32,000 nt of DNA from Serpentinicella alkaliphila (GTDB lineage Bacteria > Bacillota > Clostridia > Peptostreptococcales > Natronincolaceae): positions 3,141,875-3,173,874 of the forward strand of contig NZ_CP058648.1 of the NCBI RefSeq assembly GCF_018141405.1, written 5' to 3'. How positions within the stretch are numbered: position 1 is the stretch's first letter; the number at the start of each line of letters is the position of its first letter. Below, piece after piece: positions 1-32,000 of this stretch. The position numbers were made by a program, and so were the translations under genes. The notes under the pieces were generated by a model. That model was not told the DNA's origin. It saw nothing but the letters and a program-made list of their open reading frames with translations, and searched no databases.

Positions 1-16
1 GCCTTTTTTTATTCTA

Positions 17-1258
17 TTAAAATATTTTAATTGCATAGATTATAACCATTGAAATAAATGTAAGTGGTATTAAAAAGATATAGTTTCGATACAAGCTTTT
101 TAAACGTACTTGAAAATATTCTAATGTTAATATTTGACAAAGATGTAGTGGTGAAATGTAATAAAATAAAAAAGAAGTCGTAAAAATAAACATTGCATAC
201 ATAAGTCTAATCTCATAGGTAGGAGCTAAAGGCAGAATTAAAGGGAATAAAATAGCAATACCAGGCTGCGGTGAGGCTAATGATATACAAATTACACCAC
301 TGGCTATAAATATCATCAGTTCTAAAGGCATCCCACGATCTAATAATCCGCTTAAAAACATATGAATTTCACTTAAATCAGTAACAATGTTTCTATAGAA
401 TAGTATACCAATTACGGTTAATACTAAAGGGATTTTTAAGCCTTTGTATATAGTTTTTATTGCATGTTCATCTATTTTAAATCTAGAATCTTTTCTTTTA
501 TCATACATGTTAACAGCAATACAATAACATATACCGATTATTAATGAAATATAAAAAGGAACTTTAAAAACAATGGTACCTAGTAAACTTATAATAATTG
601 GTAAGGCATATAGAATAAACCGAAATATAGATTTTATATATTCTATATTGCTTAATTTTTTGATTTCTGGGTCTTTATAATTTCTTATAAATAATATATA
701 TCCAAATATATACATAAATAAGCCTATAGGTAGTTGTATCCTAATCAGGTCCCATGCATCTATGCCTCCAATTTTTGAAGCTAAAATCATAGCAGGTGAA
801 ATTGGGAATATAAGATACAAAGTATGGCGAAAAATTAAGTTTATAGTTGCTTTTTCATCATTTGTCATTGACAACCTATCTCCTAATCTACCTACAATAG
901 GACAAGACATTAAAGCCCCACCATATACGGAAAGGGTTCCCATAATAGATGGTGCCAACAATATAGTAAGTTTAGCACTTCTAAGAACTATTTCTAAAGC
1001 CGATACCATTCTGCCTAAAATTAAATATTGATCCATTAAATATGCTAGAATTGTTATTAAACTAATAGTGAAGGCTAATGTAATCGTAGTGCTATCATTT
1101 AATGTACTAATAAATTTAGCTACAATATACCCCATACTTCTTCCATTTAATAATGCAAGTACAGTTGCGGCTACAACCATCGAATAACCCATATTTACTT
1201 TCTTATTAACTAAAATCAAAATAATCGCCAATGAAATACCTAATGATAGTACAATCAT
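17..1258 (-). CDS. Polytopic membrane protein, putative transporter (DUF401-like)
   Basis: 413-aa ORF that is hydrophobic throughout (about 10-12 predicted helices) with no soluble domain. The DUF401-type family resemblance is from memory only. Confidence 0.7.
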   Translation of the reverse strand: MIVLSLGISLAIILILVNKKVNMGYSMVVAATVLALLNGRSMGYIVAKFISTLNDSTTITLAFTISLITILAYLMDQYLILGRMVSALEIVLRSAKLTILLAPSIMGTLSVYGGALMSCPIVGRLGDRLSMTNDEKATINLIFRHTLYLIFPISPAMILASKIGGIDAWDLIRIQLPIGLFMYIFGYILFIRNYKDPEIKKLSNIEYIKSIFRFILYALPIIISLLGTIVFKVPFYISLIIGICYCIAVNMYDKRKDSRFKIDEHAIKTIYKGLKIPLVLTVIGILFYRNIVTDLSEIHMFLSGLLDRGMPLELMIFIASGVICISLASPQPGIAILFPLILPLAPTYEIRLMYAMFIFTTSFLFYYISPLHLCQILTLEYFQVRLKSLYRNYIFLIPLTFISMVIIYAIKIF

Positions 1259-1363
1259 AATCTCAGTCCTTATTTAAATTTAACATACTATAACTTATAT
1301 CATAGTTTTCTAATGATATGAATAATTATTTTCATTACTATCATCTTATATATTATTTAAACC

Positions 1364-1407
1364 AATAAAAATAATGCCAGATTCTAAGTAAATAAAACCC
1401 GGCACTA
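1364..1407 (-). terminator. Possible rho-independent terminator after the lipoprotein gene
   Basis: On the minus strand, TAGTGCCGG ... CTGGCATTA forms a 9-bp stem with two G-U pairs and an 18-nt loop. It is followed by TTTTTATT. Confidence 0.4.
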
Positions 1408-1410
1408 TTT

Positions 1411-2088
1411 CTAAATAAATATTTCAATTTCACTTTTTGACTTTAGATAATTGATTAGTTCTTCAAATCTTTCTAAAAATTTCTGTTGATTAATTTCATC
1501 CTCTAATCTAGCTCTGATTTCTTCTAATGGTGGAAGTTCCTCAAGTCTGTTTTTATACTCCTCATATAGTGACAGAAGTTCTTCTTCAGTTACATCTACA
1601 TCACGCATTTCATTTTTAGTGTAATCAGATAACACTTTATCCCTTGTAATCTTTACTCTAAAAGTATCTAGTGTTAATCCATTTGAGCCTAATACTTCTA
1701 AAAACTCTTCTTCACTATCAAATTGAGATTTAAATAGTTCAATCTCTTTATCGATTTCTTCATCTGATACTTCGTAGTTATTTTCTAAGGCATATCTATA
1801 TACTAGTTCCTCTTGAATTAGAATATTTAAAGCTTCGCCCTCTAACATAGACAATAATTCCTTATTATCATCACTATCAAAATCTAGATTGAATTGCTGG
1901 TAGTATAGTTTCATATCATCAACCATAGTTTTAAATTGGTCCCATTTAATTTCAACACCATTTACAGTAGCTACAACATCGATAGATGGTTCATCTATCG
2001 GATTTATGACTTCCTCATTCTTAGTACATGCTGAAAGTGATACTAATAGAATTAATGCAGTAATTATTGCCACCATTTTTTTTTGCAA
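1411..2088 (-). CDS. Lipoprotein with SurA/PrsA N-terminal chaperone-like domain
   Basis: The ORF track starts at 2106. A TTG at 2088 is preceded by GGAAGGGG (2104-2097, 8-nt spacing) and yields MQKKMVAIITALILLVSLSAC, a classic lipoprotein signal with lipobox LSAC. The acidic helical body (VATVNGVEIKWDQF...) resembles a SurA_N-type domain. Confidence 0.7.
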   Translation of the reverse strand: MQKKMVAIITALILLVSLSACTKNEEVINPIDEPSIDVVATVNGVEIKWDQFKTMVDDMKLYYQQFNLDFDSDDNKELLSMLEGEALNILIQEELVYRYALENNYEVSDEEIDKEIELFKSQFDSEEEFLEVLGSNGLTLDTFRVKITRDKVLSDYTKNEMRDVDVTEEELLSLYEEYKNRLEELPPLEEIRARLEDEINQQKFLERFEELINYLKSKSEIEIFI

Positions 2089-2159
2089 GTTAAAAACCCC
2101 TTCCAAGTCCTAAATTTTATGCCCACCTCTAGATGCATATTAACAGATACTACACAAAC

Positions 2160-2180
2160 AATGTGAACTTAATATGAACA
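2160..2180 (-). promoter_or_regulatory. Direct-repeat operator-like element, copy A (minus strand TGTTCATATTAAGTTCACATT)
   Basis: 19/21 identical to 4270-4290. It consists of two TTCAYA half-sites with a 5-nt spacer (11-bp period), located 72-92 nt upstream of the lipoprotein start. Confidence 0.45.
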
Positions 2181-2327
2181 TTATAAGCTAATTAATATAA
2201 AAAAACAATATTTCTACACTAATAGCTTAGATTCCTTATTTTAACTAAAAGTTTACTTAGATCTCATTAAGTTCTCTACGTTCTAAATTTTTCTCTTTAT
2301 ATTATAACTTTAGTCCTGAAAGACTAT

Positions 2328-2359
2328 AGAGCTAGACTATAGTCCATAAGCCTAGCTCT
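2328..2359 (-). terminator. Stem-loop just downstream of ftsH (weak terminator or processing structure)
   Basis: AGAGCTAG (2328-2335) pairs with CTAGCTCT (2352-2359). No clean U-tract follows on the minus strand. Confidence 0.3.
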
Positions 2360-2367
2360 GCATATTT

Positions 2368-4188
2368 TTAATTTAATAATATCCTCATAAACTCTTCTCC
2401 TGTAATTGTCTCTCTTTCTATTAAATATCTTGATAATTGATGGAGTTTATCCATGTTTTCCTTAAGAATATTTATTGCTTTTTCATGGGCTTTCTTTATA
2501 ATTCCAAGTACTTCCTCATCAATTTTTGATGCAGTCTCAGGAGAACAGATTAAAGAAGAATCTCCGCCAAGATACTGATTTGAAACGGTTTCAAGAACCA
2601 TCATATCAAAGTTTCTACTCATACCTAGCCTTGTTACCATCATCCGAGCAATTTTTGTAGCCTGTTCAATATCATTCGAAGCCCCAGAAGTATATGTTCC
2701 AAATACTAATTCCTCTGCAGCCCGACCACCTGTGAAAGTTGTAATTTTATTAAAAGCTTCTTCCTTAGTCATCAGAACATTTTCTTCCTGAGCAACTTGC
2801 ATAGTATATCCAAGGGCTCCGGATGTTCGAGGTACTATTGTAATTTTGTGTACCGGTGCTGATTCCATCTGTTTAGCTGCAACAATTGCATGACCAATTT
2901 CATGATATGCTATTATTTGTTTCTCCTTAGGTGAAATAACGGCTCCCTTTCGTTGGTATCCAGCTATAACAACCTCTACGGCTTCCTCTAAATCACTTTG
3001 AATAACATAGTTGCGACCACACCTTACTGCTCTTAAGGCACCTTCATTAATAATATTTGCTAACTCAGCTCCAGATGCTCCAGAGGTTGCCCTAGCTATC
3101 CCATTAAAATCAACATCACTATCGAATTTTATTTTTTTTGCATGTACTTTTAAAATAGACTCTCTACCTACTAGGTCAGGTAATTCTACAGGAACACGTC
3201 TATCAAATCGTCCCGGCCTTAGCAAAGCCTTATCCAAAGATTCCGGTCTATTTGTAGCTGCAAGTATTACTACTCCCTTTTCACCACTAAACCCATCCAT
3301 TTCTGTTAATAACTGATTTAAGGTCTGCTCCCTTTCATCGTTTCCACCTAACCCACCATTATCACGTTTTTTACCAATTGTATCAATTTCATCTATAAAG
3401 ATTATACATGGGGCTTTTTCCTGAGCCTGCTTGAATAGATCCCTAACTCTTGCAGCACCCATACCAACAAACATCTCTACAAATTCAGAACCTGATATAG
3501 AAAAGAATGGTACCTTCGCTTCACCTGCTACAGCCTTCGCTAGTAGAGTTTTTCCTGTGCCAGGAGGCCCTACTAATAAGGCACCCTTTGGCATAATAGC
3601 CCCAATCTCTTTAAATTTAGTTGGATTATTTAGAAAATCTACAATTTCACTCAAGGCTTCCTTTGCTTCGTTCTGTCCTGCCACATCTGAAAATGTTTTC
3701 CCTGTCTGTGCTTCTACGTAAACTTTTGCATTACTTTTACCAAAGCCCATCACATTGTTAGTGCCCATCATCTTTTGTAGTGGCTTTGTAATCATTTGTA
3801 CAATGGCAACAAATAATAATATTGGGAAAATCCAAGTTAAAATAAAATTTACCAAAGGTGAGTTTTGTTTCGGAATTACCTTAGAGAACTGTATATCTGC
3901 GTTATAAAGGCGGTTTACTAGATCCGGATCATCTACTCGCCCTGTCATAAATATCTGTTCCTCTCCTAGTTCATTTTCAATAATGTATGCAATTTGATTA
4001 TCTTGAATTTCAGCCGTACTTATATTTCCTTTTTCTATTTCCATTAGGAAAGTACTATAATCCACTTGAGTCACATTCTTTTTAAATATAAATGGGAAAA
4101 CAAATGCATTTAAAAGCAATACCATTATTATTGTTGTAATATAGAAATACACTATAGGTTTTTTTTGATTATTTTTTTCTTTGCTCAT
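2368..4188 (-). CDS. ftsH: ATP-dependent zinc metalloprotease FtsH
   Basis: 606 aa with two N-terminal TM helices. Motifs seen: Walker A GPPGTGKT, Walker B IIFIDEID, second region of homology, zinc site [17 protein letters not shown] lies upstream of the ATG. Confidence 0.97.
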
Positions 4189-4269
4189 GTTCTAACCCCC
4201 TTACTGAGAATTCATATTAGCCTTTTCTAAACCAAGTACGAATCACCTTATATTTTTTTATATACCATA

Positions 4270-4290
4270 AATATGAACTCAATATGAACA
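4270..4290 (-). promoter_or_regulatory. Direct-repeat operator-like element, copy B (minus strand TGTTCATATTGAGTTCATATT)
   Basis: Near-identical to copy A and located 82-102 nt upstream of the ftsH ATG. A TGgTATATA extended -10-like sequence follows 18 nt after the first TTCATA. Confidence 0.45.
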
Positions 4291-4383
4291 TGCTTTTATA
4301 ATTAGTGCCCCCGTCCGTAACTCTTTTTTTTTTACTCTATCTTTAGTTTGGTGAATATAATATATTATTCCTACTGTTTTGTT

Positions 4384-4412
4384 GGTTCATATTTCGGGTA
4401 GATATTTATAAT
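4384..4412 (+). promoter_or_regulatory. Candidate sigma-A promoter of the nqr operon
   Basis: Perfect TATAAT at 4407-4412. There is only a weak -35 (GGTTCA/GTTCAT) at 16-17 nt. An alternative TATAAT sits at 4356-4361 with an even weaker -35. Confidence 0.35.
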
Positions 4413-4444
4413 ATCTTATTAATATTGTGGGGGAGTGAGTGTTT

Positions 4445-5404
4445 ATGTCTTTTCTTAACAGAGTATTTATTAAGCAAATTTTAATGAGAAAGGTAATATA
4501 TAGCTTAATACCAATTATCATAATTTCAACCTACTATTTTGGCCTAAGGGCAATTGTTTTAATGTCGGTTACCACAGTATTTGCAATTATTACTGAATTT
4601 TTATTTGAAAAAAGATTAAACAAAAAGGTAAGTGAGGCTGTTATAGTAACTAGCATCTTATTTACGCTAACTTTACCTGTATCTACTCCTTTTTGGGTAG
4701 CTATTGTAGGTATTATTTTTGGTGTTGTTTTTGCTAAAGAGGTTTTTGGTGGTTTTGGAAGAAATATATTTAATCCAGCACTAGTAGGAAGAACTTTTTT
4801 ATACGTTTGTTTCCCAGAGTATTTAACTATTCAATGGAATTCCCCCTCAATTAATTTTCCAGGAGGTTTTTCTACATACCTAACCCCTTCAATTGATACT
4901 GTAACAAGGTCTACCCCCTTAATAACCTTTGCACAGACAGGCGAATTGGTTCCACTAAAAAACCTTTTTTGGGGTAATATTTCAGGTTCATTAGGTGAAA
5001 CTAGCGCAATTTTAATAATATTAGCTGGTATTTATTTAATATATACTAAAGCAGCGGATTGGCGATTAATGGTATCTCCAATTTTAGGTTTTATGAGCCT
5101 AAATACAATTATATATTTCTCAAATGTAACTTCAATTCCTAACCCGATATGGAGCCTTTTATCCGGCAGTATCATATTTATTTCTGTCTTCTTTGCTACC
5201 GAACCAATTACTGCTCCTAAAACTACTGAAGGTAAATGGATATACGGGACTTTAATTGGTTGTATAACCTTACTAATTAGAATATATGGTATTTTCGTAG
5301 CTGGTGGCATGTTCGCAGTTTTAATAATGAATACCTTTGCACCTATACTAGATGAGGGTATTAAGTTTTATAAAGGCTCTAGAAGTAGGAAGGTGATAGC
5401 ATGA
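4445..5404 (+). CDS. nqrB: Na+-NQR subunit B-type protein (NqrB/RnfD family), N-terminally short
   Basis: Motifs seen: VTSILFTL, AKEVFGGFGRNIFNPALVGR, GSLGETS, FFATEPITAP, MFAVLIMNTFAPILD. I prefer the ATG at 4445 (SD GGGGGAG 4429-4435, 9-nt spacing) over the track GTG at 4439. Confidence 0.85.
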   Translation: MSFLNRVFIKQILMRKVIYSLIPIIIISTYYFGLRAIVLMSVTTVFAIITEFLFEKRLNKKVSEAVIVTSILFTLTLPVSTPFWVAIVGIIFGVVFAKEVFGGFGRNIFNPALVGRTFLYVCFPEYLTIQWNSPSINFPGGFSTYLTPSIDTVTRSTPLITFAQTGELVPLKNLFWGNISGSLGETSAILIILAGIYLIYTKAADWRLMVSPILGFMSLNTIIYFSNVTSIPNPIWSLLSGSIIFISVFFATEPITAPKTTEGKWIYGTLIGCITLLIRIYGIFVAGGMFAVLIMNTFAPILDEGIKFYKGSRSRKVIA

Positions 5405-6015
5405 AAAAATTTAGTCTTAAACCAGTTGTTTTTATGTTTATCCTGACTTTAGTATTTACTCTTGTTCTTTCAACCCTTAATCATGTTACTAAAGATAAAA
5501 TCATGTTAAACGAACTAGTAAAGCAGCAAGCCTCGTTCCTATATGTCTTAAATTTTGATGCTTCAACATTAGACGCAGAAACTATAAATCTGTTATACAA
5601 TGATCATATAAATGAAATTAAGGTCAATGACTTTACACTATATGAAGCATATGAAGATAATAGATTAATCGCATATATACTACCTATTGAAGGAAAAGCA
5701 GTATGGGGTGATCTAAGGGCGTTAATGGCATTAACCCCTGACTTTTCAGAGGTTATAGGTATAGATATCTTGTCTCATAGTGAAACTCCTGGTCTTGGCG
5801 CCAGAATAGATGACATTTCTTTTAAGGAGCAATTTAGGGGAATTAATCTTAATAGAGAAAATGATTTGAATTTCATTATTTACAACCCAAATCCTAATGG
5901 CCAAGTTGATGCAATTTCTGGTGCTACAGGAACATCTAATGCCTTAAGAAGAATTCTAAACGAAAACCTTTATAATTTTTTCGAACATATAAAGGAGGGA
6001 CTAAAAAATGACTAA
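5401..6015 (+). CDS. nqrC: Na+-NQR subunit C-type FMN-binding protein (NqrC/RnfG family)
   Basis: The ATGA start/stop overlaps nqrB. It has an N-terminal TM anchor, HSETPGLGA, and the covalent-FMN motif DAISGATGTS (5908-5928). Confidence 0.85.
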   Translation: MKKFSLKPVVFMFILTLVFTLVLSTLNHVTKDKIMLNELVKQQASFLYVLNFDASTLDAETINLLYNDHINEIKVNDFTLYEAYEDNRLIAYILPIEGKAVWGDLRALMALTPDFSEVIGIDILSHSETPGLGARIDDISFKEQFRGINLNRENDLNFIIYNPNPNGQVDAISGATGTSNALRRILNENLYNFFEHIKEGLKND

Positions 6016-6685
6016 GGAAATAGGTAAAATCTTTTATATTGGTATGTTAAAGGATAATCCAGTATATAGACAGATTTTAGGTATCTGCTCTGCTTTAGCT
6101 GTCACTAACCTTATGATAAACTCATTATTTATGAGTTTAGGTCTTATATTTGTTGCTTCCTTTTCAAGTCTAACGGTATCAATGATTAGACAGCATATAC
6201 CTAGGCATATTAGAATGATGGTGCAAACTCTAATTATTTCAGCATATGTAATTATAGTTGATATTATCCTTCGAGCATATTTTCCATCCATGAGTATAGC
6301 TTTAGGTCCATATGTTGGGTTAATAATTACAAACTGTATTATAATGGGCAGATGTGAATCCTTTGCACAGAACAACAAACCTTTGGCATCTTTTTTCGAT
6401 GGTATGGCCGCAGGTTTAGGTTATATGACAGTTCTATTAACTGTAGCCTTCTTTAGGGAGTTTCTTGGATTTGGAACAATTTTTGGAATAGCTGTGGTTG
6501 GGGACTGGTGGACTAATTGGATATTTATGATAATGCCTCCAGGAGCATTCTTTATGCTTGGTATTTTAATATGGGTTGCTAATTCCTTTATTCCAACTAA
6601 GGAGCAAGATAAAGAAATAGAAATTAAGCCTATAGATATAAATAAAGCTTCACAAGAGACTGTCGTACCAGGAGGTGCCAATTAA
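6008..6685 (+). CDS. nqrD: Na+-NQR subunit D
   Basis: Motifs LGICSALAVT, GLIITNCIIMGRCESFA, FDGMAAGLGY and FFREFLGFG closely resemble Vibrio NqrD rather than RnfE. SD is GGAGGG. It carries an extra hydrophilic C-terminal tail of about 25 aa. Confidence 0.9.
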   Translation: MTKEIGKIFYIGMLKDNPVYRQILGICSALAVTNLMINSLFMSLGLIFVASFSSLTVSMIRQHIPRHIRMMVQTLIISAYVIIVDIILRAYFPSMSIALGPYVGLIITNCIIMGRCESFAQNNKPLASFFDGMAAGLGYMTVLLTVAFFREFLGFGTIFGIAVVGDWWTNWIFMIMPPGAFFMLGILIWVANSFIPTKEQDKEIEIKPIDINKASQETVVPGGAN

Positions 6686-7272
6686 TGAGCGATATTAATC
6701 CTTTAGTAATACTTATGGCTTCAATTTTTACTAACAACATGATATTATCAAATTTTCTAGGTATGTGTTCCTTTATTGCAGTTTCAAATGAAATTAAAAC
6801 TTCTATTGGACTTGGGCAGGCAGTAACTTTTGTACTTGGAGCTACTTCAATTATTAATTACATTATATATAAATATCTACTTGTTCCATACAATCTAGAG
6901 TATTTAAGATATATTGTCTTTATAATAACAATAGCTGCGTTTGTTCAACTAGTCGAGATGGTCGTTGAGCGATATGCTCCGACATTATATTATTCCCTTG
7001 GAATATTTTTACCTCTGATTACAGTTAATTGTGCAATCCTCGGAGTATCACTATTTATGATAATTAGAAGCTACTCACTTATTCAATCATTTTTCTTTGG
7101 TATTGGTTCAGGTTTAGGGTGGACCTTAGCTATCGTTGCAATGGCAGGTATTAAACAGAAAATTAAAAATTCACCTATTCCTAAGGGATTACAAGGCCCC
7201 GGCATTACATTAATCATTACTGGTTTAATGGCTCTAGCCTTTATTGGTTTTTCTGGAATTGTAAAGATATAG
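6685..7272 (+). CDS. nqrE: Na+-NQR subunit E
   Basis: NqrE-type signatures: FLGMCSFIAVS, LGIFLPLITVNCAILG, GIGSGLGWTLAIVAMAGIKQK, GITLIITGLMALAF. SD is GGAGGTG. Confidence 0.9.
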   Translation: MSDINPLVILMASIFTNNMILSNFLGMCSFIAVSNEIKTSIGLGQAVTFVLGATSIINYIIYKYLLVPYNLEYLRYIVFIITIAAFVQLVEMVVERYAPTLYYSLGIFLPLITVNCAILGVSLFMIIRSYSLIQSFFFGIGSGLGWTLAIVAMAGIKQKIKNSPIPKGLQGPGITLIITGLMALAFIGFSGIVKI

Positions 7273-7289
7273 TAGAGGAGTGATATATA

Positions 7290-8387
7290 ATGTCCAGTAT
7301 ATTTGTAACCGTATTTATAATTACTACTATTGCTACAGTTCTAGCTTTATTACTTACCCTAGCAAACTACTATATCGCTGACTATGGAGAGCGAAAAATA
7401 GTTATTAACAACGATAAAGAACTTTATGTAGAGGGCGGTACTACTTTGCTTTCATCCTTAATAAGTAATGAAATATTTATACCTTCTGCCTGTGGTGGCA
7501 AAGGAAATTGTGGCTATTGTAAATGTAAGGTTGAAGAAGGCGGGGGGCCTATTTTAGCGACAGAATTATCCTATTTATCTGAAGATGATAAAAACTGTAA
7601 TATTCGTCTATCATGCCAAGTTAAGGTAAAAGAAAATATGAAAATAGAAATACCTGAGGAGTTATTCAACGTTAAGCAATATAATGTAGTTGTTGAGTTT
7701 GCACGGGATGTTACACCTACTATTAAATATTTAAGATTAGCAATATGTGAAGATAAGGAAATACAATTTAGAGCAGGACAATATATACAGCTACTAGCCC
7801 CTCCCTATGCGGACAGTAATGAAGATGTTTTTAGAGCCTACTCCATAGCCTCTCAATCAACTACAAATAAATATATTGAATTACTAATAGGTTATGTACC
7901 AGACGGAATCGTAACCACTTATGTCCACAAACACCTAACCAAAGGTGATAAAGTTACTTTTAATGGTCCCTATGGTGATTTTTATTTATCCGATTCGGAC
8001 TGCGATATTGTCCTTGTAGCTGTAGGAACAGGAATGGCACCAATTCGAAGTATTTTGCTTGATATAAAAGATAAGAAAATAAGCCGTAATGTTATCTTTT
8101 TCTTTGGTGCTAGGACAGAAGATGATTTATTTATGATTGATGAAATGAAAAGACTTGAAGAAGAGCTTCCACAATTCACATTTGTCCCTACATTATCTAG
8201 ACCTGATAAAAATAGTTGGAATGGCGAGGTTGGAAGAGTTACTGACATGATTGATAAATACTTAGAATATAAAGAGGGAAGGGAAGCCTATCTTTGTGGA
8301 AATGGGCCTATGATTAAATCAACGGTCAACCACTTAATAGATAAGGGTTTCTCTGAAGACAACATTTATTATGATAGTTTTGATTAA
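7290..8387 (+). CDS. nqrF: Na+-NQR subunit F (TM anchor + 2Fe-2S ferredoxin + FAD/NADH oxidoreductase)
   Basis: N-terminal TM helix, then the cluster CGGKGNCGYCKC...C. FAD site RAYSIAS and NAD site VGTGMAPIRS are present, along with YLCGNGPMI. SD is GAGGAG. Confidence 0.88.
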   Translation: MSSIFVTVFIITTIATVLALLLTLANYYIADYGERKIVINNDKELYVEGGTTLLSSLISNEIFIPSACGGKGNCGYCKCKVEEGGGPILATELSYLSEDDKNCNIRLSCQVKVKENMKIEIPEELFNVKQYNVVVEFARDVTPTIKYLRLAICEDKEIQFRAGQYIQLLAPPYADSNEDVFRAYSIASQSTTNKYIELLIGYVPDGIVTTYVHKHLTKGDKVTFNGPYGDFYLSDSDCDIVLVAVGTGMAPIRSILLDIKDKKISRNVIFFFGARTEDDLFMIDEMKRLEEELPQFTFVPTLSRPDKNSWNGEVGRVTDMIDKYLEYKEGREAYLCGNGPMIKSTVNHLIDKGFSEDNIYYDSFD

Positions 8388-8401
8388 CAACTATAAAAAG
8401 G

Positions 8402-8429
8402 TAATCCCTCATAAATACATGGGGGATTA
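8402..8429. terminator. Bidirectional terminator between nqrF and the helicase gene
   Basis: TAATCCCTCAT / ATGGGGGATTA forms an 11-bp stem (one G-U pair) with a 6-nt loop. It is flanked by AAAAAGG upstream and TCTTT downstream. Confidence 0.55.
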
Positions 8430-8447
8430 TCTTTACTCAAATATATT

Positions 8448-9665
8448 TTACAATTTTTTACTATCTGTACTATACTTCTTATTTGATAATGTCTTCTTAT
8501 ATATGGACTCTTTCTTCCTATTAATAATGTCTTCCACTACTTTAATTTTTCCATTTATTATACTAATTTCAACTACATCAATATTTAATTTCTTCATCAT
8601 CTTAAACATAATAAACTTTTCTCTATCTCTAACTATATTGTAGACCTGGCCCTTTTTGTTCATTCTACCCGTTCTTCCAGCTCTATGTAAGTAATCTACA
8701 GGATTTAATGGTAAGTCCATATTAAATATATGCGATACATCACTAAAATCCATTCCCCTTGTAAATAGATCTGTTGTCACTAAAATTTTAAGCTTTCCAT
8801 TATTAAATGTAGTAAGAATATGCTGTCTATCTTGGTTATTTGTTCTAGTTTGTATGCCACCCACAGACAGTCCATAGGATTTTAGCTCTTTTACAAATCT
8901 ATCAACGTTTTCATTCTTATTAATGAAGACTAAAGATTTAGTTGGTTTCAATACTTCGATAAGCTCAGATAGTGTTTCAGTTTTTTTCGGAGCAGTGCTA
9001 ACAATATGAAAATGCTTTATGCCAGTTGGAACAGGCTTTGCATTGTCTAAAGAAATATACTTAGGGTCTTTCATTATTGAATTTAGTATATCCAAAGCAT
9101 CTTTTGAAAGTGTTGCTGAAAAACTTACAACTTGTCTATCTTTTAAAGTCGAATCAATAATTGAATGAACCTTTTCCCTAAACCCTTGTTCAAGAATTTG
9201 ATCCACCTCGTCTAAGGCAATAATTTTAACACCATGCACCTTTAATTTTTTAAGTCCTATAATATGTAATAATCTACCTGGGGTAGCTACTATAATCTGT
9301 GGCTTATCCTTTAATTTATCAAGTTGTCTATTAATTTCCATTCCTTCTAATATAGTCACTGAACTTATATTTGTACCTTTAATAACACTTTCAATTTCTC
9401 TATTTATTTGAAGGCTTAGCTCTCTACTTGGAGCTAATACTAACATCTGTAGCTCTTTTTTTTCAGGATCTATTTTCTCAATCATTGGTATTAAATAAGC
9501 TAGGGTTTTACCAGTTCCTGTTTTAGCTTTCCCTATTACATCTTCTCCATCTAAAATTTTAGGTATAGCGGCCTCTTGAATCTCAGTTGGATCAATTTTT
9601 TCTTCCCTCTCTAAATTATCTACTATAAAATTTTTGATATTAAAATCTTTAAATTTTTTACTCAC
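8448..9665 (-). CDS. DEAD-box ATP-dependent RNA helicase (motif II reads DEVD)
   Basis: Motifs seen: AKTGTGKT, PSRELS, TPGRL, DEVD, SAT, HRAGRTGR. GTG start with AAGGAG 10 nt upstream. Confidence 0.93.
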   Translation of the reverse strand: MSKKFKDFNIKNFIVDNLEREEKIDPTEIQEAAIPKILDGEDVIGKAKTGTGKTLAYLIPMIEKIDPEKKELQMLVLAPSRELSLQINREIESVIKGTNISSVTILEGMEINRQLDKLKDKPQIIVATPGRLLHIIGLKKLKVHGVKIIALDEVDQILEQGFREKVHSIIDSTLKDRQVVSFSATLSKDALDILNSIMKDPKYISLDNAKPVPTGIKHFHIVSTAPKKTETLSELIEVLKPTKSLVFINKNENVDRFVKELKSYGLSVGGIQTRTNNQDRQHILTTFNNGKLKILVTTDLFTRGMDFSDVSHIFNMDLPLNPVDYLHRAGRTGRMNKKGQVYNIVRDREKFIMFKMMKKLNIDVVEISIINGKIKVVEDIINRKKESIYKKTLSNKKYSTDSKKL

Positions 9666-9920
9666 TATAAGAATTCTCCTTTTATATAACCTTTACTTTA
9701 ATAAATCTCATTAATATATTAACACAAATTTCCTCTAATAATAAAAAATAATTCATAAAATAATTAATTTTCCAAGTTTATATTATATTAAACCATATAA
9801 TTATTATTTCATTTTTAATACAAATTATCATACAGTCACTTTATTTAGATTTTTTTAGTGAATGTCAAAATTTAAGCTTCAATTTTATTACTGCTATACT
9901 ATTTAGTTTTTTTGTGAAAT

Positions 9921-9952
9921 AAAAAAAAAGACAAACTACTAAAGCTTGTCTT
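9921..9952 (-). terminator. Rho-independent terminator of the pst operon
   Basis: On the minus strand, AAGACAA-11 nt-TTGTCTT is followed by a run of 9 T. Confidence 0.7.
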
Positions 9953-9971
9953 AAGAAAAGAATAGCATAAA

Positions 9972-10778
9972 TTAAATTATTCCTTTTAAATAGTTAGATA
10001 AAATTTGTGAATTTGGTGTTGTAAAAATTTTTTCGCTTGCTCCTTGCTCTACTACCTCTCCCTTATAGAAAAAAGCAACATCATCTGCGATTCTTCTTGC
10101 TTGCTCCATATTATGTGTAACAATTACTACAGTGTATTTTTCCTTTAGTTGTACAAGTAGTTCCTCTATTTTAAGAGTTGCTATAGGGTCAAGTGATGAA
10201 CATGGTTCGTCAAATAAAATAACCTTTGGCTCTATTGTAAGAGCCCTAGCAATACACAATCTTTGCTGCTGACCACCTGAAATTTTTAATGCCGATTTAT
10301 GTAATCTATCTTTTACTTCATCGTAAAGCGCAGCGTCTTTTAATTTTTCAATTATTATCTCATTAATCCTCTTCTTTTCAATATTTGAAAAGTTCTCAAC
10401 TATAGGTAGCTTTAAATTGTCATATATAGACATCGGAAAGGCATTCGGGTCTTGAAAAACCATGCCTATTTTCCGTCTAATTTCTAAGGTATCCAAATCA
10501 CTATCAGTTACCTCTATATTATCCATTTTTATTATACCAGAACATCTATACCCATTAATTACATCATTCATTCTATTAATTGAACGTAGCAATGTAGTTT
10601 TTCCACATCCAGAAGGTCCAATAAAAGCTGTAATGGCATTTCTTTTAATATTCATATTTACATCTGATAATGCATTATTATTACCATACCATGCATTAAA
10701 ATCTTTAATAGATATTACTATATCTTCTATGTTTGAATCTATATCCTTTTCTTGAAGACTAATTGCTTCTTCTGCCAT
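9972..10778 (-). CDS. pstB: Phosphate ABC transporter ATP-binding protein PstB
   Basis: Walker A GPSGCGKT, signature ISGGQQQRL, Walker B ILFDEPCSSLDP. It occupies the last position of the pstSCAB order. Confidence 0.95.
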   Translation of the reverse strand: MAEEAISLQEKDIDSNIEDIVISIKDFNAWYGNNNALSDVNMNIKRNAITAFIGPSGCGKTTLLRSINRMNDVINGYRCSGIIKMDNIEVTDSDLDTLEIRRKIGMVFQDPNAFPMSIYDNLKLPIVENFSNIEKKRINEIIIEKLKDAALYDEVKDRLHKSALKISGGQQQRLCIARALTIEPKVILFDEPCSSLDPIATLKIEELLVQLKEKYTVVIVTHNMEQARRIADDVAFFYKGEVVEQGASEKIFTTPNSQILSNYLKGII

Positions 10779-10780
10779 AT

Positions 10781-11722
10781 CTATTCCTCCATCACAGACT
10801 TATTTCTAGATCCAACAAAAATAGTTATTGCATTTAAGATTATTATTATGGTTATTAAAACAACTGAAGCTCCAAAGGCTAGCTCTGGCATATCTCCTTC
10901 ACCTGCAGGAGAATTATAGTAAATATAAGTAGTTAATGTAGATCCAGTATTTTTTAATGTACTCATCCAGTTTTGTGGTTGATACCATGGTTGGTTTCCT
11001 GTCATCCTCAGAGTTCCCCCTAGAAGTAACCAAACTATAGCGGTATCACCAATCATCCTACCCATACCCAAAATAACAGAAGTTACTATTCCATTACTAG
11101 CACTCGGTAATACAACGTTCACAATTGTATCCCATTTTGAAACCCCTAAAGCCAAGGAAGCTTCTCTATATGATTTCGGAACTGATTTGATAGCTTCCTC
11201 GCATGTTTTTATTACAAAAGGTAATATCATAATTGCCATAGCAAAGCTACATACTAAAAATGATTTACCAAAGGCTCTCGTTACACCTTCGACACCTTCT
11301 ACCATTGAACTTAAAAATCCTAACTGAGGCCTAGTAAATATTGCTACTCCAAAAATTGCAATTACAATAGTAGGTATTCCGGCTAAAATATCAATTGACG
11401 TTCTAAAAAAATTGTTCACTAAATTATCCATCGCATATTCTGAAAGATAAATTGCTGTAGATAAAGCCCAGGGTAAAGCTATAATTATTCTGAGTATTGT
11501 AATTATAAATGTTCCTACAATTGGAGTTAGAATACCTCCTGCTTTGCTAATGTCTACTGCTGTTGCCCCTGGATCTGTTGTTAAAAACTGTAGATTAATT
11601 ACACTGTATCCATTGATAAATAGAAAAACAATAATTCCTATGCATCCAGCAACAGTTATTAATGAAGATCCCAAAGCAAAATATTGTTGGATGTAGTCAA
11701 AAACCCTTCTCCTATTAGACAA
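10781..11722 (-). CDS. pstA: Phosphate ABC transporter permease PstA
   Basis: 313-aa polytopic permease with the EAA-like loop YREASLALGVSKWDTIVNVVLP. Its start overlaps the pstC end by 8 nt. Confidence 0.9.
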   Translation of the reverse strand: MSNRRRVFDYIQQYFALGSSLITVAGCIGIIVFLFINGYSVINLQFLTTDPGATAVDISKAGGILTPIVGTFIITILRIIIALPWALSTAIYLSEYAMDNLVNNFFRTSIDILAGIPTIVIAIFGVAIFTRPQLGFLSSMVEGVEGVTRAFGKSFLVCSFAMAIMILPFVIKTCEEAIKSVPKSYREASLALGVSKWDTIVNVVLPSASNGIVTSVILGMGRMIGDTAIVWLLLGGTLRMTGNQPWYQPQNWMSTLKNTGSTLTTYIYYNSPAGEGDMPELAFGASVVLITIIIILNAITIFVGSRNKSVMEE

Positions 11723-12688
11723 GTCCCTGCCTCCTTTTTACAATTCTCTCGATAACTTTTGCTGAAATACTTAGTATAGATGTTGTAATTAATAATAAAA
11801 CCCCACAGCCAAATAAAGCTGATTCTATGCTCTGTACCGCAATAGCTTCTGATTTATTTACTATAGCAGATGCTAAAGGTAAAACGTGTGTTAAGAAAAA
11901 TACGCTTCCATGTAAAGGATTAGGTAATACACCTAAACTACCAGCAACCATGAACATAGCAATTGCTTCTCCAATGGCCCTTCTTGTTCCTAGAATTACA
12001 CCAGCAATAATACCTGATTTTGCAGAAGGTGATACTACTTAACTATTGTACGCCATTTCGATAGCCCTAGGGCTAAGGAAGCCTCTCTATATTTATGAGG
12101 AACTGCTTTAATTGCATCAGCCGAAAGTGCGGTTATTATCGGTATAATCATAAATGTTAGTACTATTATTCCAGCTAACATACTTCGTCCAGTTAGTTGA
12201 AAATATTCTAAATATTCAATTTGCATTTGAACATTCATAAATTTCTCTCTTGCAAAAGGTACTACAACTATTAATCCAACTAATCCAAATATAATAGATG
12301 GTATACCTGCTAATAGTCTAACAATAGATAGAATCATCTTTTTAATAGAACCATTAGACATCTCACTAATAACAATTGCTGTTCCAACTCCCATAGGTAC
12401 TGATATAAGTAAGGCACCTAAAGTTGTGGTTATTGAACCTACTAAAAGACTAAGTGCCCCAAATTCCCACACAGGCTCACTAGATAATGCATTAAATGCA
12501 TTTACTATTTGTGTATCAAAGCCAGTTTTAGTTACAAATCCTAAACCATTTACTAAAAAAACCTTTGATGCCTTCTGTAAAATAAATATAAATATAAAAA
12601 TTACCATTGCTGCGCTAAATAAAGTAAAGAGAAAAATAAGCTTTTCAAAGACAAGTTCTCTTATTTTATCTAACTTTAATGTATTCAA
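11715..12688 (-). pseudogene. pstC: pstC (phosphate ABC permease) interrupted by a 1-nt frameshift near 12038-12041
   Basis: The 217-aa N-terminal ORF ends ...YREASLALGLSKWRTIVK-stop. The next frame opens at 12038 and reads VVSPSAKSGIIAGVILGTRRAIGEAIAMFMVAGS..., which is the expected continuation. One extra base after AAG would restore a single ORF. Confidence 0.8.
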
Positions 12689-12854
12689 ATTTTCTTTATA
12701 CTTGAATGGTTGTTGAATATCATAACTATGTATTTTTCCAAATCTTCACCCCACAATTATATGAAACCACCATGGACATCAATCTTTTATATAAATTACA
12801 TATATCCATGGTGGGTAGTTTTTTGTATTTTAGTACTATTTATTTATCAATGAA

Positions 12855-13566
12855 TTATGGTAAGCTTATAAAATCTTCACTATCAATTATTTTTTTACCT
12901 GTAGGAGAAGTGAAGAAATCTATTAATTTAGCTGTTACACCACTCGGTCTTCCTTTTGTACAGATTACTAGAGGTTGTACAATTGGATATTTTTTGTTTA
13001 ATGCATTTTCCACTGTTGCCTCAATACCATTTACAGTAAGAGTATTAATGCTGTTATCAACATGACCGAATGATAAGAAACCAATAGCGTTTACTTCCTT
13101 AGCTACTGCTTGCTTCACAGCTGGGTTAGAAGTGTGTGGTGTTGCTGTGGCAATAACTTGTTGACCTTTTTGAATTTTATCAAGAGCAAGCTCAACAAAT
13201 GCTCCTAATGTTCCTGAACCTGATTCTCTTGTTTGAACAAAGATCGGCGCATTGTTTCCACCTACTTCACTCCAATTATTTACTTTACCTGTGAATATAT
13301 CAAATATCTGTTGTTGAGTTAGGTTTTTAACTGGGTTGTTTTTATGTACAACGATTGCAATACCATCTTTGCCTATTACCAGAATTTAATTTCATTAAAT
13401 GATCTGCCGAAGCTTGTGATATAGGTTGTAGTGTTGTTGAACCACCAATTTTAACTGTACCATTCATATCTGTAAAGTAATTAACTTCTACGGAACGAGT
13501 ACTTTCCTTCCAATCTACCTTTGCCCCAACCGCCTCAGCAATTAAAAATTTACCACCAATGTACAT
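12855..13566 (-). pseudogene. pstS: pstS (phosphate-binding protein) remnant: no signal peptide, internal deletion plus frame change
   Basis: Fragment 1 (13566-13342) reads ...GTVKIGGSTTLQPISQASADHLMKLNSG and then runs out of frame. Fragment 2 is open from 13385 to 12855 and reads VIGKDGIAIVVHKNNPVKNLTQQQIFDIFTGKVNNWSEVGG...TRESGSGTLGAF.... The expected first GGSGTG phosphate-binding segment between the two fragments is absent. A stop codon lies 3 codons upstream of the first Met. Confidence 0.75.
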
Positions 13567-13725
13567 ATTAAACTAATAATTTTTCTATGAAAGAATGAAT
13601 AATATGAATTAACACCTAATCCTTTAATTAGAAATTAATAAGAATTATTTATATCAATATTTGTTTAATAGAAATAGTTTCGGTTAAATATATATTTATA
13701 CATTAATCTACTGGGGAGTGATAAT

Positions 13726-14247
13726 TTGATTATAATAAGAAATTTTGAAATTGCAGGTATTTTTATAATTTTCATAATGAGTTTTTTATTACATGAATTG
13801 TACGACATGACAGGCCAAAATATTATAGTTGGTGTTTTTGCACCCATCAATGAAAGTATTTGGGAGCATATGAAGATGGGATTTTTTGCAGTTATTTTCT
13901 ATAGTATGATTGAGTATTACTTTATACGAGGAATTTCCAATAACTTTTTTTTAGCAAAAGGGATACTAGTTATACTGCTTCCAGCTATGATAGCTATAGG
14001 TCATATAGTATATACGACTATTTTGGGAAGACATATAGTATTGATAGATATTATTAATTTATTTATATGGATAGGGATTGGTCAATTAATAAGCTATAAA
14101 ATACTAACACTTGAAAAGAATTATTTAACATTAAATAAAACATGTCTAGTATTTATTATATTTATGATGCTTGCATATATTGTTTTTACTTTTGTACAAC
14201 CAAATCTAAGTATTTTTCAAGAACCTAAAACTAGTATTGAAAAATAA
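13726..14247 (+). CDS. Small polytopic membrane protein of unknown function (possibly DUF6512-like)
   Basis: 173 aa with about 5 TM helices. TTG start with GGGGAG 7 nt upstream. The NESIWEHMKM motif recalls a Firmicute DUF family, a call made from memory. Confidence 0.65.
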   Translation: MIIIRNFEIAGIFIIFIMSFLLHELYDMTGQNIIVGVFAPINESIWEHMKMGFFAVIFYSMIEYYFIRGISNNFFLAKGILVILLPAMIAIGHIVYTTILGRHIVLIDIINLFIWIGIGQLISYKILTLEKNYLTLNKTCLVFIIFMMLAYIVFTFVQPNLSIFQEPKTSIEK

Positions 14248-14366
14248 TAGCTAATAATTACCGATAGTTAATATGCCCTTCTCGATGTTATTATTATTTA
14301 AGTTAAATTTATATTACAAATATTAATTTAAATTGTAACAACTAATATTTCCTAAGGAAGGTGCAA

Positions 14367-15839
14367 ATGAGCTCAAATTTTAAATTAAATTTAGTTAACA
14401 AATCAGAAAGGATTTATTTTTTTCTTTCCCTATTAATAAGTATTATTTTATACATCTTTGTTTTCACTTCAATAAATGCTTTTATTATACTTTTTTTAAT
14501 TACTCTATTGTCAGCATTATATATGGCTAATATACGCATTAATGGGGTACGCATTAGTAGTCATCAATTTCCTGCGGTATATGAAAAAACAAAAGAACTA
14601 TGTGAATTAATGGAAATAAAAAAGATACCTGATATATTTGTAATCCAGTCAGGTGGAGTATTAAATGCATTCGCAACTCGTTTTTTTGGTAAAAATATGG
14701 TTGTGCTGTACTCTGAAATTTTTGATCTAATTGACTCTTCAGATGAAAATGTTTTATCATTTATTCTTACCCATGAGCTAGCACATATTAAAAGAAATCA
14801 CATTACTAAACAAGCATTAATACTACCTGCAATGTGGGTTCCTTTTCTAGGAAAAGCATATTCTAGAGCCTGTGAATATACTTGTGACCGTATGGCTGCC
14901 CACTACATCAATGACCCTGAGGCAGCTATGGAAGGGCTAACAATGCTAGCCATTGGGAAGACCTTGTTTAAACAAGTTAATAGAGAAGAGTATTTACATC
15001 AAAGTAGCAACGAAAAGGGGCTATTTACATTTTTTGCAGAAAAGCTTTCTACACACCCAACATTGCCAAAGAGGATTAATAAAATCGAGCTATTCTTTAA
15101 TGGTTCATCAAAAACAGTATTCAAGACTACTCCTAAAGTAGTTATTTCTATTGTTTTACTGTCTATATTAATGTCTACACTAGGTGGAGTAGGTTTCTAC
15201 TATGCTGATGAAATAAAAGAAAGCATAAATACGTTTTTTCCAAACTTCTATTCTAACGACGATTTTATAATTTTAATTGAAGCTGTTGTTGCAGGGGATA
15301 CAGATGAAGTTAAATCTATTTTAGAATCAAGAATTAATCCTGACATCGTAGATTCAGAAGGCTGGACACCACTTATGTGGGCAACTCAGCTTAATGATTT
15401 AGATATGATAAATCTATTTATTGAATATGGGGCTGATCCAAATAAAATAGACTACTATTATGAGGAAACTGCTTTAATAATTGCTCTTACTAATGATTAT
15501 GTTGAAGCTATAGCAGCTTTACTTGAAGCTGGTGCAGATCCAAATCTTTCTGATTCATATGGTTGGACTCCTTTAATGAGTGCAGTTTCAAACGATAATT
15601 CTAAAAATATAAGAATTTTATTAGAAGCTGGAGCTGACCCTAATGTATCAAATATCTATGGCTATACCCCTTTAATGAGTGCATCTTCAAAAGGTAATTT
15701 AGAAGCTGCTAGAGAGTTATTGGAATTTGGTGCTATAACAGATATTAGAGATGATGATAAATTCACAGCATTTTTATATGCAAAAAAATCAAAACACAAT
15801 GACATAGCGGATCTAATAAAGATGTATGAAAAAAACTAA
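14367..15839 (+). CDS. M48-family zinc metallopeptidase fused to C-terminal ankyrin repeats
   Basis: Two N-terminal TM helices, then the HELAH zinc motif (14772-14786) and the STHPTLPKRI C-terminal M48 signature. A further TM helix (VVISIVLLSILMSTLGGVGFYYA) follows, then 5-6 ankyrin repeats (GWTPLMWA...GADPN, GWTPLMSA...GADPN, GYTPLMSA...). I prefer the ATG at 14367 (AAGGAAGG upstream) over the track GTG at 14361. Confidence 0.85.
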   Translation: MSSNFKLNLVNKSERIYFFLSLLISIILYIFVFTSINAFIILFLITLLSALYMANIRINGVRISSHQFPAVYEKTKELCELMEIKKIPDIFVIQSGGVLNAFATRFFGKNMVVLYSEIFDLIDSSDENVLSFILTHELAHIKRNHITKQALILPAMWVPFLGKAYSRACEYTCDRMAAHYINDPEAAMEGLTMLAIGKTLFKQVNREEYLHQSSNEKGLFTFFAEKLSTHPTLPKRINKIELFFNGSSKTVFKTTPKVVISIVLLSILMSTLGGVGFYYADEIKESINTFFPNFYSNDDFIILIEAVVAGDTDEVKSILESRINPDIVDSEGWTPLMWATQLNDLDMINLFIEYGADPNKIDYYYEETALIIALTNDYVEAIAALLEAGADPNLSDSYGWTPLMSAVSNDNSKNIRILLEAGADPNVSNIYGYTPLMSASSKGNLEAARELLEFGAITDIRDDDKFTAFLYAKKSKHNDIADLIKMYEKN

Positions 15840-15863
15840 ATTCAAATAATTTAATTCTTGAAT

Positions 15864-15894
15864 AAAAACCCGTACTCAAAAATGTACGGGTTTT
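15864..15894. terminator. Bidirectional rho-independent terminator between convergent genes
   Basis: AAAAACCCGTAC-tcaaaaat-GTACGGGTTTT, with A- and T-runs on both flanks. Confidence 0.75.
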
Positions 15895-15913
15895 AATACC
15901 AATATTTTTATAT

Positions 15914-16951
15914 TTAGGTAAACAAATTACTCTTCGGAAACACACCAAATAAACCACCTGTATGTATAAATAATATATTTTTATATTCATTCATATTTCC
16001 CTTTTTTATTTCATTTACTAACCCATACATTGCTTTGCCAGTATAAACAGGGTCTAAAACAATGCCCTCAAGTTTTGCCAGATAGCTAATAAATTCAAGC
16101 TCTTCATTTCTACTTTCTGCATAGCCTAGTCCTACATAACCATCAATTATTTTTATGTCATCATTTGAGTATTCAACTCGACTATTAATATATGGAAAAC
16201 TCTCTTCTAATATATTTGAAATCTGTTTCTTAAAATATTCAGCATTACTAGATACATTAATTCCTAAGATTGCAGACTCTCTGCCCAGTAGTCTATTAGC
16301 TAAGAATAGACCACTATAAGTTCCCCCCGAACCGACAGAAATAGCAATTGCATCAAACTTAATACCTAAATGTTCCTCCTGCTTTTGTATTTCCTCCAAG
16401 GCAGTATAGTATCCAAAGGAGCCTATACCCATTGAACCACCTTCGGGTATAATATAGGGGTTATATCCCTTCGCCTCTAACTCTGTTTTTATGTCTTTCA
16501 TAATTTCCATTCTTTTATTTTGGTAGTCATCCCCGGTAATAAGTTTGAACTTTGCTCCTAATAATTTGCTAAGAAAATAATTACCTTCTAACGCCTCTTC
16601 CTCATGACCTTTTAGCACTAAAAATGATCCTAATCCTAATTTAGCTGCTATAGCAGCGGTTGCCCTAGCATGATTAGATTGAATACCGCCACATGTTATC
16701 AAATAGTCACAACTTTGATCTATTGCTTCTTGGACTATATACTCTAATTTTCTAACTTTATTCCCTGATACCTCTGAGCCTGTCTGGTCATCTCTTTTAA
16801 TAAATATTTTTGGTCCATCTAATTCTTTAGTAAGTCTGCTTAGATAGTCTATTCTTGTAGGTAAATTAGCTAAGTTAATTCTTGGTGGTTTTTTAATCAA
16901 TCCAATTCCCCCTAATAGTTTATTAGCTTTCCTAAATAGGCGTTTATACAA
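15914..16951 (-). CDS. PLP-dependent D-cysteine desulfhydrase / ACC deaminase family protein
   Basis: Motifs seen: GNKVRKLEYIV, TCGGIQSNHARATAAIAAKLG, a glycine-rich SVGSGGT loop. The true start may be the TTG at 16900, which is preceded by AGGGGG at 7 nt. Confidence 0.88.
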   Translation of the reverse strand: MYKRLFRKANKLLGGIGLIKKPPRINLANLPTRIDYLSRLTKELDGPKIFIKRDDQTGSEVSGNKVRKLEYIVQEAIDQSCDYLITCGGIQSNHARATAAIAAKLGLGSFLVLKGHEEEALEGNYFLSKLLGAKFKLITGDDYQNKRMEIMKDIKTELEAKGYNPYIIPEGGSMGIGSFGYYTALEEIQKQEEHLGIKFDAIAISVGSGGTYSGLFLANRLLGRESAILGINVSSNAEYFKKQISNILEESFPYINSRVEYSNDDIKIIDGYVGLGYAESRNEELEFISYLAKLEGIVLDPVYTGKAMYGLVNEIKKGNMNEYKNILFIHTGGLFGVFPKSNLFT

Positions 16952-17020
16952 ATTTTCATTTAATACTTATTAATTAAATTTCTGTATCTAGTATTATAAT
17001 TCCTTTTTTATTTATTCATT

Positions 17021-17066
17021 AAAAAGAAAAGCTCTACCACTTTTAAAATAAGAGTGTGAGCTTTTA
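17021..17066 (-). terminator. Probable terminator after the WG-repeat lipoprotein gene
   Basis: On the minus strand, AAAGCTCACAC...GTGGTAGAGCTTT forms an imperfect hairpin followed by TCTTTTT. Confidence 0.5.
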
Positions 17067-17088
17067 TTCCTAACGTATATATATTATA

Positions 17089-18921
17089 TTAATCTATAAG
17101 TCTCCACAGTTCTCCTTCAATATTAATAATGTCTTCTATTTCCTTATATGGAATTGTAAAGGAAGGCATTCCTATAGCATAAGGTCCAATTTCATATGCT
17201 TGAAAACGAATCTCTAAGCCTTTTTTAGTTAGGAGAAAAAATTGTTCATCCGAAATTTTAGGTTCTGAATCATCAAAGTATATATGGTCTTTTTTGTTTT
17301 GTTCTTGCATCTGACGCTTTATCATTTTCTCTAATCTTGCCTTATAGTTAATATTACTCTTAAACAATGAATCTAAGGTATAAATAGTCCCTGTTTCTAA
17401 ATTCATTGGAAAACTCCTTATCCATCGTATTCCATGAGCTCCACCAATTCCATAATAGTATCCATTTTCTATAATTGTAATAAGCTTTTTAAACTCATTT
17501 ACTTCAAATCGCTTCTCAATTAATTCATAGTAGTCAATCTCATTATTATCATGCCCTTCCTTGCTAATTACAAAAATATTTTTCAATTTTTTACTTATCT
17601 GGCTTTCACGTACATTATCTAAAAGACCTGTTACTTTTGGATAGTATGTTAATTCATATCTATTAGGGCGATATTTTTCTTTTGTTATATAGGCTCCATT
17701 TGTTAAAGTATATTTATATTCGGAATTCCAGATCGTTTCACCTTCATTAGACAAATATATTAATTCATCATCTAATGATATCTTAAACACATCATTATAG
17801 GCTATAATATCTCCTATCCCTGAAAGCTTTGCAAATTTTTTAACTTCCTTATATTTATTGTCAACAATATACGTAAACACTCCATCTGAAATGTATTTTA
17901 AATTTTCTGTAATATTTCCAAATTTAAAATACTTATAATCGCTCAGTAACTTTCCATTTTTATTCATAATGGCCTTTGGTATAAACTCATCCCAAATATA
18001 AAATATATAATTTTTAGATTCACTTACAGCATATAAATCATCACTAATTTTTTGTATATTACCATACATAGGTTTGATAATATACTTTCCATTTTTATTT
18101 ATTAGGCCACTTAAATAACTTTCTGAACCACTGAAAATAGTTACCTGTGCAACTCCATTTTCAAAAGGCCTAGCATCAACAAACTCTGCATCGGTTATCT
18201 TTTTCCCTTCTAAAGTCATATAGCCTTCATTATGAGTATTACTATCCCTATAAATCAATATCTCTTCGCTAATTTCACCAATTATATCTTCATCTATTTT
18301 ACTTAGAAGATTACCTTTATTATCGATTATAGCAAAAGAATTAGCATCTACTTTTACTAATGCTTTTCCATTATTAAAACTCGTTACACTTAAATATTGT
18401 GGAGCTATAGCTACTTTTCCAAGTATATCAACATATCCATACCTCATGTTTTCCCAATTTTCTGAGTCTGAGAATAGGGCAAGACCCTCACTAAAAGCTC
18501 CTATAACACCTTTGTTTTCTAATATTATTTTCCCTTCTTTATTAATAAAGACATAGGAATTTTCTTTATTTTGAGCTACTATAGTTCCCTCATAAATATC
18601 TACAATGTAGTTATACAACGGCTTTACTATATAATCTCCGTATATATCTATAACCCCATATTTATCATTATTCCAAATAATTGCCATTTCATCTCTGTTA
18701 AAATCTCCTACACCATCAAAATGGGGCTTTATAACAAACTCACCACTTTTGTTAATAAACCCCCACTTTTTTATATCTTTTTCATATACAAATGCAGGAT
18801 ATAAATTTGTTTTTTCATTATTTATTTCCTCTACATTATTAGATGTATTTTGTCTAAAGCTACAGCCACCTAATTGAAGCATTAAACTAATAATTACTAA
18901 AATAATATAAAACCTTCTCAT
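17089..18921 (-). CDS. WG-repeat lipoprotein with C-terminal DUF4163/DUF3298 (RsiV/PdaC-like) module
   Basis: The signal MRRFYIILVIISLMLQLGGC carries a lipobox. There are many KWGFINKSGEFVIKP-type WG repeats. The C-terminal roughly 190 aa (...GYYYGIGGAHGIRWIRSF...LEIRFQAYEIGPYAIGMPSFTIPY) resembles the DUF3298 fold family. Confidence 0.8.
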   Translation of the reverse strand: MRRFYIILVIISLMLQLGGCSFRQNTSNNVEEINNEKTNLYPAFVYEKDIKKWGFINKSGEFVIKPHFDGVGDFNRDEMAIIWNNDKYGVIDIYGDYIVKPLYNYIVDIYEGTIVAQNKENSYVFINKEGKIILENKGVIGAFSEGLALFSDSENWENMRYGYVDILGKVAIAPQYLSVTSFNNGKALVKVDANSFAIIDNKGNLLSKIDEDIIGEISEEILIYRDSNTHNEGYMTLEGKKITDAEFVDARPFENGVAQVTIFSGSESYLSGLINKNGKYIIKPMYGNIQKISDDLYAVSESKNYIFYIWDEFIPKAIMNKNGKLLSDYKYFKFGNITENLKYISDGVFTYIVDNKYKEVKKFAKLSGIGDIIAYNDVFKISLDDELIYLSNEGETIWNSEYKYTLTNGAYITKEKYRPNRYELTYYPKVTGLLDNVRESQISKKLKNIFVISKEGHDNNEIDYYELIEKRFEVNEFKKLITIIENGYYYGIGGAHGIRWIRSFPMNLETGTIYTLDSLFKSNINYKARLEKMIKRQMQEQNKKDHIYFDDSEPKISDEQFFLLTKKGLEIRFQAYEIGPYAIGMPSFTIPYKEIEDIINIEGELWRLID

Positions 18922-19021
18922 AATATACCTTCTTTACTAATAAATTTTCTATACCAAATACCTAACAAATTCTATGTTCTGTTTTTTACATATATGCTTT
19001 ATATTATATTTCTAATTGACG

Positions 19022-19054
19022 AAAAAAAGAATAGCCGCATATTAAATATGCGAC
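19022..19054 (-). terminator. Terminator after the amidohydrolase gene
   Basis: CGCATAT-taa-ATATGCG hairpin. On the minus strand it is followed by TATTCTTTTTTT. Confidence 0.55.
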
Positions 19055-19066
19055 TATAATGGGTTA

Positions 19067-20221
19067 CTATCGTTTATATACAATTTTACCATTTATTAAT
19101 GTTATCACTACTTTTGAATTAATATCAAAGGGTTTACCACTATAAACAACTATATCCGCATCATAACCCTCCTGAAGTTTACCTATTCGTTCATTACATC
19201 TCAGTATTTCTGCTGGACTCGTTGTAAGACATTTAATAGCGTCTAATTGACTTAAGCCCTCGGAAATTGCAAATATTGCAGTTATTCGAAGTTGGTCAAT
19301 CAAATTATATGGGTGATCAGTAATTAGAGCTACTTTAATTCCAGATTCAATTAACTCTAGTGCACAATTATAGTCTCTATTTTTTAATTCAATTTTTGAC
19401 CTAGGTGAAATCATTGGTCCATAGGCTACTGGAATATTTTTTTCAGCTAAATAATCCTTTACTAAATTAGCCTCAGTACCATGTTCTATAACCATTTTTG
19501 TAATTCCAAACTCATCAGCAATTCTACATGCCGTAACAATATCATCTGCTCTATGGGCATGTACTCTTAGTGATATTTCTCCTTTTAGAAGTGCAACTAC
19601 TGCTTCTAGTTTAATATCTCTCTCTTTAATTTTTTTTTGTTCCTTAAGTTTTATATAATCCTGAGCCTTCATAAATAGTTCTCTAATAAGTGCAACAGTA
19701 CCCATTCTTGTAATTGGAGCTTTATTCATTTTTCCATATGTGCTCATTGGGTTCTCCCCAAGTGAAATTTTTAAACCTACTGGATCTTTAATTACCATTT
19801 TATCAATAATTTTTCCATAAGTTTTGACTGCTGTGCTTAAACCACCAACTGCATTGTTACTTCCAGGTCCAGTCATGACAGTTGTAACTCCAGATTTTAT
19901 CGCATCATAAAATGCTAAATCAAAAGGATTGATCGCATCTATACCTCTCATATGTGGAGTTACTGGATCTGATGTTTCATTATTATTAACTCCTATCTTT
20001 CCTACTGCCTCCTCTATAATACCAACATGTGTGTGACAATCAATTAAACCTTGCATAACATACTGCTCCTGGACATCAATTACATCCGTATTACAAGCAT
20101 CATAATCTAATATTTCTGAAATTTTATCAATCTTTCCATCTTTAACTAATATGTCTTTTTTTTCTATATTTTGATTGGTTATATTGATCATTAAACAATT
20201 TTTTAATAAGAGCAGTTTCAC
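19067..20221 (-). CDS. Metal-dependent amidohydrolase family protein
   Basis: GLIDCHTHVG (HxH motif), downstream VHAH, and ITDHP / GYDADIVV motifs. I prefer the GTG at 20221 (SD GAGGTG 20233-20228, 6-nt spacing) over the track start at 20230, which lies inside that SD. Confidence 0.85.
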   Translation of the reverse strand: MKLLLLKNCLMINITNQNIEKKDILVKDGKIDKISEILDYDACNTDVIDVQEQYVMQGLIDCHTHVGIIEEAVGKIGVNNNETSDPVTPHMRGIDAINPFDLAFYDAIKSGVTTVMTGPGSNNAVGGLSTAVKTYGKIIDKMVIKDPVGLKISLGENPMSTYGKMNKAPITRMGTVALIRELFMKAQDYIKLKEQKKIKERDIKLEAVVALLKGEISLRVHAHRADDIVTACRIADEFGITKMVIEHGTEANLVKDYLAEKNIPVAYGPMISPRSKIELKNRDYNCALELIESGIKVALITDHPYNLIDQLRITAIFAISEGLSQLDAIKCLTTSPAEILRCNERIGKLQEGYDADIVVYSGKPFDINSKVVITLINGKIVYKR

Positions 20222-20321
20222 ATTCTTCACCTCAAAAGTTAGTTAATCCTTTAATATTATGTACATAGAAAAATGGTACATACATATTAATTGATATATT
20301 CTAACATAACAATTAACAAAT

Positions 20322-20360
20322 AAAAAAGATTGCAATAAGTGATTTACTCATTACAATCTT
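20322..20360 (-). terminator. Rho-independent terminator of the 867-aa gene
   Basis: On the minus strand, AAGATTGTAATGAG-7 nt-CTTATTGCAATCTT pairs at 12 of 14 positions and is followed by TTTTTAT. Confidence 0.6.
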
Positions 20361-20375
20361 CCATTTGAATCTGTA

Positions 20376-22979
20376 TTAGATTATACCCTGTTCTATACTT
20401 TTATGCTCACATTGACAGGTAAATTTTAATTGCTCTATATTAAAATTTGAGTTTGCAAGAATTTCTGGCCAAATCTTAATAACCTCATATACTTTATTTT
20501 TTTTCTCTTCAGGAAGCATATCCCATGTTACAAATGCTGGGTCAGTTTTATCCTTATAGCTTTTTACTTCACCATAACTCCAACCGGCATCTTTTCTATG
20601 TAAATACCATCTAGTATGCTCGTATTCAGCTAAGCTCTCTAATTCCACTTGGGTAAATTCTTTAACTTGGGGTTTGTCTTTAACGGAGGTTATATCGTAA
20701 TTAATTCTTAATAGTGCCTCTGGAATATGTTTAACCTCATCACGATTACAATCCTTAAGATCCTCGCTTAACTCATGCCAAGGTTTAATAAAGTTTTCAT
20801 CGTAATCTATGTTGTCTTTGTTAAGAGACCTATATTTATCATGAATAGCTATCGCAATACTTTCTATCTTTTCGCTATAGAATGCATCATGCATCATATG
20901 TCTTAAAAATTGCTCTTCATCCACATGTAACTTAAGTTGTTCCCTTGCAGGTAGTAAGGATTGCTCCCACTTCCTAGCTTGAGTTAGCATACTCATTTCT
21001 AAAATGGCTTCCATAGATCTAGACTCATGTTTATATCTTGGGACCTTAAGTAAAGCCCGTAATACTCCATTATCAATTTGCGCTTCTCCATGTTCATTTA
21101 TTAAATGAGGTACTTTTCTTTCTAATAAAGACCTTAATAACATGGCTCTTCTTATAATATATAGTTGATCACCCATCGTATCATCCGTTGGATTAACACC
21201 TAATATATTTACATAACCTCTAAGACGACTTACGAAATCTGGACCCTTAGCAGTTTTGAAATAAGAATTAAATTGTTTTTGATCATTTTCATCTAAAATA
21301 CCTTTTCCACAAAATTCTTTAAAGGTGCTACTGGTACCGCCAGCAAAAACTAGAATTACTTTTCCGATTGAGTGTGTAGCCTCACCTTCTCTAAATACAC
21401 CATCTTGCATAGGAGCTAAAAAGTATTTTAACCAACCTAATTTACCATCAAAGGAGGAATCAAATTCATCTAAAATTACTAGAGGTATTCTACCCTTTAA
21501 AGAATAGTCCCTAACCCTATGGAAGGCATTTATTAAATCCGAAGGAGAGCGGAATTGTGATAAATTATAGTCTAATTTTTTAATTAATTTTGGGGCAATA
21601 CTTGAGGCTATTTCCGTTACTCCAAATGACTTTCCTGAACCTGGAGTACCAAATACTGCAATCGATAAAGGTCTAACTGTATTTTTTGTAGATATGTATT
21701 CCCATATTAAGTTTTTGATAGATCTGTAGCTCTCTATTTCAATTCTGTCTACGGTTTTTAAGTTTCCAAACTGAGCAATTGGTATGAAATTCAGAACCTT
21801 TTCTTCACCATTTTTAACTATATCATAGGCTATTCCAGCTAAATTCGTAGAGCTTTTATCTTTCAGTATATACCAACAGGAAGGACAGTTTATATTAGTA
21901 GAACATGGTATTCTTACATCCTGCACATGTTTCTTCTTAATTATGTTAGATTTATCCTCTATAAAAACAGCGGGATTTGGGAAAGGAGTCTCCTCCACAT
22001 TTTTTCCAAAGCCTTCAATAAAATATTTATGTGCATTTACCATACCCTGACGTATACCATCATTAATGGATATAGCTAAAAGCTCTTTTTTTGCATTATC
22101 TACTACAATACTTTGAGCAAGTCCTGCAACAAAGGATGAAGTAAGTCCATACATTCTACCTTGATTTTCATTTACTAGGCCACCCTCAAACTCGTAAGGA
22201 AGAAAATATAAGCGGGACTCAGTAATTCTATCATTTCTATAATAGATAGCCCCTTCAAGTCCAAATGGAACTACAAGATGGTGACATTTTGCTAGAAAGG
22301 CTAAATTAGGATTATTCTCAATTTGCCATAAAAAATTTTGAGCTGTTTTTTCCCATGAAAGACTTTTACTTATATTTACACCTTTTGATCGTAGATCATC
22401 AGCATTTATAATAACTATAGTATTTTCTAAATGATTACTTTCTAGATGCTTCCATAGATTACTAGATCCGTTAGGGTTATTAAGCTTGTATAAAACTATT
22501 GGGGCTTTTCCTAATGTTTTAATTGCCAAAGGCCAATACTCCACATTTAGATTAAAGCCGTTGTTTTCATCGTCTATAATAACAAGATCAGCATTTTCAT
22601 CATCCTTAATAATTGGAAGGAGCTTTGAGTTTGAAGCAGTAGGCCCAGTAAATCCTAGAAAACGACTTACTCTATATACCTTTTCTTTGCTTCTACCATC
22701 AGTATACTTACTAAAAAGGCTAAGTTCAGCAGTGGATCTAAGAAATTCCCTAGATAAAGTCTGTTCAATGTCATCAATTTTTGGAGAAAGGACACAGGCT
22801 CCAGTTGATAAGGACACTAGTTCAGAAAGTAGTAAAGACTCCCCTGGTTTTAAGATGCTATGCATATTTAAATGTGTTTGCCAATTAAAACCTTCACTGT
22901 TCTGTGGATATGTTATCCATTGAAGTGAATTAATACAAATATCCCCTGTTACTACAATTTTGATATCTTTGCTATCCAT
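20376..22979 (-). CDS. Large multidomain protein: N-terminal about 340-aa domain (ribokinase/PfkB-like?), AAA+ ATPase core, two C-terminal RyR-type repeats
   Basis: Walker A GTPGSGKS (aa 444-451; nt 21627-21650) and Walker B PLVILDEFD (aa 499-507). A MoxR-like segment reads FLAPMQDGVFREGEATHSIGKVILVFAGGT. The RyR repeats read IAIAIHDKY...PWHELSEDLKDCNRDEVKHIP and LAEYEHTRWYLHRKDAGWSYGE...DPAFVTWDMLPEEKKNKVYEVI. SD AGGAGG lies 7 nt before the ATG. Confidence 0.85.
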   Translation of the reverse strand: MDSKDIKIVVTGDICINSLQWITYPQNSEGFNWQTHLNMHSILKPGESLLLSELVSLSTGACVLSPKIDDIEQTLSREFLRSTAELSLFSKYTDGRSKEKVYRVSRFLGFTGPTASNSKLLPIIKDDENADLVIIDDENNGFNLNVEYWPLAIKTLGKAPIVLYKLNNPNGSSNLWKHLESNHLENTIVIINADDLRSKGVNISKSLSWEKTAQNFLWQIENNPNLAFLAKCHHLVVPFGLEGAIYYRNDRITESRLYFLPYEFEGGLVNENQGRMYGLTSSFVAGLAQSIVVDNAKKELLAISINDGIRQGMVNAHKYFIEGFGKNVEETPFPNPAVFIEDKSNIIKKKHVQDVRIPCSTNINCPSCWYILKDKSSTNLAGIAYDIVKNGEEKVLNFIPIAQFGNLKTVDRIEIESYRSIKNLIWEYISTKNTVRPLSIAVFGTPGSGKSFGVTEIASSIAPKLIKKLDYNLSQFRSPSDLINAFHRVRDYSLKGRIPLVILDEFDSSFDGKLGWLKYFLAPMQDGVFREGEATHSIGKVILVFAGGTSSTFKEFCGKGILDENDQKQFNSYFKTAKGPDFVSRLRGYVNILGVNPTDDTMGDQLYIIRRAMLLRSLLERKVPHLINEHGEAQIDNGVLRALLKVPRYKHESRSMEAILEMSMLTQARKWEQSLLPAREQLKLHVDEEQFLRHMMHDAFYSEKIESIAIAIHDKYRSLNKDNIDYDENFIKPWHELSEDLKDCNRDEVKHIPEALLRINYDITSVKDKPQVKEFTQVELESLAEYEHTRWYLHRKDAGWSYGEVKSYKDKTDPAFVTWDMLPEEKKNKVYEVIKIWPEILANSNFNIEQLKFTCQCEHKSIEQGII

Positions 22980-23011
22980 ATCAGCACCTCCTATTTATGT
23001 ATATTTAACTG

Positions 23012-23040
23012 ATTTTAATGTAAAGTTTATGGAATGTCAA
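23012..23040 (-). promoter_or_regulatory. Sigma-A-type promoter of the 867-aa gene
   Basis: On the minus strand, TTGACA (23040-23035), an exact 17-nt spacer, then TAAAAT (23017-23012). This sits about 30 nt upstream of the ATG. Confidence 0.55.
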
Positions 23041-23184
23041 TATATTTTATGAGTATGTTTCTGAAAGAAAAAACTAACAAACTTATACAGTTTATCAGAG
23101 TAATTACTTATAGAATAAAGAATATTAGTATACCCATAATTTATATCCATAACTATACATTACTAAACCTTTAAATCAACTTCT

Positions 23185-23226
23185 AAAAAATAAACCCAGT
23201 AGAGTTATAACTTTTTTCTCTTCTGG
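23185..23226 (-). terminator. Probable terminator ending the tetrapyrrole operon after hemB
   Basis: On the minus strand, CCAGAAGAG-13 nt-CTCTACTGG (one central mismatch) is followed by GTTTATTTTTT. Confidence 0.45.
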
Positions 23227-23243
23227 ATTCATATATTTTTTTG

Positions 23244-24218
23244 CTATTCCTTTAGCCATTTTACAATATCTTTAGCAAAATAGGTAATTATAATGTCGGC
23301 CCCTGCCCTTTTAATAGATGTTAAAACTTCTGTAATAATCTGCTTTTCATTTATCCAACCCATTTTTGATGCAGCTTTTATCATTGCATATTCTCCACTA
23401 ACATTATAAGCGGCCATTGGTACATTAAATTGATCCTTTCCCTGCCTTAATATATCTAAGTATGATAGGGCAGGTTTAACCATAATTATATCTGCACCTT
23501 CCTCAATATCTAGTTCCATTTCCCTTATGGCCTCGTTCGCATTACAATAATCCATCTGATAGCTTTTTCGGTCACCGAACTGAGGTGCTGAATGAGCGGC
23601 TTCTCTAAAAGGCCCATAGAAGCTAGATGCAAATTTTGCACTATAGGACATAATAGGTATATTACTATACCCTTCTTTATCCAAAAGTATTCTAATAGCC
23701 TGTACTCTTCCATCCATCATATCCGATGGAGCTACCATATCTGCACCTGCTCTAGCATGGGATAGAGCAGTTCGTGCTATTAACTCAACGGAAGGATCAT
23801 TTAGTACTGATTCCACTTCTATTATACCGCAGTGGCCGTGGGAGGTATATTGACATAAACAAACATCTGTTATTATATATAACTCTTTATTCAGTTTTTT
23901 TATATGTCTAACTGCCTGCTGAACTATACCGTCCTCATCATACGCTGAGGTTCCAAGCTCATCCTTTTTTTCAGGTATTCCAAATATTAAAATTGCTTTT
24001 ATATTAAGTTTAGCAATCTCTTCAATTTCCTCATGTAGCATATCTATAGAATAGTGAAATATTCCTGGCATCGATGGTATCTCTTCTTTAATATGCTCCC
24101 CATGAGTTACAAAAATGGGGTACACAAAATCATCCACATGAAGCTGTGTTTCTCTAACCAAAGCCCTTATATTGGATTTTTCTCTAAGTCTTCTGCTTCT
24201 TTTAACTATATCAAACAT
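23244..24218 (-). CDS. hemB: Porphobilinogen synthase (delta-aminolevulinic acid dehydratase)
   Basis: 324 aa. Zinc-cysteine cluster DVCLCQYTSHGHCG, and active-site lysine contexts MVKPAL and SYSAKFAS. Its start overlaps the preceding gene by 8 nt. Confidence 0.96.
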   Translation of the reverse strand: MFDIVKRSRRLREKSNIRALVRETQLHVDDFVYPIFVTHGEHIKEEIPSMPGIFHYSIDMLHEEIEEIAKLNIKAILIFGIPEKKDELGTSAYDEDGIVQQAVRHIKKLNKELYIITDVCLCQYTSHGHCGIIEVESVLNDPSVELIARTALSHARAGADMVAPSDMMDGRVQAIRILLDKEGYSNIPIMSYSAKFASSFYGPFREAAHSAPQFGDRKSYQMDYCNANEAIREMELDIEEGADIIMVKPALSYLDILRQGKDQFNVPMAAYNVSGEYAMIKAASKMGWINEKQIITEVLTSIKRAGADIIITYFAKDIVKWLKE

Positions 24219-25677
24219 TTGATTTCCTCCAGTCTAAAAGGAGTTCTAACATAGCCTCTTCTGATGCCCTCTTAGGTACTATCACATTAGTAAAACCTAC
24301 CTCTAGGGCTTCCCTCTCAGTAGATTTACCTATGCAAAGTATTTGCTTATTCCTAAAGTAATCTATGCTGTTTATATGTAGAAAACCACGGACACATGAG
24401 GGACTAGTAAACACTAGAACTTCTGCCGCCTTAAATGCTTCTTCATTACAACCTTCTACAGTTTTGTATACTTTTAATTGTGTAATATTGTAGTTCGAAA
24501 GACTTTCATATAACTTCTCATCACCCAAATTCCCTCTAACTATCAATACTCTGCTACCTGACGGTACAGTGCAACGTACTAGCTTTATTGCCTCCTCGGC
24601 ATTTTGAACATCAGGAACTATGCAGTGGAATATACCGTGAGTTTCAAATTCCTCTAATATAGATGTCCCAACTCCAAATATTTTACCAGTAATCGTTCTT
24701 ACATCAATTCTATTCATTTTCATAGCCTCTATAAAATATCTTACTCCATACTTACTTGAAAATAAGAAAGCATTGGAGGCCTTTACTAATTCTTCGTCTA
24801 AGTCCACTTCTTCTGGCTCAATATGAATACAGGGCAAAATCTGGACTGATGCACCTAAGTATTTAAGTTTATGCGCAAACTCCCTAGATTGATCATAGGG
24901 TCTGGTGACGATAATACTTAAACCACTTAGTGGACGATTATTATTTTTTCCTATTTTTGAATGAAGCTTAACTACTTCTCCTATAATTATAATTGAAGGG
25001 GACTCTATTCCTGCTTCTTTTGATCTTAGTGCAATATCTTCCAATGTCCCATAAACCTCTACTTGATTGTATCTTGTGCCATTCATTATAACAGCCGCTG
25101 GACATGACTTTTCTTTTCCCATCTCAATTAAGTTTTGAGTAATAGTATTAATACTCTCAACACCCATTAAAAAAACTAGAGTTCCATTTAGCTTAGCTAA
25201 TGCACTCCACTCAATATTTGAAATACTTCCGTGCTCATGTCCTGTAATAACATGAAAAGAAGTAGCTACATTTCTTTGAGTAACTGGTATACCTGCATAT
25301 GCTGGAACTGCAATAGAAGAAGTTATACCTGGTATTATTTCATATTCAATTCCATGCTCAACAAGATATAGGGCTTCCTCCCCACCCCTTCCAAACACAA
25401 AGGGGTCGCCGCCCTTCAAACGCCCTACGACCATACCTTCAAGACTAAGCTTTACTAAAAGCTCATTTATTTCATCCTGGGTTTTTGTATGCTCTCCATG
25501 GGATTTCCCCACATATATTTTTTTTGCATTTTTATTTAACTCCAAAAAAACCGGGTTTACAAGTCTATCATAAACTAATACATCACACTTCTGTATTGTA
25601 CTAATCGCCTTAAGTGTTATTAATTCGGGATCACCAGGCCCCATACCTATTAAATATACTTTACCTTTCATAAGCAC
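24211..25677 (-). CDS. cobA/hemD: Bifunctional uroporphyrinogen-III C-methyltransferase / uroporphyrinogen-III synthase
   Basis: The N-terminal half reads VYLIGMGPGDPELITLKA...RLKGGDPFVFGRGGEE (SUMT). The C-terminal roughly 240 aa is HemD-like. Confidence 0.92.
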   Translation of the reverse strand: MLMKGKVYLIGMGPGDPELITLKAISTIQKCDVLVYDRLVNPVFLELNKNAKKIYVGKSHGEHTKTQDEINELLVKLSLEGMVVGRLKGGDPFVFGRGGEEALYLVEHGIEYEIIPGITSSIAVPAYAGIPVTQRNVATSFHVITGHEHGSISNIEWSALAKLNGTLVFLMGVESINTITQNLIEMGKEKSCPAAVIMNGTRYNQVEVYGTLEDIALRSKEAGIESPSIIIIGEVVKLHSKIGKNNNRPLSGLSIIVTRPYDQSREFAHKLKYLGASVQILPCIHIEPEEVDLDEELVKASNAFLFSSKYGVRYFIEAMKMNRIDVRTITGKIFGVGTSILEEFETHGIFHCIVPDVQNAEEAIKLVRCTVPSGSRVLIVRGNLGDEKLYESLSNYNITQLKVYKTVEGCNEEAFKAAEVLVFTSPSCVRGFLHINSIDYFRNKQILCIGKSTEREALEVGFTNVIVPKRASEEAMLELLLDWRKSNV

Positions 25678-25689
25678 CTCATAAAATAT

Positions 25690-26586
25690 TTATTCTAAAG
25701 ATTTAGCCTTAACTGACATTGCAAGACTTTGCCCCAGTTCTGACGCTTTTTCTATAGTACCTCTCATAGAATCCCTATATAAAGAACCACTTTCACTATC
25801 ACCTAATATACCATTTATAAATAACTCATTTCCATTTATTTGACAGTACGCTCCTAATGGTATTTGACAACTACCATTTAGATGTTTTAAGAAGGACCTT
25901 TCACATTCGGCAATAATTCTAGAAACCTTGTTATCTATTGCCTTAATAATGTTTAGTACTTCATCATCATCATTTCGCACTTCAACGCAAATAATTCCTT
26001 GGCATACTGCTGGGATAAACTCATTTATTTCAAATTTTTGAGCTATTCTATTTTGTAATCCAAGTCTAATTAACCCTGCACTGGCTAGAACAATAGCATC
26101 AAACTCACCCTCATCTAGCTTTTTTATTCTTGTAAGAATGTTCCCTCTAAGGGGTTTGTACTCGAGATCTGGTCTTAGAGCCTTTAACTGACATATTCTT
26201 CGAAGGCTACTAGTTCCTATTACTGAACCTCTAGGCAGCTGATCTAACTTCATATTATCTTTTGAAATAAGGCAATCTGTAGGATCCTCTCTCTCAGTAT
26301 ATGCTGCAATAACAAGACCTTCAGGTACCTCTGCTGGCATGTCCTTAAGGCTATGAACAGCAATATCAATATCTCTATTTAAGAGGGCATCCTCAATTTC
26401 CTTAATAAAAATCCCCTTACCACCTATTTTACTTAAGCTTCTATCTAGAATTTTATCTCCAGTAGTTTTAATCTGAATAATTTCAAATTCTATATCTACA
26501 TATAATTTTTTTAGATTTTCTATAATTATTTCTGTTTGTCTTAGGGCAAGTTTACTACCTCTTGTTCCTATTTTTAATTTATTCAT
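25690..26586 (-). CDS. hemC: Hydroxymethylbilane synthase (porphobilinogen deaminase)
   Basis: KIGTRGSKLALRQTE, IKTTGDKILD, and SLRR...RGN motifs. Confidence 0.96.
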   Translation of the reverse strand: MNKLKIGTRGSKLALRQTEIIIENLKKLYVDIEFEIIQIKTTGDKILDRSLSKIGGKGIFIKEIEDALLNRDIDIAVHSLKDMPAEVPEGLVIAAYTEREDPTDCLISKDNMKLDQLPRGSVIGTSSLRRICQLKALRPDLEYKPLRGNILTRIKKLDEGEFDAIVLASAGLIRLGLQNRIAQKFEINEFIPAVCQGIICVEVRNDDDEVLNIIKAIDNKVSRIIAECERSFLKHLNGSCQIPLGAYCQINGNELFINGILGDSESGSLYRDSMRGTIEKASELGQSLAMSVKAKSLE

Positions 26587-27229
26587 TATCTACGCACGCC
26601 TTTTGAATTATTTTTTCCAGTAATTTATTTGCCTTTTTTTCTGCATCGTATATACTTACTTTTGCAGTATTTATATATTCTTCGGTAAAAAGTTCTTTCA
26701 TTATCCTTTGCCTTATCTCAGATAGGGGAAGTTTTTCTTTTATACTTTTTCTTATATCACTGGTCATGCTAATATACTCAAGTAACCAGTCCTCCAGTTG
26801 TTCAGCCATTAAGTCTGCAACATATCTTGACGCCGCAGGATTTTCATTTCCTGTAACTGCAAGAGTTAAGTCCCCTTTTCTTCGAATAGCTGGAACTATA
26901 AATGAACTCTCGACTCCATTGTCACTAACATTTACGGCTATATTTAGTTCCTTAGCATCCTGTGCTATTTTTATATTTAACTCATAGTCGTTAGTACAGG
27001 CGAAGCAAAGAACAGCCCCATTTAAGAATTTTTTATCATAGTTGGACTTTATATATTGTATATTGTGCTCCCTACATTTTTCTAAGAGCTCTAAAGAAAT
27101 CTCTGGGCTAATAATAGTAATATTTGCTTCACACTTTATAAGCTCAGAAGTCTTTCTTAGGGCTACCTTTCCGCCTCCTATAACTACACAACTTCTATCT
27201 TTTATTTTAAGCATTATTGGATAATACAT
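26579..27229 (-). CDS. Precorrin-2 dehydrogenase / sirohydrochlorin ferrochelatase (SirC / CysG N-terminal type)
   Basis: 216 aa with the Rossmann motif VVIGGGKVALRK. The position between hemL and hemC is typical of clostridial heme/corrin operons. Confidence 0.85.
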   Translation of the reverse strand: MYYPIMLKIKDRSCVVIGGGKVALRKTSELIKCEANITIISPEISLELLEKCREHNIQYIKSNYDKKFLNGAVLCFACTNDYELNIKIAQDAKELNIAVNVSDNGVESSFIVPAIRRKGDLTLAVTGNENPAASRYVADLMAEQLEDWLLEYISMTSDIRKSIKEKLPLSEIRQRIMKELFTEEYINTAKVSIYDAEKKANKLLEKIIQKACVDNE

Positions 27230-27243
27230 ATTCCCTCCAAATA

Positions 27244-28523
27244 TTATATAATGTTACTCATTACTTTGTCCGCGGCTTCTATTGTCCTAGCTATATCTTC
27301 CTCTGTATGAGCATAGGATATGAACATAGCTTCAAACTGAGATGGTGACATATATATACCCTGTTCTAGCATACCTGTAAAAAATTCCACATATAAATTC
27401 GTATTACTGCTCATTGCACTTTCGAAATCTACTACCTCTTTATCCGTAAAGAAAGTTGTAAGCATTGAACCAACCCTATTAACCACTGCTTGAATATTAT
27501 ACTTTTTAGCAATGTCCCTGAAGCCAGTCTCTAACATTAGCCCAAGTCTATCAATATGCTCGTATATTTCGGGTTTACTCTTTAAAATACTCAATGTAGT
27601 TATTCCCGCTGACATTGCCAATGGGTTCCCAGAAAGAGTTCCAGCCTGATATATAGGTCCTGCAGGTGAAATTTGCTCCATTATTTCTCATAGGCTCCCA
27701 CTGGTAAGCCACCCCCTATAATTTTACCGAAGCAAGTTATATCAGGTTCAATACCATACACGCTCTGAGCGCCACCATATGCCACTCTAAAACCAGTCAT
27801 AACCTCATCTATTATTAGCAGTGCCCCATACTCTTTAGTTATACTTCTAAGGTATTCCATAAAATCTTTACGGGCAGCTACCACTCCCATATTGCCAGCT
27901 ATTGGTTCTATTATTACTGCAGCAATGTCTTTACCATATTCACTAAATATGTCTTTAATACTTTGCGTATCGTTATACCTTGCGGTTAGTGTGTTTTTAC
28001 TTACGTCAGCTGTAACTCCAGGACTGTCAGGTACTCCATGAGTTAATGCTCCGGATCCTGCCTTTACAAGTAAACTGTCCGTATGTCCATGATAGTTACC
28101 ACTAAATTTAACAATTTTATTTCTTCCTGTAAACCCTCTAGCAAGTCTTAGGGCACTCATAACTGCCTCTGTTCCTGAGTTTACCATTCTTACCATATCA
28201 ACTGAAGAAACTGCCTCACATATAAGTTTTGCCATTTCCAGTTCTTTCAAAGTTGGTGCTCCATAGGTTGTTCCTTTTCTTGCAGCCTCCGTTATTGAAT
28301 TAATAACCTGTTCATTTCCATGGCCAAGTATAAGTGGACCCCAGGAGCCTATATAATCAATATATTCCTTTTCATCTTCGTCGATAATGTGACTTCCTTT
28401 TCCTTCTTTTATAAAGGGTGGGGTTACAGTTGTTCCCCTAAAAGCTCTTACAGGGCTATTTACTCCACCAGGTATGAACTTTTTACTCTCCTCAAATAAT
28501 TTAACAGAATTACTACCTACCAT
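27244..28523 (-). pseudogene. hemL: Glutamate-1-semialdehyde 2,1-aminomutase (hemL) split into 280-aa and 145-aa ORFs at a TAATG overlap
   Basis: ORF1 ends ...[17 protein letters not shown]-stop (PLP lysine present). ORF2 begins MEQISPAGPIYQAGTLSGNPLAMSAG. The usual GG(K/R)x between GAY and EIM is missing, and the frames differ. The frame-overlap window is 27687-27690. Confidence 0.85.
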
Positions 28524-28552
28524 TAGAATTTCCTCCGTTCTTACATTTCTAA

Positions 28553-29797
28553 TTAGCCTAACAACTCTTCGAGCATTGATGCATACTGCTTAGATTTTTC
28601 TATAGGCATTGTTTTCAGCTTCAACACAATTTTTTTCAAAGTCTTATTAGTCACGTTTAAAGCGTATTCCGTAACTTCAGTTCTATTAAGACTATCTCCC
28701 AGCTCTAATTTATACATGACTGACGTAGCATTTTCAGTTACGTGCTTATCCGTATAGTTATCAACCATACTTAAGAGATTATGTATACTACCTTCCTCAA
28801 TCCAGGTAATCAATTTGTTAACGTACTCCCTAATTATTTCTATGGCATCCTCTACAAGCTTTAATCTTAGGCTGGCATTTTGCTGTGAAACTAACTTAAA
28901 ATAGTCTACATTATATAACTTTACATTTTCCAGACTTCCAATTACATCGTCTATATCCCTAGGTACAGCCATATCTACAGCTATTATTTTTCGATTTTTA
29001 CTGTTTAATAAAAATTTATCATAATCAAATATAACATGAGGTGCTGCTGTTGAACTTATGATCGCATCTACTTCGGATAACACATCATATCTTTGACTAA
29101 ACTCAATAAGTTCTACTTCCTTACACTCCTGCTGAATTTGTTGACATTTTTGTAAATTTCGGTTAGCCAAATAAATTAAAGAAATCCCTTTAGAACATAG
29201 ATTTTTAACTGCAAGTTTTGACATCTCCCCAATACCTACTACTAAAGCCTTCTTACCTACTAGTCCGCCTACCTCATTTTCAATAAGTTCAACAGCTATA
29301 GAGCTTATTGATAGCTTGTTCTGAGAAATTTGTGTTCTACTTTTTACTTCTTTAGCACATGCTATAGCCTCTGAAAATATCTTGTTTAATACTCGATCTG
29401 TACAGTTTAATTCCATTGCTCTACTCTGTGCTAACTTTACCTGGCTTAATATTTGATCTTCACCTAAAACCATAGACTCTAGTCCAGATGCGACCTTAAA
29501 AATATGTAACAATGCTAGTTCTGACTTATGAAAATAAAATCTATCAATATCTTCATGTTCCAACCCAAAGCTATCTTTAATTATTTCATATGCTTCAGAT
29601 TCAATCTCTTTATCCTCTTTATAATGTATGTAAAATTCCGTTCTATTACAGGTTGCTAAAATTACTACACTTAAAATATTTTCATGCTCTTTAAACCTGC
29701 TATATACAATACTGTACTTGCTTTCTGTGAAAGCAACCCTGCTACGGAAATCAATATCTTCTTTATTATAATCAATACCTATACATGTAATATTCAT
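28553..29797 (-). CDS. hemA: Glutamyl-tRNA reductase
   Basis: 414 aa. Catalytic ATCNRTEFY is present, with the NADPH-binding motif [10 protein letters not shown] and a C-terminal dimerisation helix region. Confidence 0.93.
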
Positions 29798-29812
29798 AGT
29801 GCCTCCAAAAGA

Positions 29813-30577
29813 CTATTCCTTTATTCTATTTATAACATACTTCTGTATTTCTTCAATGCTATCAAATTTATTTGGATATATAATATCTGGCCGTTTTAAG
29901 ACCAATATCTTCATATTTAGACGCTTTGCAGCTTGAATCTTCTCTTCGTAACCACTGCTTATGCCACTATCCTTACAAATTAATATTTTTGCATCTGATT
30001 CTTTAAACATAATATAATTCATTTCCTCAGAAAATGGCCCTTTCATAGCTATAATATTTTCGGCCTTCAATCCTAGACTTTCTAGTTTTAAAATAGACTG
30101 TGATACGGATAGTACTCTGGCTACAACTCTATTTTTTTCACTTATTTGACATAAAATCTTTTCAATATCATTAGTACCGGTAGTTATAAAAATTTTACCT
30201 TCTAAGTCTTCTACATATCTCCCTGCTTCTTCGTAGTTTTGAAAAAATAATATACTATCAGCTGTGAATATTTTTGAGGGTCTCTCGTATCTTATGTATT
30301 CAATTCCTAGGGATTCACAAACATTTATTGCATTCTCTGATACATTAACTGCAAATGGATGTGTTGCATCTATTAACATTTTTACATTTTTTTTTATTAA
30401 TAGCTCCGCTAGTTCTTCTTTATTTTTTCTACCATATACTCTTTTACACTGTAGTCTTTTGCTTGCAGTAAAATCTCCATATTCTGTTGCTGTACTATAT
30501 ACTAATCTTGGGCATATTCTGTATAGCTCATCTGCTAGATTTAAAGCGTCAGAAGTACCACCTAAAATTAGCATCAT
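29813..30577 (-). CDS. cbiJ: Precorrin-6A / cobalt-precorrin-6A reductase
   Basis: 254 aa. The N-terminus MMLILGGTSDA and DATHPFA are characteristic of CobK/CbiJ. A 4-nt overlap links it to cbiH. Confidence 0.88.
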   Translation of the reverse strand: MMLILGGTSDALNLADELYRICPRLVYSTATEYGDFTASKRLQCKRVYGRKNKEELAELLIKKNVKMLIDATHPFAVNVSENAINVCESLGIEYIRYERPSKIFTADSILFFQNYEEAGRYVEDLEGKIFITTGTNDIEKILCQISEKNRVVARVLSVSQSILKLESLGLKAENIIAMKGPFSEEMNYIMFKESDAKILICKDSGISSGYEEKIQAAKRLNMKILVLKRPDIIYPNKFDSIEEIQKYVINRIKE

Positions 30578-31314
30578 AATTTATACCCCCTAGGGGTTAT
30601 CATTTTTTCATTATATATATATGTATTGCTATTTCCTACTATCAATGTAGTAAACATATCGATAGCATCATAGTCTAGTTCCTTAATTGTTGTTATTGTA
30701 ATATGCTCATTATCTCTATAGGCATTTCTAACTACACCTACGGGAGTAGAATTACTTCTATATTTTTCTATATATTCCATAGCCACTTTTAAGTGGTCCG
30801 GTCTTGCCTTGCTTTTTGGATTATATATAGCTATAACAAAATCTGCTTCTGCTGCTTTTTCTAGTCTTTTTAATATTTTATCCCAGGATACCATGTAATC
30901 ACTAAGACTAATAGTGCAAAAATCCTCAACTATTGGGGCCCCTAGCAAAGATGAGCATGATATTGCTGATGTAATTCCAGGAATGACATCAATCTCTATT
31001 TTATCAGTAAGCTCTAAGCTATTTATTAACTCAAATGCCAAACCAGCCATGCCGTATAGTAATGAATCCCCACTGCATAAAATTGCTGTCTTTCTACCAT
31101 GCAATACCTCATCTATCGCAAGGCGGCACCGCTCTATCTCTTGTCCCATTCCCCGTTCAATAACTTTTTTATTATTACAGAGCTCCCTAACCTGATCTAT
31201 GTAAACAGAATAGCCTACTAATACTTCACAGGCTTCAATACATTTGTATGCCCTTATAGTCATATTTTCTATACTTCCCGGTCCAATGCCTATTAAAAAT
31301 AGCTTATTATTCAT
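30574..31314 (-). CDS. cbiH: Cobalt-precorrin-3B / precorrin-3B C17-methyltransferase
   Basis: Tetrapyrrole methylase fold: LFLIGIGPGSIENMT, SGDSLLYGMAG, IPGITS. Confidence 0.92.
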   Translation of the reverse strand: MNNKLFLIGIGPGSIENMTIRAYKCIEACEVLVGYSVYIDQVRELCNNKKVIERGMGQEIERCRLAIDEVLHGRKTAILCSGDSLLYGMAGLAFELINSLELTDKIEIDVIPGITSAISCSSLLGAPIVEDFCTISLSDYMVSWDKILKRLEKAAEADFVIAIYNPKSKARPDHLKVAMEYIEKYRSNSTPVGVVRNAYRDNEHITITTIKELDYDAIDMFTTLIVGNSNTYIYNEKMITPRGYKL

Positions 31315-32000
31315 CTATTACCTCCACATTTTTCACCTCATAAACACTAACAGTAATACCACCTGCTTTTACCTTAGGTACTATTCTTTTACCATAGTTC
31401 GATGATATATATGCCGCTGGTTCACAAACGCTACCCACTCCAATAGTTTCTTTTACAAAAGTAGAATTTTCGAATCTATCTTCAACTTTCTTAATGTCCT
31501 CTCTGGATATAATATTCAAATTCACATTATAGTAATTTGAAAGCTGTATTATGGCTGGTTCCTTACCCTTTAAGTCAATCGTAGCTATCCCCTTAATTGC
31601 TACAGGAGATAAATTATTTTCATTAAATATACTTTCAACTGCTGCTATAAGTTTTTCAGGTTCTGTACCTTTTCTACAACCAACACCAATTACTAAGCAC
31701 TTTTTAGTTAGCTTAACTATAGTTTTATTTTTTACTTCTATCGTAGGCTTTGCTTTGTTACCAATGTATATTATAGCGGAATTGGAACAGTCGCTTTTTT
31801 TACCATTATTTAAAATACCATATTCATCAATATATCCTACGGATTTACCATTAACCATACAAGCAGTTACTAGCTTTGCATTCTCATAATTATCTATGTG
31901 TAAGCTAAGCCTTTTAGCTAACATATCTACAGACTCAATGTTTCTGTTATCAGAGGCCGTTGTTATTATTGCTTGTCCACCGATGATTTCACCTATTTCT
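31307..32000 (-). CDS. cbiG: Cobalamin biosynthesis protein CbiG (5' end outside the window)
   Basis: The track starts at the Met at 31924, but the frame stays open to 32000 (EIGEIIGGQAIITTASDNRNIESVD...). This matches the CbiG middle region, and the C-terminal CbiG domain follows. Confidence 0.85.
   Translation of the reverse strand, partial: EIGEIIGGQAIITTASDNRNIESVDMLAKRLSLHIDNYENAKLVTACMVNGKSVGYIDEYGILNNGKKSDCSNSAIIYIGNKAKPTIEVKNKTIVKLTKKCLVIGVGCRKGTEPEKLIAAVESIFNENNLSPVAIKGIATIDLKGKEPAIIQLSNYYNVNLNIISREDIKKVEDRFENSTFVKETIGVGSVCEPAAYISSNYGKRIVPKVKAGGITVSVYEVKNVEVIDE

Follow-up and report, generated by a model that had tools for sequence, protein, structure and literature searches.

Can a complex of the Na+-NQR family be complete without NqrA, and where would its electrons go? 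The question is raised by an operon of Serpentinicella alkaliphila (Natronincolaceae), analysed here within a window of 32 kb, the whole stretch of DNA under study. A sequence-only reading had described the locus as nqrBCDEF without nqrA, and had taken the joint loss of NqrA and its docking segment on NqrB as the mark of a genuine A-less complex, a view that our comparison of related loci strongly supports. In our view, the operon probably specifies a membrane redox complex of the NqrF lineage that is complete with five subunits, lacks a cap (NqrA or RnfC) and the N-terminal arm of B, and delivers electrons to a cap-independent acceptor. The features of the locus are as follows.

4189 to 4444, no strand: divergent intergenic region between ftsH and B, 256 nt (sequence read)
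4445 to 5404, plus strand: B subunit (NqrB/RnfD family), 319 aa, short form without N-terminal arm (PF03116, 285.7 bits)
5401 to 6015, plus strand: C subunit (NqrC/RnfG family), 204 aa, N-terminal TM anchor and FMN_bind domain (PF04205)
6008 to 6685, plus strand: D subunit (NqrD-like), 225 aa (PF02508)
6685 to 7272, plus strand: E subunit (NqrE/RnfA family), 195 aa (PF02508)
7290 to 8387, plus strand: F subunit (short NqrF), 365 aa (PF00111, PF00970 and PF00175)
8397 to 8434, no strand: 16-bp hairpin, likely bidirectional terminator (RNA fold dG -21.4 kcal/mol, z = -4.99)

The five intact ORFs (NqrB/RnfD-, NqrC/RnfG-, NqrD-, NqrE/RnfA- and NqrF-like) are tightly packed on the plus strand between 4445 and 8387, and an independent gene call in the public assembly gives identical products of 319, 204, 225, 195 and 365 aa. 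B and C overlap by 4 nt, C and D by 8 nt and D and E by 1 nt, E and F are 17 nt apart, and the five subunits are translationally coupled and each typical of its family. Coordinates, Pfam domains and gene call thus agree with the co-directional, packed arrangement first described, and every motif then quoted was found in the translations. The divergent region, put at 250 nt in that description and measured at 256 nt, is indeed followed by ftsH (2368–4188, minus strand). Ahead of the ATG of B lies a ribosome-binding site, GGGGAG (4430–4435), and a GTG at 4439 is the sole in-frame start upstream; in 4189–4444, the scan for the sigma-70 consensus reported no match of 9/12 or better, and a profile search revealed no RnfC/NqrA remnant. 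The claimed local absence of NqrA/RnfC- and RnfB-like genes was borne out, as the 32 kb window, translated in all six frames, gave no match to RnfC/NqrA profiles, nor to single queries for RnfB (RsxB), ApbE and NqrM. Downstream, a consensus scan 3′ of nqrF did not call the terminator that had been claimed there; however, the 16-bp hairpin, which none of 200 shuffles folded equally well, separates the stop codon of nqrF from that of a convergent DEAD-box helicase gene (8448–9665, minus strand), so a predicted terminator is reasonable. Elsewhere in the window, hemL appears frameshifted and the pst genes appear fragmented.

The B subunit resembles RnfD in size, passes the rnfD subfamily model (TIGR01946, 230.9 against a cutoff of 207) and, as an AF2 model, overlays C. 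tetanomorphum RnfD with an RMSD of 1.9 Å. Against the NqrB model NF003756 it scores 224 (cutoff 414), with the alignment limited to profile positions 115–392. As had been noted, the protein begins just before its first TM helix: TM1 starts at residue 12 of the model, leaving about 11 residues ahead of it, in contrast to the 20-residue arm that is buried in RnfC in Rnf (PMC9588780). The sequence-only reading had put Vibrio NqrB at roughly 90–100 residues longer at the N-terminus. V. cholerae NqrB (415 aa) is indeed 96 aa longer, but in the alignment only some 45–55 of the extra residues are N-terminal, and the remainder form a TM1–TM2 insertion, described as extracellular at residues 75–124 (PMC9588780), a long segment in the proteobacterial NqrB references but a short one in Bacteroides. 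The role in holding NqrA that was then given to the N-terminal stretch agrees with structural work, in which the arm of NqrB/RnfD secures the cap, be it RnfC or NqrA, on the membrane core and in Vibrio forms the pocket for quinone-analog inhibitors (PMC9588780, PMC9325719); NqrB Met1–Lys54 makes up the korormicin/aurachin pocket, beside the UQ-labelled part of NqrA (PMC9325719). The FMN-attachment residue of B, Thr157 within DTVTRSTPL, is conserved family-wide. Absent from B is the GG motif that aligns to G140/G141 of V. cholerae NqrB, a site which we take to be linked to korormicin resistance.

None of the five proteins reaches its NCBIfam equivalog cutoff for Nqr. C scores 86.8 against nqrC and 85.6 against rnfG, each below cutoff, and E scores 233.9 against nqrE and 228.3 against rnfA, each slightly below, with A. 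woodii RnfA (194 bits) and V. cholerae NqrE (190 bits) as its best PDB matches. D scores 230.8 against NqrD (NF006777, cutoff 235) as opposed to 164.8 against rnfE (TIGR01948), and matches V. cholerae NqrD at 187 bits compared with 146, 133 and 90 for RnfE structures. F scores 266 against nqrF (TIGR01941, cutoff 295), is 100% identical to an S. alkaliphila protein named NqrF by NCBI, and lacks the two FAD-domain insertions (approximately 30 and 13 aa) of canonical NqrF. Judged by score, B, C and E are about equally close to the Rnf and Nqr models, and a clear Nqr-type assignment is confined to D and F. The earlier assignment of both D and E to the Nqr type is therefore clear by score for D only. 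Rooting on paralogs nonetheless puts E on the Nqr side: D and E group with canonical Nqr, outside the four Rnf reference complexes (99% and 90% bootstrap), in neighbour-joining trees of 185 columns with only those four Rnf references and with poor support for nodes within the NqrF-bearing clade.

The cofactor ligands are kept in the window and in about 70 homologous loci. These comprise the FMN-bearing threonines of B and C (Thr176 of C lies in SGAT, and every homolog examined has Thr or Ser there), the invariant intramembrane 2Fe-2S ligands of D (Cys27 and Cys110) and E (Cys28 and Cys116), and, in F, the four cysteines of the ferredoxin domain (Cys68/74/77/109) and the R-x-Y-S of the FNR-like FAD/NADH domain, which follow a TM helix. 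F thus has the features first ascribed to it, as does C, a TM-anchored FMN_bind protein. The acidic counterparts of V. cholerae NqrB E144, D346 and D397, NqrD D133 and NqrE E95 (Glu91 in E) are likewise kept across the same loci, and thousands of homologs have equal subunit lengths.

A pattern-based genome scan gave at least 598 matches, the best 80 of which were taken as related loci; architecture proportions may differ in the remainder. The complete B-C-D-E-F order, whose synteny the sequence-only reading had proposed to check, occurs in 68 of these best 80, and the incomplete loci lie at contig ends apart from one divergent relative with the order D-E-F-B-C (L080). Loci with the complete order span Clostridia, Spirochaetes, Acholeplasmataceae/Izimaplasma, Planctomycetes, Cloacimonadota and others, and the order is seen also in Fusobacteria and Pseudothermotoga. 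Among the 54 of the best 80 in which the sequence ahead of B runs to 1500 nt or more, 46 have no A/C-type gene and eight have a cofactor-type RnfC gene, so that RnfC+NqrF hybrid operons exist. Profiles for the NqrB N-terminal arm and for RnfC/NqrA matched exactly the same eight loci, and the arm profile had no match in the A-less loci of this set. Typically 13–17 residues precede TM1 in A-less B ORFs (at most 41 even in maximal ORFs), compared with 56–61 in the RnfC-bearing hybrids and 56–57 in three full-length canonical NqrB references. Loss of the arm in B thus tracks loss of the cap. Because 46 of the 54 loci are A-less and the arm is present exactly in the eight that carry RnfC, the A-less operon is, on this comparative sequence evidence, not an artefact.

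The A-less architecture is not new. It was described in 2014 for Thermotoga thermarum and T. lettingae (Pseudothermotoga; Theth_1137-1141 and Tlet_0865-0869; PMC4148951) and in 2018 for Clostridium ultunense (CUESP_0375-0379), in a paper that also credits A. metalliredigens with a putative NQR complex (PMC5924567), and for Candidatus Izimaplasma ZiA1 (PMC6256511). These reports commented on the lack of NqrA and on an unknown second reaction partner; the missing arm of B was not reported. According to the genome papers, no nqrA occurs anywhere in P. thermarum, P. lettingae or C. ultunense, and the last two possess a separate complete rnfCDGEAB cluster (PMC5924567, PMC4148951). We recovered the C. 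ultunense locus (L009; F identity 58%), and A. metalliredigens proteins are among the top matches. The operon of S. alkaliphila shares this architecture in a different host. Many lineages, including Ilyobacter and the Pseudothermotoga locus examined, have after nqrF a gene for a conserved protein of about 150 aa, with no fold match in the PDB, whereas the clade of the window lacks this gene.

In its NqrF-type input module, its gene order, its conserved flavin threonines and D/E cysteines and the rooted position of D and E, the operon resembles canonical Na+-NQR, from which it differs in having no NqrA, apbE or nqrM, in the absence from B of the arm of about 55 residues, the TM1–TM2 insertion and the GG motif, and in the shorter FAD domain of F. 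With Rnf (RnfABCDGE, ferredoxin:NAD+ oxidoreductase) it shares a homologous membrane core and an RnfD-like B, although RnfB and RnfC are absent from the window, NqrF replaces the ferredoxin-input module, and the four Rnf references form a clade, or grade, to which D and E do not belong. The two-subunit ‘NQR/RNF-like’ systems of Meheust et al. 2021, in which an NqrC-like protein accompanies a fusion of NqrB/RnfD and NAD-binding domains, are likewise reduced Nqr/Rnf derivatives that pair an NAD(P)H-binding module with a flavinylated extracytoplasmic subunit (PMC8238504). However, they lack D, E and a separate F, and have no flavinylation threonine in their B-like domain (PMC11334425), whereas the S. 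alkaliphila operon has all five subunits and keeps both threonines.

Judging from the ligands that are kept and from homologous Nqr and Rnf complexes of solved structure, NADH would be oxidised at the FAD of NqrF, and electrons would pass one at a time through its 2Fe-2S cluster to the intramembrane cluster of D/E, on to the covalent FMN of C at the outer face, and back via B, through its covalent FMN and probably its riboflavin. By analogy with Nqr and Rnf, this path would presumably be coupled to export of Na+ (or H+). As the cap and the arm of B are both gone, the final step cannot match that of the Vibrio enzyme, and electrons would leave from B, or C, to an acceptor that requires neither.

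One candidate for that acceptor is a quinone. The complex would then be an NADH:(mena)quinone oxidoreductase in which the cofactor-free NqrA is dispensable and the riboflavin of B reduces membrane quinone directly, without NqrA or arm, a proposal we regard as unlikely. The core of B is intact, including its FMN threonine and acidic residues, and a polyprenyl synthetase gene lies 3′ of four of the eight RnfC-bearing hybrid operons, a hint of an isoprenoid-quinone link somewhere in the lineage. However, no polyprenyl or quinone gene was found beside the A-less loci examined, the aligned GG motif is missing, and respiratory quinones are generally held to be absent from many of the host groups (Thermotogae, treponemes, Peptoniphilaceae and Acholeplasmataceae). 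Furthermore, the only structurally defined quinone-analog pocket is formed by the missing arm (PMC9325719), and the paper on the C. ultunense cluster argued for an acceptor more negative than quinone (PMC5924567).

Less probable still is a one-way exporter, passing electrons from NADH to the extracytoplasmic FMN of C (and B) and thence to external acceptors or flavinylated reductases, with flavin shuttles, Fe(III) and sulfur compounds as candidate outlets. Unidirectional action has been proposed for partial NQR/RNF-like systems (PMC8238504, PMC11334425), the hosts include several named metal reducers (Alkaliphilus metalliredigens, Geosporobacter ferrireducens and Thermotalea metallivorans), a link also raised in a 2018 paper, and the divergent L080 encodes a 727-aa C-like protein with FMN_bind and galactose-binding-like domains, which suggests an outward-facing role. 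Simple export via D/E and C would, however, make the strict conservation of the FMN threonine and acidic residues of B needless. Neither an extracytoplasmic reductase nor an FMN_bind protein is a conserved neighbour of the related loci, Fe(III)-dependent acetate oxidation was ruled out in C. ultunense, and metal reduction is not known for many hosts.

That the complex truly has six subunits and borrows its cap (RnfC, NqrA or other) from elsewhere, such as the organism's rnf operon, seems very improbable. Two relatives that share the A-less cluster, C. ultunense and P. lettingae, do have a separate rnf cluster (PMC5924567), but B has no arm of the kind that fastens the cap in each solved Rnf/Nqr structure discussed (PMC9588780), arm loss tracks cap-gene loss in the eight cap-bearing and all A-less loci examined, and joining the NADH site of NqrF to the NAD+ site of RnfC would create a futile NADH-to-NAD+ cycle. 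A decaying, non-functional nqr or rnf remnant, which the broken-looking hemL and pst genes might bring to mind, is scarcely credible given five intact ORFs with all ligands conserved, thousands of homologs of the same lengths and a gene order kept across phyla.

In conclusion, the cap-independent five-subunit complex remains our preferred reading, and the A-less nqrBCDEF type to which it belongs is widespread in anaerobes. Beyond the published reports, our analysis adds the joint loss of arm and cap, the RnfC+NqrF hybrid operons, and the conserved protein of about 150 aa encoded after nqrF.

Between ftsH and a DEAD-box helicase gene, the Serpentinicella alkaliphila window encodes, in order, NqrB/RnfD-, NqrC/RnfG-, NqrD-, NqrE/RnfA- and NqrF-like subunits, called B to F here. 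Their ORF coordinates and Pfam assignments bear out the sequence-only reading of five packed, co-directional genes.

Operon and flanking genes in the window
2368-4188, minus strand: ftsH, divergent, 256 nt from B
4445-5404, plus strand: B (PF03116)
5401-6015, plus strand: C (PF04205)
6008-6685, plus strand: D (PF02508)
6685-7272, plus strand: E (PF02508)
7290-8387, plus strand: F, with Fer2 (PF00111), FAD_binding_6 (PF00970) and NAD_binding_1 (PF00175)
8448-9665, minus strand: DEAD-box helicase gene, convergent with nqrF

B and C overlap by 4 nt, C and D by 8 nt and D and E by 1 nt, and a gap of 17 nt separates E from F. The ATG of B at 4445 is preceded at 9 nt by a ribosome-binding site (GGGGAG), the sole in-frame start upstream of it being a GTG two codons earlier, at 4439. 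The consensus terminator scan made no call after nqrF, despite a 16-bp hairpin at 8397-8434 (dG -21.4, z = -5.0) between nqrF and the helicase gene. Public gene calls on the S. alkaliphila genome give five matching products for B to F, and F is 100% identical to a protein of this species (Natronincolaceae, Peptostreptococcales).

The six-frame translation of the 32 kb window held no match to NqrA or RnfC, either with 11 single queries or, even at E <= 1, with a profile made from four NqrA/RsxC references and RnfC-like proteins of relatives; single queries for RsxB, ApbE and NqrM likewise found no match there. The earlier statement that no NqrA/RnfC- or RnfB-like gene exists here thus holds for the whole window, in which NqrF takes the input position that RnfB holds in Rnf. 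One genome per species was scanned with a pattern; at least 598 stretches that encode relatives of F matched, and the best 80 of these were examined. The complete B-C-D-E-F order is found in 68 of these best 80, the remainder being cut by contig ends save for one locus with the order D-E-F-B-C, and ApbE lies close to only one of the 80. Upstream of B, 1500 nt or more could be read in 54 loci of this set, and 46 of these lack an A/C-type gene there. In the other eight a gene of 468–510 aa adjoins B, with RnfC_N, a Complex1_51K FMN domain and two 4Fe-4S motifs, and in some of them with weak NqrA-domain matches also.

The A-less loci nearest the window are flanked by unrelated housekeeping genes, which rules out a recent local rearrangement. 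Neighbours of window-type clusters include MatE, RelA/SpoT-like and PpiC-like proteins, ribosomal protein S4, a glycosyltransferase and an SDR protein, with an [FeFe]-hydrogenase-like Fe-S protein at a single locus (L001); no conserved partner gene was found among the neighbours inspected. An artefact of assembly or rearrangement at the ftsH junction was rejected, since the cap-less unit recurs in 46 loci beside differing, unrelated genes and independent gene calls on the public assembly match too. In Clostridium ultunense, P. lettingae and P. thermarum a B-C-D-E-F cluster is present and nqrA is found nowhere in the genome, and C. ultunense and P. lettingae each have a separate complete rnf cluster (PMC5924567, PMC4148951).

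The 20-residue N-terminal arm of RnfD is fully buried in RnfC, a fixation likened to that of NqrA by NqrB (PMC9588780), and in V. cholerae residues Met1-Lys54 of NqrB make up the korormicin/aurachin pocket, which adjoins the UQ-labelled part of NqrA (PMC9325719). B of the window has only about 11–12 residues ahead of TM1, which starts at residue 12 in the AF2 model (pLDDT 78.9). The model overlays RnfD over its full length (Foldseek TM 0.79–0.83; RMSD 1.9 A to 7zc6_D) and only the core of the longer NqrB. Canonical NqrB and B of the eight RnfC+ loci share an N-terminal segment, FKPV..A.D.F.F...PH..D..D.KR, that A-less B lacks: 56–61 residues precede TM1 in the RnfC+ loci and 56–57 in three canonical NqrB references at full length, and A-less B has typically 13–17, with a maximum of 41 even when taken as maximal ORFs. 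A mis-called start concealing a longer B was rejected, as the first start after the upstream stop is that at 4439 and the maximal ORFs of relatives are equally short. An apparent 76-residue extension of B at one related locus (L002) proved to be an over-called ORF without similarity to the arm, and L066, an apparent A-less outlier, is in fact RnfC+. The arm profile and the RnfC/NqrA profile match one identical set, the eight RnfC+ loci and no others; the arm of B co-varies strictly with the cap gene among the loci examined. This exact co-variation supports the proposal that joint loss of NqrA and its docking segment marks a genuine five-subunit complex. The further estimate that Vibrio NqrB is some 90–100 residues longer stands as a total (the difference is 96), but about half of it lies in an insertion that separates TM1 from TM2, not at the N-terminus.

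Whether the complex belongs with Rnf or Nqr depends on the subunit considered. B scores 230.9 against the rnfD model TIGR01946 (cutoff 207, passed) and 224 against NqrB (cutoff 414), with the NqrB HMM alignment beginning only at profile position 115. C is a tie (nqrC 86.8, below its cutoff of 144; rnfG 85.6), as is E (nqrE 233.9, below its cutoff of 248; rnfA 228.3), while D favours NqrD (230.8, cutoff 235) over rnfE (164.8), and the best NCBIfam match of F is nqrF at 266 bits (cutoff 295). All five subunits therefore lie under the NCBIfam Nqr equivalog cutoffs. Against proteins of solved structure, B gives 154 and 152 bits for RnfD and 148 for NqrB, D gives 187 for NqrD and 146, 133 and 90 for RnfE, and E gives 194 for RnfA and 190 for NqrE. 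By its NCBIfam scores the operon is intermediate between Rnf and Nqr, and the solved structures agree.

Because D/RnfE and E/RnfA are paralogs, a joint tree can be used in which each half roots the other. Ours (neighbour-joining, 185 columns, 200 bootstraps) included four Rnf references (C. tetanomorphum, A. woodii, A. vinelandii and E. coli) and canonical Nqr from Vibrio, Klebsiella, Ruegeria and Bacteroides. The NqrF-linked systems, that is canonical Nqr, the loci combining RnfC with NqrF and the A-less forms, make one clade excluding the four Rnf references, with bootstrap support of 99% for D and 90% for E, and canonical Nqr is monophyletic at 90% and 88%. In this distance-based tree with sparse Rnf sampling (n = 4), the Rnf/Nqr split places D and E with Nqr. 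Subunits nested within Rnf, with RnfB and RnfC supplied in trans, are supported neither by the D/E tree, where the NqrF-linked clade leaves the Rnf references outside, nor by the missing arm, and the assignment of D and E as Nqr-type survives paralog rooting. None of the B, C, D and E trees resolved the branching order among canonical Nqr, hybrid and A-less forms. The D and E trees put the C. ultunense locus (L009) together with the window in a weakly supported 22-locus group.

At the level of sequence, the predicted flavinylation threonines (B Thr157, C Thr176) and 2Fe-2S ligands (D Cys27/Cys110, E Cys28/Cys116) align with those of V. cholerae and are kept across about 70 loci. The same holds for the four Cys and the R-x-Y-S FAD motif of F, and for the acidic equivalents of V. 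cholerae NqrB E144, D346 and D397, NqrD D133 and NqrE E95. To judge from these residues the machine would be otherwise intact. All systems with a short F lack two FAD-domain insertions of about 30 and 13 residues and have apbE and nqrM unlinked to the operon. A GG motif aligned to V. cholerae G140/G141 is missing from A-less B and from RnfD, and is present in the hybrids and the proteobacterial NqrB references.

The hybrids are the eight RnfC+ loci, which combine a cofactor-type cap, an NqrB-like B (with arm and GG motif), C-D-E and a short NqrF. Their hosts are Candidatus Anammoxibacter, Planctomycetes, Omnitrophica and one Tissierellales MAG; a polyprenyl synthetase gene follows four of the eight operons and an AhpC/TSA peroxiredoxin gene two. 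The literature searched held no description of RnfC+NqrF hybrids, which may be living intermediates on the proposed path from Rnf to Nqr.

RnfC-like genes of the hybrid loci (locus coordinates)
L055: 4711-6243
L058: 4045-5529
L061: 5577-6983
L062: 5497-6987
L066: upstream of 1724
L069: 5562-7061
L071: 5588-7075
L074: 5313-6833

Twenty-nine loci, Ilyobacter polytropus and Pseudothermotoga among the carriers, encode directly after nqrF and on the same strand a predicted soluble protein of ~150 aa, here called X. Among 51 loci with both flanks readable, it occurs in 18 of 44 A-less loci and in none of the RnfC+ loci, and a search of +-10 kb gave no X in the window or in the 22-locus group to which the window belongs. 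Its family has at least 809 members, every one labelled hypothetical, and no Pfam or NCBIfam model or match. The AF2 model (pLDDT 95.8) has no significant PDB match (best Foldseek E = 0.49). Candidate roles for X are those of a sixth subunit or an assembly factor.

Examples of X (locus coordinates)
L081: 9343-9795 (Ilyobacter polytropus)
L088: 4640-5089 (Pseudothermotoga)
L026: 11117-11578
L051: 11126-11584

Several side observations concern other genes. The locus with the order D-E-F-B-C (L080: 8616-14393, from an uncultured Planctomycetaceae MAG) is a divergent relative whose C-like ORF of 727 aa carries FMN_bind followed by galactose-binding-like (F5/8 type C) regions, apparently duplicated; this ORF crosses a masked N run and its N-terminus is unreliable. 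In the window itself, hemL (glutamate-1-semialdehyde aminomutase; 27244-28523, minus strand) is split into ORFs of 280 aa and 145 aa meeting at 27681 (...GAYEK-stop / MEQISPAGP...), consistent with a frameshift, in a segment that normally reads GAYGGKKEIMEQ. Either hemL is a pseudogene here or the split is an error of sequencing; the surrounding hemA-hemL-hemC-cobA/hemD-hemB and cbi gene row is otherwise intact. Phosphate-transporter genes upstream of pstA/pstB also look fragmented (11715-12688 and about 12855-13566, minus strand), with pstC broken up into a 217-aa ORF and an 80-aa ORF and public gene calls giving only a 176-aa PBP_like_2 (PstS-like) fragment. At 14361-15839 on the plus strand, Pfam identifies in a 492-aa protein a membrane-anchored M48 peptidase domain with C-terminal ankyrin repeats, an unusual fusion in a Firmicute, and an 867-aa ORF at 20376-22979 on the minus strand has the P-loop motif GTPGSGKS.

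Compared with canonical Na+-NQR, the window system has an F of the same build (TM anchor, 2Fe-2S ferredoxin domain, FNR-like FAD/NADH domain) and apparently shares the FMN threonines of B and C, the four D/E cysteines and the D/E tree position. It differs in lacking NqrA (32 kb searched), the ~55-residue NqrB arm and linked apbE/nqrM, and in B to F all falling below equivalog cutoffs. With Rnf it shares a B that passes the RnfD-type model and is predicted to fold like RnfD, but the window has neither the RnfB polyferredoxin nor the RnfC FMN/4Fe-4S subunit, NqrF serves as input instead, and the 20-residue arm that enters RnfC is cut to about 11 residues. The B-C-D-E-F order, the absence of an A/C gene, the armless B and the short F are shared with a group from Thermotoga/Pseudothermotoga, C. 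ultunense and Izimaplasma. A 2014 paper explicitly described A-less nqrBCDEF in Thermotoga thermarum and T. lettingae (PMC4148951), and papers from 2018 did so in C. ultunense (PMC5924567) and Izimaplasma ZiA1 (PMC6256511), so novelty is limited. The C. ultunense locus is among the closest relatives of the window in the best 80 of at least 598 stretches, and the paper on that organism notes in addition that A. metalliredigens encodes a putative NQR complex (PMC5924567). A literature search for work devoted to NqrA-less complexes or RnfC+NqrF hybrids gave only genome-paper remarks, and A-less clusters are unmentioned in a 2025 RNF/NQR review (PMC12174285). As far as we could find, the breadth of distribution, the arm/cap co-variation, the short-F signature, the rooted placement of D/E beside canonical Nqr, protein X and the hybrids are additional to published work.

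By analogy with characterised systems, NADH would reduce the FAD of F. The conserved ligands suggest that electrons would then pass from the 2Fe-2S centre of F to the intramembrane 2Fe-2S centre of D/E, then to the FMN of C, which faces outward, and finally to the FMN and riboflavin of B, a path that may be coupled to Na+ or H+ export. With both the cap and the arm that form the known quinone-analog pocket gone, the exit step cannot be the one used by Vibrio Na+-NQR, and for want of RnfC it cannot be the one used by Rnf either. Since loss of arm and cap removes this inhibitor pocket, A-less enzymes may use a different acceptor, and we lean slightly towards a non-canonical one at the uncovered face of B. 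Menaquinone at another site in B is also plausible, although the loss of the known pocket and a host range generally regarded as quinone-poor argue against it. The 2025 review, which leaves NqrA without an assigned function, places the quinone in NqrB, in keeping with such a site (PMC12174285). We also considered that electrons might leave outward from the FMN of C and reach external acceptors, a mode put forward for other reduced Nqr/Rnf-like systems (PMC8238504).

A joint reading, tentative and on balance rather doubtful, links three claims. The short-F systems, A-less BCDEF and hybrids alike, would be an old sister lineage of canonical Na+-NQR keeping stages of the route from Rnf to Nqr, with RnfB replaced by NqrF first and the cap then turned into NqrA or lost with the B arm. 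The A-less enzyme would be a Na+-pumping NADH dehydrogenase of strict anaerobes, passing electrons to an acceptor other than quinone at the face of B left uncovered, and partnered in many lineages by X, a previously overlooked sixth protein with a new fold.

One large survey took NqrF beside a flavinylation gene as its whole definition of NQR, and A-less clusters would be absorbed by it (PMC8238504). Where surveys define NQR by the presence of NqrF, such clusters are counted as ordinary NQR, and their PGAP names are mixed (B 'RnfD', D 'NqrD', F 'NqrF' or '2Fe-2S protein'). In the proposed descent of Nqr from Rnf, the hybrids stand as candidate intermediates. NqrA carries no cofactor, and a widespread natural enzyme that does without it offers a ready test of the role of the cap and of the last electron-transfer site in Nqr-type pumps. 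Fermentative and alkaliphilic anaerobes rely centrally on sodium cycling to conserve energy, and if the acceptor does differ, the A-less complex would be an unrecognised NADH-oxidising ion pump in these organisms.

Follow-up and report, generated by a model that had tools for sequence, protein, structure and literature searches.

The 867-aa protein encoded in the window, by which we mean the whole 32,000-nt stretch of Serpentinicella alkaliphila DNA analysed here, combines a ribokinase/PfkB-like domain, a MoxR-like AAA+ ATPase and a RyR domain in a single chain, and it is an uncharacterised ATPase that probably senses nucleotides and is not demonstrably a defence gene. It belongs to a very large prokaryotic family of 1,754 clusters at 50% identity, and 51 of 55 diverse members contain RyR; the PfkB/AAA+/RyR triad is ancient and fixed across these clusters. 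No NCBIfam match was obtained for the protein, no defence model of PADLOC-DB v2 recognised it except for a P-loop-level match to mad8 (E = 0.044), and no description of the family was found in the literature consulted. This bears out the original impression that the three modules together match none of the named systems.

The features of the gene are summarised in Table 1. The gene had been described as a self-contained transcription unit lying between the end of a heme/corrin operon and an amidohydrolase gene, and the stated position proved correct while a separate unit is supported. ALAD/hemB, cobA-hemD, hemC and hemA lie upstream and an Amidohydro_1 gene lies downstream, and the ORF has a sigma-70-like promoter, an AGGAGG sequence and a strong terminator of its own. 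In a consensus scan the promoter matched 11 of 12 consensus positions. Chance alone predicts 14.8 promoter-like hexamers in this AT-rich DNA and 12 were present, so such sites are no scarcer than expected and we regard this promoter as plausible, not proven. The RNA fold of the terminator has a free energy of -20.4 kcal/mol (z = -5.97), and none of 200 shuffled sequences was equally stable. The hairpin 3' of hemB (-14.4 kcal/mol, z = -2.8) shows that the upstream operon ends with its own hairpin and U-run, which supports a separate transcription unit for the 867-aa ORF. This hem-operon hairpin also appeared as a sub-threshold Rfam match. The GC content of the gene is native. The minus strand of the ORF is supplied here, since none had been named before.

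Table 1. Features of the gene for the 867-aa protein and of its product (positions are those of the window)
Feature	Position	Strand	Basis or remarks
CDS of the 867-aa PfkB-like/AAA+/RyR protein	20376..22979	-	ORF list; stop codon included
Sigma-70-like promoter (plausible)	23012..23040	-	-35 TTGACA 23040..23035, 17-nt spacer, -10 TAAAAT 23017..23012
RBS AGGAGG	22987..22992	-	7 nt 5' of ATG; direct sequence reading
Ribokinase/PfkB-fold domain, aa 1-345	21945..22979	-	AF2, Foldseek, motif mapping, residue frequencies
Linker and pre-AAA helices, aa 346-430	21690..21944	-	Residue frequencies
AAA+ ATPase (MoxR-like core and lid), aa 431-700	20880..21689	-	Pfam, hhalign, invariant motifs
Walker A GTPGSGKS, aa 444-451	21627..21650	-	ORF translation, residue frequencies
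Walker B LVILDEFD, aa 500-507	21459..21482	-	ORF translation, residue frequencies
RyR Repeat12-type domain, aa 701-850, two tandem repeats (~701-775, ~776-850)	20430..20879	-	Pfam, Foldseek
Intrinsic terminator of the 867-aa ORF	20312..20362	-	Scan; 17-bp hairpin 20362..20324, then T-run (U-run in RNA)
Terminator-like hairpin and U-run closing the upstream hem operon	~23190..23232	-	RNA fold

The N-terminal 345 residues were modelled by AF2 with a pLDDT of 92 and a pTM of 0.92, and the model shows a ribokinase-like alpha/beta fold with a beta-sheet lid. Foldseek returned 188 PDB matches with E < 1e-3, of which the top 50 were all PfkB kinases (TM 0.45-0.57), in agreement with the earlier assignment of this domain as ribokinase/PfkB-like. 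It has the same two-lobed alpha/beta and lid fold as HldA, ketohexokinase, the nucleoside kinase of M. jannaschii and RbsK over about 350 aligned columns; G46(-G47) matches their GG motif, and residue 17 (Asp or Asn) lies at the position of the ribose-binding Asp. Unlike these kinases, it is fused to an AAA+ module and has no DTxGAGD signature, and D..R replaces NxxE. Neither a PfkB (PF00294) profile match on aa 1-350, even at E ≤ 10, nor a PDB sequence match for the domain in the profile search was found. The catalytic positions were mapped by a weak hhalign profile alignment (probability 3.6%) and the secondary-structure register, not by 3D superposition, and at this resolution the canonical kinase motifs are missing, as had been predicted. 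The catalytic Asp and the GAGD anion hole are absent, the aligned segment being G278-L-T-S281, and position 281 among 55 diverse members is S (25), T (7), N (5) or A (5) and never Asp. The NxxE for Mg2+/phosphate coordination is also absent; its equivalent is D194-D-L-R197, and R197 replaces the Glu in 55/55. The weak alignment is collinear with the predicted secondary structure of aa 1-345. The domain has a polar cleft consisting of D13, R103, D136, D137, K165, R197, S208-W209-E210 and E265, of which D13, D137, R197, S208, W209 and E265 are kept in all 55 members, R103 in 52 and K165 in 53. The wider family also keeps the ribose-binding position (D17 in 53/55) and the equivalent of the GG motif. 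Because the phosphotransfer residues are missing while a polar cleft peculiar to this domain is invariant, we concluded from residue conservation that the cleft either binds a ligand or serves non-canonical catalysis.

The segment that joins the first and second modules contains an invariant W369. It had been taken for a Cys-rich linker, and this did not hold: there is only a C365-x-x-C368 pair, which about 30 of 39 close homologues retain and distant ones lack; its conservation does not reach beyond the Bacillota clade. For the middle module, the intact Walker A and B motifs noted earlier were readily recovered, and G444-x-PGSGKS451 and D504-E505 are invariant in 55/55 members, as are the pre-sensor-1 hairpin MQDGVF..G...H.IGK, sensor-1 T549, R585/R587 of SRLRG, R610-R611 and ES-R654-S. 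The protein of the window scores below the Pfam thresholds (PF00004, 19.1-21.1 bits versus a cut-off of 21.2; bpMoxR of the MoxR-vWA-beta-propeller ternary systems, 17.6-20.2 versus 27), and PF00004 is matched with E < 1e-3 in 35 of the 55 distant members. When the region was aligned by hhalign to the MoxR protein RavA of E. coli (probability 73%, E = 3e-5), the segment from Walker A through the pre-sensor-1 hairpin to sensor-1 was covered, and the MoxR-like traits conserved in the family include the Arg-finger-like SRLRG and the sensor-2-like ESRS. The MoxR affinity thus stood, but the proposed MoxR-like helix-2 insert did so only in part, falling about 10 residues short of its counterpart in RavA. 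Modelling of the AAA+ region gave low confidence (pLDDT 30-55). On its motifs, the module is a MoxR-like AAA+ ATPase in which all nucleotide-hydrolysis motifs are intact. MoxR systems typically have an adjacent gene for a VWA-domain partner. Unlike them, the 81 loci of the Bacillota clade have no conserved neighbour, and VWA is absent among the neighbour Pfam families. We know of no MoxR protein with flanking PfkB-like and RyR domains.

The C-terminus matched RyR (PF02026) with 44.8 bits against a gathering score of 27.4 (E = 1.5e-11), and the C-terminal fragment alone matched in two stretches (E = 1.6e-13). Its PDB sequence matches were RyR1-3 (E down to 1.6e-10), and Foldseek aligned about 185 columns covering both repeats onto the whole Repeat12 of human RyR3 bound to ADP/ATP (E ~3e-6). 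We concluded that both repeats of a RyR Repeat12 domain are present in full at the C-terminus, arranged in tandem as in ryanodine receptors, just as the first reading had it. The human RyR3 R12 structures with ADP, ATP or AMP-PCP are the best structural match over both repeats, and the tandem-repeat pseudo-dimer arrangement is common to the two proteins. Unlike the animal receptor, the protein has no channel or other RyR domain, and the identity is only about 20%.

To our knowledge, until 2026 the RyR Repeat12 fold had no biochemical role beyond drug and ATP binding in animal channels. It binds adenine nucleotides in human RyR, where R12 takes up ATP and ADP; the ligands of the phage proteins are cADPR isomers or ADPR, and two preprints of 2026 describe binding or cleavage of TIR-made cADPR signals by phage versions of the fold. 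RyDEP of mycobacteriophage DyoEdafos binds or cleaves 2'/3'cADPR via H75, W78, H100 and D117, and RyR Tad (Pectobacterium phage CB1 gp68) binds gcADPR and cADPR via H129/W132, K147/H154 and K170/D171. The protein of the window has PF02026, the R12 fold and HxxW (H788, W791) in common with both, and the wider cellular family also keeps His(+25) and K-D(+41/42); a common function in ADPR-type or adenine-nucleotide binding is likely. The phage proteins are homodimeric counter-defence sponges or glycosidases of about 100-180 aa, whereas here an 867-aa cellular ATPase carries both repeats at its end within a single chain, and tblastn against phages gave one weak match only. In repeat 2 of the window protein, H788-x-x-W791 is kept, whereas D813 and V830 stand where ligand-binding relatives have His and the catalytic/ligand Asp. 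Among 53 distant members, H788 is found in 49, W791 in 39, H813 in 25 and D830 in 44; across the Bacillota clade position 830, the equivalent of RyDEP Asp117, is V, I, L or A, and the RyDEP-type His75/Asp117 dyad is absent from the window protein. Since two of the four RyR ligand residues are gone, the RyR domain of this clade may bind no nucleotide.

In distant clades, the PfkB-AAA-RyR genes were found next to genes encoding TIR, CAP12-TIR, DUF4062 and RyR proteins, and a SIR2 neighbour was seen too; rare members carry a C-terminal fusion to TIR_2 or NUDIX. Of the best 80 of 171 confirmed metagenome matches, taken as an unbiased set, 74 loci were informative and 47 of these bore a partner. 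In the same best 80 of 171, the partner content was DUF4062 16/40, NACHT 17/40, WD40 14/40, TPR 16/40, RyR 13/40, SLATT_1 8/40 and TrkA_N 7/40, and three partner types could be distinguished: DUF4062(TIR-like NADase)-NACHT-WD40/TPR proteins, TrkA_N-RyR proteins and SLATT two-TM effectors. Among the immediate neighbours, with ORFs called by a simple home-made caller, 43 of 116 (37%) were partners; 30 of the 43 share the strand of the PfkB-AAA-RyR gene, and the median gaps are 18 and 56 bp. The results showed that outside Bacillota the triad is operonically linked to NAD+-consuming NLR-like sensors of the DUF4062/TIR/SIR2 type, RyR-domain proteins and SLATT membrane effectors. The co-location could also be defence-island clustering. 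So far, DUF4062 is described as an NAD+ hydrolase yielding ADPR and nicotinamide and not as a dedicated signal synthase, and the 'signal' in these systems could simply be NAD+ depletion.

The arrangement in distant clades is reminiscent of ThsA-type effectors of Thoeris, in which a sensing domain activated by TIR-made gcADPR or His-ADPR is joined to an effector: by analogy, a nucleotide-pocket domain lies beside TIR, TIR-like or SIR2 NAD+ consumers and SLATT effectors. Unlike ThsA, the sensor is RyR instead of SLOG/Macro and an AAA+ motor is interposed. Unlike in Thoeris, an NLR-like DUF4062-NACHT-repeat protein takes the place of ThsB as NADase partner, the clade of the window has no partner, and PADLOC misses the family. 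The tripartite single-gene layout with a central NTPase is also that of Avs and NLR-like STAND proteins, but the NTPase is MoxR-like AAA+ and not STAND/NACHT, the real NLR-like proteins of distant clades are encoded by neighbouring genes of their own, and the clade of the window lies outside defence islands. The earlier suggestion of a single-gene conflict or signalling NTPase was half right: distant relatives do lie beside NADase-NLR, RyR and SLATT genes, but their cassettes are multi-gene.

For the Bacillota clade itself the picture was different. We found 936 homologues, the top 120 of which are full-length with 64-97% identity; full-length identity is 58-85% from Clostridium to Negativicutes, Peptococcaceae and Bacillaceae and falls roughly with taxonomic distance. 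A scan with clade-specific patterns found 162 stretches among about 185k species genomes. The named hosts are nearly all spore-formers, C. magnum (L014, L020) and Clostridium sp. DJ247 (P0009, P0040) carry two copies each, and the gene is rare on plasmids and viral contigs, with one plasmid copy. In 81 loci of this clade there was no conserved neighbour gene, no partner homologue and no TIR or TIR-like NADase gene within ±8 kb, such linkage being confined to distant clades. PADLOC enrichment was absent (≤2 of 150 neighbours match any family, and those are generic SMC/ABC-type), and no mobile-element genes were seen near these loci, the neighbours being ordinary metabolic and signalling genes. 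In the cleft the clade has fixed D17N, G47E, R143N and R168N; H813D, D830V and R831Y are its fixed changes in the RyR pocket. A conflict context for the window's own clade, as originally envisaged, thus failed in the neighbourhood check, and the conservation is unusually high for a conflict gene. Most likely the clade does not represent a classical defence-island gene.

Taken with the family context, these data are best accommodated, at a little under even confidence, by a stand-alone ligand-gated AAA+ switch that is the orphan descendant of an NADase-linked signalling module. In the systems of distant clades, the RyR pocket would take up an NAD+-derived nucleotide produced by the NADase partner; binding would switch the AAA+ module, through assembly or ATP turnover, and the switched module would control the PfkB-like domain, either as output or as a second nucleotide site. 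The Bacillota clade would have lost every partner and fixed substitutions in both pockets, so that the window protein most likely answers another ligand, possibly an endogenous adenine nucleotide, and would act alone as the product of a constitutively transcribed chromosomal gene.

Counting against such a switch, the identity across Bacillota classes is at least equally compatible with a housekeeping role. The gene might accordingly encode a MoxR ATPase with a regulatory or chaperone-like role in endospore-forming Firmicutes and no immunity link in this lineage. In it, RyR would gauge the energy state from ATP and ADP, a role already suggested for R12 in animals, and the AAA+ module would remodel or mature a client, the PfkB-like domain being a dock for a client or cofactor. 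We consider this unlikely, if the strongest of the alternatives. The metabolic and signalling neighbours without PADLOC enrichment, the native GC, the sigma-70-type promoter, the rarity on mobile replicons, the predominance of spore-formers and the binding of ATP and ADP by human R12 all agree with it; the patchy distribution, the two copies in some genomes, the lack of a conserved partner or client gene and of a VWA partner, and the clearly conflict-associated wider family do not.

The paralogues and the plasmid copy are more easily reconciled with the autonomous single-gene anti-phage or abortive-infection NTPase suggested originally, in which one domain would sense a phage cue or a TIR-made signal from elsewhere in the genome, the AAA+ module would oligomerise and the PfkB-like domain would be a toxic effector. 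The sensor-NTPase-extra-domain layout, the monocistronic unit and the family-level linkage to TIR, DUF4062, SIR2, NACHT and SLATT, with TIR or NUDIX fusions, speak for it. It is nevertheless improbable, given 81 loci without defence-island context or nearby mobile-element genes, a protein that itself has no PADLOC match, very strong sequence conservation, a RyR pocket lacking the His and Asp ligand residues, and a PfkB-like domain without recognisable toxic chemistry. Equally improbable in our view is a genuine small-molecule kinase, or another type of phosphotransferase or a hydrolase, whose substrate would be a metabolite containing ribose, such as ADPR, a nucleoside or ribose derived from NAD; it would use the non-canonical catalytic set D13, D137, R197 and E265, with AAA+ and RyR as allosteric regulators. 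The cleft is not degenerate, the ribose-binding Asp equivalent and GG motif are kept in the wider family, the closest folds include nucleoside, heptose and ribokinases, and the NUDIX fusion and literature links point to NARP-like ADPR chemistry; on the other side, the catalytic base Asp and the GAGD anion hole are absent, Arg stands in place of the Mg-binding Glu, there is no PfkB HMM signal, and the clade of the window further replaces D17, R143 and R168.

The preferred ligand-gated switch leads to a wider and more doubtful reading, in which RyR/Repeat12 domains would be the cellular receptors of a widespread undescribed prokaryotic immune-signalling pathway: NLR-like DUF4062/TIR/SIR2 NADases would make an ADPR-type nucleotide, PfkB-AAA-RyR and TrkA_N-RyR proteins would read it alongside SLATT pore effectors, the PfkB-like/AAA+ protein would be its ATP-driven signal processor or effector, and the Bacillota clade would be a domesticated descendant sensing an endogenous nucleotide. 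The family, with RyR on a MoxR-like ATPase that carries a catalytically rewired ribokinase fold, would supply the missing cellular side of the phage RyR findings. As many lineages combine it in operons with NLR-like sensors that cleave NAD+ and with SLATT effectors, RyR as an immune-signal receptor, the role of a kinase-dead PfkB fold and the passage from conflict module to conserved chromosomal gene become directly testable. If true, the pathway would explain the phage RyR-domain sponges and glycosidases as well as the origin of the nucleotide site of animal RyR.

The N-terminal region of the protein (aa 1-350) was recognised neither by Pfam, NCBIfam and PADLOC nor by sequence and profile searches of the PDB, whether the whole protein or the region itself was used as query. 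The first full-length AF2 model, which was built on a shallow alignment of 39 sequences with 64-85% identity, was poor (pLDDT 65, and 30-55 in the AAA region) and gave only a weak pyridoxal-kinase hint for this domain. The domain was remodelled on a diverse alignment (A5) built after distant relatives had been found, and the resulting model had a pLDDT of 92 and a pTM of 0.92. A Foldseek search with this model returned 188 PDB matches with E<1e-3, and the top 50 were all PfkB-family kinases (HldA, ketohexokinase, an archaeal nucleoside kinase and ribokinases) aligned over about 350 columns. The ribokinase/PfkB-like fold assigned to aa 1 to about 340 in the original prediction, which had named such a structural search as its check, was thus recovered.

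The catalytic positions were mapped by comparing the family profile with E. coli RbsK, YeiI, PsuK and FruK; the match is statistically weak (3.6% probability), yet it is collinear with the predicted secondary structure and keeps its register. Among 55 diverse members, Asp never occurs at position 281, which is occupied by S, T, N or A. The cleft itself has not decayed: D13, D137, R197, S208-W209 and E265 do not vary in these members, and R103, D136, K165 and E210 hardly vary. Since Asp is missing at 281 and R197 is invariant, the alignments indicate that the canonical PfkB phosphotransfer apparatus is absent, in agreement with the earlier reading that obvious catalytic motifs are lacking. The cleft is predicted to retain a role, in ligand binding or in non-canonical chemistry. 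In the linker that follows, W369 is the only residue conserved throughout the family. The Cys-rich character originally attributed to it shrinks to one CxxC pair (C365, C368), which about 30 of 39 close homologues share and distant ones lack; a zinc site was ruled out because the cysteines are not conserved.

For the second module, the Pfam AAA and bpMoxR matches of the window protein fell just under threshold, and PF00004 matched 35 of the 55 diverse relatives. Walker A (G-x-PGSGKS) and Walker B (DEFD) are invariant or nearly so in these relatives, as are FAGGT (with T549 as sensor-1), SRLRG (R585, R587), R610-R611 and ES-R654-S655. A profile of the region matched E. coli RavA with 73% probability (E = 3e-5) over the segment between Walker A and the pre-sensor-1 hairpin, both included. 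An AAA profile run against the PDB gave only matches with E>=0.08, to Rubisco activase, Vps4 and Rpt1. It is reasonable to regard the module as MoxR-like from these alignments. The intact Walker motifs and the MoxR likeness proposed earlier therefore stand, but a full helix-2 insert is not evident, this part of the protein being some 10 residues shorter than its RavA counterpart.

The C-terminus matched the RyR family PF02026 above the gathering score at aa 780-848 (E = 1.5e-11). When it was searched in isolation, Pfam detected two RyR stretches, of which repeat 1 alone is weak (E = 0.015). Ryanodine receptors were the only matches in single-sequence and profile searches of the PDB, and Foldseek aligned about 185 columns of the full-length model to whole human RyR3 Repeat12 domains (E ~3e-6), in structures crystallised with ADP, ATP or AMP-PCP. 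The tandem repeats, and with them the proposed anatomy of PfkB fold, AAA+ module and tandem RyR, have been borne out. The phage protein RyDEP, a PF02026 member, binds and cleaves 2'/3'cADPR through H75, W78, H100 and D117, with H75 and D117 as the catalytic dyad, and other phage homologues are nanomolar sponges (Lopez Rivera et al. 2026, PMC13232231). In an independent preprint, RyR Tad is reported to bind both gcADPR and cADPR, via H129/W132, K147/H154 and K170/D171 (10.64898/2026.06.04.730250). These ligand residues map to repeat 2 of the window protein, at H788-x-x-W791, 813 (+25) and 829/830 (+41/42). Distant members largely keep them: of 53, 49 have H788, 39 have W791 (and a further 11 Y or F), 25 have H813 and 44 have D830, while Arg stands at position 831 in 37. 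P0184 is among those with both H813 and D830.

Among 1.84 billion representatives, a profile search recovered 1,754 family clusters. Hundreds of close homologues exist, each about 850-870 aa long and 58-97% identical, with 'RyR domain-containing protein' as their only annotation; they come from Clostridium, Oxobacter, Negativicutes, Peptococcaceae, Lachnospiraceae, Bacillaceae and Paenibacillaceae. Nearly every named host among the close-clade genome records (L001-L080) is an endospore-forming member of the Bacillota, the sporulating Negativicutes Sporomusa, Pelosinus and Dendrosporobacter among them, and one match in a MAG labelled 'Patescibacteria' (L061) probably reflects bin contamination. 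Two diverged copies per genome occur in Clostridium magnum (L014, L020) and Clostridium sp. DJ247 (P0009, P0040). The 162 stretches found in our genome scan were detected by clade-specific peptide patterns and are not an estimate of prevalence. Among distant representatives, the PfkB-like/AAA/RyR triad is present in 51 of 55, at 34-42% identity. Rare members carry a C-terminal TIR_2 (P0177) or NUDIX (P0170) fusion; both domains act on NAD+ or ADP-ribose. One 1,002-aa member, P0219, has no detectable RyR domain and lies beside an integrase, a transposase and DUF1699, possibly as part of a mobile element, in surroundings that look archaeal. A phage or plasmid origin was ruled out, there being one weak phage match, two weak viral contigs and matches in 3 of 72,556 plasmids.

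The transcription signals of the window gene were found as originally described (see the table). Its terminator hairpin is stable as RNA (-20.4 kcal/mol, z = -5.97). The promoter is plausible but not proven, because promoter-like hexamers occur at chance frequency in this AT-rich DNA (12 seen, 14.8 expected). The upstream hemB ends with its own hairpin and U-run, and an Rfam scan of the 264-bp leader found no element; no riboswitch was seen, the sole match being a chance sub-threshold miRNA hit marking the hemB hairpin. Taken together, these signals make a self-contained transcription unit the best reading. As had been noted, the gene lies between the heme/corrin genes (hemA, a split hemL, a CysG-N-like NAD_binding_7 gene, hemC, cobA-hemD and hemB) upstream and an Amidohydro_1 gene downstream. 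Its GC content (0.31-0.34) resembles that of the flanks, and recent horizontal transfer was ruled out by composition. An antisense low-complexity ORF inside the gene is almost certainly spurious. Elsewhere in the window, hemL (glutamate-1-semialdehyde aminomutase, Aminotran_3) is split by a frameshift, pseudogenization or a sequencing error, one protein joins Peptidase_M48 to C-terminal ankyrin repeats, an architecture unusual in bacteria, and a predicted lipoprotein contains both WG_beta_rep repeats and DUF3298.

Positions of features in the window, in the window protein and at loci carrying family genes (L numbers)
Feature	Position	Strand	Basis or remark
CDS, 867 aa	20376..22979	-	ORF list; only such ORF here
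-35 TTGACA	23040..23035	-	consensus scan
-10 TAAAAT, after 17-nt spacer	23017..23012	-	consensus scan
RBS AGGAGG, 7 nt 5' of ATG	22992..22987	-	sequence
Terminator, 17-bp hairpin and U-run, from 14 nt past the stop codon	20362..20324	-	scan
Antisense ORF, 145 aa	22486..22923	+	
hemL, whole	27244..28523	-	two abutting ORFs
hemL part 1, 280 aa	27681..28523	-	profile positions 8-269 of 403
hemL part 2, 145 aa	27244..27681	-	abutting ORF
Peptidase_M48-ankyrin protein, 492 aa	14361..15839	+	
Predicted lipoprotein, 610 aa	17089..18921	-	
Ribokinase D16	residue 17		weak profile alignment
Ribokinase G41-G42	G46-G47		weak profile alignment
Ribokinase N187, E190	D194, R197		weak profile alignment
Ribokinase G252-A-G-D255	G278-L-T-S281		weak profile alignment
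SLATT partner, ~530-585 aa	L102:5168-6922; L099:5811-7394; L105:10850-12520; L121:6425-8149; L141:7398-9113	-; +; +; -; -	recurrent family
TrkA_N (Rossmann) ... C-terminal RyR, 600-800 aa	L102:3375-5168; L130:9729-11915; L108:3398-5413; L109:1043-3439	-; +; -; +	second RyR family
P0219	L087:8001..11009		
RelA_SpoT/TPR/RyR protein, 985 aa	L081:7393..10350	+	
'SIR2 family protein', 2,082 aa	L180:1029..7277		

For the Bacillota clade we examined 81 loci, each with ±8 kb on either side, using ORFs from a simple caller, and found no conserved neighbour or operon partner. Neighbours that recur are of generic kinds (ABC ATPase, MCP, HxlR, azoreductase and two-component genes), the Pfam content is ordinary metabolism and signalling, and the intergenic distance has a median of 222 bp on the upstream and 172 bp on the downstream side.

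Spot checks of the distant clades gave a different picture. The NUDIX-fused P0170 has a TIR_2 gene upstream and, immediately downstream, a gene with a weak RelA_SpoT match, TPR and RyR, making a third RyR architecture associated with enzymes of nucleotide signalling. P0177 has a stand-alone RyR gene upstream, P0224 adjoins a divergent DUF4062-STAND gene, and P0184 is followed by three NADase-type genes (TIR_2, CAP12-PCTIR_TIR and DUF4062). On plasmid pA of Methylobacterium sp. FF17, a 'SIR2 family protein' gene lies near the family member, with a transposase and an HTH gene between them. To guard against selection bias, a metagenome scan was seeded on P0127, a member whose context had not been seen beforehand, and all neighbour ORFs (simple caller) were clustered. 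In the best 80 of 171 confirmed matches, 74 loci were informative and 47 of these carried one of two recurrent families. One (C1, 27 loci) comprises DUF4062-NACHT-WD40/TPR NLR-like proteins (DUF4062 in 16, NACHT in 17, WD40 in 14 and TPR_12 in 16 of 40 ORFs). The other (c0, 35 loci) consists of two types, TrkA_N...RyR proteins, whose genes repeatedly adjoin the PfkB-AAA-RyR gene, and proteins in which an unassigned N-terminal domain of about 280 aa precedes DUF4231/SLATT_3 and SLATT_1 two-TM modules; by its consensus IGxxGHR...WDGxxxxGxGGT, this domain looks SLOG/LOG-like. L102 and L105 exemplify cassettes that join the family gene to TrkA_N-RyR and SLATT genes, with or without DUF4062-NACHT. 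Partners made up 43 of 116 immediate neighbours in the same best 80, and 30 of the 43 share the strand of the family gene, with a median gap of 18.5 bp for c0 and 55.5 bp for C1, so the linkage is operon-like. The co-location could partly reflect defence-island clustering, but the short same-strand gaps argue for operons. DUF4062 is reported as a TIR-like NADase in antiphage defence, and it may only deplete NAD+ rather than produce a signal. When 80 distant-clade partner ORFs were compared by phmmer with 1,205 ORFs of the Bacillota loci, only the family gene itself was found; the window clade is a true orphan.

Both pockets differ in this orphan clade. Of 39 Bacillota-clade members, 38 keep H788 and 34 keep W791 in the RyR domain, 30 have Asp at position 813, 36 have V, I, L or A at 830, and 29 have Tyr at 831; the PfkB-like cleft has the fixed changes D17N, G47E, A138E, G139N, R143N/H and R168N. 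With substitutions fixed at both sites, the two pockets appear remodelled in a clade that lacks partners, which probably reflects a change of ligand. Within this clade the AAA+ is the most conserved module (79% mean identity to the window protein) and the RyR the least (57%). We tentatively favour, at somewhat less than even confidence, a reading in which the RyR domain would sense an NAD+-derived or adenine nucleotide and thereby gate the AAA+ module, the PfkB-like domain would serve as the output or a second nucleotide site, and the Bacillota clade would have been repurposed for another ligand, possibly an endogenous one.

Three other readings were weighed against it. A housekeeping, energy-sensing MoxR-type ATPase of spore-formers is a doubtful alternative, as in distant clades the family gene sits with NADase-NLR, RyR and SLATT genes. 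That the protein is an autonomous defence NTPase is improbable. Enrichment near defence islands, which had been named earlier as a check, was not found in the Bacillota clade, in which at most 2 of 150 immediate neighbours at the 81 loci matched PADLOC families, both generic SMC/ABC-like; the NADase, NLR and SLATT neighbours belong to the distant clades. We give equally little credence to a genuine but non-canonical kinase or enzyme; the invariant cleft speaks for it, and the absence of the canonical phosphotransfer residues against it.

The window gene is an orphan, strongly conserved derivative of a large family, with a putative function. We found no description in the literature of a cellular PfkB-AAA-RyR protein or of RyR-SLATT/DUF4062 linkage, and cellular RyR multidomain proteins are not mentioned in the comparative-genomics papers on SMODS, SLOG or SLATT systems that we consulted, in the RyDEP and RyR Tad papers or in the work on DUF4062. 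The protein belongs to a large family that we have not found described, whose closest functional analogues are the nucleotide-signal receptors of TIR/NADase immunity.
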